From: Lytechinus pictus
Lineage: Eukaryota
Assembly: GCF_037042905.1 (NCBI RefSeq)
Contig: NC_087251.1
Location: forward strand, 42,100,001-42,164,000
DNA: 64,000 bases
Reading direction: 5' to 3'
Both the position numbers and the translations under genes were made by a program. The notes under the pieces are model-generated. The model did no database searches. It had not been told where the DNA came from and worked only from the letters and a program-made list of their open reading frames with translations. Of the stretch, positions 1-64,000 are shown piece after piece (positions within the stretch are counted from its first letter, which is position 1; the number at the start of each line of letters is the position of its first letter).

Positions 1-345
1 CTATTTCAATTTCTAATATCTGATAAGGAGTAGGTAAATATCTCACGAAACATAGAAGGGAACATCAATACTAAGGTGTATTTAGATGCATAGAGTGTAC
101 CATCCCCCTTTATGCCTAGGTTATTGCTTGAGGCATTATGTTTTTGGACCATCCTACCATCTGTTTTACCTTTGTAAGTATTCTTGTGACTTCAAAGAAT
201 ATATAAGTATGAATACTATCATTGTTAATTTACGTCACAGATACATTGCTTTGTATAAGAGTGGTACAGTCAAATTTCATTGCAAATGTTTTACTTTGAA
301 GAAAAAAAAACACTTAAAGAGTTAGCAATTTTCCTTTGGCTCCTG

Positions 346-470
346 GGGCCTGTTCCATAAAACTTTTGCCATAAAAAAATTTGGCAAACAAAAATAATGC
401 CATTGACACTTATACATTAAAACACTCCGGCCAAAAAAATGCCATTGTTTTTCTTTTATGCAACAGGCCC
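346..470. mobile_element. PIF/Harbinger-like MITE
   Basis: TIRs GGGCCTGTTCCATAAAA / TTTTATGCAACAGGCCC; CTG direct repeat on both flanks. Confidence 0.7.
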
Positions 471-518
471 CTGTAGTCATTCTTTATTATATTATATTTT
501 TTCTGTATCTGTCTGCAG

Positions 519-569
519 GAACACGAAGTACGACAAGAAGCGAAGGAACTTCTTCAGAAGTATGAATGA
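519..569 (+). CDS. Probable terminal coding exon of an unidentified convergent gene (EHEVRQEAKELLQKYE*; alternative frame NTKYDKKRRNFFRSMNEIG*)
   Basis: Strong pyrimidine tract plus tgcAG acceptor at 517-518, a short open frame to TGA 567-569, then ~3 kb of T-rich UTR-like sequence with AATAAA near 3760. Frame and identity are uncertain. Confidence 0.45.
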   Translation, partial: EHEVRQEAKELLQKYE

Positions 570-3500
570 GATCGGATAGAGGTTCGAAGAAAGTACGACA
601 AGAAGCACAGGAACTTCTGCAGGGATATGAATGAGGTCAGATAGAGGGTTAAAGGTCTACAAACCATGCTGCTCAACTAGCACAAAACAAAGATACATCT
701 TGGTTATCATGCATGTTTACAAATCCCACCCATCCATAGGCGTAAATATTTGATGTTTGCTTGAATTTATGCCAGTGCTCCCATCTATTCAGATGTATGA
801 ATGTGCTATCCCATTTGTCTATCGTGTGATTTGTCATTGTATGATATTACATGATAACTAGCTTAGATAGAATTAAGGTCCCTTCATAGCAAAATTATGT
901 AAATTAATAAGGTGGTTACAAATCCAGTTTGTGTAATAAACCAGTGTTTATTTGTATTCAAGTTAAATGAGTATTTATAATTCTGAAACATAATTACTAT
1001 GAAATATTGATATAATTGTGTATTATTTTTCTATTTCAGGGATTGATAACCATTTTGTAAGTATTTCTCTAGAGACTCTAAGAGGCTTTAATGGCAACTT
1101 CTTAAAGAGGAGGGGGTTTTGGACCTTTTCAATTCTCCTTCCATAGGGGTAATACAGAGACCCTTTTGCTTGTATAGTTCTAAGATGATGGGAAAGTTTA
1201 CCTGTGATAAAGAAAATAACAAAGAAAATAGAATAATAAGCAAATAATCACTGTTGGTGAAGGTGATGGGCAAACTATCACTTACGAGGCAAGCTAGATG
1301 GGGAAAGATAGCTATATCCATCTTTCTGAGGAAGTGATAGTTTGCCTCTTAACTTGAAATCAAGAGTTGATCATATGCTTTATATTCCACATGGAGAACC
1401 ACTATAAGAAGGAAGTTTGATTTAAAAAAATAATTGAGTCGTATGTATACATATTTATACCTTAGGCTATAAAAGAAGGTATTTATTGGAACTGCAATCA
1501 ACTTGGGAATCTACACTGACGTGAGCATATATTGCAGTCATATGTAAACTTGTTCATAGAGTCCTGCCTCACTTTATGAATAGGTGTATGAAACACCCTC
1601 CTTGGAGGATCTTAGTAGCAGGTTTTATACAAAATATTCAAATGATTTCTTTTACTTGGAACTACTCTATGATACATTAAAATTGGTATAATATTTTGGG
1701 GGGTTATTTTCCTTTTCATGATTAATTTGTCATTTGTGTATATATTGTTTAGTAAATTGAGAAATATAAATAAATTTTTGAACTTATCTGAACTGAAAAT
1801 GTTATGAAAAAATTTATAAAAATGATATCATTGACAGATTTTAAGTTGAACAGCTCTGTTAATCAATATGAATTAACTGTTGGGTAAAGAGCTTTTTAAT
1901 GACCGATGCCATGCTAACTAATTAAATTTTTACCATTTATCTATGACTGCTGCTTTATCACCTAAGCCAAAATGATTCAATTCAATTTTATTGTTTAACC
2001 ATGAAATACAAAAACAATACAAACAAGTTGACAAACATGATATTCGGATACATTGTCATATATGCATGTATTGTCCAGTACTGAACAGAAAAAACTTGAA
2101 GCAAAAAATCAACTTTTGTTGATTCTTTTGTTAATACAGTAAGTTTGTACTTTGTACATCGTAATTAGTGAGTAAATATTGATGAATAATTTGCCATAGA
2201 ATATAATTGGCACCTCATATGTTTTTTTTTTATTGATCTTATACAAAGTACGCACTGTGAACTTCATGAAAGGACTTGTCAGATGTTTTTTCGACAAGTC
2301 CGGTCTCATCCGACAGTTACTACAGTAACATTGCTTCTCAGCCAATCAAAATCAAAGAAAGTTGTCAGATCTGATAACTTGTCAAATGAAAAATGTTGAT
2401 GAAAAGCTCCCAGGTATGCAATTTTTGTAATACTATTACCAGTATTTTTTTTATTTGAAATACCTCTTGAATGCTGCAATGTATGCTTTAGCATCAGATG
2501 TAATTGCCTTTGAGACAGCAATCCTTTGAATTTGAATTTTCATTTGTGTTTCATATGTAATATTGCAGAGTAATGTTTAGGTGTAACATTCAACGAACAA
2601 ACTTGTGTAATAATCTTGCCACTGCTCACTTACATACCATGAACTTGTAGAATGTAACATCAGGAATTCTTTAAAAGTTATATTCTTGAAAATGTATAAG
2701 AGAGAGAAGAGGTATTCATGTATATGTAAAATTTCTCTTTTTCATGAAGTTTCACATTACCCTCAATTGGGTAGCAAGATATTAATATTTCATTTTTCTA
2801 ATTCTGAATTCAATGTTTATACATTTGTTTTTATACATATGTATACATTTATATAAATATACAGCTGTGAAGAAAACAATTTTCAACACATTTTTAAGAA
2901 ATGGTGCCCAGAAAATAGAGAAGCAAGATGGATGTTTATTGCTCGAAAGTTTCATTGAGTTTTGGTTCACTGAAATAATGATGCTTTAGAGAAATTTAAT
3001 GATTGAACAAGTTCAATACATGTAGTCAGATATTTCATTGAGCATATTAAAGCATTTTTCACTTAATGTATCATTGTTTTGATACCATGACTTTATTGAC
3101 CTAAAGAGGCGGAATATGAAATTGGTTTATTGAGTGGTATATCAGACTTGGGTCTATTAGACCTTGAGACTTGCCAAAAGATATTTATCCAGAAACCAGG
3201 TCAAATATTACACTGTTTATTAATGGTGATATATATATATATATATCTTATTTCAATTATTGATTTTTTTTATTTTTTCAAATTATATAAATATCTGAGC
3301 TGGTGTAATATCACATCTCCCTCATTCATTCATTCATTCTCATTCATTCATGAAAGCCTTTGGATATTAAATGTTTTGTAAATGGGCAAAATAGCAGAGA
3401 ATTTGCCACTTGGGGATGTACTGAGCACACTGTGACACATTTTTTGAATGGCTAGAACAACTTTACTGCCGGGGAGGGGGAGGGGTCACAAAGATTGTGG

Positions 3501-6500
3501 TATAAAATGAGTCACCACATTGGTCACATCTTGCTCTTTCAGATGACATTATATTACATGTGCTTGTTTACAATAAGCACAAGTTTTAGACTGAATTCTT
3601 TGTGAAATATGTTTATATCTCGTCTCCAAAAAAGGTTACAACCCACCTGAAATGTTGTTAGTTGTTAGAAGGGAATTGTAGCAAATTATTGAAAAAAGAC
3701 AATGACATAAGTTTTTTAAGTACATTCCATGTTATATTTAATGTCAATGAAATACATTAAATAAATGATTTTTTAATCAGATATCTGTATTATTTTTCTA
3801 TTTCTGTAATTGCACAAAAACATTAAATATTCCTTACAATACACAAATCAGTTTAAAAAAAATGTGTAAGGTATAATGATCACTACCCTTCATATGAAAT
3901 GCTTACTTTTACCCCGGCCCCAAAATGTCCTTATGTACCCTTTTCAATAACAGAAATTACCACAAAATATCATGTCATTTTATAAATAAATAACCTTTCT
4001 TATAGCAAATATTAATTCCCAAAATGGAGGATAAAATTCATTTCTTCAATTCTTCACAACAATCATAGGTTTCAGCAATCCTGTAAATAAACCCTTCAGA
4101 TATTCAGTCTTGTGACAATTACAGGCAAGATTGGATTATTATCGATACTGTTATCAAAGTACACATATATTAACTAAGTTTTCATCAACTGACGGAAGAC
4201 ATATACACCAATGGCACTGTTGTTTAAAATAATTTGCACTCAAAGTGTCCATTCTATATACAATCCAACATATAATAATATTCATTCTGCTCTTAGAGCA
4301 ACTCATGAATCTTATATCCTTAAGGCGTATTATCATCAACTTGCACTTTTGTCTAATTTCAATGTTTATATATCTAAAAATGGTGTTATTCCATCTCTTG
4401 GGTATTGAAAATAACTACATAATACAACAAATTTACAACATAAAATGAAAACTTTGCAGTACTATTTACTGTAGTCAAATTGCCAGTTAAAATGTTCAAG
4501 CACTGGTTGAAAATTCCCTGAATATACTTACCTGTAATAATTGTTTATTAAAATCAACGGTTTTCTTTGCGCTTGATATACATATGGTGGATATCAAAAT
4601 TTTCATTCACAAAGTTAAAAAAAAGGGGATACCAAACAAAATAATTATTCATTAAAATCCTTGTAAACTGCTATGATATATAAATGTTTTTTAAAAGATT
4701 TAGTGATAAATCTTTTCAATTTAATAAACTATACAATGGCAGCTGATGCATGCCATTTTATCAATACCAGGTAATATTAGCCAAGCGTTTATGAATAATA
4801 TATATTTTACCAACAAATAAATGTACACAATAAGGTATGCAAGAAATCATAAAAGGAAAAATAGAATAAAAGAAATTAATATAGAATACACATAGTGCAT
4901 ACATTGCAAGTAGGCAAGCATGACTGCATCACATGAGATACGATACAATCTGTAAAGTTATTATTACATACATTTTTTATGTCTTAAAGGGAAAGTTCAA
5001 CCTGACATTAAGTATGTTTGGATATAAGCAGAAAAAAACAACATTAATGTTTCAATGAAAGTCCATCTGAGACTGAAAGAGTTATGAAATTTCATGTGAG
5101 CAACTTCCTCTTCTTGTGATAAAAATCCCATAAATATTTTTTTTTCAATATATAAAAAAACGACTATTTCGAGAGCATTTAATATATAATCAGACACATA
5201 GTTGAATACAAATTACTGTGATAAAATGCTCTGCCATCATGAACAGCAGCGACTCAAACAGATGACTTCACAGAATAAAAACTTTGTTTATAACTTTATT
5301 TATGACAATTTATAACTCTTCTAATTCAATGGATTTTCGGCAACCTTTCAATATCTTTTTTTCTCTAAAATTTCTGCTTTTATCAAATCCACCTGAGCAT
5401 CCGGTCAGTGTAAACGTCTCCTCTCAAGCTTCAGTATCTTCAATGATTTATCTTTAGAGTTTTGGATCCATTTTGAATTGAAATTAAAAATTTTATAAAT
5501 GACATTGCATGAAATATAAGATGTAAACACAATTAGATATGTGAGTAATTTGCATCAAATATCTTGAATTCTGACATTCCAGAAGTTTTTTTAAATCCAA
5601 ACTACTGTTATTCTGTACATACAGTGGAATAGCAGGATTAGGAATGATCTCCAAACTATTTTTCATGGAAGAAGAAATCAATATTCCAGATTCAAGTCCT
5701 ACATAATTGAATATTTCTTTAACCTGGTCATTTAAAAACAAAAGAGAAAAAAACAACCTCTTGGCTGAAACAATATTATTTTGATGAAATTGAGATTTGA
5801 ATTTCATTGTACATGCCTCGGAGAACAGAGGATCATACTTTTATTTATTTTGTTTACCCAGGGTAACCCCATTAGTGAATTAACCACTTTTCTTTTTACA
5901 ATAAACCTCTTTTGTCCTGAGATACGCATTCAAATATACATATATAAAAAAATCTGATCAGGGAGATATAGCTCATTTAAAATAATTTTTTCTAATGACC
6001 ACTTGCTAAGCTCTACCATTCCTCTAAAAGAATAAAATTCTAATTCCTAAGAATGAACAAAATCAAATGAAAGCGCAACTCCTATTATTGTCTGTGAAGC
6101 ATACTTGTCAAGATAGTCTTACTATGTAGCCTCTTCATACAGGAAATACTATTACTGTACATCTATGAGCTGCTATTTTCGCTAACTTCTTGAAATGCCG
6201 TCAAGATGTGAATTGAGTCACATGCAAAAATATTGGCAAGCTTGGCGAGCAATGCCTAATTTCATAACGTCAAAGAATATCGATCTAAACATGCTATGCA
6301 GTAAAAATCATGTGATACTATTATCATCACCATATTTCTTAGCTAATGTAATATCCTACATTTATAGCATTTTCAAATAAAATGTAAAACCATACAAAGA
6401 ATACCATCAAAGAAAACTGATTGGCAATTGAAATGTTTAAAACTTATCTTTTCTACTTAGAAGAAAAAAAATGATACACAGTAAAGTTGTGTAAAAAACA

Positions 6501-6989
6501 GAAGTGGTTTGGGTTAAAAGAACCAGCAATATCTGATGCATCTGACATTTTGTTCTAAAGGTCGAGTTGTTTTATTTCAGCCCCAGTCCAATGAAGGGTA
6601 CTAGCAGTCTACTGCTAATATATTAAATCTATACATACAAAACAATACAAAAAATAAAGTATATAACAAATAGGACATACTATTCATTTACAAATAATAT
6701 AAAATAACAAAAGAAAATAAACAATGTCTACATCAGCAGCTAATCATTATCAAAAGCACCAGAAACTTGTATGAATGCAGGCTGAAATATACATACTTAT
6801 TTCCATATTTGGCACAATCCGATATTCAAAACCTGTTATAATCTGACTATGTGTATATGCATACAGTAGAATGCACAATAAAGGTGATATATCATAATGA
6901 AATATAAAAATAACATTTTTTCCCCATCCATGAAATTGCTAGTCCTGTAATACCTCCCTGATCAGACATATGACCTTGTTCCACTAGGG

Positions 6990-7163
6990 TCACCTTAGCG
7001 AGTGTTCATCTCTATTAAGGGTGGAAGATGGTAGTATAAACCAGGATTGCGTTTTGGAGTCTTCGTTACACTGTTTGACTATAAGACCTTTCTGTGGTAT
7101 TTGATTATCAAGACACAATTTGCTTAGAGTATGCTGGAGACAGTTTTCCATTCTCGTCCATTT
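6990..7163 (-). CDS. GALNT: GalNAc-transferase last coding exon, ricin-B gamma repeat (KWTRMENCLQHTLSKLCLDNQIPQKGLIVKQCNEDSKTQSWFILPSSTLNRDEHSLR*)
   Basis: ttctAG acceptor, 174 nt, phase 0, CLD and QxW ricin motifs, TGA at 6992-6990. Confidence 0.9.
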   Translation of the reverse strand, partial: KWTRMENCLQHTLSKLCLDNQIPQKGLIVKQCNEDSKTQSWFILPSSTLNRDEHSLR

Positions 7164-7826
7164 CTAGAATGATAAAAAAAATAATAAAGAGGAATTATTA
7201 GTCATTTAAATCTGCTGCTGGAATAAGTGCAACAAATACCATCAACATTCTTAAAGTTCAGACAGAGTCAAGCAAATACCCCCACTTATGTTTACAAGTA
7301 CACATTAAAGTTGAAGGAACAAACTCGTAATATAAATTATCCTAACAATGTCAAGAATCTTTTCATTTTGCATAAATTTATTTTGTAGCCAAGCAACCAA
7401 AAATATGGTCAGCATCTTCATCATTTTTTTTTACATCTCATCTCATCTATCAATGATTTTTTTTTTCTAAACAGCTCTAGAGATTTGTTGCTTAACTCTG
7501 CAATGTAAGATTTGAACAAACCCCTGATATTTATCTGTATAAGCGTGCTCTCTGACACGTATAAGTTTATTCATTCATTGATAAAATTTGAACCTTTATT
7601 GTATTTTTTATCGACATGGATCTTGAGCATGTAATTAATATGGATAAAGTACAACATAACTCTGTAAATTTATTATAATTATTATTACACTTCCAATGAA
7701 ATTGCTGCATTTGCATTTGCATACAATCAATTTTCATTTTTCCAATACCCCTCCCCCCTCCCAACCACTCCAAAATATGAAACTAAGGTAACAATGAAAT
7801 TAATAGATGGGACAATGATCTCTCAC

Positions 7827-7946
7827 CTGTTTGATATCATTTGGAATGCAGCTAGAGATATAAACCCGTGAGTCTTCATGAGTTGAGGTGACAGTCAAAC
7901 ACATAGAATCCTGCTCGACTGTGTCATCTTTTGTTATTATCCAAGA
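7827..7946 (-). CDS. GALNT: GalNAc-transferase exon, ricin-B beta repeat (SWIITKDDTVEQDSMCLTVTSTHEDSRVYISSCIPNDIKQ)
   Basis: ttccAG / GTGAGA sites, 120 nt, phase 0-0, in frame with both neighbours. Confidence 0.9.
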
Positions 7947-9468
7947 CTGGAATCAAAGACGGAAGAAAAATGAAGACGACTTTATAGAAAACGATTTCAA
8001 ATTTCTCTGAAATCCTCACTGCGGATTGGTCCTGTCCCCTGACCTCACATTCACAATTAAGTAAATATTTCAGGCTTTGTGCTCTAAAAGAAATGTTCCC
8101 CCTCTTTATTATTATTTTTTTTCATTTCCAAGTATCAAAATATAAAATCAGTACTGCACTATCATAACATTTTCTGTGTAGTTTTCATGAAAGTGAAATA
8201 AAAAGCAAATTAAATCAGGCCTGCAGAGTTTGGCTCAACACACATTCATATCATAATCAGATAAAGTAAAATACAAAATTTCTACAGGGGGGGGGTCAAG
8301 TTTTAGCAAGATGAATCTTCACAAACACTAATGGGAGAGGTGCATTGACTTTAATTTTGTTGCAAGCAATATATGGATTTAACATAAAGAGGTATGACTG
8401 ATATTCACAACTGATCAAAACATTTTGAACATGGTTTGTCATAGGTTTAATTATACAATCGATGATATTTTTTATGTAGCAGGGCCCGGATGGAGACGTG
8501 GCATGCATATTAGGCATCTTGTCCAAATTCAGAGCTGTGTCTTTCCCACCGGAAACCTGAAAGCAGCTTTTCATTACCAATCACCACAGTGACAATAGAT
8601 GAAATAACTGTAGGAAAGCTGCCATCAAAAGTCATCTTTAAAGCAGGATACATGCTACAAGAAGTGACATAGACTTTTTTTTGAACAAGTTGCCTTTGTC
8701 TGGGAGTGAAGATGTGAAACACAATTTTGGTAATGTGCTGGGTACTGCGCTGCCATGGTAACAAACATATGGCAATCAGGGAAAGTCCTTTTAACCTTAC
8801 ATACTGTACATGTAAGTCTGTCGTGTTAGGGCTGTGTTACTAATCACCCTCATTGATATTTCTCGTATTCACAATGGACGTCACCAAGCTAGCCCTGAAG
8901 ATGTAATATGTCGACAGTGCAATATCGATCTATACAACTCCCATCATGGAGCTAATGGAGACAGGAAATTAGCGATTTTGCAAAGACACTCCACTGCCTA
9001 TTAAGAGTGTTTGTAATCATTTTCTTTTGCGAAAGGTTGCATCTGAAAGCCAAGTAAAACCATCAAAAAGCCAGGAAAACTACTCAAGTCACCATTCATG
9101 AGATAATTTTGCTAAATAGTGTTTTAAAAGATTAATTCCAATTTGGTCTAAAAAAAATTCATTATCTTTTCACTCTGTCTCATCCCACATGGTCTAATCC
9201 TATTTTGTCTACAACCAATTCATCTTCTAACCAATTGGTCTAATTGCCAGTTAACCCATTTTGTCTCATTTCCATTTAGACTATATAATGATAATAATAA
9301 ACATTAATTTCTATAGCACAGTTTTTATATGGATATATTCAGCTGTGCTTGCCCAGAGCTCTTTTTACTTATGTCTACGCAGCATATTTTCTTAACTAAA
9401 GAGATATGTTTTTAATTTTGATTTGAAGAGAGTCAAGGATATCCACTTCAACTACTATTCCACTTGGT

Positions 9469-9505
<37 letters not shown>

Positions 9506-9921
9506 TAGATGAAACTATTTATGAACTAAATTTTAATTTGAACAAATTTAAACATAAAAATTAGACGAAGTGAAAATTAGACCAACTTGGAATTAGACTG
9601 AATGAGACTTCGTTTTGACTAAGTGGGTATGCGATCAATTGTAGTGTAGACCAAACTGATAGAAGACCGTATTTGGTCTAACCCATGTGGCATGAAAAGT
9701 AGACCAACGGCTTGTTGACCAAATGAATAAAAAGCAGGAAAGCATTTCATGAGAGGACCCATCTGATTATTTTTTCCCGACAAAGTGCGTTTCATCCGAC
9801 AGTTACCATAGGAACTGTGGCTTCTCAGCCACAGTCGAGGAACGCTGTCAGATCTGACAACTTGTCGGGATGAAAAATGCTGATGAAATGCTCGCCTCGA
9901 GTGATTCTCTCTTGAACTTAC

Positions 9922-10054
9922 CTGATGTTTCTGTTTCTTTGAGCATCTAGCCATAACAGGAGGCCATGCCGAGCCAGTGGGATGGGGTGATGAATCCAAA
10001 CATGTATTACCTTGTTTGATCTGACCGTATACTAACTCATTAGGACCAGGAATC
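9922..10054 (-). CDS. GALNT: GalNAc-transferase exon, linker and ricin-B alpha repeat (IPGPNELVYGQIKQGNTCLDSSPHPTGSAWPPVMARCSKKQKHQ)
   Basis: tgtAG / GTAAGT sites, 133 nt, phase 2-0, GQIKQG..CLD motif. Confidence 0.92.
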
Positions 10055-10231
10055 CTACATAGAAAGATAAGACAAGAAAGAAAGTGATTGATGGTAGCCG
10101 AGACCGTTTAGCCATCAGAAAGACTATACAGCGCCGGTAGTAAGGGGGATTGATTTATTCAGGTGTCTGTTGATTTTTTTTCACATACCTTATACCCCTT
10201 ACTTAGTTTTGCATGTCCATTTAAAAACAAA

Positions 10232-10520
10232 GGCCCGTATTCTGAAGTCGGGTTTAACTTAGCCCATGGTCTAACTCTGTGCTAAAATTATGGGAAGCCA
10301 AAAGTGTCAAAATTTGTATTAAGTTGTATGTTTCTTATGTTTACTGTGCTCTTTCCTGATTCATCATTGGTAAAGACGATCATTTATTTATACTTCCTTA
10401 ACAAATGAGCTGAAATATTATATCTATACTGTTAGTGATTTATGTAACAATTGGCTGTCCATACTTAAACCACAACTTTAAACGTAGGTTTAAGTTAAAC
10501 CTGACTTCAGAATACGGGCC
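10232..10520. mobile_element. MITE with 3-bp TSD (Harbinger-like), family copy 1
   Basis: TIR GGCCCGTATTCTGAAGTC..GTTTAACTT; AAA on both flanks; second copy at 41971-42277. Confidence 0.8.
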
Positions 10521-11899
10521 AAAAAGTTTAATAGTTCATCACAGAGAGCATACTTAGCATTAACCACTAGTCAATATTTATCCCACAAAGCACAATGTTC
10601 AACCTTTTTACACATAACATCCAAGATAAGAATATTTCTGTGATGTATGTAAAAGTTAGAGCTTCACAATTTATCAGCAATGGACGGAAAATGCTTCTGG
10701 GTCTTTCTTTACCATCAACAGTCAATCCACTAATTTCTTGAAGGATGAGCCTGCGTCTATGTTTTTAACAGAAATATGGCGCAATATAAATGCTGCGGAT
10801 CATCATCATCATCATCATCAGGATAAGATCTAAACTTATGCATTAATATTACCATGACTACTAGTAAGCTGATGAAAAAAGCCAAACATTTGGAATCTGG
10901 GATGGAGTAAAGAAAGAAGCCTATGCCGTGGCATTGAATAGTGTGATTAGAGTTCATCCTTGAGAAAAACTTATTAGGCAATACTCGGATGGATAGAAAA
11001 AATGCTATGATTAAAAGGATGGATATCAACCTATATCTAATAGTTTTTCTTTATTTGATATTTGCTAACAGTGAAAGCTGCATGGTATAAGTTTCTTCAA
11101 GACAAATGTCAGGACACCTAATACTTACACCCCTTGTGTTTAGACAGGCAAAAGTGATTGGAATACAGAGAGAGAGAGAGAGAGAAGGGGAGAGCTATGA
11201 ATATTACAAGAGGGAGAAAGGGTATTAAGGTAATAGGAAGAAAAAGTTAGCTGCACAAAATATTCTTCAAGACAAATGTTATGTAACCTTATACTTACCT
11301 CTCTGACAGACAATATTTGAGGATAGTATGAGTATAATGAGAAAGAACAAAAGAGAGGGATATGAAAACAGAGGAAGAGAGAAGAGCTACAAATAATGCA
11401 GGAGAGAGAAAAAAGGGACGATAATATGGAAAGCAAAAAAAAAAACCAAATATAGAGAGATAAAGAAAGAGAGGAACCCGACAAAATTTTCACCTGCCAT
11501 TAATTATCACCTTGATATTTAAATGACTAAAATCGAAGCAAAGAGATCTATCTGTTAATGTACATTTAAGTGACTGTCTTGTGTCAAAGGGGGGCACATG
11601 ACAGGTGAACAGTTTTATCCGTTTTCTATCACCTCAGCTGCATCCATCCTTTGATGAACTGTTAAAAGTAGCCCAAAGCATTATTTCATTGATGGCATGC
11701 TTTTAAGATGTACTGTAGAGTCCCGGGGTAGAGCAAGCCGTCTACCCAGGGAAATCATCCCTACACGGAGAAAGCTCAACCGCAAAATGCAAATGAGGGC
11801 TCCTTCGGAAAAGCAGAGACCATGACGTTGACCACTTAAAACAACAATGATGGCTAACCTCATTCTATAAAGAAGGATGGATGAGGAGAAGATCTTAAC

Positions 11900-12855
11900 C
11901 CATCGAATACTAACCCCTTTCATATCAAGCAGAAGGGAATATGAAAAAGTGTGTTATAATGTTACTATTGAATACTAAATCCTTATATGGGAGTGTGAAA
12001 AGGTGTGCAATTACCAATGAATACTAAATCTTTTCATATCCACTGGAGGGGGATATGGAAAGGTGTGTTATAATATTACCATTGAATACTAACCCCTTTC
12101 ACGTCTAGCAGAGGGGAATTTGAAAAAGGTGTACTAAGCCCTTTATTTTATCTAGCAGATGGGAGTGTAAAAAGGTGTGTAATAATATTACCAATGAATA
12201 CTTAATCTTTTCATATCCACTGGAGGGGGATATGGAAAGGTGTGTTATAATATTACCATTGAATACTAACCCCTTTCACGTCTAGCAGAGGGGAATTTGA
12301 AAAAGATGTACTAAGCCCTTTATTTTATCTAGCAGATGGGAGTGTGAAAAGGTGTGTAATAATATTACCAATGAATACTTAATCTTTTCATATCCACTGG
12401 AGGGGGATATGGAAAGGTGTGTTATAATATAACCATTGAATACTAACCCCTTTCACGTCTAGCAGAGGGGAATTTGAAAAAGATGTACTAAGCCCTTTAT
12501 TTTATCTAGCAGATGGGAGTGTGAAAAGGTGTGTAATAATATTACCAATGAATACTTAATCTTTTCATATCCACCGGAGGGGGATATGGAAAGGTGTGTT
12601 ATAATATTACCATTGAATATTAACCCCTTTCACATCTAGCAGAGGGGAATTTGAAAAGGTGACGTACTAAGCCCTTTATTTTATCTAGCAGATGGGAGTG
12701 TGAAAAGGTGTGTAATAATATTACCAATGAATACTTAATCTTTTCATATCCACCGGAGGGGGATATGGAAACGTGTGTATAATATTACCATTCAATACTA
12801 ACCCCTTTCATATCTAGCAGGGGACTATGGGGAGTTGTGATATAATATTACCATT
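11900..12855. repeat. Minisatellite with 177-bp higher-order unit built from three related ~50-65-bp monomers
   Basis: CCAATGAATAC recurs at 12014, 12191, 12368, 12545 and 12724; degenerate monomers resume at 13468-13720. Confidence 0.9.
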
Positions 12856-12869
12856 AGAATAAGGAAATA

Positions 12870-13463
12870 TGGAAAGTCCACCCAAACAAAAAGTTGATTT
12901 GAATAAAAAGAGAAAAATCCAACAAGCATAACACTGAAAATTTCATCAAAATCGGATGTAAAATAAGAAAGTTATGACATTTTAAAGTTTTGCTTAATTT
13001 CACAAAACAGTTATATACACATCCTGGTCTGTATGCAATTGAGGAGACTGATGATGTCATCCACTCACTATTTCTTTTGTATTTTATTATATGAAATATT
13101 CAAATTTTCTCCTCATTGACAAGTGAAATAAAGATTAATTCCTCCCTGAACAAATGGAATTAGCATTTTTAATACTATATGGTTCAGTCAAGTTGGTCCT
13201 CATTGTCAAATCTGTAAAAAATGAAACATTGTATAATTCAAACAATAAAAAACAAAAGAAATAGTGAGTGATGGACATCATCAACTGACTCATTCGCATG
13301 TCACTGAGTTGTGCATATCACTGTTTTGTGAAAAATAAGCGAAACTTAGAAATGCCATAACTTTCTTATTTTACATCCGATTTTGATGAAATTTTCAGCG
13401 TTATGCTAGTTTGATTTTTCTCTAATTATTAAAATCAACATTTTTCTGGAGTGGACTTGTCCT
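12870..13463 (+). mobile_element. Kolobok-like non-autonomous element
   Basis: Right end GTGGACTTGTCCT followed by TTAA; internal inverted arms; left end degenerate; homologous to 36317-36910 and 37043-37232. Confidence 0.8.
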
Positions 13464-13981
13464 TTAACATTGAATACTAAACTCTTTTATATCTAGCAGA
13501 GAGGAATATGGAAAGGTGTGATTGACTATTAAATATTAAACCCTTTTATACCGAGCAGACGCAATATGAAAATATATGTTGTACTTTTATTACTGAATGC
13601 TATCCCCTCTATCTAGCACAGGATATAATGGAAGGATGTGTTAAAACATTGAAATTGAATACCAAGCCCTATTTAGCAGAGGGAAAATGGAAAAAGACTT
13701 CTACTATAATATTAATGTCAAATACTTGGGCAGGGGTGGCAGTGGCAAAATGTTTTTGATGAACCTACACTTCTCCCATAAGAGAGAGAGAGAGGAAGAA
13801 TAATGCTACACGCTATCAAAATATTTCAAATGCCTCATACATGTATTTTATATCATAAAGGGGAAAGACACGTCATAAATGTGAAGTACAATAATCTTAT
13901 ATTCAAAGGATTCTGTTGATGATTTTTTTTTTTCGATACCCCTCATCCAGGAAATACAACATAATGTATGGGATTCCAAAT

Positions 13982-14392
13982 CAGTGTTGCCAGGTCCAAG
14001 CTGAAGAAAATCCCCAAAATGCACTTTAAAAATCCCCAAATCGGACTCAAAATCCCCAAATATTTCAAATTGCCATAATTTCTGAAAAAGGACGGTTATT
14101 ATCACTGTCATTGTCCCCAAAATAGTTCAATTTGTGCTCATTTGTTCACCCCGCTGCAGATCATTTTTTTTTTAGGTTTCGAACATCGTACAACTAAGAA
14201 TTGCGTATAAGACACACGCTGATGTACATTCATATGTGTACATTCTATTCATAAACTATCTAACATTACAGTAGATCATTTAATATTACTTTAAAATATT
14301 GATTTTCCTTGCTTTTCACCAAAATCTTCAAATATCCCCTAAAATGGACAAAAAATCCCCAAATTTATCTTTATCCCCAAATGGCAACGCTG
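13982..14392. mobile_element. hAT-like MITE
   Basis: Ends CAGTGTTGCCA / TGGCAACGCTG; perfect 8-bp TSD TTCCAAAT; internal ATCCCCAAA repeats. Confidence 0.85.
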
Positions 14393-15585
14393 TTCCAAAT
14401 GTGCTTTGAAATAGCCTTAAAGGGAACAGGGAAAAAGGTAGGTACCATATGCATTAAATATCATTACATTGTGCTTCAATGTTTTCTCAATTGAAACCCT
14501 TATGTATTGGGGAATTATAAACACCTCAGCCAGCTAGCATCCTAGCTTGTATCATAAGCAAGGATGACAAGGACGATATCAATGTTATATCCAGTTCTGT
14601 CACATAAACATGTACATCAAATCATTTCAATAAGATATTGCAGACCCTCTGTATCTATGTATTCCTTTTATTCTACTTCTAGTGGATTGTCATTTTTTTC
14701 CTCTGGTCAAGAGAATGCGGAATGCAAATTGATTTCTCCCAGGTTACAACTATCAATTCTTTTCAAAATATGATGATTGCCCCCAAGGGTATATAACCCA
14801 TTAAACAGATGAAAGGAAATAGTACAGGATATTAACCATACAGTAATAACAATTCACACTTATTTCATGCATACAATACACATTACAGGTGGGTATTACA
14901 TATTAATTCATCTATTTTCTCTGACCACATTCACATGCGCAAACGATATGAATCTTTCAATGTTAAATTCAATATTGCTGAGCAGTAATTCATTGCTATA
15001 TATCACGTTCACAAGCTTTACAAGATTCTGGTTTATTCCACTGCATTTTGATTTTTCCCCCGTATCTTTTATTTATAATTATTGTTTAATTTATGTCAAT
15101 TGTCATATTATATTTCATGTATATGCATTGTATATATTATTGTTGCTGTTTTTGAATGTGTGTGAATAAGTGAATTTGTAAATGTAAGATCAAGATCTCT
15201 TCTTTTAATTGGAAACATTTTTCCCCATTTCAAGTTATTTACGAGAAAGAAAGAGAGAGAGAGAGAGAGAGAAAGAGACAGACAGACAAACGAGACACAA
15301 AAAGAGAGACAGAGAGAGAGAGAGAAACAAAGTATGATATAACTCCTTATAAAGCAAGAATCCTATTCACCTTAAAAATAAAAAAGCAATGGCCAATGTC
15401 ATAAAACTTGTTATAATAACAAACTTGCAATAACCTCTTTAAACTCTTGAAATCATTTGATTTTATTGGCTGACAGTGAACTTTTTACAGGATCTGTAAA
15501 TTGATTATTACATTGAGTCTCTATGAAACACGACCCAGTAACCATATCATCGTCAAAGAGGGGATATTGAAGGCATAGTCGGGAC

Positions 15586-15823
15586 CAGGGGCGGATCCAG
15601 GATTTTCCAAAAGAGGGGGGGGGGGCACATTTTCCAGAAGAAAAATTTGACAGGCAAAAAAAAAAAAAAAAAGGTCTTCACTTTCAAAGGGTGGGGGGGG
15701 GGGGGGGGAACAGTTCTGTTTTAACAACATTTTTTACATTACAAATTTAAATTGTGCCTCTCAAAGGGGGGGGGGGGCACGGGCCGGCTTTGCCCCCCCC
15801 CCCCCCCCCCCGATCCGCCAGTG
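15586..15823. mobile_element. hAT-like poly-G MITE
   Basis: Ends CAGGGGCGGATC / GATCCGCCAGTG; perfect 8-bp TSD GTCGGGAC. Confidence 0.85.
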
Positions 15824-15884
15824 GTCGGGACTACCCTGGTAGACTAAACACTGTAATCCCAGGGCCCTCAATCAAAACACTCAC

Positions 15885-15968
15885 TTGAGCTCAGGATATA
15901 CGTTGGTTAGGTACCACTTGAATGATTGGCATTTCAGCTGTTTCCGTAACTCCTTCCTTTCGCTCACG
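15885..15968 (-). CDS. GALNT: GalNAc-transferase exon ([28 protein letters not shown])
   Basis: Family motif LxCxSFKWYLxNVYPEL; tAG / GTGAGT; 84 nt, phase 2-2. Confidence 0.97.
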
Positions 15969-17880
15969 CTATAAAAAAGGAAAACAATGTCATATCATGG
16001 TTATATCATAACAATACAAGGTCCAATATCATCAAAACCAGCTGAAGAAACATATCTTGAGCGCAAAGAGAATTTTAGTGTAACTGAGCTATGTAAAAAC
16101 TTATCTTTTACCTTAGATTGTTTATGTAAATTCTCAATTAAATATGAATATATCAGATTTCAGATGTAGTCTTATCATAAGAAAGAATGAAAACAAGCAA
16201 TCAAGCTGAATGCCCAGATATGATTTTCTCTGATTTGATGTTGTTCATATTACAATGCATATCAGTTACCTGTCAACTCTGTTGTCCTATTTAATCAAAT
16301 CAACTGAAGTCAAGATGAAGTGTGCTATCAAGATTGCAATAATAATTTCATGAGTTAATATTCATTCAATTATGCTCTAGCATAATTCAAGAAATAGCTC
16401 ATCATTTGAGATTTTCAATTCTAAACTGAAGTCTACTCTTTTCTAACAGTATCAGTTCTTGGCACTAAGACACTCATCCAAAACTCTCACATTTTTTTTC
16501 CTATTTTCTTGTCCAACTCAGAATAGCATACTTTTAGATAGATAGCAATATATAAATGCCAATCACTATATTTATTTGAAAACACAGAAATAGAGATATG
16601 GTACTACTGAGCAGTTGAGACAAAGAGATATATTACATTTTAACAGGCCACGTTGAAGCTCTAATGGGCTTTATGAATATCATCTCATGCCAAATTGTGA
16701 CAGTGGCAAATTAAGAGCTAAGGTTCAATTTGTTGAACCAGCTATTCCATGTGGAAACATACTTTGAAATGAAACAGTCAAAGTAAACAGATAAAGAAAT
16801 TTGAAATACATAACATAGTATCGCAACAGCATGTACACTACAACAGATGGTTCAGTTCACAAGCCTGCTATCAAAACTAAATAAATATTGATATCATAAC
16901 CCATGGCCTTGTTGCGAATCTCTATTAATTCAATACAACAAGGGCTTCCAAGAATTAGTAGATCATACAGGCCTTACAAACGTAACAGGAGGTTGAATCA
17001 TATGAACTATAGGAAGTGCAAAATACAGGAAATTATTTGAAAGCAGAACAAAAATTCTCATTAAATGTATCCATATTTTCATTGCAATTAACATACATAG
17101 GAAAGTAAATACCGCCCTCTATCTTGTGTGAAGGGACAGCCATACATGATGGTCAATATAAAATGATTCATATTGAATCATATATTCCTCAATGAGAGGG
17201 AAGCTACGTACTGCTGTGAATTTCCTGAGCCTGGCCTGACTATTCTGACTATATATCCTATTCTTACAGGAGACTTCATAACAGTTTGAAAGGTCACGGT
17301 AGCAGGCATTTCCATTCAAGTTGTATTTGTAATATGCCTTATATACAGATAATTTCATGAGTTTGGATTAGGAGGGGAAATGTGCAAAGGCTTCAGTTCA
17401 TGACTTGCACTGTTTACAGCTTTACATATGAATAGACGTATAACAAACTTGACTTTTTACGTGAAAATTGCATTGTTATCATTCTTCGTCACATTTTCCA
17501 CATTAATCAAAGTCATCATGAGTGAATGTCATCAGAGGCAGTAGTAACCCTTTGTAAGAGGGAAAATGCTGATGGAAATAAACGAAGATGTTGAAGATCA
17601 TGATAATAATAGAAGTACTCTACATATAATGATTGTAAGCTAATTTATATGAGAATATAAGTGTCTTTAAATCTATATTTAAAAATAAGAGAATTTAATA
17701 CACATACACCCTATAAAAATATAGCTTATATTCACATTATATTTAAAGTACTAAGTATGAATTTCATCAATGTGAGAAACGTGTCATAGAATAATTAAAA
17801 TGCAGTTTTCACTAGACCATCTATGTTTAAAAACATAAATTTTAGTTAATGTGCATGTATTTCCTAGAAATAATACTTAC

Positions 17881-17973
17881 TCTCCATAAAATTTTCCTCT
17901 TGCAGAAGGTCTAGCATTATAAAAAAGAACCTTAAATTCATCCATCCATACTTCTGCAGTCCTTCTCGTATTC
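17881..17973 (-). CDS. GALNT: GalNAc-transferase exon ([31 protein letters not shown])
   Basis: AEVWMDE family motif; ctAG / GTAAGT; 93 nt, phase 2-2. Confidence 0.97.
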
Positions 17974-19189
17974 CTAGAACAAGCAAATAAACAAACAAAA
18001 CTAATAAATAGATAAATACAAACAAATATGTAAGCATTAATATTTCTGTGATATGATTAGTTCAATCAAATATCAAAATAAATAAATTATACAGTGGAGA
18101 ATTTTTCATTGATGAGATTTCAAAAGAAAGTAATCAGTCCTTCCATCAAAACATTTTTGATGAACAACTTGAAAGAAAGGAGGAATACGGGAGATGGGGG
18201 GGGGGGGCTGGATTAATTTCCAAAAGGAATGGCATCTCCAGGGAGGCAGGCAACACCCCTTACATATTCTTATGTCTCTTTCATTCAATATAAGCTTTGT
18301 CTAACATCAACTTTAGGATTAACAATGGTGATATTCTGAAGTTTATAATATACATTGTATCTTGTATATTTCAAGACAATGATTTTACAAGAGAGTTTGC
18401 AATGTGTTAGTGTTTTATTTTATTTATCTTTTTATTGCCCTTTGTTCAGTAACGTCACTTGGCTATACTAACATAATCATCTCAACAGGATAGCAATACT
18501 CCTCTGAAATAAATTACTTAAGAAATCTAATGACAAACAATTAGCCAGTGATGGCTACACCCTAAGATTAACTTCGCTTGGGAATACTGTTGGGATAATT
18601 GCTTGCCAAGACCACTAAAGCCGCTAACACTTAACTTTATGGAAAATAACCAGGGGGTTATTGCATTCCTTGGGTATTTACCTTTTAGTATGACTGAGAA
18701 AAAAATATGTAGACTTTATCTGCCTAGGACAGAACTAATTATCAAACAATTATCTCTCTTGGAAAAGGACATTCAGTGCAATTATTTTTGCACTGATCTG
18801 GGCTCTGGAACTATCTCGGATCAGTATCCCCGAGATCGTAACCTTACTTTAAGGACGATATCTCTACGACAGCACACATAAGATAATTAAACTCAATGGT
18901 AACACACACACAGAGTTTCCCTTGAAGACAACAAACAAAACATATGAAAGGATAATTACTTGACAGTATTACTACCCTCCAAAACCCTAGGGCAATTTTC
19001 ACTCTACAATCACAAACCAATGCTCACTCACAACATTACCTTGGCCTAAGATGATATAAGAATGTCATTAAATTTCAAGGGTTACGAAAAATCCTAACAC
19101 AAGAAGGACTATATTTTGCTATATTGATTTAATCATGTGGAGAGACACACCTCTGAGGATTATAAATTGAATCTTTTCTTAACAATAAT

Positions 19190-19650
19190 AGGTGGTTTCA
19201 AACCGCCTTGATCACAGGAATCTATGTTAAATTACAAGAAATTATTCAGGCTGAAAGTGCCTATTAATTATTTTCGCATTCACATCGCCCAAAAAAGTTC
19301 CTGAAGTTATGAGCATGCGCAGTATGGTCTGATAAGCAAGCAAGGCGCGAGATTCAAAATCGCTAACTCAGCTGCCACCCACGGCGCCCGCGCCCAACTA
19401 CACGTTGGGCTAAAAGTTCCCGTAATTTGCTTTCACACTGCAAAAATTCCTGTGACCTTGAAAAAATCCCTGCGAAAGCTCTCTCAGAATTTTGACAAGT
19501 ACCTACTTTTTAGCGGATATTTTTTTCGGGGAGATTATGTGTAATTTTCTTTCACACTGCCAATATTACCAGGTATTTTCTGATCGGGAAATTTACCCCG
19601 ATCAGAAAATTCCTGGAACTGACGAACTTTGAGGCGGTCTGAAACCACCT
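19190..19650. mobile_element. TIR MITE with 3-bp TSD
   Basis: AGGTGGTTTCAAACCGCCT / AGGCGGTCTGAAACCACCT with AAT on both flanks; partial copy at 62974-63200. Confidence 0.8.
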
Positions 19651-19691
19651 AATGTTGTGGAAAGGAAGGTGGCAACTTTCTATTTACTTAC

Positions 19692-19818
19692 CTGATATAA
19701 GTATTAGCATTTCCATCTGGGAATGTATAAGGGTGTTTCTTGCGAAAGACATGTCCTACCCGACTGCATGGAATGATTTCTAAACTACCTCCACACTGCC
19801 ACACTCTGAAAGAGATTT
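19692..19818 (-). CDS. GALNT: GalNAc-transferase exon ([42 protein letters not shown])
   Basis: Gal/GalNAc-T motif and flexible loop; [10 protein letters not shown] resembles vertebrate GALNT14/16; gtAG / GTAAGT; 127 nt, phase 1-2. Confidence 0.98.
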
Positions 19819-20444
19819 CTACAAGATACAACAAAATAAGTAGTCAAGATTGTGGCCTGCCTCTCAGGCTACACCTTAAGATGTACTTCAGTTTGGAATA
19901 CTGAGAATGGCAAACAATTACCACTTTCCTTTTTTAGATATTTAATAAGTTTTATTTTGTATCAAACGTATTGTTGATTGTACATGGTATACCTTTCATT
20001 CTTTACACTTTTTTTTTCTGCTTTTGACAAAGTTAACTATCCCTTTAAAAATGAGCATTAGGAAAAAAACCTGAAAAATAACATCTACATGATTCATACA
20101 TAAAAAAAATAATAACATATATGAATCTTCTGTAAAACATAAGTTGAAAGAAGAAAGGAAAACAATAAAACTGCTTAAAAACTAGTGAGATTTAGGATAA
20201 AGGGATTCCACTAAGGCTTGATAAAAAATTCTGAAAGTCATATATAGAATGAACACTTTCTTACATGAAAAATGTGTTTTCTATAGCAGAAAATATAATG
20301 AAAGAATCTGATTTCAGACTTTAGTCTAAAAAGTGGCACCCATGATAATATTAGCACCTCCTGAACCAAAAGAGAATAAGCTATGATATTCTGAAACCCA
20401 TCCTAACGTGGAGGAAACACAAACTGATATTGAGTGACAGTTAA

Positions 20445-21039
20445 AGGGGAATCCAGCCTTGGCCATAAAATGCTGTGTTGGGAAGGAGAAAAATAAATTA
20501 GACAGAATGGTGAAAGTTTGAAAGAAATCGGACAAGCAATAAGAAAGTTATAGCTGCTTTCAAATTGAGATCACTAATAGTATGTAGATTTCAAATTGGC
20601 AACTGTGTAAGTTAATTATGACAAGGGGCAAGGTCAACTTTCCCATAGGCCATGTACTTTATTATCAGGGATTTGTGGTTTTCTCCTAAGTACCCATTCC
20701 CCAGGGGCAGTAATCTATATATAACCCAGGTAGTATATTGTTTTATGTCCTCATGAAAGAAAAATATAATTTGAAATAAAACTTTTGGGGAAAATGATAT
20801 TTTAGCCATAATATGCATTGGAGTACATGGAAGAGTAGTCCTTGCCTTACATCACTAAGACATCCCATATGCGGCCAATTTGAAGTCTCCATGGGTATAG
20901 TGATTACCAATATTTACAACTTTGAAATATTCATATCTTTTTTGCTGTTTATCCAATATTGTTCAAACTTTCTACGATCAACTTGTCTGATTTTTCTTTT
21001 TCTTATAAAAACAAGTTTTTATTTGGGTTGGATTCCCCT
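20445..21039. mobile_element. Kolobok-like non-autonomous element
   Basis: TTAA-AGGGGAATCCA ... TGGATTCCCCT-TTAA. Confidence 0.85.
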
Positions 21040-22072
21040 TTAATGTGCATTTCATGGTTGCCTTCCTCCTCTTGATTTCCTTCTCAAATCTCTTCAAATG
21101 ATATAATTCTTCATGGGATACCTTGCTAACATTTAACATCCACAGAATGTAGGAGTGTACCATTAAGGAAGGAGTAGGTTCTACTAAATAACACAAACAG
21201 ATAAACAGGAGGAAGTTGAAATCCAATATTTTTTAAAAAATGACTACCTTTCCTTGCTAATTTCATTGAAACTTACAAAGAAATATCCCAATCATTTAAA
21301 GTTTCCAGTAGATCTCTAATTTAGAAATGCAATATGCTTAGGGACATTTGTTTAAGCTGTCTTTAGACTCTCAAAGTACAATCATAAGCATCATAAGGTC
21401 ATATGGTAAACCAGGTTGTATTATTTAGTTTTCTCACTTTTTTTGTTGGGAAACTTCACCAGAAGTTGTTACCATTCTTAAAATGTAACATATCATGAGC
21501 AGTCTCAGTCAGGCAAGTGTTTTGAAGTAAAGACCAAAACTACTTGCCCGAATCGGGCAATCAAAATTCACACAGTAGAAAGCAACATTCTCACAGTAGA
21601 ATGACCAAAATTAGGGTTGATATGACATGATATATTGAGTTATTGACCCAAATTTTGGTCATGGCAGACAAGATAAAATCACTTTGGAAAAAGAAATGAA
21701 ATAACAAGGTAGATCAGTTCATGCCAAAAGAGAGAAAAAGGTCAATGGTTTATAAAACCGCAAAACTTTCTTTTGAAGAGGTAAAACTTTTTATTTCAAG
21801 GATTTTTTCGGGCAAGTGAAATAGATTTTTGGACAAGTATATTCCAACTATTTAAAAATTTATTTGCCCGACCGGGCAAGCGCTTCTAAAAAGTCATGTA
21901 GCACCCTGCCCCCCCCCAAAAAAATGAATTAAGCATTTCTTGCCCTCCCCCTCCAAGCCAGAAAATAATTCCTGCATAGAAAACTACCTGTATTGCTGAA
22001 GAATCTAATTACTTGGATTGCTAGAGGATATCACATTTAATACAAAATACTTTTCATTTTCCCCTTTCTTAC

Positions 22073-22176
22073 CAAAGTTTTCTCCTCCCCAGATGTCCAT
22101 CAAGCCGTCATATTTTCCTAGTTTATCGAACCAATCATGACTGATCACAAACAAACCTCCCGCAATCATTGGCGTC
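22073..22176 (-). CDS. GALNT: GalNAc-transferase exon ([34 protein letters not shown])
   Basis: TPMIAGGLF and WGGEN motifs; acAG / GTAAGA; 104 nt, phase 2-1; overlaps track ORF 22005..22193. Confidence 0.98.
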
Positions 22177-22344
22177 CTGTCAACAGAAATCATAATAAAT
22201 ATGACATGTCAAAGAACCTGTGCTTCATAAACAAAAAATAAAGAGAAGTAAACTGTGGATAGGTGGTGCAAAGACGTGGTAGTCCACAGAATAAACAAGT
22301 AGGCCGAATAAACCAATAATATTTCAAAGTTTTTAATTGACCTG

Positions 22345-22629
22345 GGCCCCGTCTTACAAAGAATTGCAAATTGATCCGATCAATCACAACTATGGACGGC
22401 CAGCAACGTCAACATCTTTTATTCATGTTTGTGTTTTTTCAAAATGTTTTCTAGATATGATGTATATTCAAGCATTCACTGTCTCCTTGAAAATTCCCTG
22501 TGCTTCTCTTTGTTTACGAAGGACATTGTGCAAATTTGCTGTAGAAAAAATTAAGACACTGATGGATTTCCATAGAATTACTACTGATTGGATCATTCAA
22601 AACTCTTTGTAAGACAGGGGGGGGGGGGG
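22345..22629. mobile_element. Harbinger-like MITE
   Basis: GTCTTACAAAGA / TCTTTGTAAGAC inverted ends, CTG flanks; right terminus blurred by a G-run. Confidence 0.65.
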
Positions 22630-22754
22630 CTGGGAATAATGGAACTATGGGGTTTATATCCATTTAAAAAAATGGAAAATACAAAGAATGTTTAATCATC
22701 ACCTCTCATTCGTCATCTCTGCATATCACATTTATTTAAGTAACAATGGTTATA

Positions 22755-23574
22755 CAGTGCGTCCCAGAAAAAACGAAACCGAGATTTAGCAATGATTTAT
22801 CATAACTAAATCACAAATACAATAGACAAATGACCTACCATTGTAAAGCTTAGAATCTCCTCTTTCATCTGAAATTACTTAGATTATTTCTCATTCACGC
22901 ATGAGTGAGCAAAACAAATTTGAAGAGGGGATACCAAAAAGTCATTTGGCGGGCTGTATCTCGGTTTAAAAAAGAAAACCACATTTCTAAAAAGTTCAAT
23001 ATCTGCTCTTTAATTTGATACCTCAATTACAGAAAATGGTCAAGAAATAAGAAAGTTCTGGTTATTTGAAATAAGGCTTGAATTTCAATAATTTCATAAA
23101 ATGAAGAGGTTTTACAGGCTAGCGTTCAAACTCACTCGACACTCCGTTTTGTTGACGATCAGCCATGCATGAAGTCTTTTGTTAACCATGCGATAGCTTC
23201 TGTGGGAAACCGGTGAAAACATGTTTATTTAATGAAATTATGGAAATACAAGCATTGTTTCGAGGGAACGTAACTTTTTTACTTCTTGACCATTTTTTGT
23301 GATTAAGGTATCAAATTAAAGAGCAGATATTGAACTTTTTAGGCATGTGATTTTCTTTTTAAAATTCAGATACCCCCTGCCAAATGAGTTTTTGGTATCC
23401 TTTCTTCAAATTGTTCCTGCTCACTCATGCGTGAATGAGGAATAATCTAAGTAATATCAGATGAAAGAGGAGATTCTAAGCTTTATATTGGTAGGTCATT
23501 TGTCTATTGTATTTGTGATTAAGTTATGATAAATCATCGCTAAATCTCGGTTTCGTTTTTTCTGGGACGCACTG
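22755..23574. mobile_element. Tc1/mariner-like foldback MITE with long TIRs
   Basis: TA-CAGTGCGTCCCAGAAAAAACGAAACCGAGAT ... ATCTCGGTTTCGTTTTTTCTGGGACGCACTG-TA; arms pair over roughly 300 bp. Confidence 0.9.
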
Positions 23575-24091
23575 TATATTAATATAGGATTTATCATAAA
23601 AGTTTAAAATATTCATTCAGAATAAACAATGAGAAAAAATCAAACATACCATTTAACCAACTGGGAACAATCAAAGCGAGGTAAATATCAATTGAGTAAA
23701 AATTGGATCACTGGACAATGTAAAGTAGTATTAATCCTTGACCAACATTCTCACATTTTCTCTAAAGTACACTGGTTATAAACTTATTTAGGTCTTTTCA
23801 TGAACTTTGAAAATGTTAATGTATACAGTTAGCAGTAAGATTAAGTTTGGACATCATCATCTCCGTCCTATTGTTCCGTTCAAAGAGACCATCTTGTCAT
23901 TAGAATTCTTTGTACACTTCGACCGTTCACATACTCACCATCCTTTCCATCCTTCTTGATATGATTTGGAAATCTTTTCCAGTTCCCTCCTCTCATTTTT
24001 TTTTAACTTATAGACTGGTATCAAAATAAATGCATATATTATCAACAGATAAATTCTTTATCAAACCTGTTATATCCCTTCTCCCCTTTAA

Positions 24092-24484
24092 AGGTGAATT
24101 CCAGTTTTGGTAACGATCTCAAAATGACTTTTTACAGAATCTAATATAATGACCACCCAAGTGTCTGTTTGTATGAATAAAAAATATGTGCCAAAGGATT
24201 CTGGAAGAAATTGTGTAATTGCTGAGAAATAAGCAAAATAAGCGCGGATTCGGTAACTTCCGTCGGGTCTTTATTCCAGCAATAATAATACACTGTCCCA
24301 CGTGTGCTTATCCGTGTTGGCGATCTTCAGTGTGATCGTATTTCAGCTTAGATTTTTATTTCACAAAGTTCAATTCATGTAACTATACCAGATCTAGATC
24401 CACGATGATATAGTCATACTTAACCTTGGTTTTACAGACTTTCTCACAAAATTAGTGTTTTACTGCAACTACGTTCATTTAGCT
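24092..24484. mobile_element. Possible Kolobok-like element
   Basis: TTAA-AG...CT-TTAA ends; TIR similarity is weak. Confidence 0.5.
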
Positions 24485-24869
24485 TTAAAGTAACAGCATT
24501 AAGTGCAGAATAGACCTTATGATAATACAAAAATATATTATATACGGGATTGAATTTGTGAATCTCATATAAATTTAGATTCAGGAAAAAAAAAACATGA
24601 CAGTCCTTCTTATATTTGTTTTGGTATCAAAGCAATAAGCCAGTGATTTTGTTCCCACTACTTATATCCTGATAATAATTCAAAACAATCACTCCTTGGA
24701 GAAAGCAATTAGACGCCTACTGATCAATGTAATCTGAAAATCCACGGACCGAGTAAAGAAAGAAGACAATTGCTAGAAGGAATTATAAATAATATTTACA
24801 AAAACACATCTGAAGTGAAATGATAATTTCTTCATAAAGTAGAATTCTATACTAGCTAATATACATGTA

Positions 24870-25052
24870 GCCTTGTGGTCCTATGGTTAGAGAATTGGAC
24901 TCATGATCGCAAGGTTGCGAGTTAGAATCCCAACTCTGCCATTGACTCCACTTTGATAAAAAGACCCAAGAGTAACATCTGTCGTCTATAACGTCAGCCA
25001 CTATGACTGATTAACCTAGACGTAAACTGTTTCCTAGGTAATTGGTTATATA
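24870..25052 (+). mobile_element. tRNA-derived SINE, interrupted
   Basis: A-box-like TGGTCCTATGGTTAG and B-box-like GTTAGAATCC; no intact cloverleaf. Confidence 0.6.
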
Positions 25053-25169
25053 CAGACCTGCCAACCTCTGGGAATGAAAAATTGTATTCTGTGATAAAAA
25101 TTCTATAACGTCAGCCACTATGACTGATTAACCTAGACGTAAAATGTTTCCTAGGTAATTGGTTATATA

Positions 25170-25614
25170 CAGACCTGCCAACCTCTGGGAATGAAAAATT
25201 GTATTCTGTGATAAAAATAATTGTATTTTCCCCCAAAAAAGTGTATTTCATAACAAACTGTGTGGCGCACTCGCTCATCGCGGCGCTCAAGCTGCATGCA
25301 AGCTAAAATGCGCACTGCTCTTGCAGATGAAAAAAGAAAACCATTGAAACTTGTGTATATCTCACCCTGGTTTTTACAAAATGATTGAAAAAAAACAAGT
25401 TACCTGAAATTACATTGATCTAATAACCATATTTGTGTACGTTTTATGAAATAGAGACATATAGAGATGATTTTTCTCAATAAATTACGATTAAATTTTT
25501 AATTTTTTTTTTTTATTTTATACAAAAAACATTTTTAAAAGAAAAAACGTACTGCCGTATTTTGGTTGCAAAAGCGTACTAAATACGGCTAAAACGTACT
25601 GGTTGGCAGGTCTG
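25170..25614. mobile_element. hAT-like MITE
   Basis: TIR CAGACCTGCCAACC / GGTTGGCAGGTCTG; left end also duplicated at 25053; no TSD seen. Confidence 0.75.
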
Positions 25615-25908
25615 CAGGAGTTACCATAAACAGAAACAGAAACAACTTAATAATGTTTGTAATAACAATATCATGTTAAGTATTATAGGGACAGCTGGTA
25701 GAACAGTTTTTCGGAGCTGAAGTGGCTACCCTGGTTAAAATGACATCATTTTTATTATTGTTTGTTATCTGTAACAAGGAAAAGCTGTGAAGAAAGAGAG
25801 ATAATAGAACCACAGGTCCTTTATAAAATGGGACACATGTAGAGTGAAAATACATGTAGAAATTCAATTCAATTCAACACAATTCAAATAAAAAACTCGG
25901 AGACTTAC

Positions 25909-25993
25909 TGTATAGGCATTGTTGGATCTTTTCTCTTATACTTCTGTTCTGATGACATATGCTCCCATTTGAAATGAAGACTCCAATCAAAGC
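25909..25993 (-). CDS. GALNT: GalNAc-transferase exon ([28 protein letters not shown])
   Basis: GFDWxLxFKW motif; gtAG / GTAAGT; 85 nt, phase 1-2. Confidence 0.97.
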
Positions 25994-28262
25994 CTACATA
26001 CAACCAAAACAAAGAATATAAAAAAAAAAATAGTATAAAAAAATAGCAAACTAACAAATTATTATATAGATATTTATTCTCTTGAATAGGATACTGTGAA
26101 TATGAATGAAGTATGGTTGTATGGAGAAAAACTTTTTGTTATATGAACACAATGCAGTTTGAATGCCCCATCATTGCGTGCTAAATGTTTATTGTTGTGA
26201 TAAAATATAATAGTCACAGGGTAAATTGGGATTATTATAGGGTAATAAAATGATAATGAGCGTAGCTATAAATCAAATGTGCCACATCAATTATCTTTCT
26301 CTTAACGGTGGCCCTTATCAGACAAATAACATATGAAAGATGTTAGTAAAGATACAAATATTGGTTGCAGTTATTCATAAGTGCACAAATTTGCAACACT
26401 CCAAGTCTGATATAGGCCCATAATTGCATATTTCAAAACACAAGATGCAATTAGCGAGGTAGTAAGAGTGATTATATTGCAAGCAATTTTGAATATATTT
26501 GCTTTAAAATGAATCTTACCTACAAACATAGCATATTAAAAGCTTGTTCATAATTCCATGCGTTATTTTGGTAATACAATGTCAAAAGATTTGGGGTAGG
26601 GTGGGGCAAACACGGTTAATTTGTATTTTGTATACACGAAAGAATAAACATTTTGCGTAACTCCTTTTATCATATATTATATTGTGAACACCTCAATGAA
26701 GACCATTATGGTATCTCATCTCTTGAGTTTGTGATATTTATTTTCCCACAAATCTGAAAATTTAACAAAATATTGAAATACACGGCTCTAATATGATGAG
26801 ACTTGACTCTTTCATGCATTAAACTTAAGTGTTTAAATAACTTGAAAACATTGTATTGTATTGCATTCATTTTCCATTCATACAAAATTATGCAAAATAC
26901 AAACAAAAGTTACATCAGGTACAATTATAGAATAAAATACAGAATGGATACATATGATGGCTTGAGAGTGGTCATAATTACCACTCTGTTCAGCCTAGGG
27001 GTCCAGAACATTGATAAATACTAATTTAAAAAAAAAACCTGTATTTTAAGCATATTTAGCAAGCAGAAAACAAAACTAGATATAAAGTAATAAAAACGGT
27101 ACATAAAGCAAAATTTAAAGTTGTGAATTAAAGCTACAAACCTAATATATACACCCTCTAATGATGAGGCAGAATGGGGCATTTTAGATTTGAGGATACA
27201 CTGTCATTTCAGAATGCTGATAATCAACAATATGACACATATCATACAGTGATAAAATGGAGAGAATATTCTTGGAAAAGATTGATGCCCATGGAGATAA
27301 AAGGCTGAAAAGCTGGATAATTTCTTAGATGGAAATGGGTTACTAAATGGTTATAGTAACAGAGATGGTAGGATATTTGATGTATGATAATGTCGGTGGA
27401 AGGTTTTAAGATGACCTACATGTTAGCATACTACCGGGGTAGATGTAGAATGAAGTAAATTGGGTAGTTCACATTCTAAATCTGATGCATTGTCGAAGAG
27501 AGTGCATTCCATAGAATGGAAGCACTACTCGCAAAAGCTTTTCCATCAAATGAGCATTTTACTCGACGAGCTGTCAACAAACTGGTTCCTGAAGAGCTAA
27601 GATTTCTAATGGGAACATATTCTGATTCCAAACTGAATTTGACGTTGAAAAAAGTGCTTCAGTTTTGATACTGGGACGTTTCCAGGAGAAAACTCTTTTG
27701 TTTTTCACGTTCTAAGTGCATCTGAAAGTCATAAAATGTTGATTTCTGTAGGCATGGAACTGAAAAGAGCAGTTTGCATTTCACCAAATCGATATGATGA
27801 AGATATAGGGGTTTTTTTTATCATGAAGCACGGGTCCATGGGTTTCTTTAAAGACAAGTTTTCTTTCAGCAACATATTTACAATCCATTCTAGATTATTT
27901 CAAAGTCACGTTATTACCAAAATCTGAGCATTCCTTTAAAACAAAATCAACATTGATTTATGGCCCAGTGCGGAAACACTTCTACCATCTTCTTGAATGA
28001 AATTACAGCAGTTTTGGGGTAACTTCATTGGCAATACAGTGAATAAACAATTATGTGGTTTAACGCCACATCCAGAGGTAAATCGGTCTTGTAACAAGCT
28101 GCGGTGTGGTGGAATATAATCAGATGAGTGTGAAGAACGGAAGCAGGTGGGAAGTAGAGAATCGCAGGCAGAAAACAGCCTCCCACACACACACACACAT
28201 ATCCTTTACTTTCACACTTAATGACAGTCTTCTTCAAATCTCAAGAGCACGGTAATAACTTT

Positions 28263-29308
28263 CAGTGGCGTATCTAGGGGAAACGGCACCTGGGGCACGC
28301 TCAAAATAATTATAAGCCCCTTCCAACAGCGTAAGAAGGAGGGCGAGGTGCGATTCGCCCTGATGAAAGCCCAAATAGCCCCCCTAAATTCCCCCAGAAT
28401 GCATGCTTCGTGGCAACCATTCTTTCTAGAATCGCCCCAAGATCTGTCACAAACAATATTCAAGGTTTTTTAGAAAATCAATAATATGGCAGAATAATGA
28501 TATTTGCTTTCACTGCATAATTTCTTGTTACCCCCAAAAAGTAGCCCTTAAAATGAAAGAGATAGCCCACAAAATTCTGCAATCACCCTAATGTGGAAAA
28601 AAAAAAAGCCTCTAAAAAATTAAAATTGTTACTCATCCTGCCTTCCAGCATCTCACCAAGAAGTACAAAATGGTTTATACAATGTGGTTTAATATATCAT
28701 GAAACAATTACATTTAAATAGTAATGTTCATTTTGTAATATATATTGCTTATAAGTGGAACATAATATTTAAAAAAAGAAGTTGATTATTGTTATATAGA
28801 TTTCAAAAAGTATTTAAAGCATATAAGAAATAGCCCACAAAAGAGAGAGGGACATGGGTTCGATCGAATCTCAGTCACAGCGTGTTTTCCTTCAGCAAGA
28901 AATTTATCCACACTGTGCTGCACTCAACCCAGGTGAGGTGAATGGGTATTTTGCAGGTTCAATTCCTGGAATGCACCAAGCGCCTTTCGCAGCTGGAGCT
29001 ACAGGCAGGGTAATATAGAGGGCGCCATTGAATAGGAAATAAGATAATTGACACCTCATAAATGCTATATATTATTATTATTGTACATAATTTAGGCCTA
29101 CACGTATAATTCTACTGTGATAGAGAGCTGAAATCCCACCCTTTTACTTATTTGTGATGGCTCCTTCATTATCAATCCAATCAATTAAATTGATGTTTCC
29201 TTTCATTTCTCTTCTCCTCCTTTTAATTTGTTTCTCTCTCTATTTTTACTCCCATCCATGATTGTGGCACACAGGAAATATGTCCCTTGAACCCCAACTG
29301 TGCCACTG
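28263..29308. mobile_element. hAT-like element carrying a nested SINE fragment (~28850-29082)
   Basis: CAGTGGCG / TGCCACTG ends; imperfect TSD ATAACTTT vs AAAACTTC; internal CCCAGGTG..AATGGGTA SINE core and (ATT)n tail. Confidence 0.5.
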
Positions 29309-29422
29309 AAAACTTCTATATCGAATTTTGTTTTGTTCAATAGTTGTCATGTCCAAGACCGCAGAAAGCAATGAATCTTGCCGTACTTCAAGGACACTTG
29401 TGCCTGGAATGATGGTGAGAAG

Positions 29423-29614
29423 TAGTCTGCAAACACAGACTCACATTTGAAACTTTAAACCAGTTATACCATGTCTGGAGTGAAGACTAAACGCCAAACT
29501 CTCTGCATGTATCAGAGCCTGCCACACAGTTCATAGTGAATCTAGTCTCACTACTTCAGACTCTGGACTATGCACTATAATTGCAAAAACCAAGGGTCTG
29601 TGTTTGAAGACTAG
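29423..29614 (+). mobile_element. Small TIR element (TAGTCTG ends); inverted sister copy at 38392-38590
   Basis: TAGTCTGCAAACACAGAC / GTCTGTGTTTGAAGACTA; internal sequence is reverse-complementary to 38392-38590. Confidence 0.7.
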
Positions 29615-29659
29615 GTAAGAAGGGCTCTGCTACAGTCACACCAATGAAACAGACTCCAG

Positions 29660-29812
29660 GGGCCCCAGTTACACAAAGCTTAACAATGATCGTAGAACAT
29701 TTTTTACAATTGATTGCATTGACTACAATGTACAATCAGGGATATATCCCTGGTACAATCCATCGTGAAAACCAAGCACACCATTAATCGCTAACCTTTG
29801 TGTCACGGGACC
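29660..29812. mobile_element. Harbinger-like MITE
   Basis: ACACAAAG.TTA / TAACCTTTGTGT inverted ends; CAG and CTG flanks. Confidence 0.55.
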
Positions 29813-30277
29813 CTGATCCACATAAGCTATCACATTGTTTCCAAAGAAATACAATTGGTCTGGGAGGAGTGGGTTTCGCTGGTGTGACTTGGGCACCAAT
29901 GTGGCGGTGTCTAGCTGTGATGGATTGATGATCAGAGAGAGTTGATTCTGACATTGATCCATGAGACCATGTTGTGAAAATAAACCTGACCTTGCAGACT
30001 GACATGTGACCTCCATTACTCACAGGAATTTCTATGATTTCCCCCCAGTGCTTTGGCAATCTCCTGGTTGCTCTCCCCAACCCCTAAAAAAAAAACATTA
30101 CAGGCAAAGTTGAAAAGGGAAAAATAAATTCCAGATATTACCAGAACACACCCTACTGAGAAAGATAAGAAAAATGTTTTATTAGAGTGTTTGTGAAATA
30201 GGATACTAGCAATGTAAGGCGCTTTTCATGCTTTTACAATAATTCTCGTTTCCAATATTATTTACTATAGATTTATA

Positions 30278-30624
30278 CGCCGTGGTGTAGCGGTTCTGAC
30301 TCTCGCCTTGTAATCAGAGGGTCGTGTGTTCGAATCCCACCATGGCCTAGCGTCCTTTGACAAGGCGTCATTCCACAATTTGCCACTCGCCACCCAGGTG
30401 TTAAATGGGTACCCGGTAGGATGCGAAAGCCTATGTAGTATGCCTAGCAATTGAGTCTTGGAACTCTTGTTGGAATGCTCCCCAGGGAGTGGAGAAGGTG
30501 CATACATTGTATGCGGGCATGCAAGGATCTGATGACTGGGGTAAAAATATATCTGTAAAGCGCTTAGAGACGTCGTTCCGATGTGTTAAGCGCTATATAA
30601 ATGCGGAATATTATGATTATTATT
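30278..30624 (+). mobile_element. Full-length tRNA-derived SINE
   Basis: A box TGGTGTAGCGG, B box GTTCGAATCC, central CCCAGGTGTTAAATGGGTACC, LINE-like tail AAGCGCTATATAAATG and (ATT)n end. Confidence 0.85.
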
Positions 30625-31898
30625 AGTCCGTTGAACGGGGGGGGGGGGGGGGGTTAAATTCTACTGATGTGCACAAGTGTGACCACCCCAAAAAAAGTTA
30701 ATAAAAATAGTAACTTCTGGGTGTCCACAAACTTGGGGGGGGGGGGGAGAACTAAAGAAGCAAATAAGGCCCATATCTCCACGGAAAATGTCATGCTTAT
30801 GAACTATGATAATGAAAATTATTTGGGGCTAACCATGATTAGCATTTTGTCATAATGTTAGCTCTAATTACCAAGTGCTTTTGTTCAAATGTGATATTCT
30901 GTTTGATGTATAAGTACCTACCTGGCAGTCAGATTTTGGTAACAAATTCAATTCTATTCAATTCCAGTTTTTAAAGAAGTGAAACTACATCAAACACAGT
31001 TTAATTTCAAATATAGGATGAATTGATATAAGCATTAATTCAGTTTTGATTCCTAGAATGCAACATGTCGGTAAAACCTGATAAAATTTAGCGAGTGTGG
31101 TATATCAGTTGAAACTAAAGGGAACAAAAAAGGAAAACTCTCTTTGAACCCCCCAAAATATATGACCGATGAGATTTAAGAGGAAATTTTCCGTGATGGG
31201 AATAACCATGAAGCTATAGTCCTTGGAATAACTTTCCTTCATGACTATAAAGGACTCCTGAAGATTAATATCATATCTTTATGATCTAGGACAGGAATTG
31301 AAAAGTTTCCTCTCCCACCAGCACACTAGTTATGTTTCTACCTCAAGGGAGTACTTCGAGTCACACATAGAAGCACATTTTCAGTACTGAAAGAAACAAC
31401 AATTTCCAAAAGGCGTTACTCCAGGACTTATGGAATTTCAAAGTTCAAGGCAATCAAAACTGAAAATAGAAACTATCCTATCCTTCTGGGATGAAAATGT
31501 GTTAAGCTGTACTATGAGATCCTCTGAATGTGTAAAAGTCAGTCAATATAAATAACTTGTTTTTGACAATATCTTCACCACTGCTTTCATTCTCGAGATG
31601 GAAATCTTCTTATGAATTCACTGTTTTTTTTAGGTCCATCCAGCAAGAGGCATGAATCTTTGTATATAAATATTTATGTCACCACAAAGCAAAAATAAAT
31701 AATTGGTGCTTACTGAATAATATATGAACTACATAAAAAAAAATCTTTAAGGCTTGTTGACTTCTGTTTGTGTTTTCAACTGGGCATATAGCCATAGAAA
31801 AGGTCACTCATCCCATACACTCCTTTTGACCACCTATCGGCTTTTCTGACGATGGAGTCTTCATGTATGGCTATTGGAGGAAGACCTATAAACTCCTG

Positions 31899-32489
31899 GG
31901 CCCCCCCCTTTCATAAAGAGCTACAACTGTTGTAACTTTTCCATTATGGTAACTACCATGGTAACCTTGATTCTGATTGGCTGCTGAGCCCTGTTGACAG
32001 ACCTGTCAACACTCCAACCAAAAAAGTATTCTTATAAATTATAAGGAAAAAAAGTATTTTTTGACAAAAAAGAATATTTTTAAAAATTTGTCTCAACGTA
32101 AGAATCGCCAGCCCGTTGTAGTGAGGTCGATGAAAAAACATGTGAAATGACTCTACTTGAAAACTTGATAATTCACCATTTTAAGCATGTGATCGTATTC
32201 AAGAATTTACTTGTTCTTTTCATGCAACAAGTTGCTGGCCCGACAGTGATTTTTTCCGGTCTGGGACTGTCGCACCGGCGCTAGTGTCACGCGCTGTGTA
32301 TTATACATACTCCATGATCAGAAATGTTTAAAAAAGTAACAAATCATACAAAAAAAGTATTGGTATATTTATAGCAAAAAAGAGGAACAAATACTCCAAA
32401 AAGGGAACAGTTGGCTTGTCTGTTGTTGCCATGGTAGTTGCCATTATGGTAAAGTTACAACAGTTGCAAGTCCTTTATGAAACGTGCCC
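31899..32489. mobile_element. Harbinger-like MITE with nested insertion(s)
   Basis: TTTCATAAAG..ACAACTGTTGTAACTTT.CCAT / ATGGTAAAGTTACAACAGTTG..CTTTATGAAA; CTG flanks; internal CAGACCTGTCAAC element at ~31998-32422. Confidence 0.7.
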
Positions 32490-35400
32490 CTGAACTTACA
32501 TTACCTCCCAACCTCCAACTTTCTCTTCCCCTTCCAAAAATACATTGCATCACACTATGCTCACGACAATACCATGTTTGATATTATGATTGATATGATT
32601 TCTGAGATGTAATCATATTTCCATGATGACTCCCAAGGATTAGCCACTGAACGTCATCAATATTAAACAAAATTGAACTCTTGAGTGTGAGTGGATAGAG
32701 GAAAAGCTAATGTCCGTCTGTCCTGTTACGAGGTGTCTGGATAAGGTTGGTGAAATGGAAAACCCTGCCTACAAGATGCATGAATATCAAATTTGTTTAC
32801 ATGTTGAACACAGCGTGTTGTCTGGTTGAAAAATATCCAACACAACAGCTTTTTAGTTGTCATAAAGGAAGTGAGTGTCTCATTGGAACTTGACGGCAGA
32901 CAATGTGATCATTTAAAACATGATTTAAATACCCAGTTATTTATCTAATTTTCAAATTGTCTTCTAAAAGCTAGATCATCCTCCTTGTACAGTCGGCTAC
33001 AGAATATTTCATAACTCAATCGGGGTGACCCAAATATATGAATGAACACATGCACCGTGACCCACGCAATAAGAACGCCATAATGTTATTTTGGCTAAAA
33101 GTTAAGAGAAATAAAGTTACATTTTCGAATGAAAGACGCAAAATAGAGGAAAATGTATATCCTGGAGTCTTTCCCATTTAGGGAATCCTTTCCCACATAC
33201 TAGTTATAATTTTTGTGTGATAAAGTATTCCTGGATATCAATCAGGATGCATGTTTCATAAGGTTTACACTCGTTTGAGGAGGTCAATGTACACAGTAGT
33301 ATGTGGAAATTCAAAATTGTCTCTTTTTTTGACAAATGAAATATCCTGTGGTCACATAATAATTTACAGCAAAATAGCCAAGCACCCCTCTCTGATAACT
33401 TGTTAAGATTGAAAGGGTATTTACAGAGTTCATGCCCCTTCTGGCAATTAGTACATGACGAAGTAGTATAAAGCAAGCTTGAATGTTTCAATTTCATACT
33501 CCAATGATTGAGGGTAATTGGGGATTCATACATTGCTGTCTCGGCAATGAAAAGGTGGCAGAAATTGAGTTTGTCTATAATTATTGACTGAAATTACCAA
33601 CTGTAAACTGAAATGGAGTACAAAAGTAACAAAGTAGAGGAAAAAGAGCCATCTTACAAAAGGTTCGGATGGATAAAAATCAAACTTAGATTGTGATTGA
33701 TTTAAAATTCCCATCTCATAACTACACAAAGTTAGATCAATCGAAAATTTGAGTTAAATCAATCACGATTCTAAGATGGGGCCCAGGTGGGCCACTCGAC
33801 AAACCTGGGGACTATTTCATGAAAAAATAAGTGATTTCCACTAAGTTCTGTTACAAGCTACTAAAATCCTTGCATCTGCTTGGATAAGAGCAAATTTATC
33901 AGTGAAAATCAGTGATTATTTGTTTCATGAAACACCCCTTTGTTCAGAAACAAACTTGACAATGTCACATACACATATGCCCATTAAAAAATCACGAATT
34001 CAAAATGGGTGAAATATGCGGAGGATTTAATTAATCTTTCATGAGACGAGCTTCAAAGAATAATTGTCATAAATAAGTATGCCCTTCTGGATAGGTTTTC
34101 ATAGCAATATTCTCACATTTGTTTATATTTATTTCAAGTACATATTAAAGTGAATATGTTAACTTTGAAACCCAAGAGTAATTGGGGTTATTATTGCATT
34201 ATAAAAGTCTTAGACTGTGGAATATTTTTAGACTCTTGTTTAAACCTCCATATTTAAAAAACTATAATTACATTTTCATTGTTATAATCTAAATTCAATC
34301 TCTTGCATTTATTGCAGCTAATATTTTGTTTCTTGTTTCCTTCTCATCATAACCACCATTACATGAGTTGCTGTGAACAAGTTCATTACCGATACTTTTC
34401 TGGTTTCTGGGCAAACCCTCCCAAAGAGGAGTATGTTACTCTGGCCTTTGCATTAATTTGGCAGACGAAGCCAAATAACATACATCATCATCTAAATAGA
34501 GCATTTTAGCCATACATTAAAAACACGTATTTTGGTCTGCATCAATTGCCTGTGCAGTATCAGAGCGTATCCCTAAAAAGGACCGAAATCCGACAAATGT
34601 CCCATAGGCTCCTGTACAAATTTTGCCATTGAATATGGGACCGTATTCAACAGTCTAGTGCGCATGCGTGAAATATATAATGCGTACAACTATGAAAGCA
34701 ATGCTATGAGCAGCATGGGGCACAACTACGCTTGATGACGTCATAATGAACTACACGGAAGTCACATGTCAACGACAAAATTGATCCTAATGAAGTGATG
34801 AAGCCATAATGTGATAAGTGATATGACTTGTTTAATCAAATTTCTCTCTTTTTTGGGGGGGATGGGATAGATGATATTAATTATAAAATAGCCTTAAAAA
34901 CGGACATAATGAAGTAATGGAGTAAAATCGCATGAATGACTAAAATGCTAGAGCAAAACAATATATAACAGAACCAAAGCTAGACAATGGACGCTAAATG
35001 GCGAGCCATGATTGGTTGTCAAGGTAAACAATTTAGGCTTAGTACCAGCCATAATAACTATAATGGATGGCTTTATTTCATGGAATACCACAAAAGGCTT
35101 TATTTCAAGGAATACCAGAAATATCCCACTCGTTAAGGCCAATATTCCTCTCATCTGCCATTCGTTTATTTGCCCAAACTCTTGGAAAATTTCTGGTATT
35201 CCATTCTGAGCCATCCAATTAATATAATTATAGCATACCAACTGAACTTTCAGGAGGTGGTTTGCACCCCCAGCAACATAGCTTCCAATGATTAAGAAAA
35301 TTTAATCAGGTACACTTTGAAATGCTCAAGTATAATCTCAAATATTGTTTAAGGTCAAACATGAAATCTCAAACAACTGCTGAATTTATAGTTCCTGATA

Positions 35401-35924
35401 ATAAATCTAAGGGAAAAATTCAATGCCTGATGACAATTGTGCAAAGTTTCTGACAAGAGTATTACCAATCGAAGCTTACTGTCCTTCTAATATGTCAAAG
35501 CAGAAAGCAAATTGGGAATATCTTGATGACTTTCGTTTCAACCTTGATTCTAAAAAGCCTTGAAATAAAGAGGATGTAGTCCATCTTGCTTCTGAATTAA
35601 ACATAAGTCAGAGATTAGCTGCATCTCCCATGCATCAATGGATAGTCAAACTGTCTAGATTTCTAAATCACTCTGATCAAAACCAAAGTTCATTATCAAG
35701 TGGCGCTCCTCGATGCCAAATCATGAATACTTTATGAAGAGATGATGGGAGTTGTGTCCTTTTCTCCTCTCCTTGTCTCTATCTCTTTCTCTCTCTCGTC
35801 GTCAATATCATGCCATGAGATTGATCAAATCACAGGTTGGTTGAAAGTCGAGGTGTAGTATAGGTGTCATGATATAGTGGTTGTATCACTAGCCAAGAGA
35901 CAGATGAAGATTAGACAGGTCCTG

Positions 35925-36143
35925 GGGGGGGGGGGTGTTTCACAAAGATTTCAGTATGACTTGGAGTCGCACTTAAATGCCTAGTTGTGTGCAGTAGAAA
36001 AGGCATTGCCGCATTGGTCAGATCATGCCAAGAGGATGCGCACTACTGCGTCTTGATCGATAAGATTGCGCGCTGCATTTCATGTATGCGTCGGCATTTA
36101 AGTGCGACCCTAAGTCATACTTAAACCTTTGTGAAACACCCCC
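35925..36143. mobile_element. Harbinger-like MITE
   Basis: GGGGTGTTTCACAAAG..AGTATGACTT / AAGTCATACT..CTTTGTGAAACACCCC; CTG and CAG flanks. Confidence 0.75.
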
Positions 36144-36316
36144 CAGGAGGAGGAGGATTGGGCCAGTATCTTTTGATTCCCTCCACACAGCTGGTGGCAA
36201 CACCTACATGTAGGAGGGAGGTGGTGCTCAATTAGGACCCTTGCCCTTAATATGCTCTCTCCCAAATAAATACTTGATGCCACCACTGCCTTCCAGCACA
36301 ATATGATACTTCTTAA

Positions 36317-36910
36317 AGGTCAAGTCCAACCCAGAAAATGTTGGTTTGAATAAATAGAGAAAAATCAAACTAGCATTAAGCTAATTCATCTAAATCGGAT
36401 GTAAAATAGGAAAGTTATGACATTTTAAAGTTTCGCTTATTTTTCACGAAACAGTGATATGCACAATTCAGTAACAGGCAAACGAGACAGTCGATGATGT
36501 CCTTCACTCACTATTTCTTTTGTTTTTTATTGTTTGAATTATACAATATTCCGTTTTTACATATTTGACAATAAGGACCAACTTGACTGAACCATATAGT
36601 GTTAAATAATGCTAATTCCGCGGGTTCAGGGAGGAATTAATTGTTGTTTCATATGACAATGAGGAGAAAATTAGAATATTTCATATTTCATCTAATAAAA
36701 TACAAAAGAAATAATGAGTGGATGCCATCAGTCTCCTCATTTGCATACCGACCAAGGTGTGCATATAACTGTTTCGTGAAATTAAGCAAAACTTTAAAAT
36801 GTCATAACTTTCTTATTTTATAACTGATTTTGATGAAATTTTCAGTGTTATGCCTGTTGGATTTTTCCCTTTTTATTTGAATCAACTTTTTGTTGGGGCG
36901 GACTTGTCCT
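36317..36910 (-). mobile_element. Kolobok-like element, same family as 12870-13463, opposite orientation
   Basis: TTAA-AGGTCAAGTCCA ... GGACTTGTCCT-TGAA; shares the spurious SSFAYRP..YNCFVKLS ORF. Confidence 0.85.
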
Positions 36911-37042
36911 TGAAGGGAAAACTTTGAGCACTGGGGAAAGCAAGGCATTTATTAATGCACACAAGATAAAAACTATATTTAACACCAGAGGGGGGGGGGG
37001 TAGGGCTCAGTAAGAACTCTCCCCCTTTTGTTCCCTCCTTAA

Positions 37043-37232
37043 AGGACAAGTCCACCCCAACAAAGAGTTGTTTCTAATATAAAGAGAAAAATCCAACAAC
37101 CATAACACTGAAAATTTCATCAAAATCGGATGTAAAATAAGAAAGATATGAAATTTTAAAGTTTCGCTTAATTTCACAAAACAGTTATATTCACATCCTT
37201 GTCGGTATGCAAATGAGGAGTCTGATGTCTTC
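37043..37232 (+). mobile_element. Truncated Kolobok-like element
   Basis: TTAA-AGGACAAGTCCACCCCAAC left end only. Confidence 0.75.
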
Positions 37233-38391
37233 ATCTTCAAAAACAAATTCATAATTTACAGAATTTGCCATTAATATGCACATTGCATCACATGCATAAT
37301 ACATTAAGATATTATCAGTGGTTGAATGATAAATCACCATTGTTTGTTGGCTTTGATAATGTTTTAAGGTTCAAAACTAATTGACATGCAGGTTGTGATC
37401 TTCAGTCAGAGTTCAACATATATGAGACCATCAATCTAAGGAACAATATCAATGACAGAATAGTCATTCAAAAGATTCATAAATCAAAATGCATGCAAAC
37501 CTTGGAAAAAACAAAGGGGGGGGGTGTAAATACATTTTGGATAACTGGACAAATTTAACACCCATTTTTCCCAACTTTGAAGGCAATTTTGTCTTTTGAA
37601 CAAAAGTTAAACCTGATTTCAAAAACAATCATTAAAGATACATGTAATTTCTTTACAAAAATCAAGATGGCATTTTGTTTTTCCTCATATATAACTGTGG
37701 ATCTACTTCTGTTCACGATGGAAGCTGTTTTTAACATTTCCCGTGGTCCAGTGATGTTTAGCACACAACTGAACCAGGTGCAGTTTTACATAAAATTATT
37801 TCAAAAATTAGTGATCTCGGATCTGGGATTTTATCTGGATGCTAAAGGAGATACAATTTATGTTCTTGCTGACAAATCTTTCTTGATAGTGTGAAAAGGA
37901 CTGGAAATTACAATACGAGAGGGCAGATTATCTATCAGTTGAAAACATCAAGTTTGAGTTGTCAAATACTTTTTTAAAAATATATTTACTCCATTAGTAA
38001 AGGGGCAAAATATTCATAAATATGTATGATATTCTTCAGTTTTTTTTCTTGTTTTAAGCATTCTTTGCACGTTTCTCTGTGAGAAGCATAGGACACTTGC
38101 CCCTGCTAATTATGATCACCAGCAAAAATTTGTATTCCCAGAAAAGGTCCTATGCATAAAACCTTTTTCATCATTGTCATTAAAGATGCATGAAAATAAT
38201 TTACATTTAAACAATATCTCTCATAATTAGTAATCTATCTATGAATGCATAATGGCTTACGGTTTATGATCCAGATTGGACTCATTCATCCATGAATATA
38301 AACTACCTTATTCCAAAGTTCAGAAGTAAACATCTGTTGTATAGTATTTTGTGATGTATCATGATAAAATGCACAGGAGGGAAGGGGGAGG

Positions 38392-38590
38392 TAGTCTGCG
38401 GGCACAGACCCTCGGTTTTCACAATTTCGCATAGTGCATGACACAGAGTCTGAAGTTGTGAGACTAGATTCATCATGCACCGTGGCTGGCTCGACCAATT
38501 GTTTGACAGAGAGAGACTTTGGAGTCTAGTCTTCACTCTAAACATGGTTTTAGTTTAAGTGTCAACTATGAGTCTGTGCTTACAGACTAG
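38392..38590 (-). mobile_element. Small TIR element (TAGTCTG ends)
   Basis: TAGTCTGCGGGCACAGAC / GTCTGTGCTTACAGACTA; reverse-complement homologue of 29423-29614. Confidence 0.7.
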
Positions 38591-39295
38591 GGTGGTGGGT
38601 TATTGAGCACTACAGTTATGTATACCATCCTAAAAGAGCATTCTTGTAATATAGAGGTATTTCAAGACTTTTTTATCAGGATATTTATTACAGAATTTCC
38701 TTTATCATATTCACATTCCTCCCCAGTTCACCAACTCATTTCATTTTGGTGTTGCTGCTGAAAATGATTACTTAATTGAAGTTTTCAGGTGTATTTCTTT
38801 AAGTGCTATACAAAATAGATTCAACACATAGGCCTACGCCTAAAATAATGTTGTTATATTAATAATAATAATAGTAACATATTTTACCCAGGGTAGCCAC
38901 TGTTTGTTTGTATGGCTCTATGTAAAACAACCAGACAATGTGTTATCACTAACATCTTAGATTGTAAAATTTATAATACTAAAATTATCACATCTACAGA
39001 TCATAAACAATGTGAAGAAGTATTTTAATCTGACCCATGGCATAGTTTCTTTCAGTAAGAAGTCTAATGACATTGTGCTGTTCAACACCCAAATGAGCTA
39101 AATGGGATCCTGACTGGAAGTCATGACTTGCAACACAGAAGCTTGTAATAGCTGCTCTGCTAAAGATAGGGTCATTATGCTGTACTATTGTGGAGCTCTT
39201 AGAGAATTCTTGTAAATCAAGTATTACTAGTACTTCATTAAGAGCATCACCTTCCGGTCATCTTTCCCCAACAAAATACCGTGTGCTGCACCTGA

Positions 39296-39716
39296 CCATT
39301 TCCATCATCCTCATCATTACCATAATCATCATCATCATCGACAGCAGCATCAGCATCATCATCATCATCTTCATCGTCACCAACATCATCATCACCATCA
39401 TCATTATCATCATCATCACCATCATCACCATCTCCACCACCATCACCATCACCATCATCATCATCACCATCACCATCACCATCATCATCATCATCATCAT
39501 CTTCATCATCATCAACATCATCATCACCATCATCACCACCATCATCACCATCATCATCACCATCATCAACAGCATCATCATCATCATCTTCATCATCATC
39601 ACCACCACCACCACCTTCACCATCATCATCATCATCATCATCATCAACAGCATCATCATCATCATCTTCATCATCATCACCACCACCACCACCTTCACCA
39701 TCATCACCATCATCAC

Positions 39717-39748
<32 letters not shown>

Positions 39749-39948
39749 CCATCATCACCACCATCATCACCATCATCATCACCATCATCAACAGCATCAT
39801 CATCATCATCTTCATCATCATCACCACCACCACCACCTTCACCATCATCACCATCATCATCATCACCACCACCATCATCATCATCACCACCACCATCATC
39901 ATCATCACCACCACCACCATCATCATCATCATAATCGTCATCATCATC

Positions 39949-39992
<44 letters not shown>

Positions 39993-40177
39993 CAGCATCA
40001 TCATCATCATCTTCATCATCATCACCACCACCACCACCTTCACCATTATCATCATCATCATCACCATCATCATCATCCAGTGGGTTCCCTTTTTTCATTT
40101 CTGTATATTATATTTTTTTGTGTTTTGCTAAATACATTGTAACTTTTGTTAAATTTTGGAATGAAAAAGAATAAATG

Positions 40178-40216
<39 letters not shown>

Positions 40217-40256
40217 CACCACCACCACCACCACCACCACCACACCATCATCATAT
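39296..40256. repeat. Compound (CAT/CAC)n microsatellite with a (TCAA)n run
   Basis: Direct reading of the sequence; it produces the poly-I/T, poly-D/G and poly-M/V ORFs in the track. Confidence 0.97.
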
Positions 40257-41970
40257 TACTTGCTACATTGCAGGAATTGTACAGAATCAAACTGGTAGTG
40301 GTACAGTACCAACTTCGTTTCCGAACACTGCGCATCCACATTCCTCTTCACATTATCGATTGCAAGATTTTGACCATTTTCCTCGCACTTAAACACTTCT
40401 GGTTGCAACCTTACTGTTTTCCTGACCCAAATAATAAACAGAGCTACCCCATCGAGCAGAAAATAGAATTGATAAAAGTAGCCCCTGTACCAGCAGTGCT
40501 TGTTATGAAGAGAGAGTGTGTATGAAGTGTCTAGAGCAACAGGGGACCAAGCTCCAAACTCACTTTCCATTTCCCAAATTAATATATTGAATAATACTAA
40601 ATAGGGGGTAAATTGCATTGCATGGGGTTGTTATTAAAATGGCATTTAAGAAATGTAATAAAGGACATCATGCTGAAATTGGCCCAGGGGAGGTTATTAA
40701 ACAAAACAGAGGTTGAAAGATATCCACAAAAAAGCAAGGTTACAAAAGAACGGCTTTATGAATTTGCATAAACTTAATACTCTATCATTTTGCTGCAAAG
40801 TACATCTCAGCATGGATATTAATTCATTTCCCTGTAAAAAAACCCCCTCAACTCTTAACACATATAATGGTTCTCCTTTATTATAAGTTCTGTCAATCAT
40901 ATGTCATTACGGAAGCTGAGATAATAGGCTTAGCACTTGAGCTCAGATGCTCTCAATGGAATGCTCCCCAGGGAGTGTATTGTGTGTGGGCAAGTCAGAA
41001 TCCAAGGTGTGTGTGTGGGGGGGGGGGAGGTAATAATAATCTTACAGATGCTATTCTAAAGTATTACGAGCTATACAAAAGCATACAATTTTTTAAAATC
41101 AATATTAGTCTTCTATAAATTTCTAAATGTTGATATCAACATCTTTTTTTAATATCATATTTAAGCATAATGAAAGTTTATTGAAAGGAAATCTCTTAAA
41201 TAAATTCAACAGATGTATGGATGGATCAATTTAAATACACTCCAGTCCATCAGTGCGAAACCTGCAAACTACATAATAGATTTGGTAGGAAAATTAGAAA
41301 GATAGATAACCAAGATAACCATAAAAACTTGCCTTCAAGATTTTGTTTCCCCTCAAATGAATTCCATAACTATTCTCTTCTTCTTCTTCTTCTATAATCA
41401 ACTATGTACTTTTTAATTTATTTGGATTAAAAAGATTTCTTTTTATTAAGAATGTTTTCTTAAATCTTGACTTTTTTCTCCAAGCCCTTGTCACAGCCAC
41501 AGTGCCTCTATAAATCTAAAATGCAAATACATAATAACGCCAGGGAAATAGAATCATACATGTCTACGAGTGACCAAGAGCATATTCATGAACCAAGCGT
41601 GCAATTGTCTGATTGATAATGGCAAGCTTTCCGGACTCGCGTTACGATAATTCACTGCAGCGACAAGTCCGTGCTCTGCGGCCTGTTTACTTGCAAACTT
41701 GAGAGCAAAACGTGTAAATAACGGTAATTCAAGACCCTTCTCGTGATTGATGGTATATAGTTCAAGCCAAACGATATAGGTCAAACTTGAAAGACTGTCT
41801 CGCAGTGCCACATTCGCAAAAGATTGCTTGATGAGTTGAATAAAAGTTGCTCATAAAATGACTACTAAAAATGCAAAATTTCCATTCATACAATCAACAC
41901 CTTGTAAGTGTCAAATGTGAGCTAGGTCGATTCAGTTCCAATTTTGGTGTGATCTTGGATTACACACATT

Positions 41971-42277
41971 GGCCGTATTCTGACTTCAGCTTTAACTTAC
42001 ACCATGGCCTAACTCTGCTAAAATTATGGGAAGCCAAAATTGTCAACATTTTTATCAAGTTGTACGTTTCTTTTGTTTACCGTGCTCTTTCCTGATTCAT
42101 CGATGGTGAAGACAATCACCTATTTATACTTCCTAGACAATTATGAATGATTTGAGAGCCAAATGAGCTGAAATGTGATATCTCTACTATAGCGATTTAT
42201 GGAACAATTGGCCATCCATACTTAAACCACAACTTTACACCGGAGTTTAAGGTAAACCTGACTTCAGAATACGGGCC
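41971..42277. mobile_element. MITE with 3-bp TSD, family copy 2
   Basis: Colinear with 10232-10520; ATT on both flanks. Confidence 0.8.
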
Positions 42278-43968
42278 ATTGAATATGTCTAAGATCTGTT
42301 GCTCAAAAATTTATAAATTACTGTTCCATATTAGGTCCACGCATATTAAAATCATTTTTTTTATGCTGTTCATGATGATAATATATATTTAGATCCCCTT
42401 CCACTTTTCAAGAAGATATTTATACCTGTTATTAACTTGTAAAATCATACTTTCTGTACCATCATTAAATCAGTAAAATTACAATTATGATACAATATTC
42501 AATCAAATAATAATAATAATAGCATTGAGTTCAAGTAAAAGATACTTGATCCCAACTAGATTGAGTTATTCATTAAATATCTTATAAGAGGATTGTTTGC
42601 TTAATACTTCAGAATAGTGTTACCAATGGCTCTATACATCAAGGACCTATACTGGAGAGGCTAGTGATGAGATGATGGCCAATGAATAAGGGTAATTCAA
42701 GATCTTAACAATGGGCATATGCAGCAGGGGTGGGGGGGAATTCCCCCCAAGAAATTTTGAATACTTACATTTTTTTTACTGAAAATGTTCACAAAATTCA
42801 CCACAAGTATGCACGAAATCCTCCAATTTCACTTTACAAAAAGTAAAAGCACCCAAATAACAAGCTTGGTCACTTTGCTCCCTTGCTTTAAACTTTTTTT
42901 TTAAAGTCTACTTATCCTGCCCCCGCAACAAATTCTGCGTACAGCTATAATCTAATCCTATTAACCCTTTCAGTCTCTTAGAAGATTTAAATTCATACCA
43001 AATTATGTCCTTTTATCACATTTTATTTTCCCCTTTATCTTTTTCTACGATATTTGAGAACATATGGAGACTTGTACTTATTCTCTTTCAATTATGAGTC
43101 TCTCTTGATCATATTTATATCATACTCCTTAATTTCACTGGATCAATAGTGTCTTTCACTTGTTGTTGACTGAATTTCACCTCTATTCTTTAAGTGACAT
43201 TTGTGTGAAGCATTTGTATGTTCACTCGAAATTCACTCCAAATTGCGTGATCCTTGATGTCACTACCAATGGGAGTTAAAAACGATTGAAAATGCACTCT
43301 CTTTTTTTTTCTAGAGAGAGAGAGAGAGCATTCCATTTAATTATAATGAAATGCAATGAAAATGAAAAGAAATAATAGTGGTTGGCAGCTCCCAAAGGAC
43401 ATCAATAATTGTCACCATATTTTTTTCTTTTAGAGCATCGATTATATCACTTATGCCATTCTTGGATAGCAAAGGCAATATCCATTGTACGTTCAATAGA
43501 ACCAACCATTTTAAATAAACAATTGAAGCAAAATTGCAAATGCATTTTACAATCTTAAATGCAGATTTTCAGACTGCCTCAAGCTGTGCATGCAAATTGG
43601 CTCAATAGGAATTTCAATGATTTCAAAATACACCACCAGGAAAAATAGAAAGAGGAAAAGAACAAGATGATAGGATGTATATATATATATATATATATTG
43701 ATACTCCCTAGGATTTATTTCAAGGGTTACCTTTACCTCAAAAGGACTTTCAAAGGTGATGGAACAATTTTCAATATTGATTAAAAAAACATCTCATATC
43801 TCCCATGGGAATGGTATTTAATACTTCTTGGTTTCATTCTTTCATTGGATGATACGGTAACATTAGGATATTCATAAGTAGCAAAGAGAGAGTCGCACCC
43901 CCTCCCCCACTAGGTCTCTCGACTCCCTGGATCTGCGGCTGATTATCATCATCATTCATGAACATTAC

Positions 43969-44056
43969 CTCCCCTTAGGTCCGGTGAAGCTCCAACGTAG
44001 TTGAACGTTTGTGTGTTGATGACATCGATGATGGGACTCACTACTCTTGTTGGATC
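43969..44056 (-). CDS. GALNT: GalNAc-transferase alternative exon A ([30 protein letters not shown]), canonical GALNT2-like version
   Basis: VVSPIIDVI...DLRGG motif; caaAG / GTAATG; 88 nt, phase 0-1, joins 25993 in frame. Confidence 0.95.
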
Positions 44057-44058
44057 CT

Positions 44059-45377
44059 TTGAGGGGTAAGGAAAAGCAAGAGGGGGGTAACGAAACAGAG
44101 GGGAAAGCGCAGGTGGTAGGAGTATTATGGGATAGCGAGGTGGTGGTGGTAGTAGTGGTGGTGGTGGTGGTAAAGGGTAGAAAGAATAGATAAACAGAGA
44201 TGCAGGATTGTAATGGTGTCAGTGATTGTGATTAGTTTTAATGCCATGAGAAATGGAAAAATTAAATAAAAATGAAAGCAATTTGATGTTGTGTATTGAC
44301 AGATAGTTAAACATATTGTACACCATGATTTCATGAGGTTATAATGCATCATGCAGCGTGGGATATGAGTGGGGCATGTGTTGCGGGATGTTGTTTTAAT
44401 AGATTGATATTAAACATTCATCAGGACACATGAGAACACATTTGATAGGGTACGTCGACAGACGGTGGATTAAGTACGATAATTTAATGAGAATATATTG
44501 GATGTCATGCATTAAGATGGGGTTTGGTTTCAATGCAATTAGCATCAATATTGATTAGAATGAAATTAAAAAGGATAAATACAAATTGAAAGTCAAGTTG
44601 AGCGGATATAGGGAGAAGACACTTGAAGCAATATTGGGGTAGGATGTCAAGTTTTGAAAACATATAGCATGTTTTAGGAAGAAATTAATGAGAAGTGATG
44701 GGAAAATGGAAAGTCATGCAAGAGGGGTACAATGTTAGGCATATTTAGGATTAGAGAATTACAAGTTTTAAGAGTGAGCAAGATTTATAAAGTGAATCAT
44801 TACAAATAGTACCAAGTGTGATAGAGAGAAAAATGAAGGGTAATATAATGGTATAGGAAAAGTGACATTTAAAATGCACACAGGGTTATAAAACAAAAGT
44901 TGTGAAATTTAAATAAAATGCCATCAGATTGAAATAAATAAAAGAATGAATGCAAGAGAACGAGAGAGAGATACAGAGTAAGCCGAGATAAATACCAGTG
45001 CGCAAACAAAGTTGTATCATTTTAATAATTTTTCATCATGACAGAAGAGCAAATGAAGGCAAATATCAAAATATATCCAAAAGCAATTAGTTTTTCATTA
45101 TTCCAAAGGAATCAGTGTGTTTTATTTGAGGAAGGATTACCAAGGTGATTGGTATGAAATAAGAAAACAGCAAATATGGGTTGAATATATATCCATTATA
45201 TTAGTAGCAAACAAATGCATGCATATATATGCAACAGGAGAATAAGTTAAAATATAATGGGTGATGATGTAAGGAAGAGAAAGGAGGGTAGTTTGGGGAA
45301 CGGAAAAATGAGAGAGAGAGAGAAGGGGGGGGGGGGGGTTAGGAATACAAAAGAAAATGAACAAACACTTGGTTAGT
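44059..45377 (-). promoter_or_regulatory. Very long AG-exclusion zone and putative distant branch point/polypyrimidine tract for exon A
   Basis: Only one sense-strand AG (plus-strand CT at 44622-44623) between 44059 and 45367. CTAAC at 45376-45372 and 45342-45338, followed by a C/T tract. Confidence 0.7.
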
Positions 45378-48133
45378 TGCAATTCATTCACTATGTGATG
45401 TATTAGAATAAAAAAATAACCAGCCCAGGCAAGTTATCAACCCTTTATTTTCACTTCAAACAAAAGCAGCAAAACAACACAATATTGTTAAAATTTCAAA
45501 CAAAAACCCTCGAGAAAAACAAGAGCTTCTTGAGAGAATGTCAAACAGTATTAGCATAAGTACTTCCCACATACTGATCACTGCACTCACATCATGTAAA
45601 CAATCCAGGAGATTTGGGAGGAAAAAGGTGATATTATTGAAGTTTCATGCTAATAGAAACAATATCCATTCATCATCTGCCAGAGAAAACGACCACGATA
45701 ATCCTCTTTATTTCATCCTAAAACACATGATTGCTCGATTCCAGTACAATAATGCACAGTTGATTATCTTTTTTCATTTTTTTTTCATGAACATCAAATC
45801 CTCTGCATTCGCATTCCCAATCATACCAGATTTTCTCTACATCCCTCACTGCATTTTGCTTCCAGCAAATTTCATTACAGATTGAGAGAGGATATTAACT
45901 TATTCCAAACAATAAGAAAACATTTATTGCACTAGAATAGACATTCATCTTGTAAGTTAAAACATTGTGAGTTTCTCCTAAATTCAAGTACTTTTTAATG
46001 TGAAACTGGAATATATAGGAGACTACAAATAACCGCATGGGAGAAACCTTTTTAATGACACCTTTGATCCAGGGTGTTTCTCTCTCCTTGGTGTCCAAGA
46101 CACATGTGTAATGAACTGTGAGGCGTTATGTTTACTCGCTAAGCACTTCTAGAACACATTGGTTTGGTGTTGCCCTACTGGAAAATACACTCTATTTGTC
46201 GAGGACTTAAATAAATCCAGAGCAATTGCAAATAGTGACTGGTCAAACAATTCATATATATTCCCATATGAACAGAATTCTTTTTAAATCTCAAATTATT
46301 TCAATTCAAATATTTCATACCTCACAAGATCTTAATCCAAAATTAATGTTTTGCTTATCACTATTCATATCAAAATTCAAATCCACAAAGGTTGAATTTA
46401 AATCTAAATTTGGTCAATTCACCACTTTTCTAGATTTATTTTAAAATCCTATAAATTTAGAATATGTACAGAACAGCAATGTATAGTGCATCTGCATACT
46501 TCATAATAACTAATGGAGCTGAATCGAAACACTGATTATTTCTGACTTTACCAAAGTGCTGATGCAGTTATTGGATACATTGTGTTTTTTTTCTTTTGTT
46601 TTTAAAAAAATGTCCAGGTGTAAACCTGACCATTACATGACTTGAGAAAAAAAAACAAGTCACACCAATCGTCAAAGTGCCTCAAACATAATTGACTGTG
46701 GAATTGGAGAGCTATTTATTCAGCTCCAGGCTTTACTTGAAACATTTGTGAGGGCGGGTTTCCTGATAAATCTTGTATCAGGTGACTCAGACGTTCATCG
46801 GAAATTGTTCATAAATCGTGGCCTAAACTAATTTTTTATAGTTCTGTACATATTCTGATCATGTTTGACAAGCACTGGAATTCTTTTATCATGTAAACAT
46901 TTCAAAAGGAACCATACATGAATATCAAACAAACATTTCTGAACCAAAACACCAAGCCTATCCTGGTCTCCTAAAAATAATTTCAATCAACTAAAAATCA
47001 AAGAGTTCAGAGCACTTATGGTGGGACCCATATCTTCTGCACAATTAAATCAACACAAACTGGGTCGGCTTATAACCCAAGGAAGCATGTAAAAGGCCTT
47101 ATCTCAGAAAAAAATCAATATTTCAAATTTACTCTATCAGGGCACAGATGTTTGAATCACAAGAATAAGTCTCTGTTCGCCTACTAAAAATACAATTTCT
47201 CCATCTTAATGGTGTCACATCATTACTCATATATTACTTTGATTTTTTTTTAATTTAACATGATTATTTTGCATCATTACCTCTCATTGTCTATGGGCAA
47301 GCATATTTTCATTTAAAAAAAAAGGAGCAGAAATGGCTCAAAATGCCTCAAAATAATTTTTTTTTTGCCTTTACAGTTTTTAATACTGCTCATGATGCCC
47401 AGATTCCTATTAATCTTTAATATCATGATCCAGGCGAAACACGATACCTTGGATCATGGTGTAGACGGTTCAGAATACTATTCTCAAGGTAATTTTCCAT
47501 AATTCTGGAATCACTACATGGTCTACTCGAGTCTTGAGAGATATAAAACCCATCATAGAGAACGGTATTTTACTTCAACTTCACGAACAGGGTCATTAAC
47601 ATATGCAAGAACACTACCACATAACCATGATGACAACAAGTTAATTATTAACATAAGTATTTATTAAAAACATAGCCCCTTCTAGCTGTCAGTTTGTGAT
47701 TCACATCATTTTGCACTTGCTGTATCTAAACTACACGCACTTCACACAATCTGCTTGTTATTAGAATAACATATAATGCACTATAATACTTGTTTGACCC
47801 AGTTACATGTTCCAGGAAGAATAACTTGGAGATAGAAAAAGAATGATGAATTGCAATGTAATTGATATATCAGCACGGTATGCATGGATGAAGAGCGATG
47901 AGTTTCTGCGGAATGCACAAAACAGTCAAGGCTTGCTTGCTTTGCTACCTAACATACATGTTAAACCCACAAAGCAAGTTTTAAGAACAGCAGCTCAAGC
48001 ACATGAGTAGATCAGCTCACATTAAAGAGGTTACCAAAAACACACCCACTGTGAGAGACACAAGGTAGTAACTGTCAGATAATAGTTAATGACCTGTTGG
48101 CTCTCAACAATCAAACCAATCCCAAGTCTGTAC

Positions 48134-48221
48134 CTCCACGAAGGTTCTCCATCGTTCTTGTGTAGTTGAATGTTTCCAAACTGATGATGTCAATAGTGGG
48201 GCTAACTACTACTTCTGGCTT
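48134..48221 (-). CDS. GALNT: GalNAc-transferase alternative exon B (KPEVVVSPTIDIISLETFNYTRTMENLRGG), paralogue of exon A
   Basis: Same 88-nt length and 0-1 phase as exon A; conserved VVSPxIDxI, TFNY and LRGG; gcAG / GTACAG; no stop codon. Confidence 0.88.
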
Positions 48222-48677
48222 CTGCTCGCCCAGTTTAATGAAAGAAAAACAGAAATCAAAACAAAGGGGGATGTTTAAGAAAAAGGGTCCCTACTAAGAG
48301 AGTAGTAGATTTTATGAAAATACACAGAGGTTGAGCTAAGAATACTTAGAATCATGAAAAAACTCACACTTTTTTTATTTTTAAAGGGGGGGGGGGGTCG
48401 ATGGTAAGATAGCGACGTGAGGAACAACCTGTTTGAAAATACATTCATGTAATGCTTGCTTGTATGTTACTGAATTAATGACAAATGTATTCTACCCCAG
48501 TAAAAACTCCATGGAAACAAACAAAATAAAAATACATAGTATATTCACATCTTCATTAGATGTATTAAGGTTTATAATCACTTCAAGCAGCTGATCTACT
48601 TCTTAGATAGTCTAATACCATCTGGGCTAAACCTATTTGGTCTAATTGCTGCTTGGTCTAGACCACACTGGGTTTGA

Positions 48678-49271
48678 AGGGATGGTCCAGGCGGGAGATA
48701 TTTATATCTCAATAAATAGAGTAAAATTCACAGAGCAGAATGCTGAAAATTTCATCACAATCGGATGACAAAGTTATTGAATTTTAAAGATTTCCATTAT
48801 TCCGGTGAAACAGCTCTAGGCATGTCTTTATGAATATTCATTAGGTGGGGTGATGATGTCATATGCCCACTTTTTCTTTTGTATTTTATTATATGAAATA
48901 GGTTTATTCAAAAATGTTCTACTAAGAACTAAAACAATTGGATTTACAACTGATTAAGTGCATTAGTTATTCATTGCCGCAACTTATTTCATCATAATGG
49001 AGACACATCATTTACACATGTATGAAAAAATGAAACATTTATCATTTCATGTAATAACTTATGAAAAAGGAAAGTGGGGATGTGACATCATCAGCCCACC
49101 TAATGAATATTCATGATGATGTGCATAAGTGTTTTCACAAAATATTGATAAACTTTATAATTCAATAACTCTGTTATTTGTTATCCGATTTTGATGAAAT
49201 TTTCAGCATTTTGCTCTGTGAATTTTACTCTATTTATTTAGATATAAATATTTTCAGCCCGGACCATCCCT
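48678..49271. mobile_element. Kolobok-like element inserted in an older TTGGTCTAA/TTAGACCAA-rich repeat
   Basis: AGGGATGGTCC / GGACCATCCCT-TTAA; long internal inverted arms. Confidence 0.85.
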
Positions 49272-51300
49272 TTAAAAAACCCAATTAATCTAATTTTCAT
49301 TTAGTCTAATGCCTCGTTAGTCCGATTCCACCTTATCTAAATGTTATTTTTTAGTTTGTCAGATGAAATTTGTTTTCAAATTTAATATTTTTATTTACCC
49401 AAATGGTGTTAGATCTAGTGGATTACACAAATTAGGTATAACCAATCTGGATATAAGACAAAATGTTAAACAGGCTAAATTGCAATTAAACCAAATTTTT
49501 AGTAGATGAACTGGTTGTAAATAAACTAGAATTAGACCATGAGAGATGAGACAAAACGGATAGTAGACTCAACTGACCATCAATATTTTTTTTCTATTAT
49601 CATATTTGCTGTAGGTGGCTTGCCTGATTCCATGAAATCCATGAAAACAATCATGATAAGTCATGTCCAAATTAATATTTTTCGCACGAAAACATATAAG
49701 GCTGAAAAGGGTGTGTTTGGAAGTAGAAACATCAATGTTCAATATCAATTGAACACAATAGCGATTTCAGTCATAATTCTAGATGTAAAGAAACTGCAAT
49801 GGTTGAAATGAAACTACTCCTATACAAGAGAAGAGGTTTGGCCCCACCCCTGAGCCATGAACATTTTTTCGGGGGGGGGGGGCTTGTTGCATGTCCAGTG
49901 AGGAAAATGTGGACCTGTCCTATGTCCATTGTCAACCTCTTTTACAGGCCCCTCTTTCATAAAATCATGGATCTGCCACTGATTGGAAATTGGAAGAACT
50001 GCTGGGACAAGCGAAATGCAAGGTTACGATTGAAGTTATGGACAAATAAAGATATAGAAAATCAGTGTTCTTCAGATTACAACTTGTATGATTAAAATTT
50101 TAAAAAATTCCATAAACTTTGCATGCACTAAACAAGCGAAAAGGTAATTCACCTTACATCAAAACATTTGTAGGTGTGTGTGATCAAATATTCATGAACT
50201 GTACTTACAAAAATTGTATCATCAAAAACAAATACCCTTATAATGAATTGCCGGAAGACAAAAATTGAGAAAGATTATATCCCTTGATTTCTTTTATCCT
50301 GTCATATTACAATCGCAGCAGCTGCTTCTAAAGATAACTGCGATGAAAATGTTTTTTCTTTATTTACCAACTTGCATCACTTGCCAATTTCTTGAAAATA
50401 GAAAGATTAGGAATAAATTATTTTGGTTCTGTATGGAAATTTTGTTATTAGTTGATTTGCATGACAGCTACAAACAGGATTGTCTGTGTTCATAAAAAGC
50501 TTAGTAAATGCAATCATATATGGTACTTAATATATTGTCCATTTTACTGAACTATAAAAAACTTTCAAAATGCATCAATTTTCTTGTATCTTTCTATGCT
50601 CTTTCTCCCTCTCCCATTCTCTCTTTCTCTTTCCCCTTCTTTTCCCCTTTGAACTCTTCATTTCATACTTATTAAAGGACTACAGGTAAACCACTGCTCT
50701 TATACGAATATTATTCACCATCATCTCATCTCATATTTCATATCTCATCAAAACACTAAGCAAAAAACAACACAACTCATGAAGACTTAAACTTGGAAAT
50801 ATTCCAATCCAAACTTTGAAAAGGGGTTTAGAATCATGTTTTGGCAATAAACACATTGTCATAGTTCCATCCTTCCACTTACTCAAATCCCATACTGTCA
50901 TTGTAGGCAGGTTTTTTTTTAGATTCCAGATTATTTTCATAAGTTCAAAGCCATTGAATGTTGACCTGAATCTCTTTTCTGTGATTTTTGTCTTCAGGGT
51001 GTATCCACACACATCATACCATATCATAGACAGAAGGTCATTAATTAAACAATAACTTAATGCCTTTCTTTCTCTCACATGACAATACAAAAACCATGTT
51101 CAAGGATTGGCCCGAGTAATGTGCATTCTAAGCAGAAATTAGCAAAGAACTGTTGGCTTTTATCCCACCAGTGGTTCAACGACATCATCAAACTGTGAAT
51201 GCCCTCAAGAAAGATTTTTTGTTGAAAATAGGACCGATCAATGCATAATCATTATGAATGTAAAAGCATTCATGAACAATAGCTTCAATCAGGACCTAAG

Positions 51301-51539
51301 CAGTGGCGTACCTGGGATTTTTCACGGGGGGGGGGGGGGCAAAACCGACCGCCAAAAAATTTGACAAGCAAAAAAAAAAAAGGTCTTCAAGCTCGTCGGG
51401 GGGGGGGGGGGGGGCAATAAAGGTCTTCAAGCTAGTCAGGGGGGGCATGGAATACGTCCTTTGCATGGGTTGTGGCTCGTCAGGGGGGGCAGACTGCCCC
51501 CTCTGCCCCCCCCCCCCCCCCCCCGTAGGTACGCTAGTG
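51301..51539. mobile_element. hAT-like poly-G MITE
   Basis: CAGTGGCGTACCT / AGGTACGCTAGTG; perfect 8-bp TSD GACCTAAG. Confidence 0.88.
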
Positions 51540-52420
51540 GACCTAAGTACCCTTCCTCTAGATATTTGTGCAAACTGAAATAGTCTTTTACCTTATATGG
51601 GTTCATCATACATTGTTCCAATTAACCACATCTATCCAATGACTGGGCTAATAATATATATCTATGACTTGCCAAGGGACGTCGTTAAGATGTATTAAGC
51701 ACTAAATATAGTTGGATTTTTATCTAACCTTTTTCTCTAAATGTATTTTTTTTATTGATGTAATAACTGTGATTGGTGATTTTTGCCTTTCATATTTTTT
51801 ATATTTAATCTCAAACTTTGTATAAGCAAGGCATGCTTCCACAGCTGATCACAGCCCTGCTTTTCGTTCTAGGCCCAGATAAACCTATGCCATCTATCAA
51901 ACTAGAACCATAAAGGTAAAAGACAGTTGGTGCAGCAAACAATTATTTTTAATGAGAAAGTCTTTTAAATCAAGGTTAATTGTTAAAATATTATTATACA
52001 TCTAGATCTGGTACATTAATGTAAACTTTTCTGAGTAAAATCATGAAATCTTAGCTTATAATCAATAATTCTGATGGTCATTAACACATTAAGACATTTG
52101 ATGGAATTCTGTGCATATTTTGCTCATTTCTTCCAGAGCTATTTGGCACATATTTTTTATTTGGCACATATTTTTTATTTATACATACAAACACTTGCGG
52201 TAATTTAATTGGATTCTGTGAAAATCAAATACATGTACGTTATACTGGTAAGCAATTTTCGGGTATCGGGTATTGATTTTTCTACCCCGGTACCCGAGGA
52301 TTCCGGGCAGGACCGGGTAACTCGGGTTTTAGTCCCGACCCTAAAACAGATGAAGCTTTCCTTACCTATATACTTGCAATGATTTAGAAAATTTGTAGCT
52401 AGTAAGCAGTTAGCACAGAC

Positions 52421-52810
52421 CCCGGGGGAGTCAAATATATTGCTGTACACACGCGTGGCCAAATTATTTCCAAACACCCCCTTAACGAGTTTTTCTCTGC
52501 ATGCAAAATAACCCCTAAACAAGTTTTCCGCGGGCTTTATTTACACATTTGGGCCCCTAAACAAGTTGTCGCCAGAATATGACCCCGGGGGAAAAAGCTT
52601 GGGAAAAAAATACCCTAAATACGTTTGACCCTGCGATTGACCATTGACCAGTCTTTAAAAACTACCCCTTTTTTTGAAAATCTGTTTTTTGATACCCGTA
52701 ACGAGTGCATGCGCGGCTTGCGTCCAAAACTGAAAAAACACCCCTTTAAACACGTTTTTTTTGTCAAGCGTGTGTACAGCAATACATTTGACTGCCCCCC
52801 CCCCCCCCGG
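52421..52810. mobile_element. TIR MITE with CCCGGG-type ends
   Basis: GTCAAATATATTGCTGTACACACGC / GCGTGTGTACAGCAATACATTTGAC; CACAGAC direct repeat on both flanks. Confidence 0.8.
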
Positions 52811-54007
52811 CACAGACTAACGTACTAGCCTGCACAAGTGAGCATGTTACATTGTACTTCACATTGTGACTATGCAAGCTATTTTATGAGATGTGACTGG
52901 GTCTTGTGGTCTTTCATTAATGTATTTCATCTCCTATTCTAAAGACAGCTCAATGCACAAACATTGCTTCTGGCCATAGCACTGCCTCAACAAACATACA
53001 ATGCACTATTCAACTAATATTCTGAATTTAAGAAAGGTTGAGAATTGAATTTTACCATAAATTCATCCCAGTCCACCGCGTTATCATTGGGATCATTAGA
53101 GCATTGTTGACTTAAGTTTGAGATATTTCTAAAAATGTTATGCATAATCCAATCAGTTTGAAGCCATGCGTCAAGAGTGAATCAATTATTTCACACTTGA
53201 ATACCGGAATTCATGTCAAAGAAAAATCAATTTCAGAATGTTATGAACTCCACAAGAGGAAATTCCATCAAAGGACACATGTAGAGGTGTAATATCGCCC
53301 GTGGGAAAGAGAGAGAGAGGGGGGGGGGGGACATTACTTCAATGAACTTTTGATTCCAACATTACTAGCTTTTTTGAGATGTGAACAGGGTCAGTTGCAA
53401 CCTCATGTTCTATGAAAGTGGTGCCAAAGGCGACACATTCTACTAATCTAGGAAAGAGAGCAATCGTACTCCGGGCGCACATCGACCATGCTGCGAGTGA
53501 CAAAAGAAGCCTAAGGGCAAACTGGCGTTGCAACCGCTCGTCGTCAAAATTCAATTAAGCACACATGAATCTCCCCGCTTCCTCTCTAATGTTTCATCGC
53601 AAAAGAAAATGTTGAAGGGGACAGAGTGACAATGGCGTTGACTTTGCAGGGTTGATTTTTAGACAAATACAGCCGAGGCACTGGTTCTACCGATCAGGTT
53701 TCACATGAGAAAAAAAAAGCCCCCTGGACAAGGGATCCATATCGGAAGCTAAAATACACCGACAATAATGGTTGGATTTAAAAGGGTTTTAGACTTCAAA
53801 GCTGATGAATATTGGTAGGATGCAATCATGCTTGATAAATATCATCATTTGCCTGAATTCAGTTGTGATGACTGAGCAATTTTTTCCCATGTCAAGTACA
53901 ACAAAATCTATGCTCAAACGACATGAAAAAGCTTAAAGGGGAAGTTCACCCTGAAAAAAAAAACTATTGTAAAAATAGCAGAAAAAATAATAAACAAATA
54001 TTGCAGA

Positions 54008-54624
54008 AACTTTCAAAGTAATGAGCGTAATTCAACAAATACCCCCATCTTGGCCAAAGTTCATTGATCTTTCTCGCACAGGATGTTCAGTGATACTTGG
54101 TTACTCTTATGTCCAAGTTTTATGAACGAGACCAATAAACTTTCAAAGTTATGATAGTAATTCAACAAATATCCCCATCTTGGCCAAATTTCATTGACCT
54201 TAAATGACCTATGACCTTGGTCATGTGACTTGAAACTCAGGCAGGATGTTCAGTAATATTTGATTACCCTTATGGCCAAGTCTCATGAACTAGGTCCATA
54301 CACTTTCGAAGTTATGATGACATTTAAAAAACTTAACCTTAATTTAAGATTTTGATATTGAATCCCCAACATGGTCTAAGTTCATTGACCCGGCCTAAAT
54401 GACCTTTGACCTTGGTCATGTGACCTGCAACTCAGGCAGGATGTTTAGTAATATCTGATTAACCTTTTGTCCAAGTTTCATGAACTAGGTCCACATAATT
54501 TCTAAGTTATGCTGTCGCTTCAAAAACTTAACCTTCGGTTAAGATTCGATATTGACGACGCCGCCACAACCATCGTAAAAGCGGCGCCTAAAGTCTCGCT
54601 CTGCTATGCAGGCGAGACAAAAAA
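54008..54624. mobile_element. Helentron/HINE-like element with internal TGACCT-rich tandem repeats
   Basis: Repeated TGACCTTTGACCT / CAGGATGTTCAGT units; terminal hairpin GTCTCGC..GCGAGAC followed by an A-run. Confidence 0.55.
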
Positions 54625-55897
54625 CATCAAAGACGTTCATTTATGCTATCAAACTGAGCCATCAGCAGTTTGACAATCTTGCCTGCGGCGTATGAATTCT
54701 AGTAATGGAGGATCAAAAATGTATCATTCCAACATAATAATTATTAATGCCTCAGGCTCATTGGTGAAACTGAGTCCAAGCTGACCAATGGTATGACATT
54801 GGAAAAAACATATATTTGGTCAGTTCAGAGTCACTTTTGTCGATGTAACTGGGGCATCACTTTAAAGTTAAAAGGGACGTTCACCCTGACAAAAAGTTTA
54901 TGGAAAAACAGCAGAAAAGATATAGAAAAAATATTGAAGGTTTGAGGAAAAATCCTCATGGAAAGTTATTAGAAATTCATATTTTTTGTTTATTACGTCC
55001 TATGCTAGTTAAATATTCTATATATCCCTAATATTCTAATAACTTTCTTTATCTTCGATATATTCTATTTCTCAAATCTTCAACAATATCTTTATTACTT
55101 TTTTTGCTATTTCTACAATAATTTTTGTTTTTAATTTCCTTAAAAAAAACGCTATTGAATCATGTATTTTAGCAAGCAGTGAACAGTTTCCTGTCTCTTG
55201 TAAAAAACACAGTTGTTCATTTCAAGCAGTACAATGTTGAAGGGGATTTTCTGAATATATGAGATGATTCAATTTGTCTTTTCAGTCTCTACTCCAGAGC
55301 GAGCATCGAGGGCCTTAACAACACCTGAAATATCAAGAAATGCACAAATGAAGTGCGAGTCCACAAATGCTTAAAATCAAAACCATGTTTTATGCATGAC
55401 CAGAGAGAGATATACAAATCTAAAGTGAAAATCAAACAATAGTCATGAGCTGAATACCAAATAGGAGCTATTGATCTGCACCTTCACCTTGTGACAGCAA
55501 AAATGAAGGAAAAAAAGCGATTTCATGTGAAGAAAACATCCTGATTTCCATGACCAGAAATAAAATCCTAAACTTGGAGATGGGTTGATTGAGTTTGAAA
55601 TTGTGATCAGGTTTGCATCAGCCTGTGTATTTAATAAAAGTGTCCAGTTTAATTAGAAAAAAAAACAGATGTAGAACAAAAGTGTCAGAAACTCTCGGAT
55701 GCAAATGTCACCATCTAATTTTGGAAGTGACTGCATCCTCATTACCTATATAGCAGTTCTATGATATGGTTTGAACAGAATGGATCTTAAAACTGATGAC
55801 ATTATTGATAGGACTATCTCTCTCTCATCTCATTGAGGCAATTAACCATTTGATCCATAGGAATTATAGCGTAGTGGTATCGGTATCCGGGCTACAG

Positions 55898-56510
55898 GAA
55901 AAAGAGTGTCGCTAAGGCGAGCACATAATACGCCCACCTTTAACGCGGAAAATGGAGTTGTTGGTCAAGCAAAAAAAGTGGAAGGCGGCGACTTCACCTT
56001 TGACCTTCTGACCTCAAAATCAATATCATTCCTGGGATCTATGGGTTAGGGTTATCAACCAATCTCTGAGCGGCCAGCGGCCGGCGACCGGCCAATGACC
56101 ACTCGACAGCCTTTGATCCAACGATTTCAATTTTTTACCTAAATCGTTCGACTGCGACCGCTCAATTACGTCGGCGCCCGAACGGCGACCCCCCCGGCAC
56201 CGAACGTATTTGGGGCGGCGAGTGAAAAGTGAGCAGGCGCTGCCAGAATGTTAACTCTGCACTAAATCTTAAGCGGTGACCGAGCGATGCCCAAAAAAGG
56301 ATAAGATGAAAACATGTCACTTGACCTTTGACCTTTTGACCTCAAAATCTACAGGCTTCCGGGGGATCCATGCCTATTATCATGCACACCAAATTATATG
56401 AGCCTAGGTTAAGTTAAACTGAAGTTATGGCGTGTACAAGGAAAAGTTAACGGACGGACGGAAACCGAGCGTGATACCATTATATGTCCCGTAGGACGGG
56501 TGTATAAAAA
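55898..56510. mobile_element. Helentron/HINE-like element with a nested GC-rich insertion (~56065-56300)
   Basis: AAGAGTGTCGC..GCGAGCAC left end, TGACCTTTGACC motifs, (ACGG)n, terminal hairpin GTCC..GGAC followed by an A-run. Confidence 0.5.
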
Positions 56511-56637
56511 GAGGTATTTGGTAGTTGAATTGTTACAAAAATGATGCTTTAATGATAACAACTGTATAGAGCCTTGTCCAGAAGAAATGATGAAGATCGC
56601 TTCATCACATTATGATCTCAGCTTTTTGTGTAAACAT

Positions 56638-56870
56638 ATACTGTTAAAAACAAATTGAACAACACTGTTTACTATGTGAACCGCACAGTAGTTGTTTAAA
56701 CAGTTTAAACAAGTGTTTAACATCTTAAACAAAGTTTTAATTCAAATATCTAATCATCAACAGTTTCAGCATGGTTGTTTAAGATTTTAAGCACTTGTTT
56801 AAACTGTTTAAACAACTACTGTGCGATTCACATAGTAGACAGCGTTGTTTAAATTATATTTAACAGTGTA
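56638..56870. mobile_element. Palindromic foldback MITE
   Basis: About 95-bp inverted arms (ACTATGTGAACCGCACAGTAGTTGTTTAAACAGTTTAAACAAGTG and its complement); TA flanks. Confidence 0.8.
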
Positions 56871-58138
56871 TAGGTCTACTATAATCGATTGACTTGTCCT
56901 GTGATCATTACAGTCAAAGTAAATTCAATGACAAAGAAAAGAGGAAATAATAAATGAAGTATCCTCAAACTTACATATGATTCTGAAGTAAGGAATGAAA
57001 GAATGGTCTGGAAATAATCCTCTATAGACTGAATTCATAAAAGAGATTTAAACCATGGATATAGAAGTTTATGTTTAACCCTTTGCGCGCTGATGTTGCA
57101 ATTTTGCAAATTCGTACAATTAAATCCAACAATCGTAATAATTAGTTTTCTCCCCTAACTTCAAATTAGATAATTAATTAAAGGCAATAGTTTTTGGATG
57201 ACATCTATATACTAATAATAAGTATCAATGGTGCAATATGGATATCTTGAATTAAAGAAAATAACATGGAAACAATTGTCATTATTATCCCCAAAAATAT
57301 TATTTCAGCATGCAAAGATTTAAACTATGGGGGGTACGTTGCAAATGCAGATTTGTGTTTACTCCAGTAAAGGTTCACTGAGAAATGTCCAATAATTAAT
57401 GCACACTTTTGCAAAGGGTGCTGCATTTATTATACCTGAAATCTGTATACTCCATGGTTTTATACCGTCTCCTGGTTTACACCTCGTTTTTTTTTTTTTC
57501 TGGCCGATACGTTTATTTTCATATTCAATATATCAAAACATATGTCATTACTTATTAATCATATTCAGAATTTCACTCCATAAAAGAGATCAGCGAGAAC
57601 CCACACCTGCGGTGAAACTAAAAACAGCTGTCGAAAATGGGCAACATAGGATCAAATTTCATACTATTGGCATGAAAGAGGCTTGAAATTGCAACCATAG
57701 CAAGTTATGAAAGTGATGAACTTCACATACCAAGCCACCTGTTTCTTGGTATCAGTAGGATACTAATCACTTCTCAGCGGTAGACAGATCTTAGGGTATA
57801 TACTCTTTGACCTAACCCTTTCCTACAAACATCATAAACACATCTTGATACCATATTGCATCAAATCTGGACTTTGTTTGGTGTATTTGAAGGATGGGAC
57901 TTGTTTTGAGCAAGTGCTGTTCTCTGTTGTCATACCAAGTAAAATAATGATATTCATAATGATAATAATGATAACAATATGCAATGTTATATCGTACTTG
58001 TATCATGTATAATAGAGCTGCATACTAGGGCATATATATATATATATTATATATATACTCTTGATCTCAAATATAATTATGAAGGAGACCTGTACACGAA
58101 CATCGCCAAGATTGATCACACTCATATATATATATATA

Positions 58139-58931
58139 CAGTGTGTCCCACAAAAAACGAAACAGAGATTTATCCATGATTTATCATATCTTAATCATGA
58201 ATACAATAGACAAATGACCTATCATTGTAAAGCTTCGAATCTCCTCTTTCATCTGAAATTACTTAGATTATTCCTCATTCACATACGAGTGAGCAAAAAC
58301 AATTTGAAGGATACCAAAAACTCATTTGGCGGGGGGGGGGGGGGTATTTGAATTTCAAAGAGAAATTCACATGCCTAAAATGTTCAATATCTGTTCTTTT
58401 ATTTGATACCTTAATCACAGAAAATGAATCAGAAGAGTTCTGTTCCCTCAAAACAATGCTTGTATTTCCATAATTTCATTTAACAAACGTGTTTTCCCCG
58501 GTTTCCACAGAAGCTATCACACGGCTAACAAAAGACTTAATGCATTGAGTGAGTCTGAACGCTAGCCTGTAAAACCTGTTCATTTTATGAAATTATTGAA
58601 ATTCAAGCCTTATTTCAAATAACCAGAACTTTGTTCTTTCTTGACCATTATCTGTAATTGAGGTATCAAATTAAAGAGCAGATACTGAACTTTTTGAAAT
58701 TGTGGTTTTCTTTTTGAAACCCAGATACAGCCCGCCAAGTGACTTTTTGGTATCCCCTCTTCAAATTGTTTTTGCTCACTCATGCGTAAATGAAAAATAA
58801 TCTTAAGTAATTCTAGATGAAAGAGGAGATTCTAAGCTTTACAATGGTAGGTCATTTGTCTATTGTATTTGTGATTAAGTTATGATAAATCATTGATAAA
58901 TCTTGGTTTCGTTTTTTTGTGGGACGCACTG
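58139..58931. mobile_element. Tc1/mariner-like foldback MITE, second copy, inverted relative to 22755-23574
   Basis: CAGTGTGTCCCACAAAAAACGAAAC / GTTTCGTTTTTTGTGGGACGCACTG, inserted in a (TA)n context. Confidence 0.88.
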
Positions 58932-61489
58932 ATATATGCTGTGAAGTGTACCTACGTTTCAAGTAAATAAATAAGTGTTTGGTACTGCAAAATCGTACAA
59001 TAGCCTTAAAAACTTCTGAAAAGCTTCAATATGTCAGTTTTTAAGGCTACTGTACAATCTTGCGGTACTAAACCCATTCACATCACCTGGGTTGGGTGCA
59101 GCAAAATGTGGGTAAAAACACCATGTCTGGGATTCTAACCCATGACCCTCTGACTGAAAGAGGAGAGTCGGAACCACTAGATCACGACAACCCCCACGTA
59201 TCATTAAGAAGCTCCATGGAAAACCAAGTAATACAAAACAGAAGGGGAAAAGGAGTAGGTATCATCTATGCATCTTCACAATCCAAATTCCATTAGGATA
59301 TCAAAGTCACATGAATCTAGATCTTTATTTAATGACGAGAACCTTTCAAAGGAATGAAACTTGCGGTTACTCTGTTTCAAATACGGAAGATAATGCCACC
59401 CGAGTAATCTCTCCAAAGCTTCTTTTTTTATCAGATTAGTGATGAGTTATCGGCTTTTGTGATCTATCCCTTCTAAAGTAGATGTGGAATGAGAAATAGT
59501 CAAGAGTTTGTGAGTAGGGGTGGTAGGAATTCTATCTAGCCAGATTAAGAGGTAGACCTAGTTTCACACAAATTGTCCACTTCTTTTGGGGGGGGGGGTA
59601 AAAAAATGATTTTTTTTTTTCGTACAAAGTCTTGTGGTAGGCGATATCCCCATTCAAAAAGTAAAACTTGCCTTCTTCAAAAAAAGCAAAAACAAGTTAA
59701 AGAGCGTAGCTTCTCTTGATTTTTACAGGCACAAATTTACAGAAAGGTTGCCAATTTAGTCAAATCAGTTTGTTTTATTGCCCATCACTGGCAATTGGCC
59801 GCCTTTGAATTCAACCAGGGATCAATTAGATGTCTTAGTTTCAGGCTATGGACAAATTTATTTCTCATTCAACTGTAATTTGCCCTTCCTCAGAAAACAA
59901 TCTGAAATTGATGAAACATATCTCCCAGGCTGAGCTATGTTGAATAACAAGTTGATTACTTCTCTTCTGTAAATTGTGTTGAGTAGCTTGAAGACATTAT
60001 CACTTATCTCACCCCCTCACAAAATTGGAGGAAAATTGAAGGCGGTAAAGACGGGAAGAGGGCCGTATGAGAATAGATTGGAATAGATATGGAATTGGAA
60101 AGAAATGGACAACATGCAGCAAAACACCATGAAAGTGGTAAAAATAGATAGGGTTTTAGGAGGGGTGAAAAGGAAAAGACAGAAAAAAAATCAAGAACCC
60201 GTTTTTGATAGGAGATTCATGGTTACATTAATCAAATAAAGCAGAATTAAAAAACAGCCCCACACATGTAAAAGTGTTTAAGATCTTACATAGAAATACA
60301 AAATATATAAATAGGCTACCTTTCATATTAATTTTTCATCTAAAATTGATTGTGACTTATCTAAGTAATCTGAAATCTGTTTACAAATTAGTATACACAT
60401 TTGTGCAGTTTTCCGGGCTAACTTTTGATTCTTTTCCTAACTTGACAACCCATTACTTACTGCCAAAAGGGACATTTTATAAGCTCTTTGTAAAGACTGA
60501 AGGACTGAAGCAGGTTCAATAGTATTCTCATTTAGAATAACACCAGATGCTCCCTCGCATAGATATTTTGCAGATAATGGTTGTCAGATTTGATATTGTA
60601 ATTAAGGTAAATGTGTCATCACAAATTATATTTTAAGCAAAAAAGAAAAACCTTGCATGCATAGTTTTAGTGTCATCAAACAGCCATACATAGCCAAAAC
60701 CCACGAAGGTTATCAGTTGTATCTATTGGAAGGTTTTGAAATTGCTGTAGTGTTGTGAAAGTTACTGCATCCCCCAATATCACCATTGGGAGCAATCAAA
60801 GTTTAATAATGTGTCTTAGCCGTCCGTCCATCCACATGAATTTTCTTTAGAGTTTCATGCCTTTTCTTACTTTGTCCTGGGAATCGTTAGTGGGTTTTTG
60901 TTGATGATGCTTATGCTCACAAACTCATTCACTCTTCATTTCCTGCGCATAATTAAAGTATTTCCCCCATTTTACACATTAAATTGATCATTTAATGAAA
61001 TTAATGTGGACATGGTCTAGAGGTGCTGAATGCAAAATGCAAACAATGAGCTTTTTTTTTTAAAGAAGAAAATTATTCAGCTTTTTTAATCAAAACATTT
61101 CAGCAGGAAAAAATATTGATGTAACTGTAGCTATTTTTATGGGAGATCATCATTTATTACTGTATGAATTTCCATGATTGTCTTGATTTTATTTGTTTAA
61201 TGCACAATTTCAATTTTCATACAATTTCTTGAAGAGAATATTGTTGATATTTTTTGTGGATCAAGTGGTAATCTATATTTTTTTGTTAATGATGGGGCTT
61301 TAAGATTGTGTTTTTCAACAGGAAGCGTTTCCAAATGGGCTTGCCCCCCCCCCTTGTTCCAACCCTTATATATATATAGGCCTATTATTATCTTTATTGA
61401 GATATTTTATAAAACATATTATTAAATGAAATGTATAATTAATTTTCTCCTAAACAGTTGTATTTCTTTTAACATAATCAGATAATTAT

Positions 61490-62030
61490 ATAATATTGAC
61501 TGGTCTTGAGGGGAACATCAAATATATTGCCAGCAAAAGAATCATATTGGCCCGAGTCTTTAGACGAGGGCAATATGGGTCTTTTAAGGGCAATATATTT
61601 GATGTTCCCCGAAAGAAGGGCAGTCAATATTTTTATTATCATCCAAATCAGATATCTAGAGCAAAAATCATGATAACAGTGATATATTTTAAGAATAGAG
61701 TTCTGTTGTGTCATGATAATATCAGTGTCTAGGCTCTGCACTTTACCATTATGACGTACTTGCAAGCGCCCAGATCCAGCGTTGTCTTTATTATGACGTA
61801 GATCGTTGGTGCGCGGAACATTATGAAGCGTATCACTTCATTCGCATCCTCAAAGGCCCGGATGTGAGACCAGGGAAAATACAAAGGTATATTTTGCGTC
61901 GTCTCTGCATGCAAAGTCAATACGCGCATTGAGACCGAGGAAAATACAAACAATATACCTATCCCTTCCTGATAATAATAAAATACGGTTTTGTAAATGA
62001 CCAGCTCAGATGTCTGATACGGATGATAAT
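61490..62030. mobile_element. Palindromic repeat (61490-61632) plus an adjacent TIR-bounded segment
   Basis: AATATTGACTG..GGGAACATCAAATATATTGCC / GGCAATATATTTGATGTTCCC..CAGTCAATATT; ATTATCATCC..ATCAGA / TCTGAT..GGATGATAAT. Confidence 0.65.
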
Positions 62031-62973
62031 TTCCTATATGTCTATCCTTGTGATTCAGCTCATAAAACCATGGTTAAATTGATGGCACATTTGTTAAATC
62101 CAAATGGATAAATTGGTTGGATGGATAGGATTTAATTGTCAATCATATTGAATAGGAGTAATCTCATAATGAATAAACATATTGAAAATTAAAGAGGTCA
62201 TTGAAAAAAAAACCTAACACTTAACGACTCATTCTACTTTATTCTCTGCGAAAAAAAAAAATCTATTATACAGAGTATACTATCAGATGATCAAATCAAA
62301 TGATATCAGTAGCTTTGAACTGTTATTGCAAATTTGTTATTATAACAAGTTTTGTGAAATGGGCCCCTGATTCAACATGAAATGAAATAGTAATTACCAC
62401 AAGCAGGCAGCCTTGAGATGACAAATACACAGACCACATTACACGAGTGTTCCTCTAACGATGAGGCCCAAAGCTCATTGGGGAATAGCCTATATTTAAA
62501 TCCGATGTATTATACATTTTAATCACATCTCATGTTCGTCCCAACTGAATTTCATCTTGGAAACGAGACTGCTTTACATGATGGGATACATGATTGTGAG
62601 GCTACCGTTCCCACAAGACGCTACCCGATACAACAGTCGTCAGTTTTAGATGTGAGCCGGTATGCAGAGCCCACTAAACGCAGCGCTAAACCAATGTGTG
62701 CACTTGTAATGGATACGTCTCTCCCGCATGCAAGATCAGATTTAATAGAGCGAAGGAGTGATCTGGCATTAAGTCGGTTTCCTATCTTGACATCATTGAT
62801 GGAGAGAGTAAACAGGTATTGAGTGAAGGAGATGAGAAAGGCCATTAACCAATCCTATTCCAGCCAAACGCTTACTTGAAAACCAAGAACTTCATGAAGT
62901 TACATACTCGCTTTTAACCTGAATCATGACAGCCCACAAATTGCAGATAAGTAATAACTGCAGCGTATGCAGT

Positions 62974-63200
62974 AGGAGGTTTCAAACCGCCTCGATCACA
63001 AGAATCCCCATTAAATTACCAGGACTTTTTCAGGCTAAAAAATACCTGTTAATTATTCCCATATTTCATAAGTGCCTGAAGTTACAAGCATGCGCAGTAT
63101 GGTCTGATAAGCAGGCAAGGAGCGAGATTCAAAATCGCTAGCTCAGCAGCCAACCATGGGGCCCACGTCCAACTACACGCTGGGCTAAGAAAGTGCCTGT
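62974..63200 (+). mobile_element. Truncated copy of the 19190-19650 MITE family
   Basis: Shares GGTTTCAAACCGCCT and GCATGCGCAGTATGGTCTGATAAGCA..CAAGG with 19190-19650. Confidence 0.75.
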
Positions 63201-64000
63201 AATCATGGACCTATCACAAATGGACATTCAACGAATCCCCTCCTTTGGGCCAAAGACCGTCACCGCTAATCCTTTTATAAACAGAGCGCTGGCAGCTGAC
63301 GCCCATCAAGCCGGTCGTAAAACACGCTCTCACTGATGGACAGCGGAAATCAATTGTACGCTGCTCCTACCCATTGCGATGTTGTTCGTTCACTTTATCA
63401 AAAGCAACGCACATCAGCGAACGTTAGCGCTATGAAAATGATAGCAGAAACAAGAAAACAGGCGTGCATAAACGTATTTATTACGTACATCGCGAACAAC
63501 CGCAAATGAAATACATTGACATCACCTTGCAGATCAGTATATCTACGGCAAAAAAACAGTTGAAATTCGACGAAAAAATCTGCGGAAAAACGTTAAAAAT
63601 TCATCTTTTTCGGACAGTATTGATGTCGATAGTAGCGCTTACCTTCGGTCAGAAGTTGATTTTCATTTGGGCATAGAATTCCACAGGATTGATGAAATTT
63701 AACAGGATTTTTTTTTATGGTCAGACGACAATCGCACATTATAGACAGCCTAAAATAATGTACTGAAAAACCGGATATGAATTGCGCATTGCATTCTAGG
63801 TAATGTAGGGACTTTCCCTATTGGCAATCGGGGCTACAACATGACCGTCTTTGGTCGAAAGAGGGCCAGTGATCGATCGGTGACGATCATTGGCCGAAAG
63901 GATCTTGTGTAAACAATCTCCCCGGGCGGTCGTCGTAAAAACCGCGTAAAGAGAAAGTTAAGGGTTAGACAGCAATTTTGACAGCTGGAAACAGGTGGTG

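Follow-up and report, generated by a model that had tools for sequence, protein, structure and literature searches.

A probable mutually exclusive exon pair at the acceptor groove of a sea-urchin GalNAc-T2-like gene

A GalNAc-transferase (GalNAc-T) gene on the minus strand of the window, by which we mean the whole 64,000-nucleotide stretch of Lytechinus pictus DNA analyzed here, contains two homologous 88-nt exons, A and B, that code for the same segment of the catalytic domain and that are both spliced to one upstream exon in RNA. The two are probably a true mutually exclusive tandem exon pair, and the resulting isoforms would both be active GalNAc-Ts that differ in their acceptor-peptide preferences. 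Each mRNA would take either A or B, placed after a common upstream exon beyond the window and before the exon that starts at 25993.

Exon B (48221..48134, minus strand) and exon A (44056..43969, minus strand) each begin on a codon boundary, finish after the first base of a codon (phase 0 to 1), with an open frame throughout. The acceptor of exon B ends in gcgagcag and its donor reads GGAG/gtacag, and the corresponding sites of exon A are cctcaaag and GGAG/gtaatg. Exon B codes for KPEVVVSPTIDIISLETFNYTRTMENLRG and exon A for 29 residues; each then ends with base 1 of a Gly codon, and an intron of 4,077 nt (44057..48133, minus strand) lies between the two. The first-pass annotation had described two 88-nt exons with these phases, intact AG/GT sites and open frames, which the sequence bears out. 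It had also reported strong divergence of the DNA between unlike flanks; indeed, A and B are identical at only 53 of 88 nucleotides (16/29, 21/29, and 15/29 at codon positions 1, 2, and 3) and 15 of 29 residues, with a pN of 0.338 and a pS of 0.615, and blastn detected no similarity outside the exons in the 400 nt on either side. A single 49-nt match was obtained between the two regions, inside the exons, the remainder being at most 23 nt long (E ≥0.33). We then compiled 37 distinct homologous segments of 30 residues into a profile and ran it on the six-frame pieces of the window. It matched exactly two of them, the ORFs of exon A (E 2e-20) and exon B (E 7e-13); the next best match had an E value of 1.8, and the profile thus revealed no third copy of the exon in the window. 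Because only these two ORFs of the window match the profile, the likeness of A and B exceeds chance.

The shared downstream exon D (25909..25993, minus strand; 85 nt) was located by tblastn (E 1e-12) and contains an FKWE motif corresponding to Phe280 and Trp282 of GalNAc-T2. It is followed on the same strand by exons E (22176-22073), F (19818-19692), G (17973-17881), H (15968-15885), I (10054-9922), J (7946-7827), and K (7163-6990, stop included). All of these exons have GT-AG splice sites, and the reading frame of exons D to K is continuous to the stop. The last 280 residues are identical at 278 of 280 positions to the Lytechinus records P0007 and P0137. The Gal/GalNAc-T motif (..WGGEN..) and the His of ..CSRVGHVFR.. 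(His359 of T2) are in exons E and F and align to T2, and a C-terminal ricin-B lectin domain is encoded by exons I to K. P0007 carries PF00652 in precomputed Pfam data, and PF00535, PF02709, and PF00652 are recorded on relatives. Among solved structures, human GalNAc-T2 was the best match (E 8.5e-187), followed by PGANT9 (2e-125) and T1 (1e-121), and the named protein matches were T14, T16, and T2. Judged by its sequence, the gene is the sea-urchin GalNAc-T (GT27) of the T2/T14/T16 subfamily (Ib), named SpGalnt2 in Strongylocentrotus purpuratus. tblastn with P0010 and P0009 as queries gave no match in the window for residues 1-208, and the exon with the DXH site lies upstream of the window; this site is DSH in the transcript-derived urchin protein P0143 and aligns to Asp224-His226 of T2. 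The annotated urchin proteins P0006 (308 aa), P0007 (294 aa), and P0137 (309 aa) all begin after the A/B exon, showing that the pair is unannotated in sea urchins, where existing models of the GalNAc-T2-like gene are truncated and lack both exons.

At 88 nt per exon, an mRNA that contains both exons or lacks both loses the frame and meets an early stop; the enzyme is encoded only by mRNAs with one of the two. When A and B are both used, a stop occurs two codons into exon D, and when neither is used, it occurs one exon after exon D; both wrong combinations would be removed by nonsense-mediated decay. The proposal that the frame enforces exclusion, already made in the first-pass annotation, is upheld by these early stops and by the run contigs, among which no B-to-A join was found. 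The exons belong to one gene and one strand, and they share their length, phases, type of splice sites, and homology, as expected of mutually exclusive exons. Each is also spliced on its own to common flanks: the upstream-to-A, upstream-to-B, and A-to-D joins were read in RNA, and the B-to-D join is deduced, as described below. Our search for docking/selector pairing of the Dscam type in 43400-49200, in a window that stops before the far end of the upstream intron, yielded no pair serving sites beside both exons; the 22 inverted-repeat pairs of at least 16 nt in this region were all AT-rich or transposon-like.

The RNA evidence came from contigs of the public runs X1 and X3 and from raw reads of runs X8 and X9, run X1 being taken as RNA by a guess from its record. 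In the contigs, one upstream exon, of which the last 30 nt were seen, is spliced to A and to B. In record 7 of run X1 (119 nt, depth 16.4), 27 upstream-exon letters (..LPPLLERVA) lead into 48224..48133 and hence the complete exon B. The same upstream letters precede exon A from 44056 in record 3 of this run, and the upstream exon is also joined to 44056 in record 9 of run X3, a 2,601-nt contig. These contigs rule out that exon B belongs to a separate paralogous gene fragment, a reading that the first-pass annotation had put up for testing. On the downstream side, records 1 and 2 of run X1 join 43969 to letters that equal 25992..25968 (reverse-complemented) of exon D. Records 6 and 8 contain the last 29 nt of exon B and then 24 or 25 letters foreign to the intron; their lengths and two-allele pattern equal those of the A-to-D contigs, as expected of an assembly graph of 31-letter words if both paths enter the same exon. 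From these lengths and this structure, we infer that exon B is joined to the exon at 25993. Thus, of the two junctions named in the first-pass annotation, 43969 to 25993 was read directly, and 48134 to 25993 fits the contig structure. Record 3 of run X1 continues for 59 nt into exon A without a break, indicating that no second path enters this exon. The depth in run X1 was 16.4 for upstream-to-B versus 19.6 for upstream-to-A and 7.5 plus 7.2 for B-to-next versus 14 plus 14.5 for A-to-next, which suggests that B is not rare in this run, depth being a poor measure of expression. Raw RNA reads on exon B numbered 0 of 12 in run X8 and 0 of 3 in run X9, about 6 in 100 of each run having been sampled, which is too sparse to judge, and four sampled words listed no RNA runs carrying exon B.

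The only form of exon B in run X3 retains at least 2.4 kb of the intron that comes after it (45820-48133). Records 15, 14, and 12 are unbroken from the join of the upstream exon and B through the donor to 45820, at a depth of 13.8 to 16.6, and no branch at the B donor was found in the contigs of this run. In the same run, the intron upstream of B had a depth of 3.9, and 44194-45222 had zero depth. The intron-retaining form would stop 7 codons past exon B (..LRGGTDLGLV-stop), and part of exon B usage may accordingly be unproductive. These contigs would fit a scenario in which B mostly begins an alternative 3' end or a detained intron and its donor goes unused, yielding a truncated inactive product or nuclear RNA, and, compared with GTAATG, the donor of A, the B donor (GTACAG) departs more from the usual consensus. 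However, two contigs of run X1 part from the genomic sequence precisely at the B donor, the sea-star X2 models described below are full-length enzymes with exon B, and a terminal exon would not need to keep its exact length and phase. Furthermore, the X3 contig ends 35 nt ahead of an A9 tract at 45785-45777, without a poly(A) signal at the usual place near this end, and reads of run X8 run beyond the end into 45664-45810, so that priming on half-spliced pre-mRNA is an equally good reading of the contig. We therefore regard it as quite improbable that a 3' end or a detained intron is the main fate of exon B.

Counterparts of the pair exist in sea stars. In RefSeq, the two isoforms of Asterias amurensis (XP_071796160.1 [X1] and XP_071796164.1 [X2], 561 aa each) show 13 differences, all within residues 234-258, and those of Acanthaster planci (XP_022094288.1 [X1] and XP_022094296.1 [X2], 546 aa each) show 15, all within residues 220-243. 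As in the urchin, the same gene and the same 30-residue segment are concerned, with one A-type and one B-type form of equal lengths; unlike the urchin exons, the sea-star pairs are automatic models, and they come from other echinoderm classes. We found no paper describing them. All three B exons have in common IDIIS, Y-T, and a Met replacing the Ser of the GAS motif. Between urchin and sea stars, the B segment is identical at 18 of 30 positions and the A segment at 24 to 25 of 30, urchin B being also identical at 17 of 30 to two vertebrate A-type segments. In a tree of 20 segments and 30 columns, the B exons and the sea-cucumber exon formed one clade with a support of 90/95, in which two long branches (urchin B and sea cucumber) meet. 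Forcing urchin A and B together was 14.2 log-likelihood units worse, with a p-AU of 0.056, a value at which the rival topology is not formally rejected. A-type sequence was found from cnidarians to vertebrates; Nematostella, Clavelina, Styela, lampreys, and Callorhinchus were sampled with 20 isoform or cluster members, and each species yielded only a single A-type segment. Together, the isoform pairs of the sea stars and the grouping of the B-type sequences indicate that the pair is older than the urchin/sea-star split. That split dates back several hundred million years. Exon A is the ancestral-type exon and exon B the derived, echinoderm-type alternative; its affinities mark B as a derived copy born before that separation and retained since. 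This agrees with the old duplication under selection that had been claimed earlier, urchin B grouping with the B isoforms of two sea-star genera and a pN below the pS arguing against a dead duplicate.

No urchin protein with exon B was found in a collection of 5.8 billion proteins, which was queried with the 50-aa frame around exon B (P0121) against longer proteins and returned 12 candidates, none with an E value of ≤10. This missing protein is weak evidence because the urchin models of the gene are truncated. Short Logan and RefSeq sequences in the clusters of urchin and sea cucumber lack the exon region, and residues 223-263 of the sea-star B isoform, used as a query, retrieved only the isoform itself, a result uninformative on other phyla since the 90% clusters hide isoforms. 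The lack of an urchin protein record and the faster evolution of B than of A would be consistent with B being a decaying duplicate, splicing noise without function, or a paralogue fragment. Yet B has an open frame, intact splice sites, and a length and phase identical to those of A, it is found on the upstream exon of A at comparable depth, and it has matching exons in two sea-star genera, with nonsynonymous divergence from A below the synonymous. The sea-star B exons and the splicing of B in RNA refute such a nonfunctional copy as far as present data go, and we give this explanation hardly any credence.

We then positioned the A/B segment in the enzyme by alignment to 2ffu (offset +70; checked at DSH 224-226, His359, and Phe361). 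The segment corresponds to residues 244-273 of human GalNAc-T2, which form the strand and loop after the DXH metal site. In the passages of PMC4432651 available to us, Val255 and Leu270 of T2 are named as contacts in the peptide groove, and both positions fall in the A/B segment; we found no further literature on either residue. The earlier proposal that the segment lines the acceptor groove holds in this respect, with one detail to correct: the groove residues Phe280, Trp282, and Tyr284 of GalNAc-T2 belong to the FKWDY motif of the next exon and not to FDW. The fixed differences between A and B are at positions 255 (Val to Ile), 257, 264, and 267 (T2 numbering), and the loop at 264-269, directly before Leu270, reads VGASPD in A and TRTMEN in B. 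The change of Val to Ile is conservative, and Ile is also present at position 255 in vertebrate T14 sequences. An acceptor-specificity switch by A/B splicing, as the first-pass annotation proposed, is plausible on these grounds: the changed loop of B, beside the groove, would alter the acceptor-peptide preference and leave the enzyme active. Alternatively, the either-or use may be real and the glycosylated sites unchanged, B altering instead the stability, the Golgi behavior, the overall rate, or the amount of productive mRNA. The named contacts do barely change, with an Ile at 255 as in vertebrate T14 and Leu270 kept, and the exon B form of run X3, which keeps the following intron, would cut enzyme output. 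On the other hand, the A/B differences cluster in the loop near the groove and are fixed by type in all three B exons, dosage control alone needs no such lengthy retention of distinct sequence, and the B form of run X1 is spliced at both sides. We thus consider a pair without effect on site choice unlikely and favor isoforms that differ in acceptor-peptide preference.

Drosophila PGANT9A/B is reportedly a case of one GalNAc-T gene with two splice isoforms of differing substrate preference; that switch is said to affect the lectin domain, in contrast to the catalytic groove concerned in the urchin. Closer in position is human GALNT7, for which the accessible part of PMC8373072 catalogs, as event 84, a substitution between homologous exons that encode a part of the catalytic domain just past DXH, listed as old, with Vertebrata as the last common ancestor. 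The exons span the ..PLIDVIN.. strand, the loop, and WDW..WKR, and by eye they cover the segment of urchin A/B plus exon D. The GALNT7 event differs in its subfamily (T7/T10), in its exons of 183 nt (61 aa), and in its independent origin; at 183 nt, the frame does not enforce exclusion there. The novelty implied by the first-pass annotation was therefore overstated, given this catalogued substitution in the same segment and the sea-star isoforms already in RefSeq. Tandem-duplicated alternative exons are also described for human GALNT13, Drosophila Pgant5, and C. elegans gly-5 and noted as convergent between phyla, in the parts of PMC9741552 and PMC8373072 at hand. Unlike the urchin gene, this group belongs to the T1/T13 subfamily, and the human event swaps a C-terminal lectin-domain exon, the fly event being placed in a "different region." The orthologue SpGalnt2/SpGalNAc-T2 of S. 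purpuratus, of subfamily Ib, has been cloned as a cDNA and is an active transferase (PMC5407767, in the available passages). Those passages make no mention of an alternative exon of SpGalnt2: "splic" refers to SpGalnt13 morpholinos in each of the 4 places, of 5, that they include, and "isoform" stands for a family member. The "Green loop" that they attribute to SpGalNAc-T2, with one conserved Pro and three Gly, is defined in a figure of PMC5407767 only, and we dropped a match of this loop to that of exon A. Our searches of the literature on mutually exclusive exons in GalNAc-T, GALNT, pgant5, or sea urchin gave no description of the urchin event, and a paper sampled from those on GALNT7 and mutually exclusive exons dealt with exon 6 skipping only.

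More tentatively, the strand and loop that follow DXH may be a recurrent target for splice-controlled GalNAc-T specificity, with separate duplications in vertebrate GALNT7 and, before the urchin/sea-star split, in the T2-like gene of echinoderms. The B form would then be active on different O-glycosylation sites, and sea cucumbers, with a single annotated exon that belongs to the B clade, may have settled on the derived form. GalNAc-transferases set where mucin-type O-glycans start, and the pair bears on the question of what governs the choice of sites apart from how many genes the family has. Here, one gene naturally exchanges a minimal stretch of 30 residues at the acceptor groove, with both forms present in RNA, and thus supplies an evolution-vetted enzyme pair with which the contribution of residues 244-270 (T2 numbering) to acceptor preference could be mapped. 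The sea urchin has injectable embryos and an orthologue already known to be active, and the pair draws attention to the unstudied exon pair of human GALNT7 in the same segment.

The first-pass annotation proposed that a GalNAc-T gene carries two probably mutually exclusive exons of equal length. Coordinates, phases and splice sites confirmed such a pair: exon B (48221..48134) and exon A (44056..43969) each span 88 nt on the minus strand, are preceded by AG, and end at the donors GGAG/gtacag and GGAG/gtaatg, respectively. Both begin at a codon boundary and stop after base 1 of a Gly codon. Exon B encodes KPEVVVSPTIDIISLETFNYTRTMENLRG(G) and exon A encodes 29 residues plus (G), with identity at 53/88 nucleotides and 15/29 amino acids. 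From 37 distinct homologous segments of 30 residues we built a profile that, run on the six-frame pieces of the window, matched only A and B (E values of 2e-20 and 7e-13; next best, 1.8), so the window contains no third copy and the resemblance is not due to chance. As the annotation had also stated, the flanks are dissimilar, with nothing shared across 400 nt to either side of A and B.

A (CCA)n-like run (44134-44180), skipped as a repeat in read placement, is found just 5′ of the polypyrimidine tract of exon A, and inverted repeats of 64 nt (83% complementary) and 48 nt (75%) form a transposon-like hairpin element at 48765-49177, 0.5 to 1 kb upstream of exon B. A ∼1-kb triplet-type low-complexity repeat (39127-40139) occupies part of the long intron that separates exon A from the next exon (exon D); its open frames are long and, according to frame and strand, rich in His, Asp, Ser, Ile, or Met. 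Two short stretches (45304-45340 and 46282-46450), where foreign contigs and reads piled up loose at either end, are probably dispersed repeats.

A 43-residue exon of the same gene (19819..19691) matched GalNAc-T14, T16, and T2 proteins (1,592 of 1,600 scored candidates at E ≤ 0.001; 6 echinoderm proteins among the 120 matches listed). Using tblastn with two full-length echinoderm proteins and then a splice-site check, we obtained a GT-AG gene model that is complete from exon A through the stop codon and comprises the minus-strand exons D (25993-25909), E (22176-22073), F (19818-19692), G (17973-17881), H (15968-15885), I (10054-9922), J (7946-7827), and K (7163-6990). The C-terminal 280 residues of the model were identical at 278 positions to each of two Lytechinus records; residues 1 to 208, including the DSH site, are encoded by exons beyond position 64000. 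Human GalNAc-T2 was the best solved relative (E = 8.5e-187), and PMC5407767 describes the Strongylocentrotus purpuratus orthologue, SpGalnt2, as an active enzyme of subfamily Ib. The urchin RefSeq models P0006, P0007, and P0137 are truncated (294 to 309 residues) and lack the N-terminal half of the catalytic domain together with exons A and B. Since they start at or after exon D, past the alternative exon, the pair is unannotated in urchins.

With either A or B alone, the frame stays open through exons D to K. Inclusion of both gives a stop two codons into exon D, and omission of both gives a stop in exon E. A productive mRNA thus needs exactly one of the two exons, and the exclusion argued from a length not divisible by 3 is indeed enforced by the frame. 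Wrongly combined mRNAs are presumably removed by nonsense-mediated decay. Steric exclusion is ruled out by the 4,077-nt intron between B and A; the splice sites of both exons are GT-AG, and no docking/selector pairing was found near the pair.

We compared contigs or reads of four public sequencing runs with positions 43900-48300. Run X1, presumed to be RNA from its record, gave spliced contigs. In X1 record 7 (119 nt, depth 16.4), 27 letters that mismatch the adjoining genome precede 48224..48133; reverse-complemented, they read ..CTACCTCCTCTCCTAGAACGAGTTGCT, i.e., ..LPPLLERVA, the upstream-exon end in the urchin transcript-derived protein P0143 (..GWLPPLLERVAQ, followed by D..). The same letters are joined to exon A at 44056 in X1 record 3 and in record 9 of run X3 (2,601 nt, depth 31). 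Downstream, two 85-nt contigs, X1 records 1 (depth 14) and 2 (depth 14.5), cover exon A from 44027 to its donor and continue with the reverse complement of 25992..25968, so the 43969-to-25993 junction was read directly. Two 55-nt contigs, X1 records 6 (depth 7.5) and 8 (depth 7.2), contain the final 29 nt of B followed by 24 or 25 letters that mismatch the intron, and we infer that their partner is also the exon at 25993. Indeed, the difference between records 6 and 8 is exactly that between records 1 and 2: one fits one base further into the "gt," as expected if the two exon D alleles differ by C versus T at the second base. Furthermore, both end after 26 partner letters, where a graph of 31-letter words is forced to break if the A and B paths, with their common final GGAG, enter the same sequence. 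Of the two junctions predicted for the switch, that of exon A was therefore seen directly, and the 48134-to-25993 junction of exon B was deduced from contig structure. Record 3 is unbroken across the first 59 nt of exon A, showing that exon A receives no second path, from B, in X1; no B-to-A joint was listed in that run. Contig depth, a poor measure of expression, suggests that B accounts for a third to nearly half of X1 junctions.

X1 also showed a silent G>A change (plus strand) at 43997, TAC to TAT (Tyr) in exon A. At 25992, the exon D second base, the C/T difference implied by contig structure is silent as well; both alleles occur in A and in B junction contigs.

The X3 contigs carry the splice of the upstream exon to B and then read through the donor of B for 2.4 kb, as far as 45820 (depth 13.8 to 16.6), with no branch at that donor. 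The intron that precedes B had a depth of 3.9, and 44194-45222 had none. Such an RNA would terminate the protein 7 codons past exon B. The assembly stops 35 nt short of an A9 tract (45785-45777), the sole AATAAA (45928-45923) lies ∼100 nt upstream, and a few reads of run X8 extend past this end, in 45664-45810. The X3 form could reflect priming on half-spliced pre-mRNA, or else a detained intron or a genuine 3′ end within the intron.

The 90% clusters of sea-star matches include isoform pairs. Asterias amurensis X1 and X2 (561 residues each) differ at 13 positions, all in residues 234 to 258, and Acanthaster planci X1 and X2 (546 residues each) differ at 15, all in 220 to 243; each pair consists of one A-type and one B-type isoform (..SP.IDIISMHTF.YTAAM.DLRGG). 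In the numbering of human GalNAc-T2 (T2), all three B exons have Ile255, Ser257, Thr264, and Met267, where 7/7 echinoderm A segments have Val, Asn, Val/Ile, and Ser. Among 78 stored proteins with the segment (37 distinct), all are A-type except the 2 sea-star B isoforms and 3 sea-cucumber records, and 20 cluster members (from Nematostella, Clavelina, Styela, three lampreys, and Callorhinchus) have one A-type segment per species. Judged from these proteins, the A type is that of animals in general. In the sea cucumber Apostichopus japonicus (P0111, P0127, and P0130), the only annotated segment is a mosaic in which B-like ends (EP.VVVSP and AMEDLRGG) flank an A-like middle (IIDVIN).

A maximum-likelihood tree of 20 segments, with only 30 columns and two long branches that meet, placed the mosaic segment in one clade with the B segments of the urchin and of both sea stars (support, 90/95). 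Constraining urchin B to the urchin A segments cost 14.2 log-likelihood units (p-AU = 0.056). Urchin and sea star share 18/30 residues in B and 24 to 25/30 in A; by this comparison, B is the faster-evolving exon. Between A and B in the window, pN was 0.338 and pS was 0.615, a ratio that is only indicative, as synonymous sites are near saturation. Altogether, the sea-star isoform pairs, the B clade, and pN below pS support the proposed old duplication under selection. The reading of A and B as an old, selected, mutually exclusive exon pair is supported.

To place the segment in the enzyme, we aligned P0143 to 2ffu_A (chain index + 70 = published T2 numbering, checked at DSH 224-226, His359, Phe361, and His365). 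The alternative exon corresponds to T2 244-273. Hydrophobic contacts with the acceptor peptide, as listed by Lira-Navarrete et al. 2015 (PMC4432651), are Val255, Leu270, Phe280, Trp282, Tyr284, Phe361, His365, and Phe377. The segment holds two of them, in line with its supposed place at the acceptor-peptide groove: Val255, the V of IIDVIN, is Ile in every B exon, and Leu270, the L of DLRGG, is kept in B. Phe280, Trp282, and Tyr284 are encoded in the next, shared exon. Directly before Leu270, loop 264-269 changes from VGASPD in A to TRTMEN in urchin B and is TAAMVD or TAAMTD in sea-star B. With contact 255 and this loop altered near the groove, a changed acceptor preference is a reasonable mechanism; the A/B swap would shift which peptides are preferred, and a specificity switch between the isoforms is plausible and testable but unproven.

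Catalogues of substitutions by tandem exon duplication include GalNAc-T genes: PMC9741552 gives GALNT13/Pgant5/gly-5 as convergent cases (text and table S5), and the supplementary table of PMC8373072 contains a C-terminal GALNT13 event and an internal GALNT7 event with two 61-residue exons (T.CTVPLID.I.GN.Y.I.P..GGDEDG.ARGAWDWS.LWKR..). By eye, the strand-loop-WDW segment of this GALNT7 event matches exon A/B plus exon D of the urchin gene, but GALNT7 belongs to another subfamily and its exon length is divisible by three, unlike the 88-nt urchin exons. A 2026 GALNT7 paper treats exon 6 as skipped only. Since GalNAc-T events are catalogued and we found no literature description of the echinoderm pair, this is a new case of a kind already known: a well-supported addition to the tandem-duplicated GalNAc-T exons. 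The echinoderm pair and GALNT7 probably represent parallel evolution at one structural spot.

Follow-up and report, generated by a model that had tools for sequence, protein, structure and literature searches.

A very long AG-exclusion zone upstream of one of two homologous exons in a GalNAc-transferase 2-like gene

An intron of a minus-strand GalNAc-transferase 2-like gene (GALNT) contains 1310 nt with a single sense-strand AG, ending exactly at the acceptor of an 88-nt exon (exon A), and by its sequence features this stretch is a very long AG-exclusion zone of a known kind, spanning an unusually long distance. That branch points beyond the conventional distance explain the zone has, in our estimate, a probability of roughly 0.55; on this reading, exon A would use at least one branch point much farther upstream than the usual 20 to 40 nt, and purifying selection would for that reason keep the zone AG-free. 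The zone, the exons, and the one internal AG are placed as follows in the window, i.e., the whole 64,000-nt stretch of DNA that was analyzed.

44058..45367, minus strand: AG-exclusion zone, 1310 nt with 1 internal sense AG (A at 44623, G at 44622), from dinucleotide counts and statistics
44622..44623, minus strand: the single sense AG within the zone, context CAAGTGT, 565 nt upstream of exon A
44057..44058, minus strand: acceptor AG of exon A, context ccctcaaAG/GAT
43969..44056, minus strand: exon A, 88 nt, a canonical GalNAc-transferase segment (29 residues), donor GAG/gtaatg
48134..48221, minus strand: exon B, 88 nt, encoding KPEVVVSPTIDIISLETFNYTRTMENLRG, acceptor gcag/AAG, donor GAG/gtacag
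25908..25993, minus strand: next downstream exon, 18 kb from exon A

On the plus strand, where a sense AG reads as CT, this dinucleotide occurs at 44057 and then at 44622 and 45368 only, so that CT is missing over 564 nt (44058-44621) and again over 745 nt (44623-45367), while the runner-up among CT-free runs across the 64-kb window measures 268-269 nt. Under the usual definition, the zone extends for 565 nt, and another 744 AG-free nt follow past the single AAG. A preliminary description had reported one plus-strand CT across ~1.3 kb, and the recount agrees, with 44622 the sole CT in 44058-45367. Its arguments that TC stays common here and that low C content is no explanation were borne out as well: TC occurs 23 times (observed/expected 0.82), and the plus-strand base counts of the zone (A 517, G 347, T 337, C 109; in the sense direction, T 39%, C 26%, A 26%, and G 8%) predict 28.0 CT against the 1 observed, with none of 20,000 mononucleotide shuffles yielding one or fewer (mean 28.0, minimum 11). 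Each half is empty in its own right (0 AG against 12.6 expected in the proximal half, P 3e-6, and against 15.1 in the distal half, P 3e-7). The 109 plus-strand C are followed by A 84 times and by T once. In the sense direction, G follows A in 1 of 337 cases compared with a rate of 0.170 in the other introns of the gene, a rate that predicts 57 AG for the zone (binomial 4.5e-26). This is a drop of ~50-fold after A, whereas G after T, C, or G falls merely 1.4- to 2.4-fold, and TG, with 84 occurrences on the sense strand, is common. The depletion is thus real, AG-specific, and strand-specific.

Nothing comparable precedes the other nine acceptors of the gene, where AG-free zones span 27-73 nt. 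The preliminary description had also called for AG-exclusion zones to be ranked, and in a genomic background of 264 kb (the window plus 20 stretches of 10 kb from this genome, both strands read) just three AG-free runs are longer, all within one tandem-repeat block whose compression ratio of 0.16-0.17 contrasts with 0.34-0.36 for this zone. As 443 of the 3930 possible single substitutions in the zone create an AG, it would be expected to fill quickly without selection. Copy and repeat searches indicate that the zone is single-copy and non-repetitive: its matches elsewhere in the genome are to simple repeats only, mostly to a GGT run, with a single match at the C-run/(TC)n; its tandem repeats comprise that 11-copy GGT run and three short arrays of ~2 copies each; and searches of the zone for long direct or inverted repeats, and for Rfam families on either strand, returned none. 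Given the simple-repeat matches, the short low-copy arrays, and the lack of long repeats, a repeat or mobile-element origin was rejected, in keeping with the earlier remark that no transposon is recognizable here.

The identity of the gene comes from a protein search using exon A; no Pfam family was detected in the 150 of 351 kept minus-strand open frames that lie between 27.6 and 56.7 kb. Exon A is present in spliced RNA at the boundaries given above, as positions 1099-1189 of a 2237-nt contig of run X1 match 43968-44058 with no mismatch. RNA mapping covered three raw rRNA-depleted runs and one contig set on 43200-49199, and the raw depth within the zone is at most about 1 across the three runs. 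The few reads in the region all have their first mate on the plus strand, which in usual stranded libraries denotes minus-strand RNA. Four kilobases upstream lies exon B, a diverged tandem duplicate of exon A with the same length (88 nt) and phase, AG and GT at its borders like exon A, a protein identity of ~52% (through shared alignment to GalNAc-transferases), and an AG-free zone of its own of 69 nt. At the very low coverage available, exon B was found neither in contigs nor in joints; an open frame from the genome of a relative (P0005) retains 26 of 30 exon B residues, with similarity ending at the donor. The constitutive exon farther upstream has its donor at window-equivalent ~72937. Exons A and B differ in a conserved segment of the catalytic domain, reading GASPD in A and RTMEN in B. 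Both lengths are 3n+1 (88 nt), so that a transcript with the two exons together, or with neither, would be out of frame; this frame breakage, and not steric hindrance, is the likely basis of any mutual exclusion. The preliminary description had invoked the same mechanism as in alpha-tropomyosin, which in its steric form fails: steric exclusion of the alpha-tropomyosin exon 2/3 type places the branch point of the downstream exon within ~40-60 nt of the donor of the upstream exon, and here the donor of exon B (48133) and the nearest branch-point candidate (45373) are 2.76 kb apart, so that this mechanism is not applicable and was rejected.

The following signals lie at the upstream edge of the zone.

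45338..45344, minus strand: branch-point candidate TCCTAAC, branch A at 45339, 1283 nt upstream of exon A
45310..45338, minus strand: uninterrupted 29-nt pyrimidine run, C14 then TTCTCTCTCTCTCTC, directly after TCCTAAC
45368..45369, minus strand: sense AG at the upstream zone border, context CAAGTGT
45372..45378, minus strand: AACTAAC, alternative branch-point candidate with its branch A at 45373, located 4 nt 5' of the zone-bounding AG

The boundary sequence quoted in the preliminary description (two CTAAC, a C-run with (TC)n, and AAG at the acceptor) matches the DNA. Within the 1364 nt examined, TCCTAAC with its 29-nt run is the strongest branch-point/pyrimidine-tract signal, and in 528 kb of strand sequence just nine CTRAY motifs are followed within 8 nt by at least 15 pyrimidines. 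This TCCTAAC, with its branch A at 45339, would be the most probable branch site, and AACTAAC at 45373 the alternative; placing the branch at about -1283 to -1317 is a tentative proposal. Closer to exon A, no CTRAY motif was found in the last 160 nt, weak yUnAy-like branch sites were read by eye at about -37 and -12, and the last 100 nt are themselves pyrimidine-rich, with a strong tract, so a nearer branch point may be available; nearer candidates also exist at -163 (CACTGAC) and -176 (AACTAAT), and other branch-like sites within the zone lie at -679 (GCCTAAC), -483 (TGCTAAT), and -499 (TTCTAAT). At the RNA depth in the zone, neither of the two exons nor any branch candidate showed joints, lariat-like back-joints, or loose ends in the raw runs.

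Under the distant-branch reading, U2AF and U2 would commit to the strong branch-point/pyrimidine-tract unit with no need of the 3' AG, and after the first catalytic step the spliceosome would take the first competent downstream AG, so that any new YAG in between would become a wrong acceptor and such mutations would be removed. A bolder form, which we consider doubtful, has the second step completed on an acceptor ~1.3 kb past the branch, along a G-poor, structure-free, and AG-free RNA tether. The lone AG at 44622 bears directly on this mechanism, as it comes 717 nt after the branch point proposed at 45339 and, under a strict first-AG rule, would be picked ahead of exon A. A hairpin masking this AG was rejected (the minimum-free-energy fold pairs it weakly, the centroid leaves it unpaired, and z is -0.9), as was a recursive (ratchet) splice site, both AGs (44622 and 45368) preceding TGT and not GT. 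The distant-branch interpretation put forward in the preliminary description stands in part: the depletion, a zone that ends at a spliced exon, the signal at its edge, and the homologous 88-nt exons speak for it, and the AG at 44622 and the nearer branch candidates against it.

The spacer itself is G-poor and, by prediction, almost unstructured, with a folding energy per 200 nt of -16.4 compared with -37.0 kcal/mol. The low-G domain, formed by the 200-nt bins from 44000 to 45399, brackets both the acceptor (44057/58) and the branch-point/pyrimidine signal (45310-45378). Pyrimidines make up 66% of the zone against 51% of the other introns of the gene, and CU-rich motifs exceed expectation (TCTCT, 14 against 3.9; CTCTCT, 7 against 0.9), although TCTT and TTCT are not enriched beyond composition. 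There are 59 yTnAy matches and eleven pyrimidine runs of at least 9 nt. The sense strand also carries four copies of TGCATG, a motif picked post hoc, where 0.6 were expected and 5 of 2000 Markov simulations reached four.

44350..45223, minus strand: four TGCATG on the sense strand, at 45223-45218, 44720-44715, 44511-44506, and 44355-44350

Such a G-poor, nearly unstructured spacer with CU-rich and UGCAUG motifs would probably also offer a binding platform to regulators of exon A that recognize single-stranded RNA.

Much of this evidence would also suit a conventional or moderately distant branch (at most about 180 nt), with the zone acting as a pyrimidine-rich silencer or enhancer platform for putative PTB-like, PCBP-like, or Rbfox-like binding, and with AGs purged because an AG after its internal pyrimidine runs or yUnAy motifs would be a cryptic acceptor. 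The pyrimidine share, the TCTCT, CTCTCT, and TGCATG counts, the many yTnAy matches and pyrimidine runs, the pyrimidine-rich tract that abuts exon A, and the candidates at -163 and -176 all agree with this explanation, which could also accommodate the AG at 44622, provided that it sits in a poor local context; yet it leaves unexplained why the zone starts exactly at the best CTAAC/pyrimidine-tract unit, and TCTT and TTCT do not rise above composition, and we consider it a serious, if rather unlikely, alternative. The same AG takes a different role if two units are stacked, the distal 744 nt leading from a branch at 45339 to this AG, which would be a 'poison' or cryptic acceptor, and the proximal 565 nt serving exon A from an internal branch. 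Position 44622 is indeed the first AG past the strong branch-point/pyrimidine-tract unit, each half is AG-free independently, the internal sites at -679, -483, and -499 are on hand, and the reading frame that extends upstream from exon A ends near 44219. This arrangement predicts, however, an exon A lengthened by 565 nt with an in-frame stop, and the X1 contig, whose match to the genome stops at 44058, is without that extension; in the preference order of acceptors, an AAG/T context such as that at 44622 is a poor one; and at the RNA depth in the zone no reads support it. We therefore regard stacked units as quite improbable.

Explanations that dispense with splicing of exon A fare worse. Strand-asymmetric G-poor sequence, such as a decayed simple repeat or an old mobile element, might lack AG by composition as a neutral by-product, and such tracts do occur: in another intron of the same gene, a 677-nt plus-strand stretch (window-equivalent 73741-74417; C 45%, T 37%, G 3%) has 0 AG against 3.2 expected. 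For the zone, however, composition predicts 28 AG where 1 is seen and the shuffles never come near, G remains common after T, repeats are limited to the GGT run and the three short arrays, and the boundaries coincide with splicing signals, which leaves the neutral reading close to refuted. A constraint on the plus strand instead of the GALNT pre-mRNA, for example a DNA-level element or selection against CT in an antisense transcript, is hardly credible: no point in its support was found, the few reads imply minus-strand RNA, Rfam gave no match on either strand, and we know of no process that excludes CT.

Distant branching has precedents, against which the zone can be set. As excerpted from Gooding et al. 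2006 (PMC1431707), mapped distant branch points include rat alpha-tropomyosin exon 3 (branch at -175), PTB exon 11 (zone 381 nt, branch at -351), and GABBR1 exon 23 (zone 288 nt, branch at -275), and experimentally verified branch-to-acceptor distances stop at about 400 nt. That class is defined by an AG-free stretch of at least 100-150 nt, which the 565 nt and then 744 nt before exon A exceed, and distant branch points there typically lie near the 5' end of the zone, where TCCTAAC with its pyrimidine run (45344-45310) and AACTAAC (45378-45372) are found here; the edge signal thus fits the published pattern. Like the vertebrate cases mapped in that excerpt, in which the exons are alternatively used, the present intron is AG-free from a consensus branch-point sequence and pyrimidine tract to the acceptor, with the branch candidate at the 5' end and regulatory motifs between. 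Unlike them, the zone here is 3-4 times longer than any mapped one, is known from sequence alone, contains one internal AG, and comes from an echinoderm-like animal, and, unlike the steric cases, its branch candidate is 2.76 kb from the upstream exon. The preliminary description had limited such zones to a few hundred nucleotides at most, which holds for mapped branch points but not for predicted zones, of which the same source gives 1126 nt for a human PTPRS exon and 590 nt for Fugu PTB exon 11; our zone is therefore an extreme member and not a new class. It shares with both a kilobase or half-kilobase AG-free intron tail and candidate distant branch points predicted in silico. The human PTPRS zone, though, is nearly the whole of a 1132-nt intron (the mouse orthologue has 229 nt only, by the same excerpt), whereas ours is a discrete domain in a 4-kb intron with a sharp change in composition.

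Other published systems resemble parts of this arrangement. Distal branch sites derived from lariat reads (Taggart et al. 2017, PMC5378181, in excerpt) lie, like the candidate here, ahead of exons that are used conditionally; they fall where U2AF2 binds and were proposed to slow splicing; 'distal' there means >100 nt, and the contribution was modest in three minigenes in which a conventional branch point was also present. By analogy, a modest distal contribution beside a conventional branch point could apply here too. Tandem homologous exons inside polypeptide GalNAc-transferase genes are likewise known from C. elegans, where gly-5 (9b/9c/9a) and gly-6 (8a/8b) carry mutually exclusive exon clusters (Kuroyanagi et al. 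2014, PMC4165533). The likeness is one of exon arrangement: those exons are 3n with introns of 11 to 34 nt, so that steric exclusion applies, whereas exons A and B are 3n+1 and far apart, and a long AG-free zone is not reported in the excerpted text of that paper. In U2AF-regulated pairs of tandem homologous exons, as in the present pair, the copies differ in the length of the pyrimidine tract and of the AG-free zone (Kralovicova and Vorechovsky 2016, PMC5224494, in excerpt), although the zones there measure 31-131 nt compared with 1310 nt here.

In other animals, the homologous 88-nt exon was examined at 43 metagenome-derived loci. The AG-free zones there measure 19-115 nt, and wherever 600 nt of upstream sequence could be read the AG counts are normal (24-52 observed against 26.6-48.5 expected), which suggests that the AG-free trait did not arise early. 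Within the genome itself, two paralogues (C7:46.56 Mb and C13) have another exon structure with normal AG density and spacing. In a relative (P0001), the intron read-through upstream of exon A spans 128 codons (384 nt) with G at 4.7% of first codon positions, compared with 8-31% in the 33 minus-strand open frames of this window that measure 80 aa or more and lie elsewhere than in the zone (a set that leaves out two frames inside the 39.25-40.1 kb microsatellite block); since the stretch looks partly CA-repeat-like, it lends weak support. A word-index search for orthologous read-through of the frame 45140-45433 gave no match, and the sole match to the frame 44128-44409 in an exhaustive search (P0006) was rejected as an unrelated tandem-repeat protein.

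How the spliceosome finds the 3' AG after branching, and over what distance, is debated between linear scanning and diffusion, and the question could usefully be tested on a natural, non-repetitive 1.3-kb spacer that is AG-free by selection, G-poor, and predicted to have little structure. If the bolder form holds, the 1.3-kb tether would span ~3 times the verified maximum, and an unstructured spacer would let the 3' AG be sought over practically any distance. The zone would also show AG-exclusion zones operating outside vertebrates. For the gene itself, the tether would in that case provide an adjustable delay and a platform for regulators, deciding which of two variants of the GalNAc-transferase catalytic domain is made, and regulated use of exons A and B could alter the properties of the enzyme.

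The near-absence of plus-strand CT (sense AG), with a single internal occurrence, that the preliminary description had reported was confirmed by a dinucleotide count: CT is found at 44057, 44622, and 45368 and nowhere between, and the zone's two CT-free runs, at 564 and 745 nt, exceed all others in the 64-kb window, the longest of which reaches 268-269 nt. Plus-strand counts for the zone (44058-45367, 1310 nt) are 517 A, 347 G, 337 T, and 109 C, from which 28.0 CT are expected versus one seen, and the lowest count among 20,000 shuffles of the zone was 11. Its 109 C are followed by A (84), G (14), C (10), and T (1). In sense orientation, the probability of G after A is 1/337 in the zone versus 0.170 in the gene's other introns, while those of G after T (0.162 versus 0.226), C (0.040 versus 0.095), and G (0.092 versus 0.216) drop modestly, which indicates a zone that is generally G-poor but nearly devoid of AG in particular. 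Each half is significantly depleted by itself, the proximal one (564 nt) with no AG for 12.6 expected and the distal one (744 nt) with none for 15.1.

Against a background of 264 kb from this genome (both strands of the window and of twenty 10-kb stretches), AG-free runs longer than those of the zone occurred only in a tandem-repeat block of one further stretch (L031), and in a scan of 600-nt windows the zone ranked second, with a microsatellite block at 39.4-40.0 kb first. Apart from simple-repeat matches, mostly of its GGT run and in one case of the C-run/(TC)n tract on its upstream border, the zone has a single copy in the 812-Mb assembly. Tandem arrays inside it are the 11-copy GGT run and three short ones, each of about two copies; a search for direct and inverted repeats gave none of sizeable length, and no Rfam family matched the zone.

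The low-complexity block at 39250-40130 (~850 nt) has trinucleotide-type repeats, all six frames open (poly-I/T, poly-H, poly-D/G, etc.), and the longest stretches in the window that lack GA, GG, TG, or GT (561-826 nt). A further intron of the gene contains a 677-nt plus-strand AG-free tract, antisense to the gene (L013:9741-L014:417, window-equivalent 73741-74417), with internal repeats apparent by eye; its composition (C 45%, T 37%, G 3%) suffices to explain the lack of AG (3.2 expected). The 268-nt CT-free run at 60017-60284, in the gene's 24.7-kb intron and pyrimidine-rich in sense, ends (sense) in ...ttttgtgAG followed by GGGGTGAGATAAGTG, which could be an unannotated acceptor or recursive-type site.

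Used as a protein query, the frame ending the zone matched polypeptide N-acetylgalactosaminyltransferase 2-like proteins; among named matches, that of the sea urchin Diadema antillarum (P0002) ranked first, ahead of proteins from a leafhopper and the starfish Acanthaster. Placing P0002 on the window sequence, with acceptor positions then refined, gave a minus-strand gene:

Window-equivalent ~73062-72937, beyond the window, minus strand: preceding constitutive exon, ending ...GCTCAG/gttagt
48221-48134, minus strand: exon B
44056-43969, minus strand: exon A
25993-25908, minus strand: exon
About 22176, 19818, 17973, 15968, 10054, and 7946, minus strand: six exons
7163-6993, minus strand: exon with the stop codon

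These positions place introns of 24.7 kb, 4.08 kb, and 18 kb around the exon B/exon A pair. The 29-residue exon A peptide is canonical GalNAc-transferase sequence, and exon B encodes KPEVVVSPTIDIISLETFNYTRTMENLRG; both exons are 88 nt long, of equal phase, and bordered by AG and GT. As 88 is 3n+1, using both together or neither shifts the reading frame, and any exclusivity of the two would likely rest on this frame disruption.

RNA data for 43200-49199 came from three raw rRNA-depleted runs carrying this species label and from one of several contig sets. In the raw runs, whose depth across the gene region was at most ~1, no joints or loose ends were found at the exons. A 2237-nt contig of set X1 (depth 9) matched 43968-44058 at its positions 1099-1189 with zero mismatches and nothing else within 43200-49199, a pattern indicating a spliced transcript with exon A at its predicted borders; its three extra matching letters agree with the ends of the neighbouring exons. 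Neither this contig nor the low-depth raw runs (at most ~1) supported exon B, and a few X21 reads at 47800-48399 extend into the intron. First mates lay on the plus strand for all reads in the region, indicating minus-strand transcription if the libraries are of the usual stranded type. Just sense-upstream of exon B, 48600-49199 is a high-copy repeat with reads on both strands, a word depth of 12,000-37,000 in an RNA-like contig set, and numerous loose ends at 48868 and 48900.

A relative's genomic open frame on a 1391-nt contig (P0005) carries KPDVVVSPTIDLINLGTFNYTRTMENLRGG, and its alignment with exon B (26 of 30 exon residues identical) ends exactly at the donor, with the flank upstream of the exon less alike; this comparison of sequences favours exon B being a conserved coding exon. 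The same 88-nt exon is tandemly duplicated in two of 78 loci, both metagenome contigs of another animal (L045:1994-2460 and L060:1516-2041), the canonical copy standing first and a diverged copy (…DYRGTSGSLKGG and …EYRGTSANLRGG, respectively) 290-340 nt downstream, across introns of ~290-340 nt with ordinary AG density. This exon may have been duplicated on more than one occasion. In C. elegans, experiments have established mutually exclusive exons for two GalNAc-transferase genes, gly-5 and gly-6 (PMC4165533).

The gene's nine other acceptors have AG-free zones of 27-73 nt, and AG spacing is ordinary in two paralogous segments of the same genome. Scanning metagenome contigs by alignment of the exon A peptide yielded the 78 loci of other animals, of which 54 (L033-L086) were examined and the 24 most distant (L087-L110, 22 of them without a downstream intron) omitted. 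AG and GT at 88-nt spacing were present in 48 of the 54; setting aside three cDNA-like loci and two with <100 nt upstream left 43, many of them near-identical copies, with AG-free zones of 19-115 nt. Loci with 600 nt of upstream sequence had AG counts as expected (24-52 versus 26.6-48.5). The kept spacing and short zones indicate that the exon boundary is old and the long zone is not. In a relative's called frame (P0001), 128 intron codons read through into exon A, with G making up 4.7% of first codon positions and 4.7-13% of second ones; the corresponding range is 8-31% for 33 further long frames on the minus strand of the window, taken outside the zone and omitting two in the 39.25-40.1 kb microsatellite block. 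From this, low G upstream of exon A seems to be shared with the relative, but part of the P0001 stretch resembles a CA-type repeat.

In sense, the zone starts with ...gcaACTAACcaAGtgtttgttcattttcttttgtatTCCTAAC, then C14, then TTCTCTCTCTCTCTC, and ends with ...ctcttgcttttccttacccctcaaAG/GATCC. A CTRAY search of the 1364 nt before exon A gave 14 matches, none nearer to exon A than -163, including (positions upstream of exon A):

-1317, minus strand: AACTAAC
-1283, minus strand: TCCTAAC, with 97% pyrimidine in the 30 nt that follow, including an unbroken 29-nt run; by far the highest downstream pyrimidine content of the 14
-1145, minus strand: TACTAAT
-679, minus strand: GCCTAAC
-483, minus strand: TGCTAAT
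-176, minus strand: AACTAAT
-163, minus strand: CACTGAC

The two CTAAC motifs and the strong pyrimidine tract previously placed at the zone start are thus present (-1317, -1283, and the 29-nt run). CTRAY followed within 8 nt by at least 15 pyrimidines occurs nine times in 528 kb of strand sequence, and such a unit exactly at the edge of an AG-free domain is unlikely to be due to chance (roughly 1 in 1000 by our estimate). Another 29-nt C-run plus (TC)n tract, resembling 45310-45338, lies farther upstream in the same large intron (53303-53331, minus strand). Steric exclusion of exons A and B was ruled out by distance, as 2.76 kb separate the branch candidates from the exon B donor.

Composition shifts sharply at both edges of the zone (14-23 G per 200 nt inside versus 22-64 outside), and predicted folding energy per 200 nt is -16.4 kcal/mol in the zone versus -37.0 +/- 6.2 outside, the seven inside windows folding more weakly than essentially all 40 outside (Mann-Whitney U 279/280). 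Words enriched in the zone are ACCACC, TCTCTC/CTCTCT, C-runs, and TGCATG; TCTT and TTCT occur as composition predicts. Four TGCATG lie in this G-poor sequence:

45223-45218, minus strand: TGCATG
44720-44715, minus strand: TGCATG
44511-44506, minus strand: TGCATG
44355-44350, minus strand: TGCATG

These four compare with 0.6 expected (a count of four was reached in five of 2000 simulations, for a motif list picked after seeing the sequence), and 11 of the 109 sense G belong to TGCAT. The CU-rich words and UGCAUG, from the same post hoc list, we take to be candidate PTB-like and Rbfox sites, respectively.

The sole internal AG and the zone-bounding AG share the minus-strand 7-mer CAAGTGT (44619-44625 and 45365-45371, respectively), a word without enrichment across the window (11 matches versus 8.8 expected); the exon A acceptor is likewise AAG. 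Acceptors are preferred in the order CAG, UAG > AAG > GAG. The AAG at 44622 may be genuine as a cryptic acceptor, may be passed over as a poor one, or may represent an allele that is rare or young. The lack of AG in the distal half by itself speaks for some role of what lies upstream of 44622.

For exons with distant branch points, PMC1431707 and PMC5378181 describe intron sequence that is AG-free from a consensus branch point with adjacent pyrimidine tract to the alternative exon's acceptor, with regulatory elements between, and the zone agrees with this signature. We give a probability of about 0.55 to branch points beyond the conventional distance explaining the zone, the AG depletion then reflecting purifying selection against AGs usable as acceptors after upstream branch formation; 443 of 3930 possible single substitutions in the zone would create an AG. 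Low G and little predicted structure might then keep the spacer accessible for AG search or single-strand-binding regulators. Against a single branch at -1283 with scanning to the first AG stand the AAG at 44622, not convincingly hidden in predicted structure, the good pyrimidine tract and weak branch-like sites near exon A, and the verified branch-to-acceptor distances, at most ~400 nt in the papers cited. The earlier limit of a few hundred nucleotides thus holds for verified distances but not for predicted zones, which in PMC1431707 reach 1126 nt in human PTPRS (nearly the whole intron; 229 nt in the mouse orthologue) and 590 nt at Fugu PTB exon 11.

Literature matches listed (human, mouse, yeast, plant) included no echinoderm AG-exclusion zone or distant branch point, and of three papers found on mutually exclusive exons together with this enzyme, none dealt with echinoderms. 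The mechanism behind the zone is not new, its kind being known already; as this type of zone is published, with none from echinoderms among the matches listed, the Lytechinus pictus zone represents an extreme example from a phylum new to this kind, and its G-poor domain has clean borders.
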